Positions 1-64,000 of a stretch of 64,000 bases of DNA are shown in pieces (the first letter of the stretch is position 1; every line of letters begins with the position of its first letter). Below the pieces are notes generated by a model. That model was not told where the DNA came from, did not search any database, and saw only the letters and a program-made list of their open reading frames with translations. Source of the stretch: an archaeon (GTDB lineage Archaea > Nanobdellota > Nanobdellia > SCGC-AAA011-G17 > GW2011-AR17); assembly GCA_018653605.1 (NCBI GenBank), contig JABHYY010000021.1, positions 4,329 to 68,328 on the forward strand, read 5' to 3'. The translations under genes and the position numbers were made by a program.

Positions 1-729
1 GAAGCTTGGTCAAGAGTGATTAATAGTGCTTATATGGAAGCTAATGGAGAAAGTCTTGAAAATGAAGCATATCAAAATTTGATTTTAACAATCATGTATC
101 AAGAAGCTGGTTTGAGAAGTGAAAGAAGAGCAACACCTTTCTTGTTTGTTACTGAAGATATGATTCCAGGTATGGATAACTCATCTTTTGGTCCAATGCA
201 AGTTAAGTTGTTGAGTGATTTTGAAGGTGATCCAGAAAGCATGGAAGATATTTTAGTTTATTCAATGCAAAGATTGGACAAAGTTGTTGAAGCTTATGGT
301 GGAGAAGTTACTAATGATAATTTGCAATTCCTTTTTGGAGATTGGGTTGCAGGTGATTATGCTTGTAGAGCTGCTGCTGTACAGAACATGTTGAATAAAG
401 AATTAAGTAGAGGACTTAGCTTAGATGGAGACTTAGGTCCAATGTCCAAAGGCGCTTTGAAACAATTAAATGACCAATATAATCTAGGCATGGATAGAGA
501 AGAAATTGATAGTTTTGAAATTGGAGATAATGGTGAATTTTTTGAGAGTGAAGTTTATAGAACTTTAGTTGAAAATTTTGCTTATGTTGAAAATCCTGTT
601 TTGGTTGAAGCCCATATGACAGGAATTGAAGGAGAATTAGCTCCAGTTAGAGGAGTTCCTGGAAATTCACAAGAATATGTTTCAAGAGCTCTTGAAGCTT
701 ATGATAATATAGGAGGATTGCAAAAATGA
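1..729 (+). CDS. DUF1615/YaiW-like lysozyme-fold protein (5' truncated by window edge)
   Basis: Frame is open from base 1. Motifs QEAG, GPMQV and FGDWVAGDYACRAAAVQN..LSLDGDL parallel the YaiW motifs QES, GGPMQV and FADFNAGWYASRNAAFQN..LALDGDL as I recall them. Confidence 0.75.
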   Translation, partial: EAWSRVINSAYMEANGESLENEAYQNLILTIMYQEAGLRSERRATPFLFVTEDMIPGMDNSSFGPMQVKLLSDFEGDPESMEDILVYSMQRLDKVVEAYGGEVTNDNLQFLFGDWVAGDYACRAAAVQNMLNKELSRGLSLDGDLGPMSKGALKQLNDQYNLGMDREEIDSFEIGDNGEFFESEVYRTLVENFAYVENPVLVEAHMTGIEGELAPVRGVPGNSQEYVSRALEAYDNIGGLQK

Positions 730-1088
730 AAAGGAAAATAATTGGAAGTGTAGCAGGCATAGGATTAGCAACAGCTTTAGGTTGTAGCGAAGAATCAGGA
801 ATTGGATACCATGGATTTCCTGAATTAGAAAGTGGAAATTGGGAAGTTACAGATATAAGAATCCCAACTAGAGGTAGTATCAATAATGTTTGGAGATTGG
901 AAGATAAAACATATTCTGTTACATTAAAACAAAATGGAGACCTGAATATTTCTGGACAGTATAAATATGAAATTAGAGAGAGTTATGACTTGATTCCTGA
1001 TGGCCGAGTGTTAGAAGGTGAAGAAAAACAAAGTTTTTGGGTTGATGAAAGACATGGAACTGTTACTCTAAGAGAGGTTGAAGAATGA
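726..1088 (+). CDS. putative lipoprotein
   Basis: MKRK plus hydrophobic stretch plus ALGC lipobox-like Cys; ATGA overlap with the upstream gene. Confidence 0.6.
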   Translation: MKRKIIGSVAGIGLATALGCSEESGIGYHGFPELESGNWEVTDIRIPTRGSINNVWRLEDKTYSVTLKQNGDLNISGQYKYEIRESYDLIPDGRVLEGEEKQSFWVDERHGTVTLREVEE

Positions 1089-1828
1089 AAGGGAGATATA
1101 TTTTAGGATTAGCAACTGTAGGTTTAGTTGGTTTAATTGGTGCTTTAAGTACACCTGTTTATAGAGACCATAACCCTAGTTATTATGCTATCACTGATAA
1201 TAGAGAAGAAGGAAGTAATTTACAAGCTGGTGAAAAAGATTATGATGTTTGGATACAGCAAGGTACTGTTGATGAAATTAGATCTCAATTTAAGTTTGAT
1301 TATAGATTAAAAAATGGTGAATCAGCGTTAAAACCTAATCGAAGAAGAGAATCAAATGTTACTGAAGAAGACATTATTAATTTTACTGTTGATTATATTG
1401 GAGACAAATTAAACTTTAGATGGCCAGTTTTATTTCCACAACCTATTGTTGATGGAATTAGAAAAGCCCCATTTGGTATGAGTGTAATGCCTAAGAAACA
1501 AAATGAATATTTTCAAAACACAACTCAAATTGATGTTGAAGGCGAGTGGGATATTCTAACTGATTGTTGGGATTATAGTCAGTTGTTCAAAAATGCGTTT
1601 AATGTTTTAGCACAGGATTATGGTGTTGAAGCTGAGGCTTTCAGAGTGACTGGTGACACTTATTTTAATTTGTTTGGTTTGGACAAAAAAGTAGGAGATC
1701 ATGATTTTAATTTAGTTATTGATTCTGAAGGGAATCATATCTATATTGATACAAATGGTCCAGATACACTTTGGATTACTAATCCACCAAATATTACTGA
1801 TAAAGTTGTTGTGAGGGAAGAAAAATGA
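1085..1828 (+). CDS. exported transglutaminase-like (Cys-His-Asp) protein
   Basis: N-terminal signal/anchor; DCWDYS...GDHDFN...YIDT matches the spacing of the transglutaminase-like triad. Confidence 0.6.
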   Translation: MKGRYILGLATVGLVGLIGALSTPVYRDHNPSYYAITDNREEGSNLQAGEKDYDVWIQQGTVDEIRSQFKFDYRLKNGESALKPNRRRESNVTEEDIINFTVDYIGDKLNFRWPVLFPQPIVDGIRKAPFGMSVMPKKQNEYFQNTTQIDVEGEWDILTDCWDYSQLFKNAFNVLAQDYGVEAEAFRVTGDTYFNLFGLDKKVGDHDFNLVIDSEGNHIYIDTNGPDTLWITNPPNITDKVVVREEK

Positions 1829-2181
1829 AAGCAATTGCAACAGGATTAGTTGGTGCTGTTTTAAGTTTGAGTAATGTTTGTGAACAACCAGAAACAATTG
1901 AAGAAACTGTAGAAGAATGTCCAAGAATTGAAGGACCAAGAGTTTTACAAGTTGGTCAAATTGGGGACTATTCTTTTGTTAATGAGAATTGTGAAACCCC
2001 TTTTGCTGAAGAAGGAGAGATCCCAGCAGGAGTTTGGTTACTTTATACACCAAATTTTTTATCACCTGAAGACAAAGACAATAACCAATATACAATAAGT
2101 TTAGGTTTTAATGAACCTGGAAGTTATGAATTAACATTCAAAGGTGATTTTACTACAATAACAATTGAGGTTGAAGAATGA
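1825..2181 (+). CDS. exported hypothetical protein (beta-rich)
   Basis: Hydrophobic N-terminus; acidic beta-rich body; ATGA overlaps on both sides. Confidence 0.6.
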   Translation: MKAIATGLVGAVLSLSNVCEQPETIEETVEECPRIEGPRVLQVGQIGDYSFVNENCETPFAEEGEIPAGVWLLYTPNFLSPEDKDNNQYTISLGFNEPGSYELTFKGDFTTITIEVEE

Positions 2182-2504
2182 GCAAAGATATAATTTATAT
2201 GACTTGTTTGTTGGCAACCACTGTAGCAACTTTAGGTCTTTTTGCTTGGAATTCAAGAGGTTATGTTGGTGAAGTTGCAGAAGATTTAGTTCCATTTGAA
2301 GAAGAGTTTAGCCAAGAGTGTGAACAAAAAACTGTGAATACTCTTTATGATGGTTCTTTAGATGCAATTGTTGATAGAAGAGATGAGTTTTTAGAGAGTC
2401 GAAATGTTCGAACTAATTGTGAAAAATGGGTTTGTTCAAAAAATTATCCTGATGGCTATAAAATGCTTATTACAAATAGTAGGAGTTGTCGAGGAGAAAA
2501 ATAA
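2178..2504 (+). CDS. membrane-anchored hypothetical protein
   Basis: One N-terminal hydrophobic helix, several Cys, ATGA-coupled start. Confidence 0.6.
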   Translation: MSKDIIYMTCLLATTVATLGLFAWNSRGYVGEVAEDLVPFEEEFSQECEQKTVNTLYDGSLDAIVDRRDEFLESRNVRTNCEKWVCSKNYPDGYKMLITNSRSCRGEK

Positions 2505-2506
2505 AA

Positions 2507-3139
2507 ATGAATCAATATTTCGAAAGAGCAGATGATTTTTTGACTAAACATTTACTTCCTGGTATCAAAAGAAGAAGAGAATACTTAGAAAGAGTGTTGG
2601 ACAGACATAGAGAATATTTGTCTTATGCTATATTTGCTGAAGATGCTGATGGAGTAAAGAAAATTAATGAAAAATATGTTGATTTTAATTTTCCATTAAG
2701 ATGTTATGTTGAAGCTAAGCAAGGAGAGATTGAATATTCTTTTCCTGTTAATCAAGAAAATATTACAACCCCAGAACAACAAAGGTTTGTTGATGAAGCT
2801 CAAGCAAGTGCCAATAGCAAATATTGTACAAATTGGACTAAAAATGCTAAAAGATGTGAAGAAACAGATGATTTGGTTTTAAGATTTTTAGCTGGTCATT
2901 TACTATCAGAAGTTGCTGCTAGATCTCTTTCTGGAGAAAACCTTATTGGGGATTTTAAAGTTCCTAGTTTAGAAGATCTGCAAAGTACTGAATCTTTAGA
3001 TGAATTGTTTGACCCAGCTAATAGCTTTCTAAGAATTTCTCAGAAATTAAGAGCTCGTTACATTGACTTAGCTAGTAGAGATAATCTGTTTGGTGCTTGG
3101 AAATTAAATGAAGCTATTCATGAGAAATATTCTCAATAA
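2507..3139 (+). CDS. hypothetical protein
   Basis: Long ORF; ATG at 2507, 2 nt after the upstream stop, preferred over the ORF-track start at 2486. Confidence 0.6.
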   Translation: MNQYFERADDFLTKHLLPGIKRRREYLERVLDRHREYLSYAIFAEDADGVKKINEKYVDFNFPLRCYVEAKQGEIEYSFPVNQENITTPEQQRFVDEAQASANSKYCTNWTKNAKRCEETDDLVLRFLAGHLLSEVAARSLSGENLIGDFKVPSLEDLQSTESLDELFDPANSFLRISQKLRARYIDLASRDNLFGAWKLNEAIHEKYSQ

Positions 3140-4277
3140 GATAGACCTTATCATTCTCTCTTACTTTTTTTTCTGTTTTTATTCCTACTAAGCATTTAGA
3201 AGCTTTATCCACCTGTTTGTGATTAATTTGTAATTCTTTAACTTCTTGTTTTATTACACCTGTTTTGTTTCCAACAAACATTATTTGATCTTTTAATTTG
3301 AGATCTTTGTATAATTGAATTGCTGCAACACCGTGTTCTTTGTAGAAGTTTATTACTTTACCAATTTGGATTTTTTTTGTTTTTGAAATATTGCCTTCAG
3401 ATTCAGTAAACTCATTGAATGGTTTTCCTAGGTAAAAGCCTGAATGGAAGCCTCTGTTGTATGCTGTTTTTAGTTCTTCTAATAGTGCATTCTTATTCTC
3501 TTCTGTAAATTCATTATTTTTTATTAGTGTAAGTGCTTTTTTGTATGTTCTGACTACAGTGTCAACATACTCAGGAGTTTTTGCTCTACCTTCGATCTTT
3601 ATACAGTCTACAAACTGTAGTTGGTCTAGGAAAGGTAGTGTGCACAGATCTTTTGGTGACATTATGTAACCTTGTCCTAACTTTAATTCTTTGTTTTCTT
3701 CTGTGTCTGTAATTTTGTATTCTCTTCTACAAGGTTGTATGCATTTTCCTCTGTTTGCACTTCTTTGAAATAAGTGTTGTGATAGGAAACATCTGCCTGA
3801 ATATGAAACACACATTGCACCATGGCAAAAAACTTCTATCTCTATGTTAGAATCTTTTATTTTTTTTATCTGGTTTATGTTGAGTTCTCTTGCAAGGATT
3901 ACTCTTTCAACACCTAGTTCTTTGTATTGTTCTATTGCCTTTAAATTAGCAACTGAAGCTTGTGTTGATAAGTGAACTGGGATTTCTAATTCTTTTGCAA
4001 TTTTTATAACTGCTAAGTCCCAACATATTACTGCGTCAATGTGGTCTTTTAGTTCTGTTAAAACTTCTTTTACCCTGTCCAACTCTTCATCATAAATTAT
4101 TGTGTTGATTGTTAGGTATTTTTTTATTTCTGGAAATGCTTTTACTTCTTCTATTGTAAAGTTTTTTGCAGAATCTCGCATGTTAAATTCTTTGATTCCA
4201 AAATATATTGAATCTGCTCCTGCATTGATTGCAGCTTGAAGCATTGCTTGATCTCCTACTGGTGCTAGTATTTCCAT
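3114..4277 (-). CDS. U32 family protein (TrhP/RlhA-like RNA hydroxylase family)
   Basis: MEILAPVG start; AGADSIYFG, HLSTQASV and FCHGAMCVSYSGRC..SANRGKCIQPCRR Fe-S cysteines; KIEGR. Confidence 0.9.
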   Translation of the reverse strand: MEILAPVGDQAMLQAAINAGADSIYFGIKEFNMRDSAKNFTIEEVKAFPEIKKYLTINTIIYDEELDRVKEVLTELKDHIDAVICWDLAVIKIAKELEIPVHLSTQASVANLKAIEQYKELGVERVILARELNINQIKKIKDSNIEIEVFCHGAMCVSYSGRCFLSQHLFQRSANRGKCIQPCRREYKITDTEENKELKLGQGYIMSPKDLCTLPFLDQLQFVDCIKIEGRAKTPEYVDTVVRTYKKALTLIKNNEFTEENKNALLEELKTAYNRGFHSGFYLGKPFNEFTESEGNISKTKKIQIGKVINFYKEHGVAAIQLYKDLKLKDQIMFVGNKTGVIKQEVKELQINHKQVDKASKCLVGIKTEKKVRENDKVYLIENISHE

Positions 4278-4329
4278 AGTTAAAATTTTATAGATAAAAC
4301 TTATAAACCTGTTGTTTTGTGGTGAATTT

Positions 4330-5562
4330 ATGGATGGGAGATTAGAAGAGTTAGTTCGAAAACAGTATAGATACATAGTTCCAGATTTAGCTGAAGAAAC
4401 ATACGATAGGTTAATTGAGTTTATGAATTCTAATACTGAACTGAATAGTGTGAGTATTGTAACACTTAAAGCCCTAACAAAAGTAGGAAAACAGCTCTGT
4501 AGGTCTTATGGAGAAAAAGTTGAAGATGCTTTTTGGGAGAACTTATATGACTATAATGCTTATGGTGCAAGAGTTCTTACTGATAAAAGTATGCCCGAAC
4601 ACGAATCTAAAATAAAACAAGTTAAAGGCGTAAAACCCAATTATCTTGCTTCTCATTTTTGGATGAATGCTTCAGATTCTGCATTTGAACTCTATAGAAA
4701 AGCAAACAAAAGAAGAGATACAAAAAAGAAAGAAAAGCATAGGACTATATTTATGAGTGCTGGATTAAATGCATTGAGTCTATTGCTCAATGCAGATGAT
4801 GATAATTACTTTGACCCAATATTGAGAAACTGCAAGGAACTTCGGAGAAGGGCTTTATATTGTTTTAATTTTGGAGGAGACATAAGGGGTGCAGAGATGG
4901 ATTATCAACTTGTTCTTGCTGAAGCTGAAGTTTATGACCATATGGGAGAGTTTGAATCAACCAGAACAAATCCAAGTTCAGAAAAAATAAGAGAATTAGA
5001 GTTAACTAGACTTGAGGCACTTGAAGCTGCAGCAAAAAAAGCCTATGTTGTGTATTCTTCTACAAAAAGATCTGAAAAAGGGAAATGGTTTGATAGAGTT
5101 GTAGATTCTGTTACTGAAGCTTCTTTAGAATATCTTGAATTAGAAAAAGTAGATGAAGCTTTTGCTGTTGCTGGAAAATTAGGTATGGGGAATGAGTTTG
5201 CTGCAACCTCTGATCCATACCCTAATGAAAAAGCTGCAGACCTTTGGTTGAAAATGGCAGAGAAGCTTGAAGATATTGATCTGGAAAAAATGGTTGAAGC
5301 TACTGAAAAGGCTGCTATCACTACTACCATTATGTATTTCTCTCCAGTGATTGCAAAAAGAAAAAAAATAAATTATATTGAAAAAGCTATAGGGTTAAGA
5401 AAAATAGCTTTACAGCAAGCTTTAGATTTGGGATTAGATCCTAAACCAAGAATAAATTCACTTTTAGTTCATTACCAGCATGCTTGCGATGATAAACCAA
5501 GGAATGCTAGAAAGTACCAAGGAGAAATTGCAAAATATCAAGCAATGATGGCTGAACTTTAA
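4330..5562 (+). CDS. hypothetical all-helical protein
   Basis: ORF of about 410 aa; GGTGA Shine-Dalgarno before ATG 4330; Ala/Leu/Glu-rich helical pattern. Confidence 0.65.
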   Translation: MDGRLEELVRKQYRYIVPDLAEETYDRLIEFMNSNTELNSVSIVTLKALTKVGKQLCRSYGEKVEDAFWENLYDYNAYGARVLTDKSMPEHESKIKQVKGVKPNYLASHFWMNASDSAFELYRKANKRRDTKKKEKHRTIFMSAGLNALSLLLNADDDNYFDPILRNCKELRRRALYCFNFGGDIRGAEMDYQLVLAEAEVYDHMGEFESTRTNPSSEKIRELELTRLEALEAAAKKAYVVYSSTKRSEKGKWFDRVVDSVTEASLEYLELEKVDEAFAVAGKLGMGNEFAATSDPYPNEKAADLWLKMAEKLEDIDLEKMVEATEKAAITTTIMYFSPVIAKRKKINYIEKAIGLRKIALQQALDLGLDPKPRINSLLVHYQHACDDKPRNARKYQGEIAKYQAMMAEL

Positions 5563-5563
5563 A

Positions 5564-6712
5564 TTATTCTTCTTTTTTTACCTTGCCAAAAGCCAGTGCA
5601 GCATAAACTAATATAGAGTGACCACCAGTTTGTAAAGTGTTTCCTTCTTTATCAACACGAGGAGATGTTGGTGACCAACCATACCTTATTCCAAAAGGGA
5701 CTAACCCACCTATTTTTGAATTAAAAGAAAGGCCTACATTAGGTAACACATTTGTATCAAATGTTTGTGAACCTTCAACTTGATTATCGCCAAGAAGAGT
5801 TAAAACTCCAACTTCTGGCCTTAAGTGATAATGTTTTGCTATTAGAAAGCCTAATGAAAGGTTGGCTTGAGCCCATGTAGAGTGTCTAAATTCATCATAA
5901 TATGTCCCAGGTGCAGCTCCTTGACTATTCATAAAACCTCCTTGGTACAATGCATTAAAAATATCAACACTTTGTTGTGTTCCAAACCTGCCTTGAAGAT
6001 GTAAGTTTAAAACTTTTCCTTGAAAATAAACTCCTGCCATCATTAGCAATTTTAAAGAATGTTCCTTATCATCAAATCCATCAATGTTTGATTTAAATCC
6101 AGGTCTGTGTGCATATTCTCCAAATCCACTAATTTCAAAACCCTCTTTTCTTTGTAATAGAACATCTTGTTCAAGATCTGAAATATCTGCTTCTAAAGTT
6201 AATTGTTGTTCAAAATGATTACTAGGAAAATTTGTTTCTGGTTTTGAAGGAAAACCATACACTTTTGCATAAGGTGAGTACATTAAACTTAACTCCAAAT
6301 GTTCTGCTGGTGCTATTGAAGAGAATACTTCTACTCCTAATTCATTTGCTTGGACTTCTCTTTCTTCTGCACTAGATCCATCTTGATTAAAGTCTAAGTA
6401 ATTTCCTTGAATAATATATCTCACAAAAGGTCTAACTCCAAAATCAACTTCTCCTCTTCTTAAAAATTCAACTGATAAACCTGAAGTACTTATTGACCCT
6501 AAAAAATCCCAAGAAGGATCAGCAGGAAATCTACTATATACTTGAACCTGAGCAAGAGGTATTGTACTTCCTTGACCAACTAAAGATGTTTCCATACCAC
6601 CAAAAATGCTTACATGATATTCATTTCTGGGTTCTGGATTTTCTTCAGCCTTTGCAACAGACCCTAATAATAATGTTGCTAGGGCTGCTCCACCTAATAA
6701 ATTACGAATCAT
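5564..6712 (-). CDS. signal-peptide protein with predicted outer-membrane-type beta-barrel (Omp85/TamA-like, tentative)
   Basis: Signal peptide ending AKA; about 15-16 amphipathic beta-strand segments; last strand VYAALAF. CDS is secure, fold is inferred. Confidence 0.55.
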   Translation of the reverse strand: MIRNLLGGAALATLLLGSVAKAEENPEPRNEYHVSIFGGMETSLVGQGSTIPLAQVQVYSRFPADPSWDFLGSISTSGLSVEFLRRGEVDFGVRPFVRYIIQGNYLDFNQDGSSAEEREVQANELGVEVFSSIAPAEHLELSLMYSPYAKVYGFPSKPETNFPSNHFEQQLTLEADISDLEQDVLLQRKEGFEISGFGEYAHRPGFKSNIDGFDDKEHSLKLLMMAGVYFQGKVLNLHLQGRFGTQQSVDIFNALYQGGFMNSQGAAPGTYYDEFRHSTWAQANLSLGFLIAKHYHLRPEVGVLTLLGDNQVEGSQTFDTNVLPNVGLSFNSKIGGLVPFGIRYGWSPTSPRVDKEGNTLQTGGHSILVYAALAFGKVKKEE

Positions 6713-6748
6713 ATAAAAAAAGAATAAAAGTTAAGTTTAAAACAATTT

Positions 6749-7843
6749 CTATGATAAAATCTGTTTGAAAACCATACCTTTCATGTTTTTTACCATGTAC
6801 TCTTGTGCTTTTTTTGTGGTCTCACCATTTGTTAAGAAAATCAGAGGTAATTTTTCATTTTGTGCTTCTGTGAATGCTAGCAAAAGTTCACCTTCGTTTA
6901 ATTTTTTCTTGTTTTTTGCTTTAACCATGTAAGCTAAGTTTCCAATATCTGTTGGAATTTTTACTAAGAAATTAATTTCTCTGTTCTTTCTTATTACTAC
7001 TATATTTTCTATGTTAACATTGTTTTTATTCAAATAAGCAATTACTGTTTTTGCAAAATCATCTTGTACTTGTTGAGGAGGTAGTGTTACTTGTTTTGGT
7101 TCTTCTTTAGGTTCTTCCTTAGGTTCTTCCTTAGGTTCTTCCTTAGGTTCTTCCTTAGGTTCTTCCTTAGGTTCTTCCTTAGGTTCTTCCTTAGGTTCTT
7201 CCTTAGGTTCTTCCTTAGGTTCTTCTTTAGGTTCTTCCTTAGGTTCTTCTTTAGGTTCTTCCTTTGGTTCTTCCTTAGGTTCTTCCTTAGGTTCTTCCTT
7301 AGCTGGCTGAGGCAGTTCTTGTTGTTTTGGTTCCTCAGCCTTTGGTTCCTCTGTAACAGGAGTCACTGGTTTATCTTCACCATACAATCTTTGTAAAATT
7401 TCTTCAATTAATTCTTTTGCTTCATCATCGTCAACTAAGTACCATTTCCAAAAAGTTTCAAGATTACCCTTTATTTGTAAAGGAAGAGGTTTTGCAAAGT
7501 CAGGTATTTCTTTTAGTGCTACTCTTATTGCTGGTTCTTGATCTCTTTCCCTTAAAACTTTATTCTCTTGTAACAAGTCAAATGCTCTCTTTGGAAATTC
7601 TTTCAAATGGTCCCTTAACATTGTTGCTAGCTTAGGTTCTTGGCCAGCTGCATAGTACAAAGGTGATCCACCAACTTTTGCCTTTGAAATTTTGAGTTGT
7701 TTTCCAGAAGTTAGTTCTGATAGTAGAGCTGAAATGAAAAGTGTGCTAGTTCCAACATTTTGTTTAACTTTAACTGGCAAAATGGGGCCTGCTCTCTTTA
7801 CATAACTCAATACTTGCTCTTTTAATTGGAGAACTTTGTTCAT
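6749..7843 (-). CDS. hypothetical protein: N-terminal wHTH-like region, EEPK linker, C-terminal PD-(D/E)xK-like domain
   Basis: 364-aa ORF; the C-terminal EINFLV..YMVKAK segment resembles a degenerate restriction-endonuclease-like fold. Confidence 0.6.
   Translation of the reverse strand: MNKVLQLKEQVLSYVKRAGPILPVKVKQNVGTSTLFISALLSELTSGKQLKISKAKVGGSPLYYAAGQEPKLATMLRDHLKEFPKRAFDLLQENKVLRERDQEPAIRVALKEIPDFAKPLPLQIKGNLETFWKWYLVDDDEAKELIEEILQRLYGEDKPVTPVTEEPKAEEPKQQELPQPAKEEPKEEPKEEPKEEPKEEPKEEPKEEPKEEPKEEPKEEPKEEPKEEPKEEPKEEPKEEPKEEPKEEPKQVTLPPQQVQDDFAKTVIAYLNKNNVNIENIVVIRKNREINFLVKIPTDIGNLAYMVKAKNKKKLNEGELLLAFTEAQNEKLPLIFLTNGETTKKAQEYMVKNMKGMVFKQILS
7094..7297 (-). repeat. 12-bp coding tandem repeat x17 (EEPK)
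   Basis: Unit cttaggttcttc on + strand, 17 consecutive units with only synonymous variants. Confidence 0.97.
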
Positions 7844-7897
7844 TAGAAGTTTGTTGTTTTTTAGATTTTTAAGCTTTTAGATAGAAAAAGATAGGGT

Positions 7898-8458
7898 TTA
7901 AGGTTTAGTCCAAGAGACGCTGTAGTAAGTCACATCTCCTTCGTCGTCAACAACACCAATAAGTAATTTTTTTCTTGTAGAATGAGCTACTCTGTTTTTT
8001 GCTGAGAAATTGTACCAAGTTTCCATTTCTGTTTCTAATACAGGATATAAAATCCATTTTGCATGATCTTCTCCAGGCTTGACTCCTCTGTCATACACTC
8101 TAAAATCTGCTCCAAACTTAAGTGCTGTTTTTACAATATAACCCCTGTTTCTCATGTCTTTGTAAACATTATATCTTGTCCAGAAGTTAGGTTCTAATTT
8201 TCTTGCTTTTTTTAGATATTTGTCAAGATTAAGGATTGTTCTGCCTGAAATAACTTGCATTTTTCCTCTTTCAATCAGGTAAAGTGCTTCAACTAAAGAG
8301 TATTGGAACTTGTCCTTGTGGAATGGTTCGCCCAATCTTGACTTTTCATAAAGTTCTCTAGCTAGATCGCAAGATCCTGCAATAACTTTCTCATTTGAAA
8401 AGATACCTTGAATTGGTTCTCTCACTTCTTCATGGACTTGTTTTTTCTTCTTTACCAT
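7898..8458 (-). CDS. endA: tRNA-intron endonuclease, catalytic subunit
   Basis: YSLVEALYL, YKDMRNRGYIVKTALKFGADFRVY and HAKW..RVAHSTRK carry the Tyr/His/Lys catalytic motifs. Confidence 0.93.
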   Translation of the reverse strand: MVKKKKQVHEEVREPIQGIFSNEKVIAGSCDLARELYEKSRLGEPFHKDKFQYSLVEALYLIERGKMQVISGRTILNLDKYLKKARKLEPNFWTRYNVYKDMRNRGYIVKTALKFGADFRVYDRGVKPGEDHAKWILYPVLETEMETWYNFSAKNRVAHSTRKKLLIGVVDDEGDVTYYSVSWTKP

Positions 8459-8509
8459 AAACTATAGATTCCAAAAGCTATATAAAAAGCTTTTCCTTTC
8501 TAAAATTCT

Positions 8510-9403
8510 ATGGAAATCACATTTTTGGGTACAACTTCAATGGTGCCAACAAAAGACAGGAACCATAGTGCAATCCTGTTGGCATTTAAGGATGAAAAGA
8601 TCTTGATAGACTGTGGAGAAGGTACTCAAAGACAGCTTAGGATGGCTAAGATTGCAGCTCCTAGGATCACTAAGATCTTGATTACTCATTGGCATGGTGA
8701 TCATGTGTTAGGTTTGCCTGGGTTGATGCAGACTTTGATTGCAAATGATTATAATAAAGATTTGGAGATTTATGTGCCTGAAGGTACTAAAGATAATTTC
8801 AAGAAAATGTTTGGGTTTTTTGTTTTAAGAGGCGATACAATTAGGCACAAAGTTATTGAAGTTCCTGAAGGTAAGTTTTTTGAAAGTGAGGATTTTGAGT
8901 TGCATGCTTTCAAAGTTGATCATACCTCAAGCAGTGTGGGTTATGTGTTTAAGGAAAAGGATAGGAAAAGGATTAATCTGCAGTACTTGAAAAAGTTTGG
9001 TTTGAAACAGAATCCTATTTTGAAAAAGTTGCAACAAGGTAAAGATATTGTTTGGGAAGGTAAGAAGATTAAAGTTAAAGATGCAACTGTTCCTGTTAAA
9101 GGGAAGAAGATTAGTTTTGTTTTGGATACTAAATATTTTGCAGGGTTAGTTAAGCCAGTTAAAGATTCTGATATCTTGATTGCTGAGTCTACTTATTTAG
9201 ATGATATGAAAAAGGTTGCTGTTGAAAGGAAGCATATGACTGCTCAGCAAGCTGGTTCTTTGGCTAAAAAGGCTAAGGTTTCAGAGTTGTACTTGACTCA
9301 TTTTTCTCAAAGGTATCAAGATTTGAAACTGTTTTTGGATGAAGCTAGAAAAGAGTTTAAGAATGTTAAAGTTGCTAGAGATTTTCTAAAAGTTCGTGTT
9401 TGA
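8510..9403 (+). CDS. rnz: ribonuclease Z
   Basis: FLGT..P, DCGEGTQRQ, THWHGDH, ESTY and HFSQRY motifs. Confidence 0.95.
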   Translation: MEITFLGTTSMVPTKDRNHSAILLAFKDEKILIDCGEGTQRQLRMAKIAAPRITKILITHWHGDHVLGLPGLMQTLIANDYNKDLEIYVPEGTKDNFKKMFGFFVLRGDTIRHKVIEVPEGKFFESEDFELHAFKVDHTSSSVGYVFKEKDRKRINLQYLKKFGLKQNPILKKLQQGKDIVWEGKKIKVKDATVPVKGKKISFVLDTKYFAGLVKPVKDSDILIAESTYLDDMKKVAVERKHMTAQQAGSLAKKAKVSELYLTHFSQRYQDLKLFLDEARKEFKNVKVARDFLKVRV

Positions 9404-9686
9404 TTTCCATATAAGTTGCAAAAGCTTGTTCATATAAACCATTTTGTGCATACAAAGGTTCTAATTGTTCTTTTTTGACTTCATGTGCTTTGTCATGCAA
9501 GCCATGATCACATAATAAATCTGCTCTATATAACAGAGAAATAATTTTTATCTTCCTTACAATCCTATCTGCTAAAAGTTCTTTTGAGGCTACTAAATTA
9601 TCTGAAGGCATAAGTACCCTTTTAATCTTAGGTTCTGCATTTTTTAGAGCCATTTCAATACCTTCTAATATTGCTTCTTCTCTCAT
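9375..9686 (-). CDS. hypothetical protein
   Basis: 103-aa ORF with AT-rich upstream region. Confidence 0.55.
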   Translation of the reverse strand: MREEAILEGIEMALKNAEPKIKRVLMPSDNLVASKELLADRIVRKIKIISLLYRADLLCDHGLHDKAHEVKKEQLEPLYAQNGLYEQAFATYMEIKHELLENL

Positions 9687-9718
9687 AAAAAAAAGAATTA
9701 AGTGTGATTTTATAAGGC

Positions 9719-10570
9719 TTACTGTTTCATATCAAACAAGTAAATTTGTTGCCAAAGTTTTGGTACTAAGTTGAATAGAGTGAATGCTATTGTCCAAGCC
9801 ACACCAATTGCTGTTGCTAGTACTCCTTCTGATATAGAACCTGTTAATCCGGAGTAGATTGCACTTAATAAAATCCCAGTTAAAATGAAAATTACACTTA
9901 CACAAAGGATGATTAGCCAAGAAACTATTACATGGCCTGGTTTTGCTCTGAAATATTTCATACAGTTTTTTAGAACCTTAACTGGATCTGGTTGTCTTGA
10001 CAAGTACATTAAAGGGTATCTGAAAAGTAAAACCCATTTTAGTAATAGTAATATTGACAATGCTAATACAATTGCAACTAAGAATGAAAAGTATGTTGCG
10101 AAAACTGGATTGAATGGATTGATTAGTAAATATAATAATGATGATGATGCTAGTATGAATAATATTGCTAGGATTGAGATTAGGTATATGATAACTCTTA
10201 GGATTATAATCTTGTAATAGAAATGGTTTCTTTTGTGCCATGCTCTCATTATTGAAGGTTTTTTCTTATTTATGATGTCTGTGATTAAACTGAATTTTAA
10301 AGCCATTGCACCAACACCAATTAAAAAGGTTACAATTATAAATAAGGATCCTGAGATTAATACTTGTCCTAAGTTTGTTGAAAAGAAAACTGTCAATACT
10401 TCAATTATGCCTTCTTTGTCTGCTGGTAATTCTGCTAGAATTTGGTTGAATCCTGTGTAAGAGTATAATAAGTAAACTAATAGAAAGTTAATTCCTGCGT
10501 AAACTGCATCTGGTAAAAATACTATTGGATTTTTGAAAAGTTTTCTGAATGCATCTGTAACAACTATCAT
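9719..10570 (-). CDS. polytopic membrane protein
   Basis: About 6-7 hydrophobic helices. Confidence 0.75.
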   Translation of the reverse strand: MIVVTDAFRKLFKNPIVFLPDAVYAGINFLLVYLLYSYTGFNQILAELPADKEGIIEVLTVFFSTNLGQVLISGSLFIIVTFLIGVGAMALKFSLITDIINKKKPSIMRAWHKRNHFYYKIIILRVIIYLISILAILFILASSSLLYLLINPFNPVFATYFSFLVAIVLALSILLLLKWVLLFRYPLMYLSRQPDPVKVLKNCMKYFRAKPGHVIVSWLIILCVSVIFILTGILLSAIYSGLTGSISEGVLATAIGVAWTIAFTLFNLVPKLWQQIYLFDMKQ

Positions 10571-10679
10571 CTAAATGTTTTGTATTGTTTGGTGTTTATA
10601 AAATTTTTGCTTACAATCCTTTGTTTTGAATACTGTTTTAGAAACACTTATAAACTTATATATTATATATACTTATACT

Positions 10680-10946
10680 ATGAGAACAAAAGTATTACAC
10701 TATCCTCGTTTGGACACTATTTTGAATGTTGAAAGAATAATTAGAAAAGCAAAAGATCCTCTTTCTAAAAATGAAATTGATAGAAGGTTGAGTAAAAAAA
10801 TTATGAGACCCACTTTGAATGTAATCCTAGGTTATTTACAGGACAGTGGGAAGGTTGCAATGTTGAAAGAGGGAATTATTTGGATTTATTACAAAGATAC
10901 TAGTGAAACTCTTCGAAAGAGAATTAGTAAGAGTGTTAGACACTGA
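10680..10946 (+). CDS. small HTH protein, putative antitoxin/regulator
   Basis: Start at ATG 10680; LSKNEIDRRLSKKIMRPTLNVILGYLQDSGKV winged-HTH pattern. Confidence 0.6.
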   Translation: MRTKVLHYPRLDTILNVERIIRKAKDPLSKNEIDRRLSKKIMRPTLNVILGYLQDSGKVAMLKEGIIWIYYKDTSETLRKRISKSVRH

Positions 10947-11315
10947 TTATCTTTTCTTGTATTGGAATATTTTATTGTAATCTTTATGATCTGTAAACTC
11001 TAAAACAAAAATGAGGATTTTTATTTCATCTCCTTCAAGTGTGTATAACAATCTCCAAAAACCCACAAGTTCAACTCTAAATATTTTATCTGTGCCATAT
11101 TTTTCTATTGTTTTTTTAGGAATGTATCTTCTTGGGATTAAATCCCCATAAAAAGGATTAAATCTAAGATTTTCTAAAACCAAATCTATTGAATTTAATA
11201 ATTGTGAATAAGTTGGTTTTTTCTTTGATACCTTTCCTTGGATTATTAAATTTTTTAATTGTTGGTATTTGTCTTCTGCTTCTTCATCAAAGCTAATTAC
11301 AACTTCTTTTTTCAT
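10947..11315 (-). CDS. RelE/ParE-like toxin
   Basis: NPFYGD..IFRVELVGFWRLLYTL..IFVLEFTDHKDY is a RelE-type pattern. Confidence 0.65.
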   Translation of the reverse strand: MKKEVVISFDEEAEDKYQQLKNLIIQGKVSKKKPTYSQLLNSIDLVLENLRFNPFYGDLIPRRYIPKKTIEKYGTDKIFRVELVGFWRLLYTLEGDEIKILIFVLEFTDHKDYNKIFQYKKR

Positions 11316-11360
11316 AATCCTTCTTTTTGATTGATTATTAATAAACTTAAGGCAAAAATT

Positions 11361-11395
11361 CTGAAAATCTTTCAGGTTTTATGAAAATATTTCAG
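11361..11395. promoter_or_regulatory. tandem palindromic operator (CTGAAA-ATC-TTTCAG x2), copy 1
   Basis: CTGAAAATCTTTCAG GTTTT ATGAAAATATTTCAG, 46 nt upstream of the RelE-like ATG; a second copy lies at 38819. Confidence 0.6.
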
Positions 11396-11406
11396 AAATA
11401 TAAATA

Positions 11407-11490
11407 CGCCGAGACTGGGATTTGAACCCAGATATCCCGAAGGAAACAAGATTAGCAATCTTGCGCAGTACCAGATTGTGCCATCTCAGC
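11407..11490 (-). tRNA. tRNA-Ser(GCT)
   Basis: Acceptor GCTGAGA/TCTCGGC; anticodon arm CAAGA-TTGCTAA-TCTTG; long variable arm; T-loop TTCAAAT; G73. Confidence 0.95.
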
Positions 11491-11532
11491 TTAAGTGTTT
11501 TAGAAAATTAAAGAATTTATAAGGTTTTTGGG

Positions 11533-12282
11533 TTACTTTTTCTTAGCAATGCTTTCAAAAGCCCTTAGAACCTCTAGTGGCAATGCTAAAATTACTGTAT
11601 TACTCTTATCAGAACTCATATCATTAATACTTTGTAATGTTCTCAAATGTAGTGCACCTGGAGCAGTAGATAATGTTTTTGCAGCTTTTGCCATGTTATC
11701 TGCAGCCTTTACTTCACCTTCTGCCTTAATAATAACTGCTCTTTTTTCTCTTTCTGCTTCTGCTTGTTTACCAATAACTCTTTTCATTTCGCCTGGCATC
11801 ACAATGTCTTTTAACTCTACTGCTTCAACTTTTACACCCCAAGGATCTGTTGCTTTGTCTACAATATCCTTAATTTTCAAAGAAACTTTATCTCTGTTTG
11901 CTAAAAGTTCATCAAGTTCAACTTCACCAACAACATTTCTCATTGTTGTTTGTGCTAATTGAGATATTGCATAATTATAATGTTCAACTTCTAGGATTGC
12001 TTTTTTTGCTTCTGCAATCTTGTAATAAATAACAGCATTAATTGTTGTTGAAATGTTATCTCCTGTCATTGCTTCTTGATCAGGCACATCAACTGCTTTA
12101 ACTCTCATGTCAACTTTTTGATAATTTTGTATTACTGGTACTACAATCCTCAAACCAGGTTGCATCACACCAGAAAATTTACCTAAAGTGAATTTAACTC
12201 CTCTTTCATATTCTTGAATTATCTTTAAAGACATTAACAGAAACAATACAAGAACTCCAGCTAAGGGATATAACCATACCAT
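11533..12282 (-). CDS. SPFH/band-7 (stomatin-like) protein
   Basis: N-terminal TM helix; YERGVKFTLG, AQTTMRNVVG, DPWGVKVEAVELKD, AEAERE motifs. Confidence 0.93.
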   Translation of the reverse strand: MVWLYPLAGVLVLFLLMSLKIIQEYERGVKFTLGKFSGVMQPGLRIVVPVIQNYQKVDMRVKAVDVPDQEAMTGDNISTTINAVIYYKIAEAKKAILEVEHYNYAISQLAQTTMRNVVGEVELDELLANRDKVSLKIKDIVDKATDPWGVKVEAVELKDIVMPGEMKRVIGKQAEAEREKRAVIIKAEGEVKAADNMAKAAKTLSTAPGALHLRTLQSINDMSSDKSNTVILALPLEVLRAFESIAKKK

Positions 12283-12325
12283 ATTACTTTAGAATGTAGT
12301 GTTGTTAATAAAGTTTATGGTTGAT

Positions 12326-12340
12326 CGAAAAGTATAAATA
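12326..12340 (+). promoter_or_regulatory. archaeal BRE+TATA promoter upstream of tRNA-Trp
   Basis: CGAAAA followed by GTATAAATA. Confidence 0.55.
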
Positions 12341-12462
12341 CTCCAAAATATTTCTTTTATGTATGACAAGAGTTGATTTTGCGTGGCAATATTGAAAAGA
12401 TTCTGTTAGTTAGTTTTCTATTAAAAATTTGGCGTTGGAGTTAGATATTTCTCTTTTTTTAA

Positions 12463-12535
12463 GGGGCTGTAGCTTAATTGGCTAGAGTCTCTGGCTCCAG
12501 ACCAGAGTATCTGGGTTCGAATCCCAGCAGCCCCA
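12463..12535 (+). tRNA. tRNA-Trp(CCA), intronless
   Basis: Acceptor GGGGCTG/CAGCCCC; anticodon arm TCTGG-CTCCAGA-CCAGA; T arm CTGGG-TTCGAAT-CCCAG. Confidence 0.9.
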
Positions 12536-12555
12536 TATTAATATGGAGGCAAAAA

Positions 12556-12945
12556 ATGAAATTAAATAAAATATGGGACATAATTGTTAGGCCAAAAAGG
12601 TACCTAACACTATTAGATGTAGTAATAGCTGAAGAAGAAACAGAGATTGTTTATCTTGATGCTGTAATTGATTCTAGTGGATGGACATACACTGGAAGTT
12701 ATGATAGATTGAAGACTTTGGGAAGAAAAGGATATTTATTAGTCAGTGATCAAGAAAGGACAATACAAGTTAATTTCTATCTCACTAAAAATAAAAATGT
12801 AAATCTAGTACACAATCCTGAATTTTTAAGGGATGAAGAGTTGGAAAATCTAATAGAAAAAGACGAACCTACAGTTGCAGTACGATACAAAAAAATAACT
12901 GCAAGAGGATTAGTAAATAAGATTTTGTATCAGGAGAAAAAATGA
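12556..12945 (+). CDS. hypothetical protein
   Basis: GGAGG SD before ATG 12556; the ORF-track extension lies inside the tRNA. Confidence 0.7.
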   Translation: MKLNKIWDIIVRPKRYLTLLDVVIAEEETEIVYLDAVIDSSGWTYTGSYDRLKTLGRKGYLLVSDQERTIQVNFYLTKNKNVNLVHNPEFLRDEELENLIEKDEPTVAVRYKKITARGLVNKILYQEKK

Positions 12946-13860
12946 AAGAATACAGGAGGTGCCCCTGGCACTGAAAAGAAAAAAGTCGTATATATTGGTC
13001 ATGGAGCATGTGGAATGCTTGGTTTAGAAACTATCAAAAGAGACTTCTTAAGACATATTGATTTGTTATGTGTTGTAAATCATAGAGAAACTAGTGATAA
13101 CCCTGATCTCGTACCAGGATTATCTGAAGAGTTAGGTGTTAAATGTTATGAAGGTAGAACAGAAAAACCTGAATTTTTAAAGTATATCCAAAGAGAAAAA
13201 CCTGATTTTGCAGTTATTATGAGGCACCCACACAAGATTCAACCAGAGTTTTTTGAAAGTTTTAGAGAAGGAGTTTTTAATACACATCCTTCAGCTTTAC
13301 CAAAACACAGAGGTATTGCTCCATTAGAATATTCTGTTATTGAAGGTGGGCCTTTGGTTGCAACAGCTTTTAAGATCTCTGCTGGGTTTGATACTGGACC
13401 AATCCTCTGTAGAACTCAAGGGACAGATATTAGAAATAAATATTTAGAAGATGTATTTCCTTTGGCTGTAAATGAAACAAATGAAGTTCTAGGATTAGCT
13501 TTTGAACATCTTTTATTAGAGGGTTATGTTTTAGAAGAACAAGATGATTCACAAGCTACATTTGCTAGAAGAAAAAATCTCCCACAAGTTTTGAGTTTTG
13601 ATATTGCTAATGAAAGGATTGGTCAAATTTATAGGAAAATATTAGCTAGAGGAAGAGAAGGGACAAAATTGTTGTTTGATAGTGGGGCAAAGGAGATTAG
13701 GATAAAGAATGTTGATTCTAGGATTATTGGAGATATTGGTGAAGTGATTGATGAACAGTTTCTTCAAGGAGTTAATGGGTGTTTAGTTTTTGAAAATAAA
13801 ATTAAAGCAAAAAAATTAATTGAATTGGAGGTGCCTTATGAATTTAAACAACAATATTGA
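12942..13860 (+). CDS. Fmt/ArnA-like formyltransferase; start unresolved (possible frameshift)
   Basis: NTHPSALPKHRGIAP and FDTGPI motifs; the expected first strand KKVVYIGHG is in frame upstream of ATG 13015 but has no in-frame start codon. Confidence 0.8.
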
Positions 13861-14539
13861 AAGAGTGGGTAAGGGTCAGAAGAAGATTGCAATTGTAAGT
13901 CTTGTTCATGGAGATGAAATTGAAGGGTTAGAGATTTCAAGGAAAGTTAGAAAAAGAATTGATGGAAGAGAGATTTTTTCTCTCTATTTCATTAAAGCAA
14001 ACTATCGAGCTTACCAAGAAAGAAAAAGATTTATTGATAAGGACTTAAATAGAGTGTTTCCTGGAAACAAAGAAGGATGTTATGAAGAAAGGCTAGCCTA
14101 TGACTTGGTTAAAATTCTTCAACAAATGGATTTAGTTATAGATCTGCATTCAACTAAAGCCAAGAGTGATCCTTTTTTTATCCTAACTAGGAAAGATGAG
14201 AGTTTATTGAATTTAATCTCTGGGAGAGGAATAAATAAAGTTTGTTTGATGAACTCTGATGTAGCAAATGGAAAGGCACTTATTGATTTCTGTAGAGGGT
14301 TTTCTTTAGAAATCCCAGAAGGAAGTAAAATAGATAGAATTGTTGATTTTATAATAAGCTTACTGGGATGTCACTTAGAAGTATTTTCTGTTTATAGAAT
14401 TATTAATAAAAACATTCTTTTTGCTGAAAACTTTAAGGAACTGAGTTTATTTGAAGAAACATTTTATCCTGTTTTGTTTGGTGAAGATGATTATGAGTTT
14501 ACTTGTCTGGCTGCAAAAAAAGGAATCTATTATGGTTGA
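13838..14539 (+). CDS. succinylglutamate desuccinylase/aspartoacylase family Zn-deacylase
   Basis: HGDE, DLNRVFPG and IDLHST motifs; GGAGGTG SD before ATG 13838. Confidence 0.88.
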   Translation: MNLNNNIERVGKGQKKIAIVSLVHGDEIEGLEISRKVRKRIDGREIFSLYFIKANYRAYQERKRFIDKDLNRVFPGNKEGCYEERLAYDLVKILQQMDLVIDLHSTKAKSDPFFILTRKDESLLNLISGRGINKVCLMNSDVANGKALIDFCRGFSLEIPEGSKIDRIVDFIISLLGCHLEVFSVYRIINKNILFAENFKELSLFEETFYPVLFGEDDYEFTCLAAKKGIYYG

Positions 14540-14654
14540 TGATAGTGTTAAGATGAGGTATCTTTTGGGGTTGCAAGCTTGGTTGAAAAAGCCTTTTGTT
14601 GAAGCTTTGCATTCTGATGATTAATTTAGGTTTAGGGATAATTATGGAATAGAG

Positions 14655-15308
14655 TTGGATGATGCTAGAGAAAGGTTAAAAGTGTTTAGTCAAATGTTTA
14701 AAGATGTTATGCCTTGTGAAGTTAATCATTCTGATTACTTTTCTGTTGCTAGAGGTGATGTTGATAGGTTGAGGAAGTCTAGGTTAGCGTTGTTGGTTTC
14801 TGAAGGAAATGTTTTGTCTGTGGGTAGGAGTAGGTTTGCTTGGTTTGCTAATAATAATCTTTATACTCAATGTATTAATGTTTATAGCAAAAGAAGGTAC
14901 AGGACAAATTATGAAAGAAGATTGTTTGCTTCTGTTATGGAAGAGATTCTTTTGCGAGGTAATCCTGAAAGAGCTAGGCATGTTTATGAAGAATGGTTAA
15001 AGGGTTTAAGAGATGTTCATAAGGTTGATTTGGTTATTGCTCGTAAACAAATGGTTAAAGATTATTTTGAATATTCTTCTATTGCTGCAAGGATTGGTTT
15101 TATTAAGCAAGCAATTTTGCATGGTGTTGAAAAAGGAGAAAGTTTGGGATATGGTTTTTCTCTGCAAGGTGAGACTGAGGTTAGTAAGTTCATGGGTGCC
15201 GAGGTTGCTTTGGAAGTTTATGAGCACAGGTTAAGAGAATTTTTGTGGCCAATTGTTAATGCTGGGTTGAGAAGTCCTGGTTTGAGCAAACAAAGGAGCT
15301 TATTTTAA
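14655..15308 (+). CDS. hypothetical protein
   Basis: 217-aa ORF with genome-typical codon usage. Confidence 0.6.
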   Translation: MDDARERLKVFSQMFKDVMPCEVNHSDYFSVARGDVDRLRKSRLALLVSEGNVLSVGRSRFAWFANNNLYTQCINVYSKRRYRTNYERRLFASVMEEILLRGNPERARHVYEEWLKGLRDVHKVDLVIARKQMVKDYFEYSSIAARIGFIKQAILHGVEKGESLGYGFSLQGETEVSKFMGAEVALEVYEHRLREFLWPIVNAGLRSPGLSKQRSLF

Positions 15309-15365
15309 TTACTGGTTGGTAATTAAAAAGGTTAGCTTTTTAAAGGATGAGTTTTCTAGAAAAAC

Positions 15366-17027
15366 ATGAAAATGAGTCCATTAACTGATGATGAAAAGGC
15401 TGAAAGATTAGAAAAATTTGAGAGAGAAAGAAGAAAGCTTGACTCTTATCATCTTTTTAAAAAGTTTCTTGTCCAAAGTAATAAATCTTCACAATTAGGT
15501 GGACTTGTTGCTATTATCAAGCTTATTGAACACGACCCACAATATTTTCATGAAATTTTTGCACCTCCTAGAGACAGATATGATGGACTAAGTTCTTCAT
15601 TTGAATCTTTCATGTGGACAGGCCTTCCTGAAAATAAACCTGAACCAGAAGACCCAAATAGATTTGGTGATGATCTTGAAGAACTAGTTACAAGATATTT
15701 AGGTGAAGGTACTAAAGTTGTTGATGAAATAAAAAAATTACAAAGATCAAATAGATTTCTATATAAGGATATTGGGGAAAAAGCCCAAGAAACTTTACAA
15801 GAGGATTTAGAATGGGATTATTCAAAGACATTTGACACTAATTTAGGAACTACTTTTAAATTTCTTAATAAATTTTTAGAAAAATCTTTTGGTGCAATTC
15901 CAGGAGAACTTTTATTCAAATTTTTTCTAAGTGCTTTTGAAGAACCACTAGTTCCTATTGAAGATGATTGTTATAAATTTGTACAAGAAGTTTTGGATTC
16001 TAAGTATCAGCGAGCAAATCTTGTAGATGTTCCTTCTATGAGAAGAGAAACTTCTTATCTTTTAGAAAAAAAATTCCTTTCAGGAAAACAATCATGCTTC
16101 CTTGGTGTATATCATCTTTTTGATCTTGTTAAAGCTAGAAGAATATTGGCTCATGGAGAAGCTGAAGATTTAGATGAAATATTACATTTTTCTAGGTTAA
16201 ATATTCCTGATTATGATGTTATTGCAAGGCTTGGTGAAGGTAAGGGTGGTCAAACCTATAAGGTTGTATTAAGAGTTTTTGATCAAGTAAGAGTTTTGAA
16301 AGTTCTTGAAAATGAAGATCATGCACAAAAAGAATTTGAAGCATATAAAAGAATTGCTAGAGTTGGTTCTCTTCCTCATGTTGTTACTGTTTTTCATGCT
16401 GGTTATGAACTAGGAGGAGAAAGAAATATTGTTATGGAATATATGCAGGATGGTACCCTTGCTGATCAACTTTATGAATTTCTTCCTTTGGAAACTATTA
16501 TAGATTGGAATACACAAATTCTAAAAGGAATTGAGGGTTTAGAAAAATTAAACATTGTTCATGGAGACCTTAGACCACACAATATAGGATTATCAAATGG
16601 AGTTTTAAAAATTTTTGACTTTGGTAAAGCAAGAAAAGTTGGTGAAGAAGGAGAAGGATCTAGATCTTATGCAGCACCTTCTGTTATAAAACAAAATGAT
16701 TATTTTTCTTTAGGTTTAATTTTGTATGAAATGTTAACTGCTGAACATCTTTTTGATTTTCAATCTCGAGTAATAAGAAAAGGGTTTGTTCCACTTATGA
16801 GAAAAAAAGGAGTTAATAAATTAAACTTTAGTAGAAAAGATTTTAGAGAAAATGCAAAATCTCTTTATTATACAAGCCAAGAAGCACAAAGAGAGTATAA
16901 TGATCAAATAAATACAAATCTTCCAGAAAGATTAAGTGGAGCAGTTATTGCATGTTTAGATCCAGAACCTGATCCTATTCAAATAGAATCTTATCTTAAC
17001 TCTGCTCAAAGTTCTCTATCAAAATAA
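15366..17027 (+). CDS. Hanks-type Ser/Thr protein kinase with unknown N-terminal domain
   Basis: LGEGKGGQTY, VLKV, HGDLRPHN, DFG and DYFSLGLILYEMLT motifs. Confidence 0.9.
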   Translation: MKMSPLTDDEKAERLEKFERERRKLDSYHLFKKFLVQSNKSSQLGGLVAIIKLIEHDPQYFHEIFAPPRDRYDGLSSSFESFMWTGLPENKPEPEDPNRFGDDLEELVTRYLGEGTKVVDEIKKLQRSNRFLYKDIGEKAQETLQEDLEWDYSKTFDTNLGTTFKFLNKFLEKSFGAIPGELLFKFFLSAFEEPLVPIEDDCYKFVQEVLDSKYQRANLVDVPSMRRETSYLLEKKFLSGKQSCFLGVYHLFDLVKARRILAHGEAEDLDEILHFSRLNIPDYDVIARLGEGKGGQTYKVVLRVFDQVRVLKVLENEDHAQKEFEAYKRIARVGSLPHVVTVFHAGYELGGERNIVMEYMQDGTLADQLYEFLPLETIIDWNTQILKGIEGLEKLNIVHGDLRPHNIGLSNGVLKIFDFGKARKVGEEGEGSRSYAAPSVIKQNDYFSLGLILYEMLTAEHLFDFQSRVIRKGFVPLMRKKGVNKLNFSRKDFRENAKSLYYTSQEAQREYNDQINTNLPERLSGAVIACLDPEPDPIQIESYLNSAQSSLSK

Positions 17028-17928
17028 CTCGCATAAAATCCTTTAGTATATCTAAAATTGATGCAACTGTTGACATTACTGCAAACTCTTTATGTGTGTA
17101 ATCAGAGGATTCTATTTTTCTTTCTAATTTGTATCTCTCTTTGATAATGTCTTCTTCTATTTTTCCTTTTTCTAAAGAAACAATTAATTTTTTTAAAAAA
17201 TCAAAAAATGGAACAATATCTTTTTTTGCTTTCCTGGTGATCCCTTTTTTTTCAATAACATCTGCTACATGAACAATCTTATCAACCATTCTATCTATTG
17301 CCATGTAAAAAGAAAATAATTGTAATTTCTTTTCATCACTTATTTCACTATTATTCAAAACTCTAAGATAATATGCAATAAATTTTGCAATATTATCATG
17401 CTGATCTATCATTGGACTTAAAATTTTCTTTTCTTTTTCATCTAAACAAGAAATAATTTCATCCATCATGTCATTCATTAAAACAAAAATTCTTCTTTCT
17501 ATTTTTTTTAGATTTTGATCTTTTTCATTTAGGAAACATTTGATCTCACAAGAATTTGATGTTTGTGAAATTATTTCCATTCCAATAAACCTGTGTGTTA
17601 ATTCTTTAATTCTTTTTCTTCTACTCTCCATTTTTTTATATCTATGATTATATTCTATGTCTGTATTATAATGTAATTTGATTTTTGTATAATTATTAAT
17701 ATAGAGTAATTCTATGTATCTAACAATCATCTTTCTGTCAAAAGAACTAATATCAAGAGAAATTTCTTTCTTTTTTTGACTGGTTTTATCTAATGAAAAG
17801 GTAATATCTTTGCTACTTGTTACTAAATTCAATTCATCTCCTTTCTTAATATTATTTGTTCTTACCCATCTTGCTGGTAAAGATACCATTAATGTTGTTG
17901 GACCTATTTTTGATACTTTTCTTTTCAT
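16996..17928 (-). CDS. AbrB/SpoVT-PhoU family regulator
   Basis: N-terminal RKVSKIGPTTLMVSLPARWV AbrB fold followed by PhoU-like helical repeats. Confidence 0.85.
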   Translation of the reverse strand: MKRKVSKIGPTTLMVSLPARWVRTNNIKKGDELNLVTSSKDITFSLDKTSQKKKEISLDISSFDRKMIVRYIELLYINNYTKIKLHYNTDIEYNHRYKKMESRRKRIKELTHRFIGMEIISQTSNSCEIKCFLNEKDQNLKKIERRIFVLMNDMMDEIISCLDEKEKKILSPMIDQHDNIAKFIAYYLRVLNNSEISDEKKLQLFSFYMAIDRMVDKIVHVADVIEKKGITRKAKKDIVPFFDFLKKLIVSLEKGKIEEDIIKERYKLERKIESSDYTHKEFAVMSTVASILDILKDFMRVILIENFEQS

Positions 17929-18061
17929 GTATTTCTAGTGGAAGAGGTTATATTTAAATTTTTGGGTTAATTATAATATTATAATAGATTATTATAATAT
18001 AATGATAATATTTATATATCAATTTTTGTATTTTGTATATTGGGAGGAGGAGGAAATAAAA

Positions 18062-19591
18062 ATGGTTGAAAAAAGAACAATCGAGGAAAAGGAACAAAAA
18101 TTAATAGGAATGATTGAACAAGCCTATGTTGAAGAAAGAGGAGATAGATTAAGACAAATACAGAGCTTTTTAGCTAAGTTTTATAGAAAAAGGCCAGGCG
18201 ATTTGTTTGATTTTATGGAGCATGAGAATGCAAAATTTGCAGGATTGGCGACAACTGTACACTATACAATTAATGGAGATATTGAAGTTTTGCAGAGTGT
18301 TGGGTATGGAGGCCTAGGAGCAGTTATCACAGAAAGTGAAGAAGGTTTGAAGTTTAGAAGAAAACAATTACATTTTGCTAAATTGAGTGGAGATGCCCTT
18401 AGTTTATCTGAAAATTCAGGAGAAGCATTAAAATATTCTGAAAATTCTGGACATGCATTGTGGAAATCTAAAAACTTTAGAAAAGCATTACAACGTTCTA
18501 AAAATTCAGAGTCTGCATTGGATGATTCTGAAAATTCTGGAGAAGCATTGCAGAATTCTGAAAATCATGATGCATTAAGTAATTCTAAAAATTCTGGAGA
18601 TGCATTGCAGGAGTCAAGAAATTCTGGAGAAGCATTGCAAGAGTCAAGAAATTCTGAATATGCATTAAATAGTTCTAAAAATTTAGAGTATGCACTTAAG
18701 TTTTCTGAAAATGAAGGAGATTCATTAGAATGGAGTAAAAATTCAGAGAGAGCATTATTTGGAGCTAAAAACTCAGAAGAAGCATTACAATATTCTAGTA
18801 ATTCAGGAAGATCATTAGAAAGATCTAAAAATTCTGGAAAAGCATTGAAAGAATCTAATAATTCTGGAGAAACAATGCATAGATCTGTAAATTTTGAATT
18901 TGCTTTAGAACATTCTGTAAATTCAGATTATGCCTTAAGGAAATCTCTAAATAATATGCAAACATTAGAGAGATCTGAAAACTCAGGTAATTCATTAGAA
19001 AATTCCCAAAATGAAAATTATGCATTAAAAAACTCAGAGAATAGTGATGAAGCATTAAGATTTTCCAAAAACTCTGGAAAAGCATTGAGACAGTCTAGAA
19101 ATAGTAATAGAGCATTAGAAAGAAGTGTTAATTCAGGACAGACTTTAGAAGAATCAGTAAACACAGGACAAACATTAAAAGACTCTTATAACTCAGAAGA
19201 AGCTTTAAGGTTTTCTCAAAACTCTGGAGAAGCATTAGAATATTCTGTTAACTCAGATAATGTATTGAAAAGAACAAAGAACTCTAAACAGGCATTGCAA
19301 AGATCAGTTAATACAGGATCAACTTTAGATTATAGTGAAAACTCAGAAGAAGCTATTGCTTATTCTCAAAATTCAGGAGAGAGTTTAAAGTATTCAAAGA
19401 ATAGAGATGAAGCTGTTAGTAGATCAGTTAACACAGAAGAGGCTTTACATTATTCTAGGAATGAAGGAAGAGCTTTGCATACTTCTGAGAATAGTGGAAA
19501 TGTTTTGAGAGGATCTAAAAATATAGACTCTGCATTGCAAGATGCAATCAATGATGAAGAAGTTGGAAAAAATGCAGCATTAGCTGCATAA
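18062..19591 (+). CDS. decapeptide-repeat protein
   Basis: GGAGG SD before ATG 18062; N-terminal domain of about 115 aa, then tandem SxNSxxALxx repeats. Confidence 0.85.
   Translation: MVEKRTIEEKEQKLIGMIEQAYVEERGDRLRQIQSFLAKFYRKRPGDLFDFMEHENAKFAGLATTVHYTINGDIEVLQSVGYGGLGAVITESEEGLKFRRKQLHFAKLSGDALSLSENSGEALKYSENSGHALWKSKNFRKALQRSKNSESALDDSENSGEALQNSENHDALSNSKNSGDALQESRNSGEALQESRNSEYALNSSKNLEYALKFSENEGDSLEWSKNSERALFGAKNSEEALQYSSNSGRSLERSKNSGKALKESNNSGETMHRSVNFEFALEHSVNSDYALRKSLNNMQTLERSENSGNSLENSQNENYALKNSENSDEALRFSKNSGKALRQSRNSNRALERSVNSGQTLEESVNTGQTLKDSYNSEEALRFSQNSGEALEYSVNSDNVLKRTKNSKQALQRSVNTGSTLDYSENSEEAIAYSQNSGESLKYSKNRDEAVSRSVNTEEALHYSRNEGRALHTSENSGNVLRGSKNIDSALQDAINDEEVGKNAALAA
18407..19543 (+). 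repeat. about 38 x 10-aa coding repeat (SxNSxxALxx)
   Basis: Period of 30 nt with conserved S, N and L; one unit is 9 aa. Confidence 0.92.
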
Positions 19592-19614
19592 CTTTTCACC
19601 TTTAGAAGGAAAAA

Positions 19615-20061
19615 TTAATTTTTTATTTTTTTAATTAGAATTGAGGTTAATGCACCTATAGCAACACTTGTAAAATTGTAATTTATTAATAATAGTAAGA
19701 AAGGCAGTGCAAACAATACTATGTTTTTCTTTAACTCTGGTTTCAGTGTTCCTCTAGGCAAGCCATATATGAAGATTAGTACTGCTGTTAAAGGATTTAA
19801 TGTTGTTAGTGCAATTCCAAAGTATAAGTAATTGTAAGATAATAACCAACCCAAACCCAATCCTGCAATTATTAGTAGGTAAAAGTAAATGTCATTTGTG
19901 TAATTGAAATGGAATATTGAAATTATTATTATTGCTAAGATTATTTTTTCTAAAATTTTGAAGTAAGGTTTTCCTGGCTTTATCTCTTCTTTGCAGGTTT
20001 TTTTTAAGAGTATTCCTGCTGCTAAACCTAAGAATGCTACTATTGGGATTAAATATTGCAT
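19615..20061 (-). CDS. small polytopic membrane protein
   Basis: About 5 hydrophobic segments. Confidence 0.7.
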   Translation of the reverse strand: MQYLIPIVAFLGLAAGILLKKTCKEEIKPGKPYFKILEKIILAIIIISIFHFNYTNDIYFYLLIIAGLGLGWLLSYNYLYFGIALTTLNPLTAVLIFIYGLPRGTLKPELKKNIVLFALPFLLLLINYNFTSVAIGALTSILIKKIKN

Positions 20062-20110
20062 ACTATTTCTTAGGGGAAGTTATTTAAATATATTTTCTAT
20101 TTGTTTTGGT

Positions 20111-20659
20111 ATGTTAAGTTTAACTGAGATTTTGAGTTTGGCTGTAATGACTGTTGCATTAGGTTATATTTTCTCTGGATTTATTAAAAAGCCTCGTGGT
20201 CCTTTTGAGATTGAGAAGAGGTTTTCACTTGATGATCTTTGGTTTGCTGCTATTGTTTCTGCACCTGCAGTAATATTGCATGAGTTTGGGCACAAGTTTG
20301 TTGCAATGGCTATGGGTTACACTGCAACCTTTCATGTTTATTGGTTTGGTTTAGGTCTGGGTGTGGTGTTGAAGTTGATCAGTTCACCTTTTTTGATCTT
20401 AGCTCCTGCTTTTGTTTCAATTCCTGCTGGGGTTAGTGCTTTTGAAGGATTTTTTATTGCTTTTGCTGGACCTTTAGTTAATTTGTTATTGTTTTTTGCT
20501 AGTTGGTATGTTTTGAAGTATCACAAAGTGAGTCATAAGGTTGCTGTAGGTTTGGCAATTTCAAAAAAATTGAACTTGTTTTTGTTTATCTTTAACATGA
20601 TTCCATTCCCACCTTTAGATGGTTATCATGTGTTTACTAATTTGTTGGGGATGTTTTAG
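20111..20659 (+). CDS. M50 (site-2) intramembrane metalloprotease
   Basis: HEFGH, AGPLVN and NMIPFPPLDG motifs. Confidence 0.92.
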   Translation: MLSLTEILSLAVMTVALGYIFSGFIKKPRGPFEIEKRFSLDDLWFAAIVSAPAVILHEFGHKFVAMAMGYTATFHVYWFGLGLGVVLKLISSPFLILAPAFVSIPAGVSAFEGFFIAFAGPLVNLLLFFASWYVLKYHKVSHKVAVGLAISKKLNLFLFIFNMIPFPPLDGYHVFTNLLGMF

Positions 20660-21172
20660 ATGAAATTAATAATATGTGCTGGGTTGCCTGGATCTGGAAA
20701 AAGTTATCTTGCTAGGAGGTTGGTTAAGAGGTTAAGAAAATGTTTGTATTTTGATTCTGATTTGTTTGCAAAGAATTATATGAAAGGTAAGGACTGGAGT
20801 GATCCTAAAGCAAGATTAGGTTGTCATAGTGCTAAGTTGGAACAAATTTTGAGAGAGTTTAGGAAGCACGATTATGTTATATTAGATACTTGTTTTGATA
20901 TGCCTAAATCAAGGTCAATGATTTACAAGTTTTGTAGAGATAATGATATTGAGATTGTTATCATTGAAGTGTTTTGTTCTTTGGAAACTGCTAAAGCTAG
21001 GATTTTGAAAGGTGGTGATGAACATAGAATGCCTGGAACAATTAGATCTCGTTGGAAAGCTCATCTTCAAATGCGAAAAAATTGGAGAAAGATTGCAAGA
21101 GTTGCTTTGAGAGTTGATTCTGAGAAGGATATTGAAAAATCTATTTCTTCTTCCCTCGAATTAATCGAGTAA
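20660..21172 (+). CDS. P-loop kinase (AAA_33/gluconate-kinase-like)
   Basis: GLPGSGKS Walker A, VILD Walker B, and a lid Arg region. Confidence 0.85.
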   Translation: MKLIICAGLPGSGKSYLARRLVKRLRKCLYFDSDLFAKNYMKGKDWSDPKARLGCHSAKLEQILREFRKHDYVILDTCFDMPKSRSMIYKFCRDNDIEIVIIEVFCSLETAKARILKGGDEHRMPGTIRSRWKAHLQMRKNWRKIARVALRVDSEKDIEKSISSSLELIE

Positions 21173-22010
21173 CTTTTTTTAGAAATTTTTTCTTAGGTGC
21201 TTTTTTTACTTTTTTCTTAACTGTTTTCTTTTTGACAACTTTCTTTTTTACTGCTTTTCGCTTAACTTTCTTTTTTACTGTTTTCTTAGCTGTCTTTTTC
21301 TTAACTTTTCTCTTCACTACTTTCTTTTTTACTTTCTTTTTTACTGTTTTCTTCTTAACTACTTTTTTCTTAACAGCTTTCTTTTTTACAACTTTAACTT
21401 CTTTTACAGGCTCTTCTTTTACAACTTTCTTTTTTACAACTTTTTTCTTTTTAACTTCTCTTCTTTTTCTTAGAACATTCTTTAGTGCACCTTCAAGTTG
21501 TAATGGTTCACTCAACTCAACCTCAATCTCTTTAATCATTTTTTGAATATTCTCAACAGTTCTAGCATTATTCTGATCTTTTAACAAAGTCCCACACTCT
21601 TGACATTTGAAATCAACTTCCATTGCTTGGTCCATCTTTAATCGCATACATCCAACAGGGCAAACAAAAAAACCACCTACTTCTTCTCTTTTCAATCTAA
21701 TTTTTAAATCTATTAATTGTTTTCTTTTGTACTCTTTTAACAATCCAAAAGTGTTTTTCTTATTTAGAGTCCAGTAGTATATATACCAACCTTTTCTTTT
21801 ATCTTTCTTCCTCATAAAATCAACTAAGTTGTATTCTTGTAATCTGTACAACATACTACGCACTTGATTCACAGTAACATTAAGTTGTTCAGCTATTTTA
21901 AATTCAGAAATGTTAGCTTTACCTTTAAGTAAGATATTAAGCAATGGGGGCAAATCTTCACCAACAAGGTCAACGATTGTCTCCTCTATAATTTGATTAT
22001 TAATCTTCAT
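21141..22010 (-). CDS. tfe: transcription factor E alpha with Lys-rich C-terminal tail
   Basis: wHTH (SEFKIAEQL..VRSMLY..GWYIYYW), zinc ribbon CPVGC..CQECG, then a tail of about 105 aa of KKV repeats. Confidence 0.92.
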   Translation of the reverse strand: MKINNQIIEETIVDLVGEDLPPLLNILLKGKANISEFKIAEQLNVTVNQVRSMLYRLQEYNLVDFMRKKDKRKGWYIYYWTLNKKNTFGLLKEYKRKQLIDLKIRLKREEVGGFFVCPVGCMRLKMDQAMEVDFKCQECGTLLKDQNNARTVENIQKMIKEIEVELSEPLQLEGALKNVLRKRREVKKKKVVKKKVVKEEPVKEVKVVKKKAVKKKVVKKKTVKKKVKKKVVKRKVKKKTAKKTVKKKVKRKAVKKKVVKKKTVKKKVKKAPKKKFLKKVTRLIRGKKK

Positions 22011-22140
22011 AGTGTTACAGTAAGCTTTACTTAGGAATTAACCCCTATATAAAGGTTTTGTTCGAGAATATTTAATGGAAAAGTTTTTAAATAAGCAAGC
22101 CCATTAAAATTAAAAAGTATAATCTTGGAGGTGTACTATA

Positions 22141-22545
22141 ATGGGACTATTCGGTTCTAAGAAAAAAGAAGGTAATCTACCACCACTCGAGTTTCCTGAA
22201 TTACCAAAATCAATTCCTACTTTTGAGGGTCAAAAACAAGAAATGCCTGCAGAGGCTGCTGAAATTAAACAAGCTGTTTCTCAACAACCAGTAATGGATG
22301 CTGCACCACAGATGCCAACAACTAGTGCTGGCCCTGAACAACCTTTATTTGTTAAGATAGACAAGTATAGAGATGTTATGAATAATCTGGGGAAATTAAA
22401 GAAAAGGCTTAGTGATGCTGAAGGTGTGCTTGCAAAAATGAATAAGTTAAAGGAAGAAGAAGACAGAGAACTTGAAGCATGGCATGGTGATCTTGAAAAA
22501 ATAAGAACTCAACTGTTAAGTATTGATCGAAACCTATTTGAATAA
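22141..22545 (+). CDS. hypothetical protein, Pro-rich N-terminus and coiled-coil C-terminus
   Basis: GGAGG SD; PLFVKIDKY followed by heptad repeats. Confidence 0.75.
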   Translation: MGLFGSKKKEGNLPPLEFPELPKSIPTFEGQKQEMPAEAAEIKQAVSQQPVMDAAPQMPTTSAGPEQPLFVKIDKYRDVMNNLGKLKKRLSDAEGVLAKMNKLKEEEDRELEAWHGDLEKIRTQLLSIDRNLFE

Positions 22546-22547
22546 AA

Positions 22548-22940
22548 ATGGCTACAAAAAAAAGAAGTGAAAGTGTTGTACATGTGAGGATAGACAATCC
22601 TATTAGTAAAAGGAAAGAATTGCTTTCTTCTACCATTACTGTTGTTGAACTTCTTAAGAGATATGAAAGGATTAAAGAGATCCAAAAAGAAAAAGTTAAG
22701 ACTTTTGCCTTGTTTAAAACAAAGATGAGAAGTTTGAGTAGGTTAAGTAAATTAGTCGGGTTAAAAGATATGCCTATGCAAATGAGAGAAGTCAAGAAAG
22801 TAAAATCTGTGAAAGGCAAAAAAGTGTTCAAAGCTGTTAAGAAAGTCAAAGTAAAAAAGGTTAAGAAAAAAGAATTAACTGGTAATGAGAAACTTGAAGT
22901 ACAGTTAGATGAGCTTCGTAGAAAGCTTGGCAGTTTGTAA
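22548..22940 (+). CDS. hypothetical basic protein
   Basis: Starts 2 nt after the upstream stop. Confidence 0.7.
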   Translation: MATKKRSESVVHVRIDNPISKRKELLSSTITVVELLKRYERIKEIQKEKVKTFALFKTKMRSLSRLSKLVGLKDMPMQMREVKKVKSVKGKKVFKAVKKVKVKKVKKKELTGNEKLEVQLDELRRKLGSL

Positions 22941-22974
22941 AAGTTTATAAATTCTTATTCTTTTTATTTTTAAT

Positions 22975-25422
22975 ATGTTACCTGATAAGGTTATCAAAGA
23001 AAAGTACAAACCTACTTTTTGGAAGAACCCTGAAAAGTATTATGCGGTTGAAACTCTAAAGCAAGAAGGGTTTAAAAGATTCAAATGTTCTAAGTGTGGA
23101 AAGCCTTTTTGGAGTGTTAAAGATAGAGATGTTTGTGGTGATCCTGCTTGTTCTGGTGAACAGTATAGTTTTATTGGAAAGAAAGGAAAAAATCTAAGTT
23201 ATACTGATGTTTGGTTAAAGTATAAAAAGATGTTTGAGAAGTTTGGGTACACTGCAATTAAAAGATATCCTGTTGTTTCTCGTTGGAATCCAACAATGGA
23301 ATACACTAATGCTTCTATTGCTGCTTTTCAACCTTACATTGTTTCTGGTGAAGTTGAACCACCTGCGAATCCTTTAGTAATTCCACAGTTATGTTTGAGA
23401 TTTTCTGACACTGATAATGTTGGAGTTACAATGAGTCACTTAGATTTATTTTCAATGATTGGGCAGCATCAGTTTGTGCAAGAAAAAGATTGGGATCAGA
23501 ACAAAGCTTTCCAACACATGTTAGAGTGGAACAAGAAAGGTTTAGGACTTGATAACAAAGAGGTTACTTTTCATGAAGATGCTTGGGCTGGTGGAGGTAA
23601 TGTTGGGTGTTGTATGGAAATGTTTTCTGGTGGTGCTGAAATTTGGAACCAAGTTTACATGTTGTATGAGCAAACCCCTAATGGTGTACAAAGTTTGAAC
23701 AAAAAAGTTTTAGATATGGGGATGGGTCATGAGAGGTGTAGCTGGTTTTCGCAAGGTGCTAATACAATATATGATGCAACTTTCCCTGATGTTTTAAACA
23801 GGATATTGAAAAAAACAGGTTTTAAAGTTGATAAAAAATTATTAAAAAAGTTTGCACCTTATGGTGGATTGTTGAATAATGATGAAGTTGAAGATATGGA
23901 TAAGGCTTGGAAGTCTGTTGCTAGAAAGATTGGTGTTCCTGTTAAAGAGTTGAAAGAAAAGATTTTGCCACTTTCTGGAATTTATTCTGTTGCTGAACAC
24001 ACTCGAGCTCTTTTGGTTGCAATTGGTGATGGTGGTTTGCCATCTAATGTTGGTGGAGGTTATAATCTTCGAATGTTAACAAGGAGATGTTTTGGTTTTA
24101 TTGAAAAGAATGATTGGAATATTTATTTGCCTGAAGTTTGTGAGTGGCATGCTCAAGAATTAAAAAAATTGTTTCCTGAATTGAAAGAAAATCTAGAAAC
24201 TGTTAAAAAAATACTTGATGTAGAGAAAACTAAGTACTTGAACACACAAAAGAGGGCCAAGAGCGTAGTTTCTAAACTTGGGAAGGTTTCTGAGTCAGAG
24301 TTATTAAAGTTGTACGATTCGCAAGGGATTTCGCCTGAGATGGCTGGTGTTAAGGTGCCTGAGAATTTTTATACAAAGATTGCAGAGTTGCATGAGCAAA
24401 GAGAGTTTAAAGGCATGAGTTGTAAACAACAAGTTCCTATGCCTGAGTTACCTGAGACTGAAGCTTTGTATTTTGATGATTACCTTAAGTTAGATTTTAC
24501 TGCTAGGGTTTTATTTTCTAAAGGTGGTTTTGTTGTTTTAGATAAAACTGCATTTTATCCAACATCTGGTGGACAGTTGCATGATATTGGTGAGTTGAAT
24601 GGAAAAAAAGTTGTTGATGTGTTTAAACAGTGTGGGATTATTGTTCACAAAGTTAAAGGTTTGAAAACTGGTGACAAAGTTAAAGGTAAAATTGATAAGA
24701 AAAGAAGAAAACAGTTAGCTCTTCATCATACTGCGACACACATTATTAACTTGGCTGCACGAAGAGTGCTTGGTAAACATATAAATCAAGCTGGTGCTTT
24801 CAAAGATGTTGACAAAGCTAGGTTGGATATTACTCATTATGATTCACTTTCTGAAAAAGAGGTTGAGTTGATTGAGAAAGAGGCTAACAAAATTGTTAAA
24901 CAGAGGTTAGATGTTGTTAGTAAGTTTATGATTAGAGATAAAGCTGAGAAAAAGTATGGGATGGGTTTGTATCAAGGTGGTGCTGTTCCTGGTAAGGAGA
25001 TTAGGATTATTGACATTGCTGGTATTGATGTTGAAGCTTGTGGTGGAACTCATCTTAGGAATACTGCTGAGGTTAAAGAGATTAAGATTATTAAGACTGT
25101 TAAAGTTCAGGATGGAGTTATTCGTTTAGTGTTTGTTGCTGGTGATGCTGCTAAGCAAGTTGAAGAAGAGGCTGGTTCTGTTCTTGTTTCTTTAGCTAAA
25201 GAGTTGGACTGTAAAGTTTATGAAGTGCCTGGTCGTGCTCAAGAATTGTTTGTACTTTGGAAGAAAGTTGTTAAGAAGAAAAAGAAGGATCTTTTGGTGC
25301 AGCTTGAATCTAAGGAGAAGTTTGACGGCGATGTTTTGTTGGAGACTTGTCGTGTTTTAAAAACGCAGCCTGAGCATGTGTTGAATACTGTTCGAAGGTT
25401 CAAGAAAGAGTTAGGCCTCTAA
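22975..25422 (+). CDS. alaS: alanine--tRNA ligase, archaeal type
   Basis: RYPVVSRW, ASIAAFQP, DMGMGHER; editing-domain HTATH and EACGGTH motifs. Confidence 0.97.
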   Translation: MLPDKVIKEKYKPTFWKNPEKYYAVETLKQEGFKRFKCSKCGKPFWSVKDRDVCGDPACSGEQYSFIGKKGKNLSYTDVWLKYKKMFEKFGYTAIKRYPVVSRWNPTMEYTNASIAAFQPYIVSGEVEPPANPLVIPQLCLRFSDTDNVGVTMSHLDLFSMIGQHQFVQEKDWDQNKAFQHMLEWNKKGLGLDNKEVTFHEDAWAGGGNVGCCMEMFSGGAEIWNQVYMLYEQTPNGVQSLNKKVLDMGMGHERCSWFSQGANTIYDATFPDVLNRILKKTGFKVDKKLLKKFAPYGGLLNNDEVEDMDKAWKSVARKIGVPVKELKEKILPLSGIYSVAEHTRALLVAIGDGGLPSNVGGGYNLRMLTRRCFGFIEKNDWNIYLPEVCEWHAQELKKLFPELKENLETVKKILDVEKTKYLNTQKRAKSVVSKLGKVSESELLKLYDSQGISPEMAGVKVPENFYTKIAELHEQREFKGMSCKQQVPMPELPETEALYFDDYLKLDFTARVLFSKGGFVVLDKTAFYPTSGGQLHDIGELNGKKVVDVFKQCGIIVHKVKGLKTGDKVKGKIDKKRRKQLALHHTATHIINLAARRVLGKHINQAGAFKDVDKARLDITHYDSLSEKEVELIEKEANKIVKQRLDVVSKFMIRDKAEKKYGMGLYQGGAVPGKEIRIIDIAGIDVEACGGTHLRNTAEVKEIKIIKTVKVQDGVIRLVFVAGDAAKQVEEEAGSVLVSLAKELDCKVYEVPGRAQELFVLWKKVVKKKKKDLLVQLESKEKFDGDVLLETCRVLKTQPEHVLNTVRRFKKELGL

Positions 25423-25938
25423 TGATTGTTGAGTTATTGCTTGTGTTGTGTATTTTTTGAACAAAGAGACCACATAATCTATTGTTTGTTCTGCTGTTTG
25501 GAGATGTCTTTGTGCAGCTTCTGCTGCACCATTACTAAAGAGCAATGAGGATAAAAGTTCTTCTCGATTAGGTTGATCAAGCACTATACTCTTTACCTCT
25601 AGAGTGTTTTCATCATAAATATAGATAAAAACATCACTTCTACCAGTTTTGTCAAGATATAAAGAATGGTAACCACGATAAGTTCCATCAACCTCATCAA
25701 CAATATAGAAAAGATAAATTTCTGCATCACCTTTTCCAATTCCAAGACTACTTACATATACAGGATCATAATTTGCTATTTGTTCTACATCCATACTTCC
25801 TTCAAATGCTTTTCTTTCTTCTGGATTCCAAGGCATTGTTTGTTCTGGTTTTTGACCAGTTTCATCAAATCTTAGTTCATCCAAAGAAGAGATTACTCCT
25901 GCTGAAAGCATTTTTCTCTTGAAAAGGTCTTCTATCAT
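25411..25938 (-). CDS. hypothetical protein
   Basis: 175-aa ORF. Confidence 0.6.
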   Translation of the reverse strand: MIEDLFKRKMLSAGVISSLDELRFDETGQKPEQTMPWNPEERKAFEGSMDVEQIANYDPVYVSSLGIGKGDAEIYLFYIVDEVDGTYRGYHSLYLDKTGRSDVFIYIYDENTLEVKSIVLDQPNREELLSSLLFSNGAAEAAQRHLQTAEQTIDYVVSLFKKYTTQAITQQSLEA

Positions 25939-26021
25939 ATGTTTTGTGTGAAAAGTTAGGATTTATAAGTTTTGTTAAGTGAATAAATTTATAAGTTTAG
26001 ATATGTTTAACTTTAGGAACT

Positions 26022-27248
26022 ATGGCATTTGGTTGGTTTAAGAAAAGAAAAAAAGAGAAATTTTTAGAGAATTCTAAAGCACAATCTGCAGAGATTGAAG
26101 CAAAGCTAAAAAATTTGAAAGAAAGGATTAATGCTTTAAAAATACAAGTTCAGGATATTAAAGATGAACAAATTGCAAAATTTATTTCTAATAATGATCT
26201 CAGAGAAGAATTAGATGCTTATTCAAATGCAATTACACAAAGTAAAGAGTTAACAACAGAAGATAAAGATAGATTATTAGATCTTTCATTTAGTTTAAGA
26301 GATTCATTAGCTAATTTTAAGTATCTCCTTAAACAAGAACAATATAGAAGAGAAGAAAAAGTTAGAGATGAAGGTACTCAAGTTCTAACTTGGGTAGAAC
26401 AAGAACTTAAAAAAATTCCTTATACTGAACCATTCAGAAATATTAGTGTAGTAGGAAAATCAATAAAAGAAATTAAAGAAGTTTTATCATCTCTTAAAAA
26501 AGATTTATCAAAAATAGAAGAGATCAGAAAAAAATCTAAACTTGAAACTCTAAAGCATAATAGAGAGAGGATTTTAAATAAAATAGAATCTGCTAAAAAA
26601 AGGATTAGTGAACTCATTACAAAAGTTGAGAATGGTTTAAATGAAAAAGAGGATTTTAAAAAAGCTATTTTTAAAAGAGATCATGAAACAGTTAGGAAAT
26701 TGGGTGCTAATCAAGGGAATGTTAAATTAGAAAGAAATCCTCCTAAAGTACTAATACATGGTGTCCATACCATCAGGCCAGGTTATAATGGCTCTTGGGA
26801 CTCAGGCAGAGAAGTATATTCAGTTAGAGATTATGTTGATATAATTGAGGATATACTTAAAAGGGGATTAAAAGCCTCAACAAGACATCATGGTCCATCA
26901 AATCCAGATAGACCAGGATTATATTTTTTTGATTATAATACTAAAGAAACAGGATATGGAGGAGTTAAAATTGTTCTAAATACAGAAGAAATAGAACATC
27001 CTATTTTTGATGGAGGTTCTGATGCTATGGCTAGTTCAAATACACAACATATTATTTTTGATCCTTGCTTGAAAGCAAATTTTAGAATAGAACTAAGGTT
27101 TAATGAGTCAAGAAATGAAAGAGAATATATGGGACATAGTGAAAGCAAAGTTGCAAAATTCTATTTAGAAGTTAAAGCTGAATTAGATAGAAGAGGTATT
27201 CCTTATACACTTCATGATTCTTTTCACCAGTTTGAAAATGCAGCTTGA
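26022..27248 (+). CDS. coiled-coil protein with putative C-terminal ADP-ribosyltransferase-like domain
   Basis: LIHG...ILKRGLKAS...PGLYF...GYG resembles the H-Y-Y signature of PARP/DT-type ARTs. CDS is secure, domain is tentative. Confidence 0.55.
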   Translation: MAFGWFKKRKKEKFLENSKAQSAEIEAKLKNLKERINALKIQVQDIKDEQIAKFISNNDLREELDAYSNAITQSKELTTEDKDRLLDLSFSLRDSLANFKYLLKQEQYRREEKVRDEGTQVLTWVEQELKKIPYTEPFRNISVVGKSIKEIKEVLSSLKKDLSKIEEIRKKSKLETLKHNRERILNKIESAKKRISELITKVENGLNEKEDFKKAIFKRDHETVRKLGANQGNVKLERNPPKVLIHGVHTIRPGYNGSWDSGREVYSVRDYVDIIEDILKRGLKASTRHHGPSNPDRPGLYFFDYNTKETGYGGVKIVLNTEEIEHPIFDGGSDAMASSNTQHIIFDPCLKANFRIELRFNESRNEREYMGHSESKVAKFYLEVKAELDRRGIPYTLHDSFHQFENAA

Positions 27249-27258
27249 GTATATAAAC

Positions 27259-27325
27259 TGTATATACACTTTATATATTTATTTTTAGTAAGCTTTATAT
27301 AGCTGTTGTATATACACTGTATATA
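27259..27325 (+). promoter_or_regulatory. TGTATATACA palindromes, putative RHH autoregulatory operator
   Basis: Perfect copies at 27259-27268 and 27307-27316, partial copy at 27318, directly before the RHH gene. Confidence 0.5.
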
Positions 27326-27528
27326 TGAAACTAATGACTTTTAAAATATCTGAAAGTTTACTTGAAGAGATGGATAAGATTAGCAAAGAACATCATTTCT
27401 CAAATAGAACAGAATTTATTAGAAATGCTATTCGAGAAAAGATTGAAAGGTGTAAAACTGTTAATTACATTTCAAAGCATAAACCAAAGATAAAAAAGAA
27501 AAAAGAAATAATAGATTATACAGGTTAA
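27325..27528 (+). CDS. CopG/NikR-like ribbon-helix-helix protein
   Basis: MKLMTFKISESLLEEMD...NRTEFIRNAIRE pattern. Confidence 0.85.
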   Translation: MKLMTFKISESLLEEMDKISKEHHFSNRTEFIRNAIREKIERCKTVNYISKHKPKIKKKKEIIDYTG

Positions 27529-27872
27529 TCTTCCCAGTCAACAAAGTCGAAGATAAATGGCCTACAACTTCCAAGGCTTCTAATCTGGAATTGAATTAAT
27601 TGTTCTTGTCCAACTTCATAGCCAGTAAGTCCTGTATCGTGTGTAAAATTCATGTCACTATACATTTCATATACAGCTAATTGGTTTTCATCTCCAATTA
27701 AACTTTCCTTTTCAAAAGTAAAATGGACTTCTGTTCCATCAACTTCAGTGACTGTTATTGTTGCAGTGTAAATATCTGGATAGTATTCGCAAGGTCCACC
27801 TATTGTACCACTATCACAACCAGAGACTAATACTGCGATTAGTAGTCCAAGTATTAAAATTGTGTATTTCAT
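27525..27872 (-). CDS. lipoprotein
   Basis: MKY plus hydrophobic stretch plus LVSGC lipobox. Confidence 0.75.
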   Translation of the reverse strand: MKYTILILGLLIAVLVSGCDSGTIGGPCEYYPDIYTATITVTEVDGTEVHFTFEKESLIGDENQLAVYEMYSDMNFTHDTGLTGYEVGQEQLIQFQIRSLGSCRPFIFDFVDWED

Positions 27873-27955
27873 ACAAAAAAAGAAGATTAAATATTATATA
27901 AAGTGTTTTATAGGTTTAAATCAAATTGAAGTTTAAATTAAAAAAAGAAAAAAGA

Positions 27956-29023
27956 CTAAACAAAGTCTATTCCAAAGTTTCTGCTCATGTTTTGAGTTTT
28001 TTTAGCATCGATTTCTCCACCAAGAACATAAGGTGAATTTACTCCAGTTACAATTGTCATAACTCTGATTCTGCCCTTCATGTCACCTGCAATTCTTGCA
28101 CCCCAAATAACATTTGCATCAGCGTCAAGTGCTTCTGTAATAATGTCACCAACTTGGTTAACTTCATCTAAAGTCAAGTCATCTCCACCAGCTACATGGA
28201 TCAATGCTCCTGTTGCACCATCGTAAGAAACTTCTAGCAAGGGATTGCTTAGTGCTCTCTTTACTGCTTCTTCAACTCTGTTTTGTGAGTCAGATTCGCC
28301 TATTCCAATAACTGAAACATCGCCATTTGTCATGATTGCTTTTACATCTGCGTAGTCCAAGTTAACTAATGATGGAACTGCAATAATTTCTACAATACCT
28401 TTAATCATTGTTGAGATAAGTTCGTTTGCAACTGCAAATGCTTGTTGGATTGGTAAGTTTCCTGCAATTTCAACTAATCTGTTGTTGTCAATAACAATTA
28501 CTGTGTCACAAACTGTTCTTAATTGTTCTAGGCCAAATTCAGCTTTTTCAATTCTTGCCCTTTCAATTTCAAAAGGCATTGTTACTGCGCCGATTACAAT
28601 TGCGCCTGATTCTTTTGCCATTTGTGCGATAACTGGTGCTGCACCTGTACCTGTTCCACCACCCATACCAGCTGTTACAAATACCATGTCAGTATTTCTT
28701 AAGAATTCTTTAATTTCGCCAATCTGTTCTTTTGCTGCTTCCCTTCCTTTTTCTGGGAATCCTCCACAGCCAAGACCTCTTGTCAAATCTCTTCCAATCA
28801 AAGCTTTTTTGTCAGCTTCGATAAGATCTAAGTGTTGTTTATCAGTGTTAACAGCTACAATTTCTGCACCCTGTACACCTTTTTTGAATAACCAGTTGAT
28901 AGCATTACCTCCGCCACCACCTACACCGATTACTTTAATATTAGCTTGTCCTACTTGGACTTCTTCTGTCTGTTGTTCTGTATTTTTTAACGCATCCTCA
29001 ATTAGTGATCCAAAAACATTCAT
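27956..29023 (-). CDS. ftsZ: cell division protein FtsZ (probably FtsZ2 type)
   Basis: GVGGGGGN, NTDKQHL, GMGGGTGTG and NLDYAD motifs. Confidence 0.97.
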   Translation of the reverse strand: MNVFGSLIEDALKNTEQQTEEVQVGQANIKVIGVGGGGGNAINWLFKKGVQGAEIVAVNTDKQHLDLIEADKKALIGRDLTRGLGCGGFPEKGREAAKEQIGEIKEFLRNTDMVFVTAGMGGGTGTGAAPVIAQMAKESGAIVIGAVTMPFEIERARIEKAEFGLEQLRTVCDTVIVIDNNRLVEIAGNLPIQQAFAVANELISTMIKGIVEIIAVPSLVNLDYADVKAIMTNGDVSVIGIGESDSQNRVEEAVKRALSNPLLEVSYDGATGALIHVAGGDDLTLDEVNQVGDIITEALDADANVIWGARIAGDMKGRIRVMTIVTGVNSPYVLGGEIDAKKTQNMSRNFGIDFV

Positions 29024-29296
29024 TTTTTTATTTCCTCCATTTTATTAGAATACTACATAGTATTAATTAACTAATTTATAAGAATTATTGTTTGGTAAAA
29101 GTGATTACATGGCAATGTTGATGTTTTCTAGGTGTTCCAGTTCATCACTTTCTTCTTCTCTTTGCAACTGTTGGTTAATTAAATACCTCTTTAATTTTTT
29201 ACTCATTGGCTTTTAGAGAGGTGTTTGGTTTTTAAATATTTGTGTTTTTTGAAGTTTGTTTTAGAAGGTTTATTATTTTTTTAGAAGGGTGTTTTG

Positions 29297-29677
29297 TTAA
29301 GCTGACTGCTGTGTTAGCTGTTGTTTTTCTGCTTGTGAGTAAAGCTGTTCTACTTTTGTTCTGTAAGGTGTTAAGGCTTCTTCAGTGTCTGCCATTAAAA
29401 CTGTAATTAAGGTTCCATTTACTAAAGCTAGAGGACCTCTCTTAAGCACCTTAGAACTTGAAACTGCTGTTACACCACCTGTTAAATGATATATTCTATT
29501 TATACTGTCCAACACACTTCCTTGAATTCCTGTTATTTCAGACAAATCTGCTGAAGTTTGAATTTCTAAAGGACTCTCTCTAGAATTATGTTCACAGAAG
29601 TAATCATATAATGCACCCTCTAATTCTGCATAAACAGGAGGGATTAATTCTTCTACTTTGAAAATTTTTTCTGCCAT
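29297..29677 (-). CDS. hypothetical protein
   Basis: 126-aa ORF. Confidence 0.6.
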   Translation of the reverse strand: MAEKIFKVEELIPPVYAELEGALYDYFCEHNSRESPLEIQTSADLSEITGIQGSVLDSINRIYHLTGGVTAVSSSKVLKRGPLALVNGTLITVLMADTEEALTPYRTKVEQLYSQAEKQQLTQQSA

Positions 29678-29765
29678 AGTTTTGAATTTTTAGTTTGTAT
29701 TTATAAAGTTTGTGTAGGGTGTTTTTTGCACATATTTTAAATAATATTAAACTTCTAAGTTCTTT

Positions 29766-30800
29766 ATGAAAAATTTAAGAGTTATTGAAGCCTCTGGTAG
29801 CAATTATGAAATTGGCTTTAAAATAGGTAAAGAAACTAAAGAAGAAATTAAAAAAGTTTTAGAAACTACTGGATATGTTAATTTGTCTGAAACATATGAG
29901 ATTAAGATAGCTTATAAAAATTTCTTATCTATTCTCAAAAAAAAATTCCCAAAATATATCGAAGAATTGCAAGGGATGGCTGATGGTGCTGAAGTAGAGT
30001 TTAGAACACTGATGAAACTAAACCTTCCTGAATTAAAAAAAATATTTAAAACATCTGATTCAGAACATGATCAATGTACAACTTTTGTTTTAAAGGACAA
30101 AGATAGAGTTTTTATTGCTCATAATGAAGATGGACCTTTTACTGCTGATATTTTTTTACTTAAAGTTAAACTTCCTTCAGAAATTCAAGTTCTAACTGTT
30201 TGTTATTATGGAGTTTTAATGGGATTTTCTGCAACAATGACCTCAAAAGGCCTTTTTTATGTTTGTAATGCTTTAACTTGTAATGATTTTAAAAATGAAG
30301 GAATCCCAAAAAGATTTATTACAAGATCAGCAGTAGAATCAACAAGCTTTGAAAGTTTTGTTAAAACAGTTACAACAGTGGAAAGATCAGCAGGACAAAA
30401 TTATATTGTTTATCATAAAGAGAAAGTTTATGATGTTGAAGTTTCTGGAACAAACTATCTTATAAAAGAAATCCAGGATAAATTTTGTCATGCAAACCAT
30501 TTTATCCTTAGTGAAATGGAAAAGTATGAAGGGAAAAAAGAGAAAAATGTTGGGAGTTTTTTAAGATATAAGGTTGCTACTGAAGGATTAAATTTGTCAA
30601 AAAATGAAAAAGATTTTATACAAATTCTTTCATCTCATCAGAACAGACCCTCTTGTTTATGTTCACATGGAAAAGAAACTGGAGATTTAAATAAAACTTT
30701 GGGACTAGTTCTTTTTGATAGTTCAAAGAAAAACCAAATAAGTATTAGTAAAGGATTTACTTGTAATGCAAAAATAAAGGATTATTTATTAAATAACTAG
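29766..30800 (+). CDS. peptidase C45 family Ntn-hydrolase/acyltransferase
   Basis: YIEELQGMADGA, QCTTF (nucleophile Cys), AHNED and HANHF motifs. Confidence 0.88.
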   Translation: MKNLRVIEASGSNYEIGFKIGKETKEEIKKVLETTGYVNLSETYEIKIAYKNFLSILKKKFPKYIEELQGMADGAEVEFRTLMKLNLPELKKIFKTSDSEHDQCTTFVLKDKDRVFIAHNEDGPFTADIFLLKVKLPSEIQVLTVCYYGVLMGFSATMTSKGLFYVCNALTCNDFKNEGIPKRFITRSAVESTSFESFVKTVTTVERSAGQNYIVYHKEKVYDVEVSGTNYLIKEIQDKFCHANHFILSEMEKYEGKKEKNVGSFLRYKVATEGLNLSKNEKDFIQILSSHQNRPSCLCSHGKETGDLNKTLGLVLFDSSKKNQISISKGFTCNAKIKDYLLNN

Positions 30801-32111
30801 AGAATCAACTATACCTTCTAATTCTTGAACTTGTCTATCTCTTTCTTTTGCACTTTCTGCAACTGCAACAAATTTTCCTAAAGCTTCACCCTTCTTAACT
30901 TCAGATCCATCTTCAACCATTCCAACAAAAGATCCTTGCTTTCTCTGAAACAAATCTGTTTCATCAGGAATTAAAATTTGAGGATGATTTATTCTACCTG
31001 AACATTGTGCATAAAGTTCTCTTCTTAAAACAAAAATTCCTTGAGGTTCTTCCCAAAGTTTGAAACCGTTAAAGGTTCCATCAAAAATAGCCATTCTCTC
31101 TAAGTCTAAAATAGTAGGATATCTTTCAGGCCTTGTCTGTTCCATTAATAACATTCTTTCTGCTGATGATCCTGCATATCTAGCATTTATCTCACCAAAA
31201 AGAACTCTTTCTTTAGAGTCAATATTGAAATCAAGACTAACATATCCCTTAACCCCTTGTTCTGCTAGAACTCTTCCTGCAACTAAAGCTTGCTTAACAA
31301 CCTCCTCCATTAAATCTTCTGGAACTGAAGAAGGATATACATTTCCTCTACATCCCAAAGGATTTTTTTTATCAAAAATTTGATCCATAATCCCATATGC
31401 AATAACTTCATCTGGGTTTGCTATTATTATATCAATACTAGGAGTAAATGCTAAATCTAGAGATTCTGCTAGAATTAATTTAGTAGTTGGATCGAGAGTT
31501 GCCAAGTAAACTTCAAGTTCTTCTTTACTATTTGATAAATGAGATCTGTGTCCTCCTCCACCAACATCTTGATTTACAAAAACCCCTTTTGATGAAGCAA
31601 CAGTTTCAAAGTGACTTCCTGCTTCTTCAGCAGTGGTTGCAACATATCTTGGTAAAGATAATTGCCCATTAAATAATCTATATTGATTAACTTTGCTATT
31701 GTAGGTTTCTGCTTGTTCAGGAGTTAAACCAAAACACCTCATTCTAGGATCTTCAAATTGAGAAGCAAATGAGGGATGGTTTCTAAATGTTTTAATATCA
31801 AGATGTCCTTGTTCTCTTACAAGAGATTGAAATAATTTTTGTATTCTCTCTGAATTAACAATAGCTTGATAAAATTCTTCATAACTCAAATCTCTTCCTC
31901 TTTTTCTTCTTCCAAGTATTTCTCCAGCTAAATACATAAAATTATCTGGAACCTTGCCAGGTAATTCTCCACAAATGAAAATTGGTTCAAACCCTTCAAG
32001 TAATTGAGGAATTGGTTGTGAATTTGAAAAACCAGCTGATAAGTAAACAAAATACTCTTTATTAGGACTTAATTCTCTTATCCCATCATAAAAAATTTTT
32101 GTCTTATCCAT
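30789..32111 (-). CDS. ATP-grasp ligase (PGM1/L-amino-acid-ligase-like)
   Basis: GGGG loop, GYVSLDF and GEINAR motifs; carboxylase-like C-terminal domain. Confidence 0.8.
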   Translation of the reverse strand: MDKTKIFYDGIRELSPNKEYFVYLSAGFSNSQPIPQLLEGFEPIFICGELPGKVPDNFMYLAGEILGRRKRGRDLSYEEFYQAIVNSERIQKLFQSLVREQGHLDIKTFRNHPSFASQFEDPRMRCFGLTPEQAETYNSKVNQYRLFNGQLSLPRYVATTAEEAGSHFETVASSKGVFVNQDVGGGGHRSHLSNSKEELEVYLATLDPTTKLILAESLDLAFTPSIDIIIANPDEVIAYGIMDQIFDKKNPLGCRGNVYPSSVPEDLMEEVVKQALVAGRVLAEQGVKGYVSLDFNIDSKERVLFGEINARYAGSSAERMLLMEQTRPERYPTILDLERMAIFDGTFNGFKLWEEPQGIFVLRRELYAQCSGRINHPQILIPDETDLFQRKQGSFVGMVEDGSEVKKGEALGKFVAVAESAKERDRQVQELEGIVDSLVI

Positions 32112-33057
32112 TTAAGTGTGTCTCCAATAAATAATTGTATAAATTCTTTGCAAATAAAGAACCTATTCCTTCTAACCTCTCGTAAATTGCAGGATTTATT
32201 AATTCTACTTCAATAATTTGAGGCTTACCCTCTTGGTGAATTAAATCTAATCTCATAACATCAATAGGTGTTTCCCAAACTGCACGAATTTCTCTTCCTA
32301 AAGCAACCTCTTCATCTGTAGGAACATAATGCTCATATTCTTTTCCAGGAAAATAATTTACTCGAATATCGCCACTTAAGGGTTTTTTAACAGCATGAGA
32401 AAAAGTATCTCCTAAAAAAACTAAACTTACTTCTCCATTCTGAACCCCTTTAAGATAAGGTTGTACTAGTAAAGAACCATACCTTTCAAAAGTATCTAGA
32501 AAAATTTGAACTGGCCTGGATTCTACTTTTTCCACACCTCTTCCACTTTCTCCTCCATCCAAGGGTTTAATAACTTCTTCTAACCCATCTCTAATTTGTT
32601 CACCACAAAAAGACCTTATTTCTTTTTCTGATAATAAACTAACAGATTTTGGAATAGGAAAACCCTTTTCTTGTAAAAATAATAAGTATTTTTTAGAAAC
32701 ATTTTCAAGCATTGTTTGAGGACCATTTACAGTAGGAACATCTAAAGTTTGAAGATAATAAAATAATCTTTTTAGAGTACCTAAATTTTCGTTTATACTT
32801 CCAGAACCTAATTGCCTTAAAACAACCAAATCTATCCCTTCTAAAGGAGTGGGCCTAAATAATTTTGTTTCTGAATCATAGGCCATTATTGGTTGGCTAG
32901 AATCCAAAGGAATATCTTCCCAAGGAACAACACTAACTGCAACACCATTAGTAGAAAAATAGTTTGTTATATCTCTTACATCTTCAGCATTTTCTGAGAA
33001 AACATTAGGTAAATTTTCATAGGCTTGTCCAATAAGTAAAATTCTTTTTTGAGACAT
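32104..33057 (-). CDS. ATP-grasp ligase (GshB/DcsG-like, ExE variant)
   Basis: VIKP..GESGRGV, LVQPYL, RLDL and IEVELINP motifs; start at ATG 33057. Confidence 0.83.
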   Translation of the reverse strand: MSQKRILLIGQAYENLPNVFSENAEDVRDITNYFSTNGVAVSVVPWEDIPLDSSQPIMAYDSETKLFRPTPLEGIDLVVLRQLGSGSINENLGTLKRLFYYLQTLDVPTVNGPQTMLENVSKKYLLFLQEKGFPIPKSVSLLSEKEIRSFCGEQIRDGLEEVIKPLDGGESGRGVEKVESRPVQIFLDTFERYGSLLVQPYLKGVQNGEVSLVFLGDTFSHAVKKPLSGDIRVNYFPGKEYEHYVPTDEEVALGREIRAVWETPIDVMRLDLIHQEGKPQIIEVELINPAIYERLEGIGSLFAKNLYNYLLETHLNG

Positions 33058-33058
33058 C

Positions 33059-34012
33059 CTAATGTATAAACCTCTTAACAATTAACTCTGTGGCCATGCT
33101 AATTCTGTCCACCTCTGTTTCATCATAGCTAGGAGAAGGGTTATTTTCAATAATAGCTGGTCCATCTGAAGTGTAAGTTATATCAACTTCATTAAACATT
33201 GCGCCAATGGCTTCAGTTGCTTTTCTAGCTACTTCTATATCATCTGCTTCAGGAGTATATTCTGTCATCTCTGATCCCCGAGCAACACTAGCTAACCAAA
33301 TGTCATCTGAACTTCCACTTGAAATTAATGTTCTTTTATAAGAGAAAGCAAATTCTCCATCAACAATAGCAATTCTGCAATCATGATCTCTTACACTATG
33401 TAAAAACTGCTGAACTACTAATCCAGCATCATAACTTCGTTTATATGTGGGGCTCAACATATGCTGTAAAACATGCTCTAGTTCTCCTTCATCATTTACT
33501 CTTGCTAAGTCCTTTCCTCTACCACCCATATCCCTCTTAACAACAAGAGGGTAACCTACTTCAGCAACAAAAGGAATTACAGCTTTATCATACTCATCTA
33601 AATCTGTTACAAGTAATGATCTTGGATTGAGAACACCAGCTTCATGCATTGTCTCTGAAGCATAAGACTTACTATAATCTGATAAAGTTGTATGAAGAGA
33701 ATTTAAACAAGTCATTCCTAAAGCTTCTAATGATCCTAACATCATTAAAGCTCTCATATTATCTTGCCAATTTCTATTTGCCACACTTGCATAAACTCTG
33801 TTTAAAACTAAACCATAATCTCTCAAAGCTGGAACATCTTTACAAATAAGACCCATTCTTCTTGGATCACTGTGAACTGTAGGAAGAGGTAAACTATCAT
33901 CAATCAAATCTCTAACATCATACAAATCTGCTTTTATTCCTCTGTCTTTGAACTGCCTCTGAAATTCTTCTTCAGCCCATTCTAAATCTTGATGTAAAAT
34001 TGCAATTTTCAT
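33059..34012 (-). CDS. ATP-grasp ligase (RimK/LysX-like)
   Basis: GYPLVVK..GGRGKD, VVQQFL, DCRIAIVDG and IIENNPSP motifs. Confidence 0.88.
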   Translation of the reverse strand: MKIAILHQDLEWAEEEFQRQFKDRGIKADLYDVRDLIDDSLPLPTVHSDPRRMGLICKDVPALRDYGLVLNRVYASVANRNWQDNMRALMMLGSLEALGMTCLNSLHTTLSDYSKSYASETMHEAGVLNPRSLLVTDLDEYDKAVIPFVAEVGYPLVVKRDMGGRGKDLARVNDEGELEHVLQHMLSPTYKRSYDAGLVVQQFLHSVRDHDCRIAIVDGEFAFSYKRTLISSGSSDDIWLASVARGSEMTEYTPEADDIEVARKATEAIGAMFNEVDITYTSDGPAIIENNPSPSYDETEVDRISMATELIVKRFIH

Positions 34013-34046
34013 AATAAAAAATGTTTAAAGTCTCTATTTTTAAAGC

Positions 34047-34874
34047 TTATGCTTCTAATAGATCTAAAGTTTTATCTTTGATATAATAGAAAGGTTCGAT
34101 TGCTGTTCTCTTGATAAAAAGATAGGGTTCTACAATCACTTCGAATAAGAAATTTTCTGTTGTTGTTCTTCTTATTGATGCTCTCTCTACTGCTACTTCT
34201 GCCAAAATTCTTGAAGAATCAATAATAATAAAAGGGGGTTTGTTTAGAACAATTCCAATCTCAGTACATCCCGCAATCACAACTTGTGCTCCCCTTTCTA
34301 ATAATTTTTGTGCTGCATTCTCTAAGAGTAAGTAAGGATAATCATGAAAACCTGCTTTCAAACCTTTCTCTCCATAAATTGATTCCATTATTAGTCCTTC
34401 TTGCTCTTCATCAGAAGGTGTTACTGCAGATAAACCATATTTTTCTAATGCTTTTTCATAAAGGCCTGTGTACATTGTTCCAGTTGTTGCTAAAATACCA
34501 ACACTTGTTACTTCAGGATGATTTTTTACAATATGTTTCACTGTTTCCTCAACCATATTTATTATTGGAATGTCTACTCCTCTCTGAATGGATCTTAAAT
34601 AATAATGAGATGTGTTACAGGGCAAAAGGATGAAATCAGCACCAGCATTTTGTAATGCCCTCGCTGTCCTCTGCAATTCTCGAACAGGACTTTTATCTTG
34701 ACCTAGAATTGCTTTTGTTCTATCAGGAACTTTTGGATTGTTAAAAGTGATCACTCTAAGATGTTCTTGATCTTTTTTAGCTGGAGTTAAGGCTGTTATT
34801 TCAGAACACAATTTATTTGTTGCTTCAGGCCCAAGCCCTCCTAATATTCCAATAACTCTTTCTCTTTTCTTCAT
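34047..34874 (-). CDS. PLP-independent aspartate/glutamate racemase
   Basis: GILGGLGPEAT; two catalytic Cys in PCNTSH and AGCTEI. Confidence 0.93.
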   Translation of the reverse strand: MKKRERVIGILGGLGPEATNKLCSEITALTPAKKDQEHLRVITFNNPKVPDRTKAILGQDKSPVRELQRTARALQNAGADFILLPCNTSHYYLRSIQRGVDIPIINMVEETVKHIVKNHPEVTSVGILATTGTMYTGLYEKALEKYGLSAVTPSDEEQEGLIMESIYGEKGLKAGFHDYPYLLLENAAQKLLERGAQVVIAGCTEIGIVLNKPPFIIIDSSRILAEVAVERASIRRTTTENFLFEVIVEPYLFIKRTAIEPFYYIKDKTLDLLEA

Positions 34875-35022
34875 TTTTACTCAATTAACTCAATTTTAAA
34901 CTTCAAAGAAGTTAATCCACATACCAACCCAACTAGTATTTAAAGTTTATGGAATTACAAGAGATAAATAACAGTAATCAATACAAAAATTACAAAAAAT
35001 AGCAAACAAGAACCCTAAACAA

Positions 35023-35298
35023 TTATGAAGACCTGTGTAATTCTTCTAATTGATCACCATAATTGTGATTAAGAGAAGTGCAAATCTTTTCAACTAGATC
35101 AGAATCATCTCCCTCAATTCTAACCCATACTTGTCCAGGATCACTTAACACACAAATAGATGCATCACATAATCTATAAACTGCACGAGAAGAAGGTCCT
35201 TCAGTAGGATTCAGAACCTTAGCTATACCTCTTATCTGAGAGGCCCATGTGTGTAATGCTCTTCCTTCTAATTCCTTGCAATCATAAAGTATTTCCAT
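35023..35298 (-). CDS. hypothetical protein
   Basis: 91-aa ORF. Confidence 0.55.
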   Translation of the reverse strand: MEILYDCKELEGRALHTWASQIRGIAKVLNPTEGPSSRAVYRLCDASICVLSDPGQVWVRIEGDDSDLVEKICTSLNHNYGDQLEELHRSS

Positions 35299-35334
35299 AA
35301 AAAATAGAATTAAATCTCTCTTTATAAGTTTTAC

Positions 35335-35742
35335 TTAACAACAAACTTCTCTAAGAGTTCTTCTCTCAGGCATGCCAGATTCAGTCCCATACATTACATC
35401 CAAATTTTCAATAGAAGGAGGTATGGAATACCAAAGTCTAGAACGTAAAAGCATATCCTCTTCTGACCTACTAAGCATCTTTCTTAAAACCCAGGGTAAT
35501 CTATAATTACATTCAACTTGTTTGGGACCTTTTGGAAAATTTATCTCTGTCCTACATCTCACCCTATATCCTAATGTATCTCCTGCCCACATCAACCTAT
35601 CTGCCCACATTCTATCATCAGCTGTTTTAGGAGATTCAAGAATTTTCAAATAACTTACTTCAACATCTCCTATAGCACCATGATCTCTAATATAATTAAA
35701 AAAAATACACATATCTTTAATTTTCTTCACCATAAAAAACAA
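35335..35742 (-). CDS. hypothetical protein
   Basis: 135-aa ORF; start may be ATG 35733. Confidence 0.55.
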   Translation of the reverse strand: MFFMVKKIKDMCIFFNYIRDHGAIGDVEVSYLKILESPKTADDRMWADRLMWAGDTLGYRVRCRTEINFPKGPKQVECNYRLPWVLRKMLSRSEEDMLLRSRLWYSIPPSIENLDVMYGTESGMPERRTLREVCC

Positions 35743-35765
35743 AATTAACTCACTCTTTATAAATT

Positions 35766-36281
35766 TTACTTAACAGTTACAACTGCACATTTACAAGGCA
35801 ACTTATGAACAGCTCTTCTCAAAGAATCTCTAACATGAGGAATAGCTGATTTCTCACAGTGTACTGTGAACAATGGTTGTTTAACTTTAACTTGCGCTGC
35901 AATACCTATAGCTTTACCAAAAGCCTTCTGCATACCTGTCTGCATCCTGTCAGCTCCTGCACCTGTAAGCATCTTGTTCTCTCTTAAAACATGGTGAGGG
36001 TAAACTCTAATATGAAAATGATAATTTCTTCCTAAAACTTTGGTTAATTTTCTAACAACTGAAACCCTTGCTGATTCAATTGCATTGTGACGAATTTGAA
36101 TTGCTTGTTTAGAAACTAGATCAACTTGATTTGGAAATTCTTTTTTATGGCTACCTAAGTGATACTTGATAACTTTAGAAACAGGAACTGCTTTAATGTA
36201 ACCTTTTGTCCTGTATTTAGATTTTCTAGTGTAAGCTCTTTTTATTTTTCTATAACATGAAAAAGCTCTTAGATTTGCCAT
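35766..36281 (-). CDS. rpl10e: 50S ribosomal protein uL16 (L10e)
   Basis: QIRHNAIESAR, YPHHVLRENKM..AGADRMQTGM motifs. Confidence 0.96.
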   Translation of the reverse strand: MANLRAFSCYRKIKRAYTRKSKYRTKGYIKAVPVSKVIKYHLGSHKKEFPNQVDLVSKQAIQIRHNAIESARVSVVRKLTKVLGRNYHFHIRVYPHHVLRENKMLTGAGADRMQTGMQKAFGKAIGIAAQVKVKQPLFTVHCEKSAIPHVRDSLRRAVHKLPCKCAVVTVK

Positions 36282-36539
36282 TTATTCCACCTTCACCATT
36301 GTTGCTACTGATTGGCCTGGTAATCCTCTTTCAAAAATTGCTCTTACTGCACCTTTGTTACCATGAACTGCTTTGATTTCACCCTTAATTTCTTTTCCAG
36401 ATGGTGAGGTCCACATAACTTTTTTGCCTAACAATTCTTTAGATTTTTCTCTACTGTCATAACCTTCAACAGTGATAATCATATGATTACCTTTTGTATG
36501 ATGTCTTGCTCTTCTAAAGTTGTTTACCAATCCTTCCAT
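36282..36539 (-). CDS. rpl35ae: 50S ribosomal protein eL33 (L35Ae)
   Basis: NFRRARH, GKKVMW..GEIKAVHGNKGAVRAIF..GLPGQ motifs. Confidence 0.92.
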   Translation of the reverse strand: MEGLVNNFRRARHHTKGNHMIITVEGYDSREKSKELLGKKVMWTSPSGKEIKGEIKAVHGNKGAVRAIFERGLPGQSVATMVKVE

Positions 36540-36543
36540 TTTT

Positions 36544-38334
36544 TTAGTACCACACTATTTCTATTTCTTTGCCAACAGTATCTTTTAATGTTTCAAGTGT
36601 TCTTGGCTTAAGCATCACTCGTTCAGGTTTATCAATGCTTGAGATAAACTTTTCATATTCACTCAAATCTGCTTTTTTAACACTTGTTATGCTACCATCT
36701 TTATCAATTTGCCCTTTAAATAGATTTTCCTTTTTAGAAAGGTCTTTTAGAATAAAGATTTTGTTCTTATGAATCAAACATTCGCCTGATTTGTCCTTAA
36801 CTTTGAACTTAACCTTCAATTTTTCAAGTTCCATGTACTTTTTCCTTTCAACGATATCAACAATGCTTCTGATGAATGCTGCTGCTGATTTTCTTGCTAG
36901 GTTTAGTTCTTGTTTGGACAATTTCTTTGCATCGTAATCTTTTTTTGCTTTGATTACATTTTCTAAATTTGTTGCAATCTTAGCTGGTAATTTGTCTTCT
37001 TTTAATTTAGCTTTGAATTCTTTTGATAAGTTTGTTTTTGTAACCTTTTTACCAATGTAATCTTGTACAACTGTCATACTTTGATTGTACATTTCAACAA
37101 CTGCAGATTTCTCATTTCTTAACTCAATCTCGTCGAACAGTTTGTTAATTCTTTTCAAATAATCTTCTGAATCTTTTAATAATTTGTCAACTTTTGTACC
37201 TGTAACTTCTTTTACATGGCCATGTTCAATATCTTTAAAGTATGCTCTCATACTTTCTAAAATGTCAACATACTTTTTTTCTAATAATTTTTCTTTTTTA
37301 ACAAAAATATCTTCCATTAACTTAACTGTTTCTTTTGGAGTTGGTGGTGGAATACCATAAAGCATAAGTGCTGCTTGTGCTGGATTCATTAAAGCGTAAA
37401 ACAAGTCTTCACCAACAATACTTAGTAATTTTTGTCTTGTTCTCTTTAATAATTTTTCACCAATTTCCATGTTCATGTCAATTGCTTCTGGTGAAGGTTT
37501 GATTCTTCCCATCTGCAATAACAATTTCCAAGGCATGAATACTCCTCTGTCATACAAAGGAACACCATCTCTAAGCATGGTAAAGATAACTGGGTTTGCT
37601 TCTTTCAAAGAGTCCCAAAAGTCTGTTAAAATGTAAGTTTGAATGTGGAACTGTGCGCCTTTAACACCTGTAATCATTGATGCTTCTTGGCCCATTGATA
37701 AGATAATTGCTCTTAGTTTGTCTTTTAGTTCTAACCTTGACATTCTTTTAACATCAGTGTCATCAATAACAATTGCTACATCAATGTCATTAGGGTTTGC
37801 ATCTCCTCTGAATAAGGATCCAACTGCAATGTAACTCACAACATACTTTTCAAATTTCTTAACTGCCATGTTTTTGTGGAACTCTGAAACTTTTAATGCT
37901 GAGAGTAAACCTTTATCATGGATAATTGCTGAAGTTGCAATCATTGCAATAAGGTCATGCTTTGCATCAAAACAAGCTTCTTTTAGTTCAGAAATCAACA
38001 TAACTTGTGGTTTGAAATTTTTGTCAATATCTTTTGCAAGATCTGCTGTTTGTTTTGTTAAGTCATTGATCAAAGGCATTCTTTTGAACTTGTCTACCTC
38101 TGCATCATCTATAAGAATGAATATGTGAACTTCGTCTTTGTTTACTTTTTCACCAGGTCTTGCTTTTGGTGGTGGTAACAAAGAAATAGATGTTAATTTT
38201 TTTACATCTTTGATTAATTTAGCTTTATATTTGTCTAATTTTCCCTTAAGATCTTTCATCTTTTTTTCTAATTCAGGGGTCATTTGAGGTTGTTGCGCAC
38301 CCATTGGTGGCATACTAAGATTAGTTGCATCCAT
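36544..38334 (-). CDS. nucleotidyltransferase-HEPN fusion protein
   Basis: GSLFRG..NDIDV Pol-beta motif; an apparently degenerate N-terminal copy; HEPN-like LFYALMNPAQAALMLYG. Confidence 0.75.
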   Translation of the reverse strand: MDATNLSMPPMGAQQPQMTPELEKKMKDLKGKLDKYKAKLIKDVKKLTSISLLPPPKARPGEKVNKDEVHIFILIDDAEVDKFKRMPLINDLTKQTADLAKDIDKNFKPQVMLISELKEACFDAKHDLIAMIATSAIIHDKGLLSALKVSEFHKNMAVKKFEKYVVSYIAVGSLFRGDANPNDIDVAIVIDDTDVKRMSRLELKDKLRAIILSMGQEASMITGVKGAQFHIQTYILTDFWDSLKEANPVIFTMLRDGVPLYDRGVFMPWKLLLQMGRIKPSPEAIDMNMEIGEKLLKRTRQKLLSIVGEDLFYALMNPAQAALMLYGIPPPTPKETVKLMEDIFVKKEKLLEKKYVDILESMRAYFKDIEHGHVKEVTGTKVDKLLKDSEDYLKRINKLFDEIELRNEKSAVVEMYNQSMTVVQDYIGKKVTKTNLSKEFKAKLKEDKLPAKIATNLENVIKAKKDYDAKKLSKQELNLARKSAAAFIRSIVDIVERKKYMELEKLKVKFKVKDKSGECLIHKNKIFILKDLSKKENLFKGQIDKDGSITSVKKADLSEYEKFISSIDKPERVMLKPRTLETLKDTVGKEIEIVWY

Positions 38335-38340
38335 TTTATG

Positions 38341-38772
38341 TTAATTGATTAAATTACTGTTTATAAAGGTTTCGGAGAGTTTTTTTATAATTTTTTTGAA
38401 TTTAACTTCGTTTTGGATAAGGAAACCATTACTAATATTCTCTCCCCTATAACTAATATCATTTCTTAATTTTCTTAGGTTATTAATTACTCTTATTTCT
38501 TCTTTAAAGAAATCAAACCTTATTTTGCTATAAGCTATTAAACAAATATGATTACTACAATTATAGCCTTCTCTGTATAAATTGGCAAATATTAATTCTT
38601 TGATAATATCATAATAAGCTTCTATTTTAAGAGAAGTATATTTTTCTTCCATATCTCTATCCAAAAATTCCAGCCTTAAGCTTGCCATAGCAAACATTTT
38701 ATTAGCTATTTCAGGATTTGATCCTATTTTTTGAATAATTCCCCTTTCAACACATTCTTCCCAAGTTATCAT
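38341..38772 (-). CDS. HEPN domain protein
   Basis: AYYDIIKEL..EGY..NH..LRKLRNDISYRG pattern. Confidence 0.75.
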   Translation of the reverse strand: MITWEECVERGIIQKIGSNPEIANKMFAMASLRLEFLDRDMEEKYTSLKIEAYYDIIKELIFANLYREGYNCSNHICLIAYSKIRFDFFKEEIRVINNLRKLRNDISYRGENISNGFLIQNEVKFKKIIKKLSETFINSNLIN

Positions 38773-38818
38773 AAATAGATTATTTATTGTATTTTTTATA
38801 AAAACTGCTTAGAATTTT

Positions 38819-38853
38819 CCGGAAATCTTTCAGGTTTTCTGAAAATCTTACAT
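38819..38853. promoter_or_regulatory. tandem palindromic operator (CTGAAA-ATC-TTTCAG x2), copy 2
   Basis: CCGGAAATCTTTCAG GTTTT CTGAAAATCTTACAT, 47 nt upstream of the HEPN ATG. Confidence 0.6.
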
Positions 38854-39378
38854 AACATTTATATGGCCATACAAAAGAGTGCCCAATACAATATTAATCC
38901 TTAATTCTCTAGAAAGATCATTTATATTTGGTTCAAAGAGAACATGTATTTTTTTTCCAAGCTTTTTTTCAAACTGATAAAGATCCAGATCTATATCTTT
39001 TGCTTCTACAAAAATATCAATATCACTTCTTTCTGTGTAATAACCATCTCCACAACTTCCATATAAAACCATACAATTTGGCCAAGATTTTTTTTCTATG
39101 TATTTAACTAATCCTGATTTCCTTATTTTATATAACATGTATTGTTTTTTGTAAAATCTAAAAATTTTATCTTCTCTATTTGCATAATATGTGGGATATA
39201 ATGTAGATAGCTCTTTTCTTATTAGTTTAAGTTTGCATAATTGTTGAACATATTTTGCAACTGTAGCATGGTTTAAATTAAGTTTTCTAGCTATCTCTCT
39301 AATATGATAATGTTTTAATGAGTGTTCCATAAACAATTCTAATATCTTATATGCTTTATTTTGAAATATCTTATCCAT
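38848..39378 (-). CDS. HTH-minimal nucleotidyltransferase (MNT antitoxin)
   Basis: HIREIARKLNLNHATV HTH; LYGS..G..SDIDIF motif. Confidence 0.88.
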   Translation of the reverse strand: MDKIFQNKAYKILELFMEHSLKHYHIREIARKLNLNHATVAKYVQQLCKLKLIRKELSTLYPTYYANREDKIFRFYKKQYMLYKIRKSGLVKYIEKKSWPNCMVLYGSCGDGYYTERSDIDIFVEAKDIDLDLYQFEKKLGKKIHVLFEPNINDLSRELRINIVLGTLLYGHINVM

Positions 39379-39384
39379 TTTTTA

Positions 39385-39424
39385 TTGGTTAAAAAAATAA
39401 CCAGCTGGTTAAATAAATAACCAA
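39385..39424. promoter_or_regulatory. tandem inverted-repeat operator (TGGTTA-N6-TAACCA x2)
   Basis: TTGGTTA-aaaaaa-TAACCAG-CTGGTTA-aataaa-TAACCAA between the TATA-like box and the HTH-MNT start. Confidence 0.7.
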
Positions 39425-39480
39425 GAAACATATAAAGCTTTCGGAGGAAAACTTGTTTGAGATGGCTACAATGGCCAGCT

Positions 39481-40074
39481 CTATCGTGAAGCATCTGCTT
39501 GTCTTTCTAACTCTTGTTTCTTTGACAAGGAATTACTTGCAGTATCTTTGTTGTAAGCTTTTAGAATTTCATCAGCTAAAGCTTGTTCAATTTTTTTCTT
39601 TTTTCCAAAGGAAGCACCATATGCACCTTGTGTCATTAACCTTAATACTAAGTCAACTCTTCTCTGTGGTGCGCACTCTACTGCTTTGGGATATCTTGCA
39701 CCACCATATTCAATTGTTGTGATTTCTTCTCTTGGTGCTGCATTTTCAATTGCTTTAACTAAAACCTTTACTGGGTTTTCTTTTGTTTTACTTTCAATAA
39801 TCATGAATGTTTTTTCAACAGTTGCATAAGCTTTTGTACCTTTTCCTGTATTGTGACCAGATGTAATTTTGTGTTTTTTACCTTTGTGGCCTGAACACAT
39901 TAACTTGTTTGCTAGTCTTTCAACAATGTGGTATTTTGATTTCCAGAATTGGTTTGAAGCACTTCTTCCACAACTAATTGGTATGATAACTGGTTCTAAG
40001 TTAATGTACCTAATTAATCCAGGGTCTTCGACCTTGATACCAGTTGTATCCCATTTGTTGAATAGTTTTATCAT
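39481..40074 (-). CDS. rps7: 30S ribosomal protein uS7
   Basis: [20 protein letters not shown] and PQRRVD motifs. Confidence 0.97.
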
Positions 40075-40508
40075 CTTCTACCTTTCTCTATCTTACCTTT
40101 TACTAAAGCTCTTAATGACTGATCATTAACTTTGATTACTTGCCATCGAACACATGGAATGTCTCCCTTAGCCCTACCCATTTTTCCACCAATACATTCA
40201 ATCATAATTTCGTCGTGCTCGTCTACAAGTTTGATTGCACCCATTCCAGGAACAAATGCTGTAACTTTTTTACCATTTTTAATTAACTGGCATCTTACTG
40301 CTTTTCTCATTGCAGAGTTTGGTTGTTTTGCTTCTAATTGAACTTTTTCTAAAACAATTGCTTTTGCTTGAGAACTTCCTTTCAAAGGATCTGCCTTTTC
40401 TCTTAACTTTAGAACTCTTGTTTTATAGATCTTTTTAGCCCATCTAGCTTTCTGCCTTTTTTCTTTTAGCTTCTTTCCAGCGCCTAAACCTTTACTTTTG
40501 TTTGCCAT
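40071..40508 (-). CDS. rps12: 30S ribosomal protein uS12
   Basis: [17 protein letters not shown] and GDIP motifs. Confidence 0.97.
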
Positions 40509-40565
40509 TGGTGATTTTGGTTTTTTTAGGTATTTTTAAATGTTTCTATGTCTGAAAATAAAAAA

Positions 40566-41180
40566 TTAAGATCCCCTTTCAAGGATCTCTGAAAAATCTT
40601 CTGAGAAGATTACTCTTTCCCTTTGACAAGGTTCAAGTGAAGCAATCACATTTCTTAATTGCCCTTCATCCCTATTTACCATTCCATCCAAAAAAATGGG
40701 ATTAGTTAATAAGGTTATTGAAATTCTATCTGAATATCCACCAATACTTTCTATCCAAGACTTTAATTGTTGATATCCCCCAATATTACTTGCAAGGCTG
40801 TGTTGTTCCATTAAGACTGGACCTGAAATCTGCATACTCATACCTGCTGACTCTAATGTATTTATTAAATTTGTATCATCAGGATGAGGATCTTCCATAT
40901 ATTGAGCAAACATTTCTTCATCAAAAGGTTGACTAGGAGCTCCACCTACAAACAAATTTAAACGACCACCATCTCTTCTTATTCTAGAGAGGTAAGAGGA
41001 AAAGGGTATCAAACCAGATTGATAAACTTCCAAATCCCAACAAGAGGCACCATATGAAACTTCTGGTACTACATTCTGTCTTAATATGTCAACATGATCA
41101 TTTGGGCTAAGCAAAGGAAATCTTCTAATGCCTTCTGAGTAAAAACCTATTCTTATTCTTTGATCTGTTTGCCTTCTCAT
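40566..41180 (-). CDS. hypothetical protein
   Basis: 204-aa ORF starting 1 nt after the upstream stop. Confidence 0.65.
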   Translation of the reverse strand: MRRQTDQRIRIGFYSEGIRRFPLLSPNDHVDILRQNVVPEVSYGASCWDLEVYQSGLIPFSSYLSRIRRDGGRLNLFVGGAPSQPFDEEMFAQYMEDPHPDDTNLINTLESAGMSMQISGPVLMEQHSLASNIGGYQQLKSWIESIGGYSDRISITLLTNPIFLDGMVNRDEGQLRNVIASLEPCQRERVIFSEDFSEILERGS

Positions 41181-41181
41181 T

Positions 41182-41607
41182 TTACTCTTCCCCTATAATC
41201 ACTGCTTCAATTGTATCAACCATTGAGCTCACTCCCCTATGTCTAAACTCATAACAATCTTCCCAACCTGCTACATATCCAAGGTTTTCAAACTCTGAAG
41301 TTCTATAAATTACTAACATAGGGCTATAGACATTATTGAGTGCATCACCAAGATTCAAGTCATCCTCTTCATGAATGTAACCTCCTCGTTCTGTGCTCTC
41401 AGGGAATCTAAATGAAGTGAACCCTTTGATGAAATCCTGGTTCCCAACATTACCTCTTGATTCTAACTCAGGCAGAGCGCTTGATCCTGCCACACGATAG
41501 ATGTAACTATGGTTAGAGCTAATTCCATTTTGTGTCAATAGGCCTTCTAATATTGCGTCTGTTAATCCCTGTGAAGGGTCTAATGTTTCTGTTCTAATTA
41601 TTTGCAT
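41182..41607 (-). CDS. hypothetical protein
   Basis: 141-aa ORF with AGGAG SD. Confidence 0.65.
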   Translation of the reverse strand: MQIIRTETLDPSQGLTDAILEGLLTQNGISSNHSYIYRVAGSSALPELESRGNVGNQDFIKGFTSFRFPESTERGGYIHEEDDLNLGDALNNVYSPMLVIYRTSEFENLGYVAGWEDCYEFRHRGVSSMVDTIEAVIIGEE

Positions 41608-41616
41608 TTTTTTCTC

Positions 41617-41943
41617 CTATATTTCTATTAAAAATATTGAAAAGGCAATTAGCACCATCCCTACAGTTCCTCTGAGATTCAAACTCTCTCCAAAAAACAA
41701 AAAGCCTGCAAAGGCAACAGCAAAAATGTTTAACCCTAAGAATGCAGCAGTTGCAACTCCTACACTTTCAAACCTTAAAGTCTGTGCATAAAAAAAGATA
41801 CCTACAAGATTCAAAGATAGACCTAACACTAAGTAAGACATGTAATTTGATCTTGCCCACTGGAACAAAACCAAATCTCCACTTGTTACAAACACACCTG
41901 CCCCTAAAAGCAAAAGTGCCATTGTTAATCTTGTATTTTCCAT
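41617..41943 (-). CDS. SMR/DMT family small transporter
   Basis: Four TM helices, GVATA..FFGESLN..GMVLI; GGAGG SD before ATG 41943. Confidence 0.8.
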   Translation of the reverse strand: MENTRLTMALLLLGAGVFVTSGDLVLFQWARSNYMSYLVLGLSLNLVGIFFYAQTLRFESVGVATAAFLGLNIFAVAFAGFLFFGESLNLRGTVGMVLIAFSIFLIEI

Positions 41944-42058
41944 TTTTACCTCCAATATTTCTTATTTATTTAGGTGAAAACCATAGTCTATTAAAGAATC
42001 TAATAAAAAGTGCTTAAAATACGAAAGATATATAAATCTGTTTAGTATATTAAGAAAT

Positions 42059-42529
42059 ATGGAAACTATACTCGACGAGAAAGATAAAAAGATATTACAG
42101 ACCATAGATACAAAAGCAAGATTATCTATTGCAAATATTAGTAGAAAGACTGGAATTCAGAGAGATAGTGTTCTTTATAGGATCAATAAGATGAAAAAAT
42201 CTGGAGTGATTAGATTTTTTAGTACCACATTAAGCCCAGAAAAAATGGGCTATCCTATCAGTAGCTTTGTTAATTTCGAATTGTATAATTTAACAAAACA
42301 AGAAGAGAAAAAATTTATTGCTTTTTTGAAAGGCCACCCTTATGTTGTCTATGTTGCTAAAACAACAGGAAGATGGGATACAACTACACAAATAGTTGCA
42401 AAAAATCTAAAACAGTTTGATTCAGTAATTAGTGAAATCAGAATGAAGTTTCCCAGGATAATAAAAGACTACAACACAGCATCAATAATAAAAGAAATTA
42501 AGTATGACAATATGGTGGATTTGATATGA
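42059..42529 (+). CDS. Lrp/AsnC transcriptional regulator
   Basis: LDEKDKKIL..ARLSIANISRKTG..RINKMKKSGVI; RAM domain with TTGRWD. Confidence 0.92.
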   Translation: METILDEKDKKILQTIDTKARLSIANISRKTGIQRDSVLYRINKMKKSGVIRFFSTTLSPEKMGYPISSFVNFELYNLTKQEEKKFIAFLKGHPYVVYVAKTTGRWDTTTQIVAKNLKQFDSVISEIRMKFPRIIKDYNTASIIKEIKYDNMVDLI

Positions 42530-42855
42530 GGTTTCTTAGAAGAGCAATAAATAGAAGTGAATTAAGGCAGTTACTCGAGTTAAATGGGATCCAATTAAAA
42601 GATCTGAAAAAAAAGAGTTATAATTTTAGAATAAATGTAGGGACATTATGGGCTGATAAAAATAGTGGGTATGATCTTTCATCTATTGCAGAGAATGAAA
42701 GAGAAAAATGTGGCATCATTCTAAGAATACTTGTTTCGCGACCAAAAGAATTTTTTGAAAACCCTAACAACAGAGGGAAATTTGAGTGTAGAAAAACACA
42801 TATAAGAAGAGTTAATTTATTTATAATTAATAGAGATAAATTATTTCATAACTAA
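42526..42855 (+). CDS. hypothetical protein
   Basis: ATGA overlap with the lrp gene. Confidence 0.45.
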   Translation: MRFLRRAINRSELRQLLELNGIQLKDLKKKSYNFRINVGTLWADKNSGYDLSSIAENEREKCGIILRILVSRPKEFFENPNNRGKFECRKTHIRRVNLFIINRDKLFHN

Positions 42856-43242
42856 TTCTAGTTTAAAATATTTTTTAACAAGTTTACTAAGCCTTTTGAA
42901 ATTTTCTCTTTCTCGACCATAAATCTGTCCTTTTTCTCTAGAATTTGCTGTCATTATAACTAATTTCCCATCTCTAACTTCTACTTCAGATTTCAAAGGA
43001 TATATTAAATTTAATAAGAATTTTTCTGGAGAAGGATTGAATTCAATAATTTTGATATCTTTTCTAAACTTTAATTTAACTTTTTTAATTGTAGAACCTT
43101 GTTTGCCAATTGCTTTGCCAACCTCTCCAGGTTGTACAATGAAAACTAAACTTGTTCCTTCTTCAAGGCAATCTTTAACTTTAGCTCTTGTTAATCTTTC
43201 AAAAAGGTTGATGTAACCCATAATCTTTTGGTCAAAAATCAT
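42841..43242 (-). CDS. nusA: archaeal NusA
   Basis: KH motif GKAIGKQG; position after eL30. Confidence 0.9.
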   Translation of the reverse strand: MIFDQKIMGYINLFERLTRAKVKDCLEEGTSLVFIVQPGEVGKAIGKQGSTIKKVKLKFRKDIKIIEFNPSPEKFLLNLIYPLKSEVEVRDGKLVIMTANSREKGQIYGRERENFKRLSKLVKKYFKLELVMK

Positions 43243-43243
43243 T

Positions 43244-43492
43244 TTAGAAACATAGAACATTTATTGAAAATGCTTTTTTACAGATTGCACCAATTTCGTG
43301 ACCTGTGATTTCTTCTTCTGAAACTTCTACACCTGCCATTTTTGCAAATCTCAAAACATCCACCCTGAGCTCTTCGGGACAATCTCTTGCAATAAATATT
43401 TGTTTAAGTTCACCTGTTTTTATTTTTTTGATAGTTTGTTTTGCGCCAAAAGTAAGTTCTTGATCTTTAACTGCATCTTTTAGTGTTTTCAT
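43244..43492 (-). CDS. rpl30e: 50S ribosomal protein eL30
   Basis: GAKQTIK..IFIARDCP..EIGAICKK; operon position. Confidence 0.85.
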   Translation of the reverse strand: MKTLKDAVKDQELTFGAKQTIKKIKTGELKQIFIARDCPEELRVDVLRFAKMAGVEVSEEEITGHEIGAICKKAFSINVLCF

Positions 43493-44643
43493 TTTTTGTC
43501 ACCATCCTTTCCCATTTTTGTAACTAAACCTGGTAATCCAGTACCTACTGGAACTGGTTGGTTAAGCATTACATTTTCTACAACTGAGTTTAAGTAATCA
43601 ATTTCACCTTGAAGACTTGCATTGATCAGGTGTTTGATTGGAGTTTCAAAAGAGGCTCTTGCTAGAACACTTTCTTTTTCACTTGTGATACCACTTCTGG
43701 TTACACCCTTAATTACTCCTGAGCTTGTCATAAGGTCTGATATAAGCATGATGTGTCTGTGATCAATAGGTAAACCTTGTTCTTTAATAACATGGCTTGC
43801 TTCGCCCATAATGACTTGTCTCGCAGCTTCTATTCCAAGAACTCTGCCTACTTCGAAAAGATCGTTTGAAACAGTTCTATCTTTGTCAACTTCTGGAAGT
43901 ATAATAACTTCTGCAAGATTTGTACCTGAAGAAAGTAATACAATTTCTTTACCTTCTTTTTTTGGTAAAACTTCATGAATACCTTTAATTCCTTTTACTC
44001 TCAAATCTTTAACTTTTTCTTTCAAAGAGAATACAACAGGTAGTCCTGCTTCTTGATTTTTAGGTTTTACTATGAAACTGCTATCTTTTTGTGTAATATC
44101 TGCAACTTTTGCAAAATCTTTTAGACCTTTTAGGATATCATCTTCATTAATTCCTAATTCTCTCATTCTTTTTTTGTTTGGTCTAAACTCAACTTGAGTT
44201 CTTAAAATATTAATTGAAATTTCTGCTAGAACATCTCCTAGCTTTACACCTTTAATTTTACCAATGATTTTTTCTAAATGTTTTTCATCTTTATTGTAAG
44301 GTTTGTTTAAGTAGATCTGCATTGATGGTGTTGAAGGTGCTTTTCTTGCGTCGAAGATTTCAATTAAACGAGGTAAACCCAGTGTAACGTTCATCTCTGC
44401 AACACCTGCGAAGTGGAAAGTTCTTAATGTCATCTGTGTTGATGGTTCACCAAAACTTTCTGCTGTAATTATTCCAATTGCTTCACCTGGTTGGATTGCT
44501 GCATATTGATATTTTTCATAGAGCTTTTCAAATGCTTTTTTTAGCTGTTTGTCTGTTAATTTCTTTTTCTTTCCTTCTGTTAGTAGTTCATTAAATAAAC
44601 CTTCTGGAAGTTTATCCTTGTATTGTTCAGCTATTTTTGACAT
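43489..44643 (-). CDS. rpoA2: RNA polymerase subunit A''
   Basis: GEPSTQMTLRTFH, GLPRLIE and ARASFE motifs. Confidence 0.96.
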   Translation of the reverse strand: MSKIAEQYKDKLPEGLFNELLTEGKKKKLTDKQLKKAFEKLYEKYQYAAIQPGEAIGIITAESFGEPSTQMTLRTFHFAGVAEMNVTLGLPRLIEIFDARKAPSTPSMQIYLNKPYNKDEKHLEKIIGKIKGVKLGDVLAEISINILRTQVEFRPNKKRMRELGINEDDILKGLKDFAKVADITQKDSSFIVKPKNQEAGLPVVFSLKEKVKDLRVKGIKGIHEVLPKKEGKEIVLLSSGTNLAEVIILPEVDKDRTVSNDLFEVGRVLGIEAARQVIMGEASHVIKEQGLPIDHRHIMLISDLMTSSGVIKGVTRSGITSEKESVLARASFETPIKHLINASLQGEIDYLNSVVENVMLNQPVPVGTGLPGLVTKMGKDGDKK

Positions 44644-44644
44644 T

Positions 44645-47263
44645 TTATGCTCCTTCCTGTACTTCGTTTATTATTTTTTTAACATCAATAGTACCATTTT
44701 CTGATTTTGAAACATCAATATTATCATCACCATATGTGAATTGGATGATTGTTTTGTTTGCATCTCTTACTGTTTGATCATATTCAACTTTTAAGTCTTG
44801 TAATGCATTAGCAAGTCTTCTGTAAAGATAACCGGATTTTGGAGTTCTTAAAGCTGTATCCATCAGTGAGTCTCGACCTGTCATAGCGTGGAAGAAAAAC
44901 TCTACTGGATTTAAACCTTGTTTGTAACTGTGTCTTACAAATCCTCTTGCTTCTGCTGATTTATCATGCTCTTGGAATAGTGAAAGTGTTCTGTTTCTAT
45001 ATCCTTTTTCAATTCTTTTTCCTCTTAAAGCTTGCTGTCCAACTAAAACACCTGTTTGTGCTAAGTTTAGAATGTTACCTCTACCACCACTCCTGGCCAT
45101 TATAATCATGTTATTGTCACTAGTAGTACTTTTACTTACCATTTCACCAATCTTGTTTCTGGCTTCGTTAAGTTTTTGTAAAATCATTAATTCTAATGTT
45201 TCTTCAATTGTTTTTCCAGAGAAAGGTTTTATCTTATTTTTCTTACTCTGTGCAACAAGTTCATCAACATCTACCATTGATTTTTTAATTGCGCTCTTTG
45301 CTTTTGTTAAAATTGCATCAGGAATATCTGCATCAGATGTTGTAACTGTGAATCCTCTCTTTTCTAGAGATGCTAAACCTAGCTTGAAAATTTTCCCAAA
45401 GTAATCCATTGTTATTTCTGCTGAGTTTAATCTGTGAATATCTCTTAACAAGGAACCATTACTTTCACCAATTGTACCTTTGTCAATTTTTCCAGTCAAT
45501 AAATTCCCTTTTTCTATGAAAACATAAGCATCATAGTCACATTTTCTTTTTTTACATTCATTACATTTTAAGCATGTTTTTGAAAATCCTACAAAGTTAA
45601 AATCATCTGGAAGCAAAGCTGAAAATACTTCTTTTCCTGTAACTTCTTTTTTGAATTTTGCCATTTTAGGATAATTATCAACACCAACTTTCAAAAGCAT
45701 CTGAATTGCTTCTTCTTTTGGCATTCTTGTTTTCTTCCTTGTTAACAAGAAATTTCCAGTAATTGCATCTTGAGTACAACCAATAACATTTAATCCATCT
45801 TTTGGACCGATGATTTGTGTTCCAACTTCCATAAGCATTTCTGCTTCTGCTCTTGCTTCTTCAGTTTGTGGAACATGAAGGTTCATCTCGTCACCATCAA
45901 AATCTGCGTTGTAAGGATTACAAACAGCAGGGTTTAATCTAAATGATTTTCCAGGTAAAACTTTAACTTTGTGACACATTATACTCATTCTGTGCAAAGA
46001 AGGTTGCCTGTTAAATATACAAACATCACCATTGATTAAGTGTCTCTCAACTACTTGACCAGGTAATAATTCATCCAAAATAACTTCTTGAGTTTCGGGA
46101 GTAATTTTTTTCTTTTTACTACCTTCAACAATAACATAATTTGCACCAGGATAATCTTTAGGGCCTCTTTTTATGAATTCTTTTAACCATTCAATGTTCC
46201 ATTCTGTTATTCTTTCTGGAACTGTTAGTTCCATACAGATTTCTTTTGGTACACCAACTTCGTTAAATCCAATTTTTGGATCTCCAGAAATAACTGTCCT
46301 TCCTGCATAGTTTACTCTTTTACCTGCTAAGTTGTGCCTAAATCTTCCTTCTTTACTTTTTATTCTTTCTGTGATTGTTTTCAAAGGTTGACCTGATCTG
46401 TGCCTTGCAGGTGGAACTTGTGCAATTCCATTGTCAAAGAATGTTGTAACATGATATTGTAATAGGTCCCAAAGGTCTTCAATAATAATTTCTGGTGCTC
46501 CTGCATTAATGTTTTCAAATAATCTTTGGTTAATTCTAACAATGTCACCTAACTTGTGTGTTAAGTCATCTTCTGACCTTTCACCAGATTCTAAGGTGAT
46601 TGATGGTCTCATTGTTACAGGTGGAATTGCGAAAAGTGAAAGAATCATCCATTCTGGTCTTGCAAATTCTGGATTAACACCAATTAGTCTACAATCATCA
46701 TCACTAATTTTTTCTAACCTTGCTCTTACCTCAATAGGACTTAATCTTTTATTATCATGTAAGAATGTTGAAGGTTTCTCAATTTTAATTGCTGGTTGTG
46801 GTGCTTTACAATGAGGACATTTCTTAGCTGTTTTTGCCTTTTTTCTAATCAAAGCAGACAATGCTTTTGCTGAATTGTATTTTCCTTCGCTAATAAATTT
46901 ATCATATTTTGTTTTCTGTTCTAAATATAATTCGTCATCTAGTAATAACCTGCTACATTCATCGCAAGTGTGTTGTAAGAAAATTTGAACTGCTTTAAGA
47001 TATTTAATATGAATAACTGGTCTTGCAAGATCAATGTAACCAAAATGACCAATACACTCTTTTAGTTTTCCACTACAAGTTTTACATCTTAGACCTGGAT
47101 CAATAACACCTAACCTTGTATCCATTAAACCACCATCAACAGGGTAACCTTCTTTATCATAAATTTCAGCTGTAACTATCTTTGCAGCTGCATACTTCTT
47201 AATTTGCTGTGGTGACATTAAGCTAAACTTAATTGTCTTTATGTTTTTGTATACCCCTCTCAT
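44645..47263 (-). CDS. rpoA1: RNA polymerase subunit A'
   Basis: NADFDGD and NRQPSLH motifs. Confidence 0.98.
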   Translation of the reverse strand: MRGVYKNIKTIKFSLMSPQQIKKYAAAKIVTAEIYDKEGYPVDGGLMDTRLGVIDPGLRCKTCSGKLKECIGHFGYIDLARPVIHIKYLKAVQIFLQHTCDECSRLLLDDELYLEQKTKYDKFISEGKYNSAKALSALIRKKAKTAKKCPHCKAPQPAIKIEKPSTFLHDNKRLSPIEVRARLEKISDDDCRLIGVNPEFARPEWMILSLFAIPPVTMRPSITLESGERSEDDLTHKLGDIVRINQRLFENINAGAPEIIIEDLWDLLQYHVTTFFDNGIAQVPPARHRSGQPLKTITERIKSKEGRFRHNLAGKRVNYAGRTVISGDPKIGFNEVGVPKEICMELTVPERITEWNIEWLKEFIKRGPKDYPGANYVIVEGSKKKKITPETQEVILDELLPGQVVERHLINGDVCIFNRQPSLHRMSIMCHKVKVLPGKSFRLNPAVCNPYNADFDGDEMNLHVPQTEEARAEAEMLMEVGTQIIGPKDGLNVIGCTQDAITGNFLLTRKKTRMPKEEAIQMLLKVGVDNYPKMAKFKKEVTGKEVFSALLPDDFNFVGFSKTCLKCNECKKRKCDYDAYVFIEKGNLLTGKIDKGTIGESNGSLLRDIHRLNSAEITMDYFGKIFKLGLASLEKRGFTVTTSDADIPDAILTKAKSAIKKSMVDVDELVAQSKKNKIKPFSGKTIEETLELMILQKLNEARNKIGEMVSKSTTSDNNMIIMARSGGRGNILNLAQTGVLVGQQALRGKRIEKGYRNRTLSLFQEHDKSAEARGFVRHSYKQGLNPVEFFFHAMTGRDSLMDTALRTPKSGYLYRRLANALQDLKVEYDQTVRDANKTIIQFTYGDDNIDVSKSENGTIDVKKIINEVQEGA

Positions 47264-47264
47264 C

Positions 47265-49067
47265 TTAATATTTACTCCCTAATCCAATTCTTGTAAAGAT
47301 TCCTAATGATTTTAATTCGTCTAATAATAATTTGAAAGCATAACTTATCTCAATTTTGCTTACTTTTGCACTAGCTCCACATTTTGAACATGATGCTCTG
47401 CCTTTAATTCTATCAAAGACTGCTAGTAAGCCACAGTTTTCACATACATGTAAGATTGTTTTGTCTGAGTCAAATCTTTCTTTTAATAATAGAGATGCAC
47501 CATGAGCTACAAGACAATCTTTCTCCATCTCTCCTAACCTAAGACCTCCACCTTTACTTCTACCTTCAATAGGTTGTCTTGTTAGTAATTGGATTCTTCC
47601 AGATGCTCTTGCGTGCATTTTGTTTGCAACCATGTATTTTAATTTTAAGTAGTACATATTTCCAACAAAGATTTTTGCTTTGAATTCTTCACCTGTAACA
47701 CCATTGTACATTTTTTCTGTACCATCTTCTCTAAAGCCAAGTTTGGATAACATTTTTCTTAAATCTTTTTCTGATGTTGCACTAAATGTAGTTCCATCAA
47801 TAAGTGTTCCACCTAATGCGCCAGTTTTACCAGCAATAACTTCAATTAAGTGTGAAATAGTCATCCTTGATGGGATACTGTGTGGTGAAAAAATTATGTC
47901 AGGTGTAACTCCACCAGATGTGAAAGGCATGTCAGCTTGTGGGATAATTCTTCCTACAACTCCTTTTTGCCCATATCTTGAAGAAAACTTGTCACCAATT
48001 TCTGGAATTCTTTGGTCTCTTAGTCTTACTTGTACTAATTTGTTACCTTCTGCATTTTCTGTAATAAGAACTGTATCAATAACACCTTTTTCACCTTGTC
48101 TTACTGCAGCTGAACTTTCTCTTCTTGTGTTTGCTGCAATTGAAAATTCTTCCATTTCACCAAGGAATCTTGGTGGTGAAGTTTTACCAATAATAACATC
48201 TTCTTCTGTTAACTTTGCTTCTGGATAAACAATACCATCATCTTCAAGGAACTTGTAGTCATCTTCGGAACGATATCCCTTTACTTCTTTATCAGGAATT
48301 CCTATCTCGTCAATCAAACCACCTTGGTATCTAATCTCTGAAACTGAGTAAGGTCTAAAGAAATATGATCTTCCAAAGCCTCTTTCAATTGAACCTTTGT
48401 TTATAATTAAGGAATCTTCCATGTTATAACCATCGTAACTCATTAGAGCGATTGTTATGTTTTGGCCTGATGGGTGTTTGTCAAAATTAACCAATTTGTG
48501 CATGAAAGTTCCAACAATTGGTCTTTGTGGATATTGTAAAATATTAATGTCAGTATCTAATCTTAGCAAGTAGTTCATTGCATATAATCCTAAGGATTGT
48601 TTCTGAGTTTTAGATCCTCTGTTAAGCCTTGAACTCTGACCGAAGTTTGCATAAGGTACTAGTGATGTTGTTAAACCTAAAATTGAAACTGGACTTATTT
48701 CCAGGTGAGTGTGTTCTTTGTTAACATATTTTCGTGCTAAAGAAACAAATGCATTTTCTTCTTCATTTGCATCTAAGTATTCAATAATTCCTTGGTCAAC
48801 AAGATCTTTCCAAGTAAGTTCATTTGATTCTAATTTTTTAAGGTGGTCTTCTGTTAGTAAAGGTTGACCATTTTCTACTACAATTAAAGGTCTTCTAACT
48901 CTACCTGTAGAAGTGTGGATACCAATTTCATTGAATTCTGGATCGTAATTAATGTTAAGTGCTAAAGGTAATTTCTGTTTTCTTCTTTCCTCTTTTATAT
49001 TCTTAAGAAAACTAGTTGGATTGTCAACAGTTCCTACATATTTTTCATCTAAGTATACATTGGTCAT
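47265..49067 (-). CDS. rpoB1: RNA polymerase subunit B' (C-terminal half)
   Basis: GDKFSSRYGQKG and GGLRLGEME motifs. Confidence 0.97.
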   Translation of the reverse strand: MTNVYLDEKYVGTVDNPTSFLKNIKEERRKQKLPLALNINYDPEFNEIGIHTSTGRVRRPLIVVENGQPLLTEDHLKKLESNELTWKDLVDQGIIEYLDANEEENAFVSLARKYVNKEHTHLEISPVSILGLTTSLVPYANFGQSSRLNRGSKTQKQSLGLYAMNYLLRLDTDINILQYPQRPIVGTFMHKLVNFDKHPSGQNITIALMSYDGYNMEDSLIINKGSIERGFGRSYFFRPYSVSEIRYQGGLIDEIGIPDKEVKGYRSEDDYKFLEDDGIVYPEAKLTEEDVIIGKTSPPRFLGEMEEFSIAANTRRESSAAVRQGEKGVIDTVLITENAEGNKLVQVRLRDQRIPEIGDKFSSRYGQKGVVGRIIPQADMPFTSGGVTPDIIFSPHSIPSRMTISHLIEVIAGKTGALGGTLIDGTTFSATSEKDLRKMLSKLGFREDGTEKMYNGVTGEEFKAKIFVGNMYYLKLKYMVANKMHARASGRIQLLTRQPIEGRSKGGGLRLGEMEKDCLVAHGASLLLKERFDSDKTILHVCENCGLLAVFDRIKGRASCSKCGASAKVSKIEISYAFKLLLDELKSLGIFTRIGLGSKY

Positions 49068-50548
49068 TTTATCAAGTTAACTCCTAAGTTTTCTATTGTT
49101 TTTTTAATTTGACTTTCATCAAGCTCATCTTGTGTTACTTGTGCAAGCATTGCTAGGTTTTTTCTTAAACCAATTGGAGTACCTTCAGGTGTTTCAATTG
49201 GACATAATCTTCCAAAGTGTGTAGAGTGAATCTCTCTTGCTTCGAAATTTTCTTGAGTTGCTGATAATAATGAAACAACTCTTGTTAAGTGGGACATTGT
49301 TGAAAGGAAGTTTACTCTGTCAATGTTTTGGCTGATACCTTTTCTTCCACCAACCCATGAACCTGTTGCAACTGCACTTTGAATTCTTGAAGTTAATAAT
49401 TTGTCTCTAATAATTATTTTTACTGATTGGAACTTTCCTCTCTTAACTAATCTTTGGAAGTTGTATAAAATATCGTTAACTAAAACTCTCATGTTTACTC
49501 TGAATAAGTCAGACATAAGGTCTCCTGCTAATTTTAATTTTTTGTTTTTGTAATGATCTTTATCAGTGATTGATTTGTTATCTTTTGTAATCTCTAAGAA
49601 TTTTTTAATCATCTTACACATATGGTATGCTTTTAATTTTCTCTCTTTTGCAGTAATTCCTAAGTGAGGCATTAAGTAATGATCAAGCTGATCTTGAGTT
49701 TTTTCTAATTTGATTTCTCTTGGTTGTGTTAAACCAATCTTCTTTGCAATAATTTCCATTGCGTCTTCACTAGTTTTAATTTCAGCTGAGTTGTATAAGT
49801 TAATATAAACATCATCGTAATCTTTGTCATCACAAATCTGTTCCATGATCTCTTGATCTTTTGTTAAGCCTAAAGCTTTAATGATTGTTATGATTGGAAC
49901 TCTTTTCAATTTTGTAAATGATATGTAAATTATTCCATCTTTCATATGTTCTATTACATGAGGGATACTGTAAGCTCCTCTTTGTGAAAATATTTTAGCA
50001 GTGTTTTTACTTGGGCCAATAAGATTCTTTTGGTAGAAAACTTTGTTTGGAAGTAAATCTTCAACTGTAATAATTACTCTTTCATTTCCATTGATAATAA
50101 AGTAACCACCTGTATCAAAAGCATCTTCACCATGTTCAACTAATTCATCTCTTGAAAGTTTGTGTAGGTGACAGTATTTTGATTTAAGCATGATTGGGAT
50201 TCTTCCTATCTCTGAAACAAAACTTTCTCTTTGAATGCCATCAACATAAGCTGAGACTTCTAAGAAAATAGGAGCTGCGTAAGTTAACTTCCTTAATCTT
50301 GCTTCAACAGGGTAGATGTTTCTCTTTGAACCATCTGCTTCTGTGATTTGTGGTTTTTCAATCCAAATCTTTTCTAATTTAATTTTGAATTCCTGTACAT
50401 CTGCAGGAAGAATTGTTGGAATAATATCTCCAATTTCATCAATTGTTTTTTGTAATTCATATTCTATAAACTTGTTAAAAGAAGCAATGCTAGACTCTAT
50501 AAAAGAGTGCTCTTCAAAGTATTTTTTTATTAGTAAATTTTTTGACAT
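49064..50548 (-). CDS. rpoB2: RNA polymerase subunit B'' (N-terminal half)
   Basis: GGYFIING and CPIETPEG motifs. Confidence 0.97.
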   Translation of the reverse strand: MSKNLLIKKYFEEHSFIESSIASFNKFIEYELQKTIDEIGDIIPTILPADVQEFKIKLEKIWIEKPQITEADGSKRNIYPVEARLRKLTYAAPIFLEVSAYVDGIQRESFVSEIGRIPIMLKSKYCHLHKLSRDELVEHGEDAFDTGGYFIINGNERVIITVEDLLPNKVFYQKNLIGPSKNTAKIFSQRGAYSIPHVIEHMKDGIIYISFTKLKRVPIITIIKALGLTKDQEIMEQICDDKDYDDVYINLYNSAEIKTSEDAMEIIAKKIGLTQPREIKLEKTQDQLDHYLMPHLGITAKERKLKAYHMCKMIKKFLEITKDNKSITDKDHYKNKKLKLAGDLMSDLFRVNMRVLVNDILYNFQRLVKRGKFQSVKIIIRDKLLTSRIQSAVATGSWVGGRKGISQNIDRVNFLSTMSHLTRVVSLLSATQENFEAREIHSTHFGRLCPIETPEGTPIGLRKNLAMLAQVTQDELDESQIKKTIENLGVNLIK

Positions 50549-50549
50549 A

Positions 50550-50801
50550 TTATATTACAACCCTAAAATAATCAACTTCACCTCTTGCAACACTTGGTCT
50601 TATGATTTTGATTATGTCTCCTGGATTGATTTCCATTTCAAATAAAGCTGGATCAGCTCTTGAGATTCTTGGTAATTGTGATAATGCTATATTATATTTA
50701 TCTAGAACTACTTTTTTCTCATCATCAGTAAGTCTGATGTGTTTGGGTACTAAGCGGTGTGATGAAACATCCACTTGTGGAATAATTATCTTTTTTGCCA
50801 T
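50550..50801 (-). CDS. rpoH: RNA polymerase subunit H
   Basis: HRLVPKH, LPRISRADP and GDIIKIIR motifs; true start at ATG 50801. Confidence 0.95.
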   Translation of the reverse strand: MAKKIIIPQVDVSSHRLVPKHIRLTDDEKKVVLDKYNIALSQLPRISRADPALFEMEINPGDIIKIIRPSVARGEVDYFRVVI

Positions 50802-50812
50802 TTTTTTTTGGA

Positions 50813-50886
50813 AGGACCGGACGGGATTTGAACCCGCGACCACTTGATTAAAAGTCAAGTGCTCTACCAGACTGAGCTACCAGTCC
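50813..50886 (-). tRNA. tRNA-Lys(TTT)
   Basis: Acceptor GGACTGG/CCGGTCC; anticodon arm CTTGA-CTTTTAA-TCAAG; T-loop TTCAAAT. Confidence 0.93.
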
Positions 50887-50889
50887 ATA

Positions 50890-50992
50890 CGCCCTGACCG
50901 GGACTTTCACTCAGCTTCTTTTTCCACCGATTTTGAACCCGGGTCGTCGCCTCGACAGGGCGACATGATCAACCGAACTACACTATCAGGGC
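50890..50992 (-). tRNA. tRNA-Asp(GTC) with 28-nt intron at 59/60 (50904-50931)
   Basis: Acceptor GCCCTGA/TCAGGGC; anticodon arm TCGCC-CTGTCGA-GGCGA; BHB-like cleavage restores CCGGG-TTCAAAT-CCCGG. Confidence 0.9.
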
Positions 50993-51138
50993 ATAACATT
51001 CTACAGTCTATTTTAATAATTAGGGGTTTACTCCTTTTTATTATTAAGACTATAGAATTTTTTGACCATGTGATGTTCCAGAAAAATCGGGTATTTATAA
51101 ATGTTTTGGTTTTTTAGTTAATAGAGAGTCATCAAAGC

Positions 51139-51603
51139 TTAGTGAAATTCTAATTGTTGTTTTAATTTAGTCATAATTTCTGGATTTGGCTTTTTCTTTA
51201 AATCGTAGGAATCACTCCTAATATTACTACCATCCTCTAGCATTTTTGTGGAATAAGACATCACTCCAGGTTCAGTAGGGCTTAAAGTCATATTGTGAGC
51301 AAGATTATTTATATCATCAAAATGTTTTCCAATATTATCTAAATTTCTGTTTACAATCCTAAAAATATAATTTTTACATAAATTTTGAAGCTCATTTGCT
51401 AAAGCTACTACCCTATCCTTTCCAGGCTTTAGATGTTTTGAAAAATCTTTCCTTAATTGAGTAATTACTTTATCTATTTCATATGATAACTCTTCTAAAT
51501 AATCTAAGTATGCTTCACCTTCTAACTTTAATACTTCCTCAACAGGCTTTAATTCCAATTCATTAAACTTGGTTGGTACCTTGTTATAGTTAAATAGAGA
51601 CAT
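51139..51603 (-). CDS. hypothetical helical protein
   Basis: 154-aa ORF. Confidence 0.6.
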   Translation of the reverse strand: MSLFNYNKVPTKFNELELKPVEEVLKLEGEAYLDYLEELSYEIDKVITQLRKDFSKHLKPGKDRVVALANELQNLCKNYIFRIVNRNLDNIGKHFDDINNLAHNMTLSPTEPGVMSYSTKMLEDGSNIRSDSYDLKKKPNPEIMTKLKQQLEFH

Positions 51604-51691
51604 ATCTTTTCTATAGGTCCTTTAACTTTTAAACTTTTCTGTGTTTGAGCTCTATACACTTGTTATCGTCTAGAATAAAGAGATTAAAAAT

Positions 51692-53029
51692 TTATTTCAA
51701 TTCTATACACTGGCCATCACCCATAATAAATACATCTTTTCCCAGCTTGTAACCCATCTCTTGGGCTAAAGATGCCATTGCAGTTAGCTTAGAAGTTTCT
51801 CCATGTGCAGGAATAATGTTTTTTGGTTTTAGCAAATTGAATAAATCTCTGTGATCTTCCCTTGCTGCATGACCAGAACAATGAATGTCTTTGAATAATC
51901 TTAGTTTCTTTTGTTTTAACTTTGCTTCTAACAATGTTCTGTTTGCAATGTTTTCTGGTGTTGGAATTGTTCTACAAGAGAAAACAATGTGATCACCAGG
52001 TTTGAATTGATAAGGAAGCTCATTTAATGCTAATCTTGTTAAAATTGCTCTTGGTTCACCTTGGTTACCTGTACAAACAACAAGATATTTTCCTGGATTT
52101 TTTTGAATTTCTTTTAACTTTCTTTTTATATGTGCTGCATATCCAATGATTTCAACATCTTTTGAAAAATTAATAATACCTACTTTCTCTGCTGCAGTAG
52201 TATATTTATGCAATGATCTGCCTAAGAAAACAATCTTTCTGTTCATTTTCTTACCAAACTCAACTATACTTTTCAGTCGAGCAATCTGTGATGCAAATGT
52301 TGTAACAATAACTAGATTACCTTTGTTGTCAGTTCCTAAGAGAACATCTTTTAACATTTCTCTTGCAACTTTTTCTGAAGGTGTTTTCATGTCAACATCA
52401 GAATATAAAGCATCTCCTATGAATGCAAGTACACCTTTCTTTTCTATTTCCTTTAATCTTTTATAATTAGGCTTTGTTCCAACAACAGGATGATTGTCTA
52501 ACTTGAAATCATTACCATAAACTATTGCACCTTCTGGTGTATGTATTACTATGAATGCTGTTTGTGGTGTTGAGTGTGTTACATTTACTAGTTCTAGTGT
52601 TAAATTTTTGCTTATGACGACTGAAGAATTAGGTTTCATTGCTTTTATTGGATTTTTTATTCTAACTCTTTCATCTTTTAGTATTGTTTTTAGAACTTCT
52701 AGACTGTAAGGTGTTCCATAAACAGGACAATTATATGCTTCTGCTAAATAGGGAATTGCTCCAATGTGATCTAGGTGACAGTGGCTTACTACAATTGCTT
52801 TAACTTTACTTCTCCATTCTTTGATTATTGAATCATCAGGAACAGCACCCAGTTTAATCATCTGTTCTCTTGTTAACTCTGTTTTTACAATCTCTTCTTC
52901 TTGTATTCGAATTATTTCAGGGAGATAAAAACCCATATCACAGATTATAACTTCTTCTCCAATTTTAATTGCAGTCATGTTCTTACCAACTTCAGAATAG
53001 CCACCAATTGTGCATACTTCTACTTTCAT
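51692..53029 (-). CDS. rnj: ribonuclease J (beta-CASP)
   Basis: GGYSEVGKNM, SHCHLDH, GNQGEP, HCSGH and PAHGE motifs. Confidence 0.95.
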   Translation of the reverse strand: MKVEVCTIGGYSEVGKNMTAIKIGEEVIICDMGFYLPEIIRIQEEEIVKTELTREQMIKLGAVPDDSIIKEWRSKVKAIVVSHCHLDHIGAIPYLAEAYNCPVYGTPYSLEVLKTILKDERVRIKNPIKAMKPNSSVVISKNLTLELVNVTHSTPQTAFIVIHTPEGAIVYGNDFKLDNHPVVGTKPNYKRLKEIEKKGVLAFIGDALYSDVDMKTPSEKVAREMLKDVLLGTDNKGNLVIVTTFASQIARLKSIVEFGKKMNRKIVFLGRSLHKYTTAAEKVGIINFSKDVEIIGYAAHIKRKLKEIQKNPGKYLVVCTGNQGEPRAILTRLALNELPYQFKPGDHIVFSCRTIPTPENIANRTLLEAKLKQKKLRLFKDIHCSGHAAREDHRDLFNLLKPKNIIPAHGETSKLTAMASLAQEMGYKLGKDVFIMGDGQCIELK

Positions 53030-53064
53030 CTTTGTTATTTAGGTCCTAGAATATATATAGCTTT

Positions 53065-53397
53065 CTATTTGAAATCCAACTTATCTCCAGCTTTAAGTGA
53101 GTGAGCATAGCCTTCTGGTAGTTCTAAAACATATTTTGCTTGTTCTGGTGGAACTACTAAAGGTGTGAAAGGTTTTAATTTTCTTCTGATGTAAACAATT
53201 TCTAGATTTTTGTTTAGCCAAACTGCATCTATTGCTCCAAAAACAAAGAACATGTGTATTGAAATGACAAACTCGTGTTTGTTTGCCATTAGAATAGGTT
53301 TAATCTTGGAAAACATCAAGCCTCTGGCTTTTGAATAAAAAGATTCGCAAAGTTTTACCTTTTTTGCTATTAATGCATCATTATGGTAGATTTCCAT
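53065..53397 (-). CDS. DUF192 family protein
   Basis: KARGLMF, IHMFFV..IDAVWLN and YVLELP motifs. Confidence 0.88.
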   Translation of the reverse strand: MEIYHNDALIAKKVKLCESFYSKARGLMFSKIKPILMANKHEFVISIHMFFVFGAIDAVWLNKNLEIVYIRRKLKPFTPLVVPPEQAKYVLELPEGYAHSLKAGDKLDFK

Positions 53398-53498
53398 AAG
53401 ATTATTTTGTTCTTTTTGGTTTAAGAAGATTATTGTGGGCTGGCATAAGGATACTGTGTTATAAGAAAATATTTAAGCTTTGAAGGCATGGATTGATT

Positions 53499-54176
53499 AT
53501 GAGAAATTTCAAGAATGCTGTGAAAAGGTTAGAGGATTTGTTTATTAGAAAAGAGTACTATAAAGATAATCCTCAAAGATTTAGGAATTATGATGCACAG
53601 ATTGGTATGGGATTAAAACATGTAGAGAAACAAGTGTGGGATTTGATGCCAAATATTGTTGGAAAAGATTCTGTTTATGCTTTGTTTTCTTTGTTAAGAG
53701 ATTTGAAAGAAGATAGTGCTGTTGGATCAAGGTTGTTGGTTTTGAGTAAAATGAAAAAGTTGGATTTTAGGGTTAAGGAAGTTAGAGGCATTAAGATCCC
53801 TAAGGTTGGTGTTCACCCTGATATTAGTGCTGATTTGGGTGAGTTGAAAAAGTGTTATGATTCTGGTTGTTATCGAAGTTGTGTTGTTCTTTGTGGTCGA
53901 GTGCTGGAGGTTGGTTTGCATAAAAAGTTTTATGATGTGACTGGTCGTGATGTGTTGGAGAAAAGTCCTGGGATTGGATTGGGAAAGTTGGTTGCTAAGA
54001 TGTGTGAGAAAGAGATTGCATTAGATCCAGGATTGACTCAACAGATTCATCTAATTAACCAAGTTCGAGTTTTTTCTGTGCATAAAAAGTCTAGAGTGTT
54101 TAATCCTTCTAAAAGTCAAGCACATGCAATGGTCTTGTATACTGTTGATATTTTAGAAAAATTATTTAAAGCTTAA
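53499..54176 (+). CDS. protein with C-terminal DUF4145/HEPN-like domain
   Basis: ELKKCYDSGCYRSCVVLCGRVLE...RVFSVH (RxxxxH). Confidence 0.7.
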   Translation: MRNFKNAVKRLEDLFIRKEYYKDNPQRFRNYDAQIGMGLKHVEKQVWDLMPNIVGKDSVYALFSLLRDLKEDSAVGSRLLVLSKMKKLDFRVKEVRGIKIPKVGVHPDISADLGELKKCYDSGCYRSCVVLCGRVLEVGLHKKFYDVTGRDVLEKSPGIGLGKLVAKMCEKEIALDPGLTQQIHLINQVRVFSVHKKSRVFNPSKSQAHAMVLYTVDILEKLFKA

Positions 54177-54191
54177 AGGTATTGATTTAAT

Positions 54192-54686
54192 ATGCCTAAT
54201 GCTGTTACACATGTTTTGATTGCAATTATTTTAATTGATTTTTTTAGGGATTATGTTCTTAAGAAAAAGTTTTTCCCTTTGTATTTAGTTTTGATTGGAG
54301 GGATTGCTGGAATTTTGCCTGATATTGATGTTTTGTTGATTTGGTTGTTTGAGTTGGATGTGCATCGGTTGTATACTCACAGTTTGATTATTCCTCTTGG
54401 TTTGCTTTTGGTAGGTTTGTTATTTTTATTCTATAAGCAGAAGCATTATATGGTGTCTAAGGTGTTCTTTGTAATTTGTGCTGGATGGTTTATACACATT
54501 TTGTTAGATGGGTTGTTGAATGGTACTGTTATTCCTTTCTGGCCTTTGAGTTCTTTTGAATTTGGATTGAATCTTTTGCCTGGTACTCTTTTCAGTGGAA
54601 CACTTTATGCTGGGATTGATGCCATACTTCTTGTGGTTTGGTTTGTGCATGAATATTTTAGGCACAATATTCGTGATTATATATAA
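54192..54686 (+). CDS. membrane metal-dependent hydrolase (YdjM/DUF457-like)
   Basis: TH, LPDID, HRLYTHS and HILLD motifs; TM helices. Confidence 0.88.
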   Translation: MPNAVTHVLIAIILIDFFRDYVLKKKFFPLYLVLIGGIAGILPDIDVLLIWLFELDVHRLYTHSLIIPLGLLLVGLLFLFYKQKHYMVSKVFFVICAGWFIHILLDGLLNGTVIPFWPLSSFEFGLNLLPGTLFSGTLYAGIDAILLVVWFVHEYFRHNIRDYI

Positions 54687-54722
54687 TAAGCTTTAAATAG
54701 TTAAATGACTAGGATATAGTGT

Positions 54723-55016
54723 ATGGTTCAAACAAAGGAATTTAAGGAAATCGTAAAAAAATCTAAATTAATTCTTAAGAAAAATGATGTTGTTAAAGCT
54801 GGGATTTTTGGCTCTTTTGCTAAAGGTAAAGCAAAAAAAACAAGTGATATTGATTTTTTGGTACAGTTTAAAGCTGGAAAGGGATTATTTGATTTAGTTA
54901 GGTTGAAATATCAACTTGAAGATAAATTAAATAAAAAAGTTGACATTGTTACATACAGATCAGTTCATCCTTTATTAAAAAAAGAAATAATGAGTGAGGA
55001 GATTAAAATATTATGA
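54723..55016 (+). CDS. MntA-type nucleotidyltransferase antitoxin
   Basis: FGSFAKG..SDIDFLV motif. Confidence 0.92.
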   Translation: MVQTKEFKEIVKKSKLILKKNDVVKAGIFGSFAKGKAKKTSDIDFLVQFKAGKGLFDLVRLKYQLEDKLNKKVDIVTYRSVHPLLKKEIMSEEIKIL

Positions 55017-55351
55017 AAGATAGTAAAATTTATTTGAAACATATTCTAGAATCTATTGAAATGATTGAATATTTTACTAAAGGTTTGAATAAAAAGGAAT
55101 TCTTAGATAAGCCTGAAAAACAAGATGCTGTTGTTAGGAGGATTGAAATAATTGGTGAAGCTGTCAAAAATATTCCTATCTCTTTAAAACATAAGCATTC
55201 AGAAATCTCATGGAGAGAAATTGCTGGAACAAGAGATGTTCTTATTCATTCTTATTTTAGTGTAGATTATGATTTAGTTTGGAATATTGTTAGAAAAGAT
55301 CTTCCTAGATTAAAAAAAGCGATACAGAGAATATTAGATAATTCTAACTAA
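55013..55351 (+). CDS. HepT/DUF86 HEPN RNase toxin
   Basis: DAVVRRIEIIGEA and RDVLIHSY motifs; ATGA overlap with the MNT gene. Confidence 0.92.
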   Translation: MKDSKIYLKHILESIEMIEYFTKGLNKKEFLDKPEKQDAVVRRIEIIGEAVKNIPISLKHKHSEISWREIAGTRDVLIHSYFSVDYDLVWNIVRKDLPRLKKAIQRILDNSN

Positions 55352-55393
55352 ATAACAGAAATCTTTTTTAATGATTAATGCTGTGGTATCAAG

Positions 55394-55783
55394 ATGCAAG
55401 TGAATTTTAGCTTTGATAGTGAAAAAGAAGATGTTGATGAATTAAAGAAATTATATTCTTGGTTAGGTGAGTTAATTGCAAAAAGAGATAGTGCTCCTGT
55501 TCCTCAACCTGTGCAACAAAGTGTACCTCAGCCTGTGCAACAAAGTGCTCCAGTTAGTACTAAGTTGAATCCAAATGAGGGTGGTGCAAGTGGTGGATGG
55601 CCTCCAAGGTATTCTGAACCTAATATTGGCAAGCCTATAGAACCTGTGCAAGAAAGTGCTCCTACCCCAGAGAATAAAGAAGAAAAGAAAAAACCTTCTA
55701 GAACTGCTGGTGGTTGTCGAGTTATTGAGTATGATAAAGAAGTAGAGAATGTTGTTTCTAATCTTTTTGGTCGAAGAAGATAG
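55394..55783 (+). CDS. hypothetical protein with Pro/Gln-rich linker
   Basis: Duplicated PQPVQQS segment. Confidence 0.65.
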   Translation: MQVNFSFDSEKEDVDELKKLYSWLGELIAKRDSAPVPQPVQQSVPQPVQQSAPVSTKLNPNEGGASGGWPPRYSEPNIGKPIEPVQESAPTPENKEEKKKPSRTAGGCRVIEYDKEVENVVSNLFGRRR

Positions 55784-55815
55784 TTTTATAAAAGATCTAT
55801 TTTTTCCCTAAACGA

Positions 55816-56451
55816 ATGGTTACTAATCTAAACTCTGATTCAGGGTTATCAGGTGAACAAGCTATTGCTTTGATCCATGTTAGAAGGCATGGTAAAAGGT
55901 TAGTTGATACTCGTACTGATATTGCTGAAATGTACCCTAATAAAGGATATCAAGAGATTGCAGAGGAAGTTTTGCCATATCTTTTTTCTAAATACCCTGA
56001 TGTTGCACAAAGAGCTGTTGCTTATGCTATGAGACAACTAGTTCCAAGAGAAGAATTAAAAGAAAGAACTAAAACTTTTTTAGGAAATCGTCTTGAAAAA
56101 ATGGTGGAAACCAAATATGGGAAAGAAGGATTTAAAAGTGAAGGTTTTAGTAAACAATGTCAAATGGCTGCTACAAGAAGGCATGAGTTACATGGTGTAG
56201 ATACTGATGCTATGATTCTAGCAAGAGGAAGAGTTCCTTGGAAAACTGAAGAAAAAATGTATGGAGCAGAAATTGCTGTACAAGATGCATATGTTCGTCA
56301 ATCAGGCAGATGGGAAGGGTGTACAAATTATGAATTAGTAGCAGAAGATTTGAATAGAGTTTGGCATGATGGCAAACCTGTTAGGTCGGAAATATCTGCA
56401 AAGGGTACAATTAGACCATACTTGTTGAGTCTTAGAAGAGAAGGATTATAA
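55816..56451 (+). CDS. hypothetical protein
   Basis: 211-aa ORF. Confidence 0.6.
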   Translation: MVTNLNSDSGLSGEQAIALIHVRRHGKRLVDTRTDIAEMYPNKGYQEIAEEVLPYLFSKYPDVAQRAVAYAMRQLVPREELKERTKTFLGNRLEKMVETKYGKEGFKSEGFSKQCQMAATRRHELHGVDTDAMILARGRVPWKTEEKMYGAEIAVQDAYVRQSGRWEGCTNYELVAEDLNRVWHDGKPVRSEISAKGTIRPYLLSLRREGL

Positions 56452-57459
56452 TTCTTGACTTTCAATTTCAAACTCATCATATGTAGCAAGATCTTCAACA
56501 ATCTCTGGTCTTAGATTCATTTTTTTAAGATGTTTTGCAAATTTTTTAATATCGTGCCTTTTGCATAGAAGTCTAGGTTTTACTTTGTCTTTGTAGGTTT
56601 TGAACTTTAGTTTTTTTACCTGTTCTAGATTATCTCCATAAATTGCTCCTCTGATTAAAGTTCCTTCACCAGTCAAAATATCATACTCTTGCCTTACATT
56701 TTTTGCTCTTAGTTTTATTCTGTTCATCATTTGAACTGAATCTTTTAGTTTGGTTGTACAGTAGTGCATTTTCTTTTCAGGGAATGCTTCTAAAAGTTCT
56801 AGTGCAAACTCTTCTGAACCTTTGATACCATAAGAAAGTTCATCTCTTGTTTCATAGCCTAATTCTGCTAACTTGTTATGTTTTGCATCTGCATATTCAA
56901 GTTCATTTAGGTTGATGAAATCTACTTCTATGCTTTTGATTAATTTTTTAATATCTTTTTTTGGAATTACTGGAATTTCTATTCCTTTTGACATTGTTGT
57001 TTTAATGTTAACTTTTTTCCAGAGTTTGTTATCATCTAAGTCAGGGTGAAATCTGATTTCATCCAAACCTGCCTGTTCTAATTTTTTTATTGTTTTTTCA
57101 TCAACCAGGTCTAATGGTGTGTATAAGTGAATGTGAAAATGTGTTCCAAATTCTTTTTTTAGAAGTTTAATTATTTGTATTGTTCTGTCAAGTTTAGTTA
57201 AAGGATCTCCTCCTGTTAAACCTACACCTTTAGATGAGCAGAGTTTTGCTTCTGTTACAATATCTTTGAGGTCTTCAATTGGTCTTTCATTTGCATAGAT
57301 CACATCCTTGTGAAACTTTTTTTCTGATAAAGGACAGAAGTAGCAGGATTTAGTGCAAACACCTGTTACGAAGACCACTGTTTTCTTTCCCTTTACACAG
57401 AGTTCGCATCCTCTTGGAAGTTTGCCATTTGAATAGGATTTAAATTTTGTTTTTTCCAT
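56446..57459 (-). CDS. radical SAM protein (COG2108-like)
   Basis: CTKSCYFC cluster motif, GGDP, DEIRFH and NLNELE. Confidence 0.9.
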   Translation of the reverse strand: MEKTKFKSYSNGKLPRGCELCVKGKKTVVFVTGVCTKSCYFCPLSEKKFHKDVIYANERPIEDLKDIVTEAKLCSSKGVGLTGGDPLTKLDRTIQIIKLLKKEFGTHFHIHLYTPLDLVDEKTIKKLEQAGLDEIRFHPDLDDNKLWKKVNIKTTMSKGIEIPVIPKKDIKKLIKSIEVDFINLNELEYADAKHNKLAELGYETRDELSYGIKGSEEFALELLEAFPEKKMHYCTTKLKDSVQMMNRIKLRAKNVRQEYDILTGEGTLIRGAIYGDNLEQVKKLKFKTYKDKVKPRLLCKRHDIKKFAKHLKKMNLRPEIVEDLATYDEFEIESQEL

Positions 57460-58839
57460 TTACTTTTTCTTCCATCTTGGACCTGAAGCAGTATCCTCAA
57501 CAATATAACCTTTTTTTAGAAGTTTGTCTCTTATTTGGTCAGACTTTTTCCAATCTTTCTTAAACCTTGCATCTTCCCTTTGTGTGATTAACTCTTCAAT
57601 CTCTCTAGGTAATTTTTCAAGTTGGATTAGATCCAAGTTTAGTCCTAAAACTCTGTCAAATTCTAAAATGATCTGGTATTTTTTTAAGTTTGATATTTTT
57701 TCATTCTTTAACATCTCCCAGACTGCAGCTAATGCTTTGGGCATGTTTAAGTCATCATTGATTGCTGTTTGAAAATCTTCAATATATTTCTCTACATTTT
57801 CTTCTTTGCCTTCTTTAGGTTGCTCTAGCATTTCTAGGATTTTATTTTGTAATTTTTTTAGTGCATTTGCAGCACCATCTAAAGATTCAAATGAAAATGT
57901 TAAAGGTTTTCTGTATTGTGTTGTTAAACAAAGGTATCTGAAAGCTAATGGATCATAACCTTTCTTTATTAACTTGTTCAAAGTTAAAAAACCACCTTTT
58001 GATTTTGACATTTTTTCTTTGTCCAGGATTAAAAATTCTCCATGTAACCAATACTTAACCCAAGGAGTTTTTCCAAAACAAGCTTCTGATTGTGCAATTT
58101 CATTTGTGTGATGTACAGGGATATGGTCGATACCACCTGTATGAATGTCAAATTGTTTTCCTAAATACTTTGAGGACATTGCTGAACACTCCAAGTGCCA
58201 GCCAGGGTATCCTTCACCATAATCTGATTTCCATTTCATCTCTTGATCTTTAAATTTTGATTTTGTAAACCATAGTACAAAGTCATGTTTATTTTTCTTG
58301 TTTGGATCTTTTTCAACTCTTGACTTTGTTTCTGCATTAAGATCTAATCTTGCAAGCTTTCCATAATCTTTTAATTTTGAAGTGTTAAAGTAAACATTTC
58401 CTCCTGCTTGATATGTGAAACCTTTTTTTTCTAAAGTTTTAATCATGTCAATTTGTTCTTTGATATGATCAGTTGCTTTAGGCCATTCATCAGGTTCAAT
58501 TATTGCTAAGTTTTTTAGATCTTTTTTGAACTCTTCTGTGTAGAATTCTGCAATTTCCCAAACTGTCTTTTTTTCTCTTTTTGCTCCTTTAAGCATTTTG
58601 TCTTCACCTTCATCTTGATCTGAAGTTAGGTGTCCGACATCTGTTATGTTCATTACATGTTTAACTTTGTAATTATTGAATAAAAGAACTCTTTTTAGAA
58701 TATCATTGAATATGTAAGTTCTAAGATTACCAATATGAGCATAGTTGTATACAGTTAATCCACAAGCATAGAATCCAACTGTTTTTTTGATAGGAGCAAA
58801 AGTTTCCTTTTTCTTGCTCATGGTATTGTATAATTGCAT
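57460..58839 (-). CDS. cysS: cysteine--tRNA ligase
   Basis: CGLTVY..HIGN, GWHLEC, GGIDH..HH and KMSKS motifs. Confidence 0.97.
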   Translation of the reverse strand: MQLYNTMSKKKETFAPIKKTVGFYACGLTVYNYAHIGNLRTYIFNDILKRVLLFNNYKVKHVMNITDVGHLTSDQDEGEDKMLKGAKREKKTVWEIAEFYTEEFKKDLKNLAIIEPDEWPKATDHIKEQIDMIKTLEKKGFTYQAGGNVYFNTSKLKDYGKLARLDLNAETKSRVEKDPNKKNKHDFVLWFTKSKFKDQEMKWKSDYGEGYPGWHLECSAMSSKYLGKQFDIHTGGIDHIPVHHTNEIAQSEACFGKTPWVKYWLHGEFLILDKEKMSKSKGGFLTLNKLIKKGYDPLAFRYLCLTTQYRKPLTFSFESLDGAANALKKLQNKILEMLEQPKEGKEENVEKYIEDFQTAINDDLNMPKALAAVWEMLKNEKISNLKKYQIILEFDRVLGLNLDLIQLEKLPREIEELITQREDARFKKDWKKSDQIRDKLLKKGYIVEDTASGPRWKKK

Positions 58840-58892
58840 ATTATTAATTTAGAAGTTGAGATATATAAAATTAACTAAAAAAAATAAAAAAA

Positions 58893-59420
58893 TTATTCGA
58901 TCTGTACGATCAAAGTTTTTGTTTGTTGTCCTTCTTCTAGACCACTAATGTCAATCTTACAACCATAGTTACCTAAAGATGAACCTTGATCTTCAACAAT
59001 AACACCAATTTCTACACCATTTCCAGAATTTAATGTGTATGAAGCTGATTCTCCTTCAAAAGTATCTTGAAACACACAAACTAATTTACTTGTATCAGCA
59101 CCACTCATACCAATTGGAGCAACACTGGCCTGTACTATGAGCCCATCACTCTGCCCCAGATTATTTATTATCAAACTGGCTGTTTCAGAATCTCCTTGCT
59201 CTAAACCTATTTGACTTGGTGAAAGCCCAACAATTTCATCTGTTCCACCAAAAATCTCTGCAATTTCACCTTCACCTCTTTCAAATGCGCCTTCAGTTAA
59301 ACTTCCTACATCAGTAAATACACTTCTAATCCACACTAAACCAAGTGAAAGAATAGTAATACCTATTACAATAATAATAATTGTAGTCATAGAAAGTTCT
59401 ACTGCACCTTTTTTATCCAT
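58893..59420 (-). CDS. type IV pilin-like protein (class III signal peptide)
   Basis: MDKKG-AVELS plus hydrophobic helix; GAGGTGA SD. Confidence 0.8.
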   Translation of the reverse strand: MDKKGAVELSMTTIIIIVIGITILSLGLVWIRSVFTDVGSLTEGAFERGEGEIAEIFGGTDEIVGLSPSQIGLEQGDSETASLIINNLGQSDGLIVQASVAPIGMSGADTSKLVCVFQDTFEGESASYTLNSGNGVEIGVIVEDQGSSLGNYGCKIDISGLEEGQQTKTLIVQIE

Positions 59421-59555
59421 TTTATTATCACCTCTTGAATATTATTGATTATTATAGGGTTGTTTTGTTTTAAATAGTTTTTCATAATTTCAAAAGAAAG
59501 CTTTATAAAGAGAAGATGTCCCGCTCTGTTAAAAATTAAAAGGAGATTAATATAA

Positions 59556-59939
59556 ATGGGATATGTAGGAAAAGCACTAGTTGTTGATGATGATATAACA
59601 TTGGCAAACACTATTGGAGACCAAATAGGGTTCATGGGAATTGAACCAAATGTAAGACTTTCTGCTAGAGAAGGTTTAGAGTATTGGGCACAGGATGGAG
59701 AGACTGGATATGTAGTAACAGATCTTCAAATGCCTGGAATGGATGGTTTAGATTTTATTAGAGAATTAAGAGCACAAGGCTATGAAGGAAAAGCAATTCT
59801 TATTAGTGGATCAATTGATCTTAGAGAGATTGTTGAAAGAAGAGTTAGATTACAACCATCATGTAAGCCTGATGCAGTTGTTGAAAAACCTTTTAGATTT
59901 GGTGATCTACAACGAACATTAGTAGATGTTAGTAAATAA
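59556..59939 (+). CDS. stand-alone response-regulator receiver
   Basis: VVDDD, TDLQMPGMDG, ISG and KPF motifs. Confidence 0.9.
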   Translation: MGYVGKALVVDDDITLANTIGDQIGFMGIEPNVRLSAREGLEYWAQDGETGYVVTDLQMPGMDGLDFIRELRAQGYEGKAILISGSIDLREIVERRVRLQPSCKPDAVVEKPFRFGDLQRTLVDVSK

Positions 59940-60030
59940 ATTTTTATTATTTTTCTTTATAATTTTTTTCTTAAAATAAAAAACTTTAAAAAGCATGTAA
60001 TCTAAAAACTTTAGTGGAGGGACTTTTTAA

Positions 60031-63000
60031 ATGACATTAATTAAGAGCTTAACATGCAAAGGATTCAAATCATTTGCAAAAAGAACAGAGATTCCTCTAT
60101 TAGAAGGCTATAATTGTGTTATTGGTTCTAATGGTTCTGGTAAGTCCAATCTTTCTGATGCTATTTGTTTTGTTCTGGGTAAAATGTCTGCAAAAGGACT
60201 TAGAGCTGAAAAGTCTGCAAACTTAATCTTTCATGGTGGGAAAAAAGGAAGTCCTGCTAAAGAAGCTGAAGTTAGTATTGTATTTGATAATAATAAAAAA
60301 ATCTTTCCTACGGATGCAAAGGATGTTGAAATTAAAAGGACTGTTAAGAAAACAGGTCAAAGCACATATAGAATTAATGGTAAAGTTCATTCAAGACAGC
60401 AAGTTGTTGATCTTCTAGCACATGCCAAAATTAACCCTGATGGACATAACATTGTTTTGCAAGGTGACATTATTAGATTCACTGATATGAAAACTGTTGA
60501 AAGAAGAGAGATTATTGAAGACATTGCTGGGATTTCAATGTTTGAGGATAAAAAACATAAATCTATGAACGAACTGAACAAAGTTCAAGAAAAATTAAAT
60601 GAAGCTGATATTATTCTTACTGAAAGAGAAAAAACTTTACAGGATTTGAAAAAGGATAGAGACCAGGCTTTGAATTATAAAAGGTTTGAAAAAGATATCA
60701 AAAGAAATAAAGCTACTAGAGTTAATTTGGTTCTAAAAGATAAATCATCTAAATTAGATGAGGTTAAGAAAAAGTTTGATTCTTATGAAACTGAGATTTC
60801 TAAATTTAACAAAGAGATTGATTCAATTAAAGCTGAGATTAATGAGAAGAAAAAAAGAATTACTGATATTAATCATGAGTTAAGAGATAAAGGTGATAAG
60901 AGACAAAGGGAATTGGCTAAAGAGATTGAGGGTATTAAAACTGAAGTTATTAAATCTAATTCTAGGAAAGATGTTCTTGAGAATGAGTTGAGGAAGTTAA
61001 AAGAAAGGAAGTTTAGTTTGATTAAGGATGTTAAGGAGTTGGGAAGGAATGTTGAGAAATTTGCAAAGGAGAAGGAAATCCTTACTAAAGAGAATAAAAT
61101 CTTGATTAGTAAAGAAAATGTTTTAGAGAGTGATATTTCTAATTATAAGAAAGATAATGGTATTGAAGATAAAGAAGACTTGTCTAAAGGTGTTGAAGAG
61201 TTAGAAGTTAGGATTGATGATAAACAAAGACAGTTACATGATGCTGACAATAAAAGGATGGAGTTGCTTAGGGAAAAGGATAAGTTGAGTTTTAAAGTTG
61301 ATGATGCTTCTGAAAGGTTGAAAAAAATAAAAGATCAAAACAAAGAAGAGGTTGTTAAGCTTAAGAAGAATAGAGATGAGTTTGTTGAAGTTACAAAGAA
61401 ATTAAGTCAATCTTTGAATGAGAGTAGTGTTTTTGCTGTACAATTGTCAACTGCGAGAGAAAAGTTGATGGATTCTGGAGATGAGATGGCTAAGTTGAAA
61501 GCTCGTAGTATTGGAATCAGAGAGATGAATGCTGGTGATAGAGGTGTACAAAAAATTAAATCAATGAATCTTGAAGGTGTGCATGGTACTGTTGCTGAGT
61601 TAGCTGAAGTTCCAAGTGAGTATGCTATGGCACTTGAGGTTGCTGCTGGTTCAAGAATTAGAAGTGTTGTTGTATCATCTGATTTGGTTGGTTCTCAATG
61701 TATTAAGGCTTTGAAAGAGAGCAAGCAAGGAGTTGCTACATTTTTACCTTTGAATAAATTAAGAGAAAGAAAGATTGATAGAGCTTTCTTAAAAAGACCA
61801 GGTGTACATGGTTTGGCAATGGATCTTGTTAAACACCAAACAAAGTTTAAGAAAGTGTTTAATTATGTTTTTGGTGGAACTGTTGTTGTTGATGATTTGA
61901 GTGTTGCTCGAAAGTTGGGTATTGGTAGTGTTAGGATGGTTACACTTGATGGTGATGTTGTTGAAGTTTCTGGTGCAATGGTTGGTGGTCATAGAAGGAA
62001 GACTGGTTATGGGTTTAAAGAGAAAGAAGTTAATTCTGGAATGGTTAGGTTGGAGAAAGATATTGTTAGACTAGAAGATACTGTTAACCTTCTTGAGAAA
62101 AAGAAGATGGATAATGATAGAGAGATTATTTCTTTGAGGGAAAGGAAAGCTGTTCTTGAAGCTGAGATAAAAGTTTCTAAGGTGTCTGAAGAAGAGTTGG
62201 ATGGATTGGAAGGGAGTAAAAAAGATTCTTCTGGAAGATTAAAAGAAGTTAGTAAGGAATTGAATGATTTTGAACAGGATGTTGGTGATATTAATATTGA
62301 GATGGAACAATTGAAGAAAGATAGACAAGAATTAAGAGAAAAGTTGATTAAGTTTACTAGTTCTGAATTTAATAATGAGTTGGAGAAGTTTGAAAATAAA
62401 AGGATTGGTGTAAAAGAGAATATAATTAAAAATGAATCTGAGATTGGTGCTTTAGGTAATCAAATTGCATTGTATGATAAAGAAAAAGATAAAGCTGAAA
62501 CAATTTTGAAAGGAAATGAAAAAGATTTTGTAGATTTTACAGAAGAGTTGGAACAATTGAAAGCTGACTTGTCTTCTAATAAAGAAGTTTTGAAATTGAA
62601 AGAGCAAAATCAAAGGAAATTCTATGCTGAGTATAAAGGTATGTTTAATGAAAGGACAAAGATGGAGAAAGGTGTGACTAGGTTGGATGGTTCTTTTGTA
62701 AGGAATCAAGAAAGAGTGAGATCTGTTGAAGGAAGGAAGAATGATGTTTCTATTAGGAAGGCTGTACTTGCTGGTGAGGTTGAAGGGTTGAATAAGGAAA
62801 TGGAGCAGTATGAAGGTGTACAGTTTAGAAGAGGTGTTGGGTTGGATCAGTTGAATGTTGAGATAAGGAATTTTGAAAATAGTTTGCGTAGCATGGGTAA
62901 TGTTAATCTTCGTGCTTTGGAAATTTATGAAAATGTTCATGAAGAGTATCAGAAATTGTTAGATAGGTATGAACAGTTGAAAGTTGAGAAGGAAGATGTG

Positions 63001-63480
63001 CTTGGTTTGATTTATGAAATTGATTCTAAAAAGAAGGATTGTTTTATGAAAACTTTTAAGTTGCTTGAAAGAAATTTTAAGGAGATCTTTTCTACATTAA
63101 CTAAGGTTGGTGAGGCAGAGTTGGTTATTGAAAATCCTGATGATATCTTTGATGGAGGAATTGGAGTTAGAGTTAAAATTTCTGGTTCAAAGTATGTTGA
63201 CATGAAAAGTTTGTCTGGTGGTGAGAAATCATTAACTGCACTTTCATTTATTTTTGCAATCCAAGAGTTTGAACCTTCATGGTTCTATTTGCTTGATGAG
63301 GTTGATGCTGCACTTGATAAAAGAAATTCTGAGTTGTTGTCTAAACTGATTGCAAAGTATTCAAATGGTTCACAGTATTTGGTTATTTCGCATAATGATG
63401 CTGTAATCTCTGAAGCAAATGCAATTTATGGTATGTCAATGCAGAATGGTGTTTCTAAAGTTGTTAGTTTGAAGATTTAG
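60031..63480 (+). CDS. smc: chromosome segregation protein SMC
   Basis: GSNGSGKSN, hinge region, LSGGE and LLDEVD motifs; long coiled coils. Confidence 0.97.
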   Translation: MTLIKSLTCKGFKSFAKRTEIPLLEGYNCVIGSNGSGKSNLSDAICFVLGKMSAKGLRAEKSANLIFHGGKKGSPAKEAEVSIVFDNNKKIFPTDAKDVEIKRTVKKTGQSTYRINGKVHSRQQVVDLLAHAKINPDGHNIVLQGDIIRFTDMKTVERREIIEDIAGISMFEDKKHKSMNELNKVQEKLNEADIILTEREKTLQDLKKDRDQALNYKRFEKDIKRNKATRVNLVLKDKSSKLDEVKKKFDSYETEISKFNKEIDSIKAEINEKKKRITDINHELRDKGDKRQRELAKEIEGIKTEVIKSNSRKDVLENELRKLKERKFSLIKDVKELGRNVEKFAKEKEILTKENKILISKENVLESDISNYKKDNGIEDKEDLSKGVEELEVRIDDKQRQLHDADNKRMELLREKDKLSFKVDDASERLKKIKDQNKEEVVKLKKNRDEFVEVTKKLSQSLNESSVFAVQLSTAREKLMDSGDEMAKLKARSIGIREMNAGDRGVQKIKSMNLEGVHGTVAELAEVPSEYAMALEVAAGSRIRSVVVSSDLVGSQCIKALKESKQGVATFLPLNKLRERKIDRAFLKRPGVHGLAMDLVKHQTKFKKVFNYVFGGTVVVDDLSVARKLGIGSVRMVTLDGDVVEVSGAMVGGHRRKTGYGFKEKEVNSGMVRLEKDIVRLEDTVNLLEKKKMDNDREIISLRERKAVLEAEIKVSKVSEEELDGLEGSKKDSSGRLKEVSKELNDFEQDVGDINIEMEQLKKDRQELREKLIKFTSSEFNNELEKFENKRIGVKENIIKNESEIGALGNQIALYDKEKDKAETILKGNEKDFVDFTEELEQLKADLSSNKEVLKLKEQNQRKFYAEYKGMFNERTKMEKGVTRLDGSFVRNQERVRSVEGRKNDVSIRKAVLAGEVEGLNKEMEQYEGVQFRRGVGLDQLNVEIRNFENSLRSMGNVNLRALEIYENVHEEYQKLLDRYEQLKVEKEDVLGLIYEIDSKKKDCFMKTFKLLERNFKEIFSTLTKVGEAELVIENPDDIFDGGIGVRVKISGSKYVDMKSLSGGEKSLTALSFIFAIQEFEPSWFYLLDEVDAALDKRNSELLSKLIAKYSNGSQYLVISHNDAVISEANAIYGMSMQNGVSKVVSLKI

Positions 63481-64000
63481 AATTTATTCCAATTAAAATG
63501 TCACCTAAATTTTCTATTATCTTTTTTTGCTCTTGTTCATCAGAAGTTGTCCAGTTAATGAACCTGTGAGCATTGCTCCTGCTTGCTAGTACATGTCTCT
63601 GGTACATTGGTATCACTGTTGTTCTAATTTGTCTTTCTACATCTTCAGGAGATCTTCCTCTTTCTTCAACATCTCTCATTCTTCTTCTAGCTAAAGCAAC
63701 ATTCTCTAGAGTTGAGACAAAAAGTCTAGAAGTGTAATATCTCAAAAGATCTTGGTTTACACCTGGACCAGAAAAGAGTGCGTAAAGACCTTCTACAAAA
63801 ACAACATCTAAATCTGCTTCAACAGGGATTTTATCACCTGGATGGCTGTGTGTTTCAAAATCATATCTTTCATAATCAAAAGCCCTACCTGACCTTAAAT
63901 TTGCTAGGATTCCTCTCATCTCTGAGAAATTAAGACAGTCAGGATGGTCATAGTTTTTGATGGGATCAAAACAAAGCTCTCTCCTTTGTTCTTCTGAAAG
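63464..64000 (-). CDS. udk: uridine kinase (5' truncated by window edge)
   Basis: Frame is open to the window end (NYDHPD); YDFETHS, VEGLYAL and VIPMYQRHV motifs. Confidence 0.85.
   Translation of the reverse strand, partial: LSEEQRRELCFDPIKNYDHPDCLNFSEMRGILANLRSGRAFDYERYDFETHSHPGDKIPVEADLDVVFVEGLYALFSGPGVNQDLLRYYTSRLFVSTLENVALARRRMRDVEERGRSPEDVERQIRTTVIPMYQRHVLASRSNAHRFINWTTSDEQEQKKIIENLGDILIGINSKSSN

What the first reader, a model, noticed from the sequence alone, without database searches (positions are those of the whole stretch)
29766..34874. Racemase plus three different ATP-grasp ligases plus C45 hydrolase: candidate D-amino-acid peptide biosynthesis system in a reduced archaeon
Seen: co-directional Asp/Glu racemase, RimK-like ligase (ExN), GshB/DcsG-like ligase (ExE) and PGM1/Lal-like ligase (EINAR). 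The ligases are spaced by 1 nt or overlap, and a C45 Ntn-enzyme converges with a 12-bp overlap. Known: racemase plus ATP-grasp pairs add D-Asp to peptidoglycan bridges (RacD/Aslfm); ATP-grasp ligases build non-ribosomal peptides (PGM1, DcsG, BacD) and poly-Glu tails (RimK, CofF); C45 enzymes self-cleave and act as amidases or acyltransferases. Inference: an NRPS-independent assembly line for a D-residue oligopeptide or surface/protein modification, with C45 for maturation, recycling or self-protection. No mur genes are in the window. This is my strongest candidate for an undescribed system here.
Basis: partly seen in the sequence, partly recalled or inferred. Interest (0 to 1): 0.86.

Follow-up and report, generated by a model that had tools for sequence, protein, structure and literature searches.

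The report
Racemase plus three-ligase D-peptide gene cluster
A tiny marine DPANN archaeon carries a compact, uncharacterised gene set (an aspartate-type racemase, three different ATP-dependent amide-bond ligases and a self-cleaving C45 hydrolase) that most likely builds and breaks down a short peptide containing a mirror-image (D) amino acid without the ribosome. Here a ligase-plus-hydrolase cassette replaces the different one found at the same spot in its closest relatives.

Summary
All five genes are at the stated coordinates with the stated junctions, and the gene order recurs in contigs from several seawater metagenomes.

- Racemase and Lig1: the racemase scores E 2.7e-59 against Pyrococcus aspartate racemase, with both catalytic Cys motifs kept. 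It lies directly upstream of the RimK-like ligase Lig1 in 9 of 9 complete contexts (Lig1 identity 32-58%), including one bacterial locus.
- Downstream genes are modular. They are one or two further ATP-grasp ligases of changing family plus a hydrolase.
- Cassette swap: the closest syntenic relatives carry a GshB-like ligase X, an S66 LD-carboxypeptidase and a DUF3335 gene between Lig1 and FtsZ. This window carries Lig2, Lig3 and C45 at exactly that position.
- Lig3 and C45: they form a convergent pair in four lineages. Lig3 also occurs with C45 alone, or with a GATase1/C26-type amidohydrolase instead.
- Family membership: no ligase reaches the cut-off of any curated cofactor or protein-glutamylation family. 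The 'PGM1-like' label for Lig3 is not supported; it is a generic PurK/biotin-carboxylase/L-amino-acid-ligase-type ATP-grasp.

The product and its role are unknown, and no paper on such a system was found. I rate it a new variant of a known kind (racemase-coupled ATP-grasp ligation), interest about 0.6.

The parts
34047..34874 (-). Aspartate-type amino-acid racemase (275 aa) with a C-terminal extension of about 40 aa
   Evidence: PF01177 at 143.5 bits and TIGR00035 at 216.7 bits. E 2.7e-59 to P. horikoshii aspartate racemase 1jfl, with both catalytic Cys motifs (PCNTSH, AGCTE) aligned. The NCBIfam CuyB hit (229 bits) does not discriminate: 1jfl itself scores 250.9 on that model.
33059..34012 (-). 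Lig1: RimK/LysX-type ATP-grasp ligase (317 aa), the constant partner of the racemase
   Evidence: PF08443 at 45 bits. It is below the cut-off of every curated family: rimK_fam 86.8 of 143.4, LysX 74.9 of 275.6, MptN 69.2 of 350, CofF 33.9 of 300. Nearest solved structures are LysX/ArgX and RimK. There are 108 homologues, and the racemase is directly upstream in 9 of 9 complete contexts.
32104..33057 (-). Lig2: GshB/DcsG-like ATP-grasp ligase (317 aa from the ATG at 33057; 325 aa from the TTG at 33081)
   Evidence: PF02955 at 29 bits; DcsG at 47 bits against a cut-off of 360. The AF2 model has pLDDT 81, and its top Foldseek hits are DcsG 6jil, GshB 1gsa, RimK and ArgX. Invariant K164, E209, R269, D271 and the E283-x-E285 motif are kept in the family. 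Homologues follow Lig1 in L008 and L025.
30789..32111 (-). Lig3: rare three-domain ATP-grasp ligase (440 aa), of PurK / biotin carboxylase / L-amino-acid-ligase architecture
   Evidence: No Pfam hit. The word-index search found only 7 homologues. The exhaustive profile search found 46 representatives at E<=1e-30 and 205 at E<=1e-10. The AF2 model has pLDDT 83 and pTM 0.85. Foldseek gives PurK, biotin carboxylase, PurD and Lal 3vot at TM about 0.6. It overlaps Lig2 by 8 nt.
29766..30800 (+). C45-family self-processing Ntn hydrolase/acyltransferase (344 aa), convergent with Lig3
   Evidence: NF040521 C45_proenzyme at 166.6 bits (cut-off 85) and PF03417 at 68.8 bits. Cys104 aligns with the nucleophile Cys103 of Penicillium acyltransferase 2x1d. 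The D-x-CTT and HNEDG motifs are invariant in three orthologues. It is convergent with Lig3 also in L007, L008/L009 and L001-3/L010.

Best explanation
This is a cytoplasmic, ribosome- and NRPS-independent pathway that makes and turns over a short peptide or peptide conjugate containing a D-amino acid.

- Step 1, well supported by homology: the racemase interconverts L- and D-aspartate, or a closely similar acidic amino acid.
- Step 2, inferred from invariant adjacency and parallel divergence: Lig1, a RimK/LysX-type ATP-grasp enzyme, consumes the D-amino acid. By analogy with its family, it most likely uses the D-residue's amine to attack an acyl-phosphate on an acceptor carboxylate, giving X-D-Asp.
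- Step 3, inferred: Lig2 (GshB/DcsG-like) and Lig3 (L-amino-acid-ligase-like) each add one more amide bond.
- Step 4, inferred from the conserved pairing: the C45 Ntn hydrolase self-cleaves before Cys104 and then hydrolyses, or transfers, the bond made by Lig3, so that the product can be degraded or recycled.

The system is modular. Racemase plus Lig1 is the conserved core across DPANN archaea and at least one bacterial locus. In this lineage a Lig2-Lig3-C45 cassette sits exactly where the nearest relatives have a GshB-like ligase X, an S66 LD-carboxypeptidase and a DUF3335 gene. The identity and role of the product are unknown.
For: Racemase:
- E 2.7e-59 to the characterised P. horikoshii aspartate racemase, both catalytic Cys kept.

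Racemase-Lig1 link:
- The racemase is immediately upstream of the Lig1 homologue in the window, L017/18, L019/20, L021, L023 (bacterial neighbours: sigma-70, DnaG), L024, L025, L026 and L027.
- Identities to the window fall together: racemase 54 down to 40%, Lig1 58 down to 32%.

Variable downstream genes:
- The third gene is always another ATP-grasp-type ligase: the X family, the Lig2 family or a GSP_synth-like protein.
- An S66 LD-carboxypeptidase follows in 5 lineages.

Cassette swap:
- Flanks are syntenic with L017/L019: S12 83%, S7 72-73%, 596-aa protein 61-62%, L10e 66-70%, racemase 51-54%, Lig1 56-58%, FtsZ 85-87%.
- Only the genes between Lig1 and FtsZ differ.

Lig2-Lig3-C45:
- The same order recurs in L007 and L008.
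- A Lig3-C45 convergent pair occurs in 4 lineages.
- Lig3 sits next to a GATase1/C26-type amidohydrolase in L013/L016.
- A 1-nt spacer and an 8-nt overlap between the ligase genes suggest co-translation.

Enzyme integrity:
- Catalytic motifs are intact in all five proteins.
Against: - There is no biochemical or expression evidence. RNA runs of the same study held none of the sampled words.
- The D-substrate and all acceptors are inferred only.
- Racemases are reversible, so the adjacency could also serve D-to-L conversion.
- C45 is transcribed convergently, and Lig3-C45 also occurs without Lig1 and Lig2 (L001). The two halves could therefore be functionally separate.
- Lig1's nearest solved relatives act on protein C-termini, not on free peptides.
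Confidence: 0.55

Rival explanations
1. Reversible modification of a protein tail or carrier protein. Lig1, and perhaps Lig2, adds D-Asp or D-Glu to the C-terminus or to a Glu side chain of a protein, as RimK does on S6 or LysX/ArgX on LysW. The hydrolase (S66 in relatives, C45 here) removes it.
For: - Lig1's closest solved relatives are LysX/ArgX and RimK, all of which act on proteins.
- Lig2's structural neighbours include RimK and ArgX.
- An LD-carboxypeptidase would precisely undo a C-terminal L-D bond.
Against: - No LysW-like or other conserved small ORF accompanies the genes in any locus.
- Lig1 is far below the RimK, LysX and ArgX cut-offs.
- Adjacency to FtsZ and to ribosomal genes is seen only in close syntenic relatives, not in L021 or L023-L027.
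Confidence: 0.15
2. Two unrelated modules that happen to be neighbours. Racemase-Lig1-Lig2 makes one product. Lig3 plus C45 is an independent synthetase/amidase pair for another amide, for example a gamma-glutamyl- or beta-alanyl-type conjugate.
For: - Lig3-C45 stands alone in L001-3/L010.
- Lig3 sits next to a GATase1/C26-type amidohydrolase in L013/L016.
- C45 is on the opposite strand.
- Lig2, Lig3 and C45 have the 6th, 3rd and 5th lowest GC3 of 50 window genes.
Against: - Lig2 and Lig3 overlap by 8 nt.
- The order Lig2-Lig3-C45 recurs in L007 and L008 at only 32-54% identity.
- The cassette occupies the exact slot of the ligase X and S66 genes in syntenic relatives.
Confidence: 0.15
3. Salvage of D-amino-acid peptides taken from bacterial neighbours (murein-stem fragments). 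Hydrolases release D-Asp or D-Glu, the racemase converts it to the L-form, and the ligases re-use fragments, in the manner of the LdcA/Mpl or ykfABCD logic.
For: - Relatives carry an S66 muramoyl-tetrapeptide-carboxypeptidase-like enzyme and a papain-fold DUF3335 protein.
- The organism appears to be a reduced DPANN archaeon.
Against: - Two or three ATP-consuming ligases are not expected in a catabolic route.
- The window has no S66 or DUF3335 gene.
- I saw no peptide transporter next to the cluster in the window.
Confidence: 0.07
4. A bioactive small molecule (an antimetabolite aimed at a host or competitor) with the hydrolase acting as self-immunity, as MccF (S66) does for microcin C.
For: - The S66 family includes MccF-type immunity enzymes (family knowledge).
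- Lig2's best match is the cycloserine enzyme DcsG.
- The ligase content is variable, like a cassette.
Against: - The core is inherited with core genes and is syntenic among relatives.
- I saw no exporter next to the cluster in the window.
- The DcsG score is far below its cut-off (47 of 360).
Confidence: 0.05

Closest known systems
racD-asl (aspartate racemase plus D-aspartate ligase Aslfm/AslA) of Enterococcus faecium and Lactococcus lactis
   Same: An aspartate racemase gene lies next to an ATP-grasp ligase that consumes the D-Asp it makes, without NRPS or ribosome.
   Different: There the acceptor is the Lys of UDP-MurNAc-pentapeptide in a murein-making bacterium. Here the host is an archaeon and no mur genes were found in the window. 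The ligase is of RimK/LysX type, two more ligases follow, and a dedicated hydrolase is attached. Membership of Lig1 in the Aslfm family was not shown.
RimK / LysX / ArgX / MptN / CofF group of ATP-grasp ligases
   Same: Lig1 carries the RimK ATP-grasp domain, and its nearest solved structures are LysX/ArgX and RimK.
   Different: Lig1 is below every curated cut-off. No S6, LysW, methanopterin or F420 context is present. It is paired with a racemase, which none of these enzymes is.
Glutathione synthetase GshB and D-cycloserine synthetase DcsG
   Same: Lig2's fold and best sequence matches. By GshB logic it would extend a dipeptide at its C-terminus.
   Different: Scores are far below the cut-offs (DcsG 47 of 360; glutathione synthetase NF009110 34 of 408). 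The family has E-x-E where the other two ligases here have E-x-N. No GshA or Dcs genes are present.
L-amino-acid ligases (BacD/YwfE, BL00235 3vot, BesA, LdmS) and PGM1
   Same: Lig3 has the three-domain PurK/Lal-type architecture. Its wider family gives weak hits to BesA and LdmS.
   Different: TM is only about 0.6 and identity 10-15%. No PGM1 hit was obtained. Lig3 is paired with a C45 hydrolase, which is not known for these enzymes.
C45 Ntn enzymes: isopenicillin-N acyltransferase (AAT) and Drosophila Tan (beta-alanyl-amine hydrolase)
   Same: A member of the family by score, with the nucleophile Cys conserved. Tan with Ebony is a precedent for a synthetase/hydrolase pair acting on a small amide.
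   Different: Its substrate is unknown, the context is archaeal, and the partner is an ATP-grasp ligase rather than an NRPS-like enzyme.
NAGGN osmolyte system (Ngg ATP-grasp dipeptide ligase, AsnO, M42 peptidase)
   Same: The logic of an ATP-grasp-made small peptide with a dedicated peptidase in the same cluster. One relative (L026) also has an Asn-synthase-like gene after its S66 gene.
   Different: No GNAT or M42 components, no sequence relationship was shown, and a racemase is present. This is an analogy only, from my own knowledge.

Membership tests
Asp/Glu racemase superfamily, aspartate racemase type (PF01177 / TIGR00035) | Score above the curated cut-offs, and two catalytic cysteines | tested here: met
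   143.5 bits (cut-off 31) and 216.7 bits (cut-off 93.1). PCNTSH and AGCTE align with Cys82 and Cys194 (numbering from my memory of the literature) of 1jfl.
Cysteate racemase CuyB (NF052483) | Specific assignment by the equivalog model | tested here: inconclusive
   229 bits against a cut-off of 190. The characterised P. horikoshii aspartate racemase scores 250.9 on the same model, so the model does not separate the two activities.
RimK family alpha-L-glutamate ligases (TIGR00768) and the LysX, MptN, CofF and S6-ligase equivalogs | Score at or above the curated cut-off | tested here: not met
   Lig1 scores 86.8 of 143.4, 74.9 of 275.6, 69.2 of 350, 33.9 of 300 and 25.2 of 331. Only the Pfam domain PF08443 is met (45.3 of 21).
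LysX/ArgX amino-group carrier system | A LysW-type small carrier protein encoded nearby | tested here: not met
   I saw no conserved small ORF in the window or in the related loci.
Glutathione synthetase GshB / DcsG | Score at or above the equivalog cut-off | tested here: not met
   Lig2 scores 47.4 of 360 for DcsG and 34.1 of 408 for glutathione synthetase NF009110. The fold-level resemblance is confirmed.
PGM1-type peptide ligases | Sequence or structural similarity specific to PGM1 | tested here: not met
   No PGM1 hit in the PDB sequence search. The top 50 Foldseek hits are PurK, biotin carboxylase, PurD, PurT and Lal 3vot.
ATP-grasp superfamily (all three ligases) | ATP-grasp fold and a conserved Mg/ATP-binding motif (E-x-N, or E-x-E in Lig2) | tested here: met
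   Pfam and NCBIfam hits. AF2 models at pLDDT 83 and 81 with Foldseek probability 1.00 to ATP-grasp enzymes. Invariant motifs.
Peptidase C45 autoproteolytic acyltransferase/hydrolase (NF040521) | Score above the cut-off, and a nucleophile Cys at the self-cleavage site | tested here: met
   166.6 bits against 85. Cys104 aligns with AAT Cys103 and is invariant in orthologues. Self-cleavage itself cannot be tested with these tools.
racD-asl D-aspartate branch of peptidoglycan synthesis | A murein precursor pathway (mur genes) to supply the acceptor | tested here: not met
   No Mur ligase among the window ORFs of 380 aa or more that were scanned.
DPANN racemase / two-ligase / S66 LD-carboxypeptidase operon (uncharacterised; seen in L017, L019, L021, L024, L026) | S66 peptidase and an X-type ligase after racemase-Lig1 | tested here: not met
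   tblastn of S66, DUF3335 and X-family proteins against the window found nothing. The racemase-Lig1 core is shared.

The most novel reading that the evidence does not exclude
DPANN archaea and some ultra-small bacteria share a combinatorial, ribosome-independent ligase cascade. A constant racemase plus RimK-like starter would feed exchangeable ligase-plus-hydrolase cassettes (X with S66, Lig2-Lig3 with C45, GSP-synthetase-like enzymes). The output would be a family of D-aspartate-containing small peptides that has not been described. These peptides could be protease-resistant metabolites, for example compatible solutes or molecules used in the interaction with the host. This would also give archaeal aspartate racemase its first defined downstream consumer.
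Probability: 0.35. Interest if true: 0.8.

Novelty: new variant of a known kind. Interest (0 to 1): 0.6.

Why it matters
- Free D-aspartate and aspartate racemases have long been reported in archaea (my own knowledge) without a known use. Here the racemase is invariably coupled to a ligase, which makes that question directly testable with four or five small soluble enzymes.
- Judging by their named relatives, these organisms have very small genomes. A retained cluster of about 5 kb that spans archaeal loci and one bacterial locus therefore implies a useful product.
- The exact cassette swap (ligase X and S66 versus Lig2-Lig3-C45) is a natural experiment. It shows that each ligase type travels with its own hydrolase.
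- If the products are new D-residue peptides, they would add a class of metabolites and ATP-grasp specificities of interest for enzymology and peptide synthesis.

Tried and rejected
I could therefore not search the window's own genome for S66, DUF3335, mur genes or a carrier protein, nor run a systematic co-occurrence count over relatives.
- The genome contigs and metagenome-contig scans with the Lig3 profile gave only 3 and 4 loci. Several of these belong to a different Lig3 subfamily.
- PGM1 link for Lig3: rejected.
- CuyB (cysteate racemase) assignment: rejected as non-discriminating after the control with 1jfl.
- Functional link to FtsZ, by analogy with tubulin-tail ligases: rejected, because the adjacency is seen only in close syntenic relatives (against 26, 31-33, 49, 50).
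- 'Joint decay' of Lig3 and C45 in L008: rejected as evidence. The C45 break is a run of N, and L008 and L009 are identical sequence.
- Literature: seven full-text searches found no description of such a cluster.
- RNA: metatranscriptome runs of the same study held none of the sampled words.
- The bacterial-type promoter and terminator scan was uninformative in an archaeon.

Full report
**1. What is there**

The window is AT-rich (GC about 0.32) and archaeal. It encodes split RNA polymerase B and A subunits, TFE-alpha, FtsZ, SMC, AlaRS and CysRS. The named homologues of the cluster proteins come from Nanoarchaeota, Woesearchaeota and Aenigmatarchaeota MAGs, so the organism is a DPANN archaeon. 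Near-identical sequence is present in at least 13 seawater or marine metagenome runs, each holding 80% or more of the sampled words.

- C45, 29766-30800 (+)
- Lig3, 30789-32111 (-)
- Lig2, 32104-33081 (-), or from the ATG at 33057
- Lig1, 33059-34012 (-)
- racemase, 34047-34874 (-)

The sequence at the junctions shows one base between the Lig1 stop and the Lig2 ATG. Lig2 and Lig3 overlap by 8 nt, and Lig3 and C45 converge with a 12-bp overlap. Contigs from four runs of different studies tile all junctions, and the only difference listed is one base in one run. The arrangement is therefore real.

**2. The five proteins**

*Racemase.* It scores PF01177 143.5 bits and TIGR00035 216.7 bits. Against the characterised Pyrococcus horikoshii aspartate racemase (1jfl) it gives E 2.7e-59, and both catalytic cysteine motifs align. 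It also exceeds the cut-off of the NCBIfam 'cysteate racemase CuyB' model. As a control I scored the 1jfl sequence on the same model and it did even better (250.9 bits). That label therefore does not discriminate, and an aspartate-type acidic amino-acid racemase is the justified call.

*Lig1.* It has the RimK ATP-grasp domain but falls below the cut-off of every curated family: rimK_fam, LysX, MptN, CofF and the S6 ligase. Its nearest solved relatives are LysX/ArgX and RimK.

*Lig2.* It matches the GshB ATP-grasp domain weakly, and DcsG best among curated models, though far below the cut-off. An AlphaFold model (pLDDT 81) has DcsG, GshB, RimK and ArgX as its top structural neighbours. The ATP-grasp residues, including the unusual E-x-E motif, are invariant in its family.

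*Lig3.*
- It has no Pfam hit. The word-index search of 5.8 billion proteins found only 7 homologues.
- The exhaustive profile search found 46 representatives at E<=1e-30 and 205 at E<=1e-10.
- Its model (pLDDT 83, pTM 0.85) is a complete three-domain ATP-grasp. It resembles PurK, biotin carboxylase, PurD and the Bacillus L-amino-acid ligase 3vot about equally (TM about 0.6).
- More distant members of its family give weak hits to the dipeptide ligases BesA and LdmS.
- A specific PGM1 relationship is not supported.

*C45.* It is a clear member of the C45 proenzyme family (166.6 bits against a cut-off of 85). Its nucleophile Cys104 aligns with Cys103 of the Penicillium acyltransferase and is invariant in orthologues.

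**3. Context elsewhere**

This is the main result.

*Racemase and Lig1 form a constant pair.*
- Lig1 has 108 homologues. I looked at eight further complete contexts, spanning 32-58% identity.
- In all of them an Asp/Glu racemase gene lies immediately upstream of the Lig1 homologue: L017/18, L019/20, L021, L023, L024, L025, L026 and L027. With the window, that makes 9 of 9.
- L023 has bacterial neighbours (sigma-70, DnaG primase), and its Lig1 homologue is named by NCBI as from a Patescibacteria-group bacterium.
- Identities of racemase and Lig1 to the window proteins fall in parallel.

*The downstream genes vary, but in a patterned way.* The next gene is always another ATP-grasp-type ligase:
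- a GshB-like family that I call X, in L017, L019, L021, L024, L026 and as fourth gene in L027;
- the Lig2 family, in the window, L008 and L025;
- a glutathionylspermidine-synthetase-like protein, in L023 and L027.

X is followed by an S66 LD-carboxypeptidase in five lineages. In L017 and L019 a DUF3335 (C39-like) gene follows the S66 gene.

**4. A cassette swap**

L017 and L019 are syntenic with the window on both sides.

| Gene | Identity to the window protein |
|---|---|
| S12 | 83% |
| S7 | 72-73% |
| 596-aa protein | 61-62% |
| L35Ae | 56-60% |
| L10e | 66-70% |
| Racemase | 51-54% |
| Lig1 | 56-58% |
| (the differing block) | |
| FtsZ | 85-87% |

Between Lig1 and FtsZ the relatives have X, S66 and DUF3335. 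The window has Lig2, Lig3, C45 and a 126-aa ORF.

The window contains no S66, DUF3335 or X homologue. The inserted cassette is related to those of L007 (Lig2 45% over the part present, Lig3 48%, C45 50%) and L008 (Lig1 36%, Lig2 33%, Lig3 42%, C45 54%). Both keep the same order and the convergent C45.

Lig3, C45 and Lig2 have the 3rd, 5th and 6th lowest GC3 of 50 window genes. That is consistent with a separate history or with low expression. The five genes are therefore not one indivisible system. They are a constant core plus an exchangeable ligase-hydrolase cassette.

**5. Lig3 and its hydrolase**

Lig3 and C45 form a convergent pair in the window, L007, L008/9 and L001-3/10. In L001-3/10 they have no Lig1 or Lig2 beside them.

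In L013/L016 the Lig3 orthologue is instead followed by a class-I glutamine-amidotransferase / peptidase C26-type protein. From family knowledge, C45 enzymes (isopenicillin-N acyltransferase, Drosophila Tan) and C26 enzymes cleave amides of omega-linked or beta-amino acyl groups. The recurring pairing therefore suggests that the hydrolase acts on the bond made by Lig3. This is an inference.

**6. Mechanism proposed**

- The racemase supplies D-Asp (homology; strong).
- Lig1 consumes it (adjacency and parallel divergence; moderate). By analogy with its family it probably uses the D-residue as the incoming amine.
- The S66 LD-carboxypeptidase in the sister cassette fits a product with an L-D bond at its C-terminus.
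- Lig2 and Lig3 add further amide bonds.
- C45 turns the product over.
- I saw no signal peptide in the enzymes, and no transporter or carrier protein next to the cluster in the window. I therefore expect a cytoplasmic small peptide or conjugate.

I put about 0.55 on this reading. The rivals are:
- protein-tail or carrier modification, 0.15
- two unrelated adjacent modules, 0.15
- salvage of murein peptides, 0.07
- an antimetabolite with hydrolase-based self-immunity, 0.05

**7. Comparison with known systems**

The nearest functional precedent is racD-asl of Enterococcus and Lactococcus (aspartate racemase plus an ATP-grasp D-aspartate ligase). That system decorates a murein precursor. Here no mur genes were found in the window, and the ligase family differs.

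The refutation criterion 'ligases fall into known cofactor or protein-glutamylation clades' is not met, because all scores are far below the curated cut-offs. The criterion 'genes do not co-occur elsewhere' is also not met, but co-occurrence holds module by module rather than for the five-gene set.

Seven literature searches found no description of such a cluster.

Earlier notes of this scan describe the S66-type version in other genomes and reach a similar reading. They are unverified AI notes. I reproduced their core claims independently from the loci fetched here. The C45/Lig3 variant and the exact swap are what this window adds.

**8. Limits**

There is therefore no whole-genome check and no systematic co-occurrence statistic.
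- No expression data were found.
- The product, the substrates and the biological role are not established.

Noticed in passing
L004:6729-10468, L015:1383-5426, L014:2-2571, L011:66-2824, L012:7072-8943: A paralogous Lig3 subfamily (32-37% identical) sits in a different conserved context: CDP-alcohol phosphatidyltransferase, then the Lig3-like ATP-grasp, then an NTP-transferase that is often fused to or next to an aminotransferase. This looks like head-group or phospho-alcohol chemistry rather than peptide synthesis.
   Followed up: partly
window 34047-34175 (racemase residues about 233-275): The racemase has a C-terminal extension of about 40 aa. Its motif (E/Q)PY(L/Y)F(I/F)(K/R)R.A(I/L)E is shared only with the syntenic relatives L017 and L019. 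It is absent from the P. horikoshii enzyme and from the more distant loci. It might be a docking element.
   Followed up: no
window 38341-39378: Two ORFs (143 and 176 aa) lie between the 596-aa gene and the S7/S12 genes. They have no counterpart at that position in the otherwise syntenic L017 and L019, so they look like an insertion. An earlier first-reader note reads one of them as a HEPN-type toxin gene; I did not test that.
   Followed up: no
window 29766-33081: Lig3, C45 and Lig2 have GC3 of 0.13-0.15, the 3rd, 5th and 6th lowest of 50 genes (mean 0.208, sd 0.05). Racemase and Lig1 are near 0.19. This is consistent with a cassette of separate origin or with low expression.
   Followed up: partly
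L008:1613-2931 and L009:819-2137: The Lig3 orthologue is split by a frameshift into 58-aa and 326-aa pieces, in identical sequence from two samples. The apparent split of the neighbouring C45 gene is only a run of N in the scaffold.
   Followed up: yes
L021:5164-6159, L025:4138-5118, L026:4210-5175: A divergently transcribed protein of about 320-330 aa with HTH_24/AsnC-type domains sits directly upstream of the racemase in three of the related loci, possibly a dedicated regulator. There is no counterpart in the window.
   Followed up: no
L026:8722-10806: A 694-aa protein combining asparagine-synthase-like and diphthamide-synthase-like domains directly follows the S66 gene in one relative. This recalls the AsnO amidotransferase of the NAGGN dipeptide osmolyte system.
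   Followed up: no
window 29297-29677: A 126-aa ORF with no family hit occupies the position between C45 and FtsZ where relatives have the DUF3335 (C39-like) gene. tblastn showed no similarity to DUF3335.
   Followed up: partly
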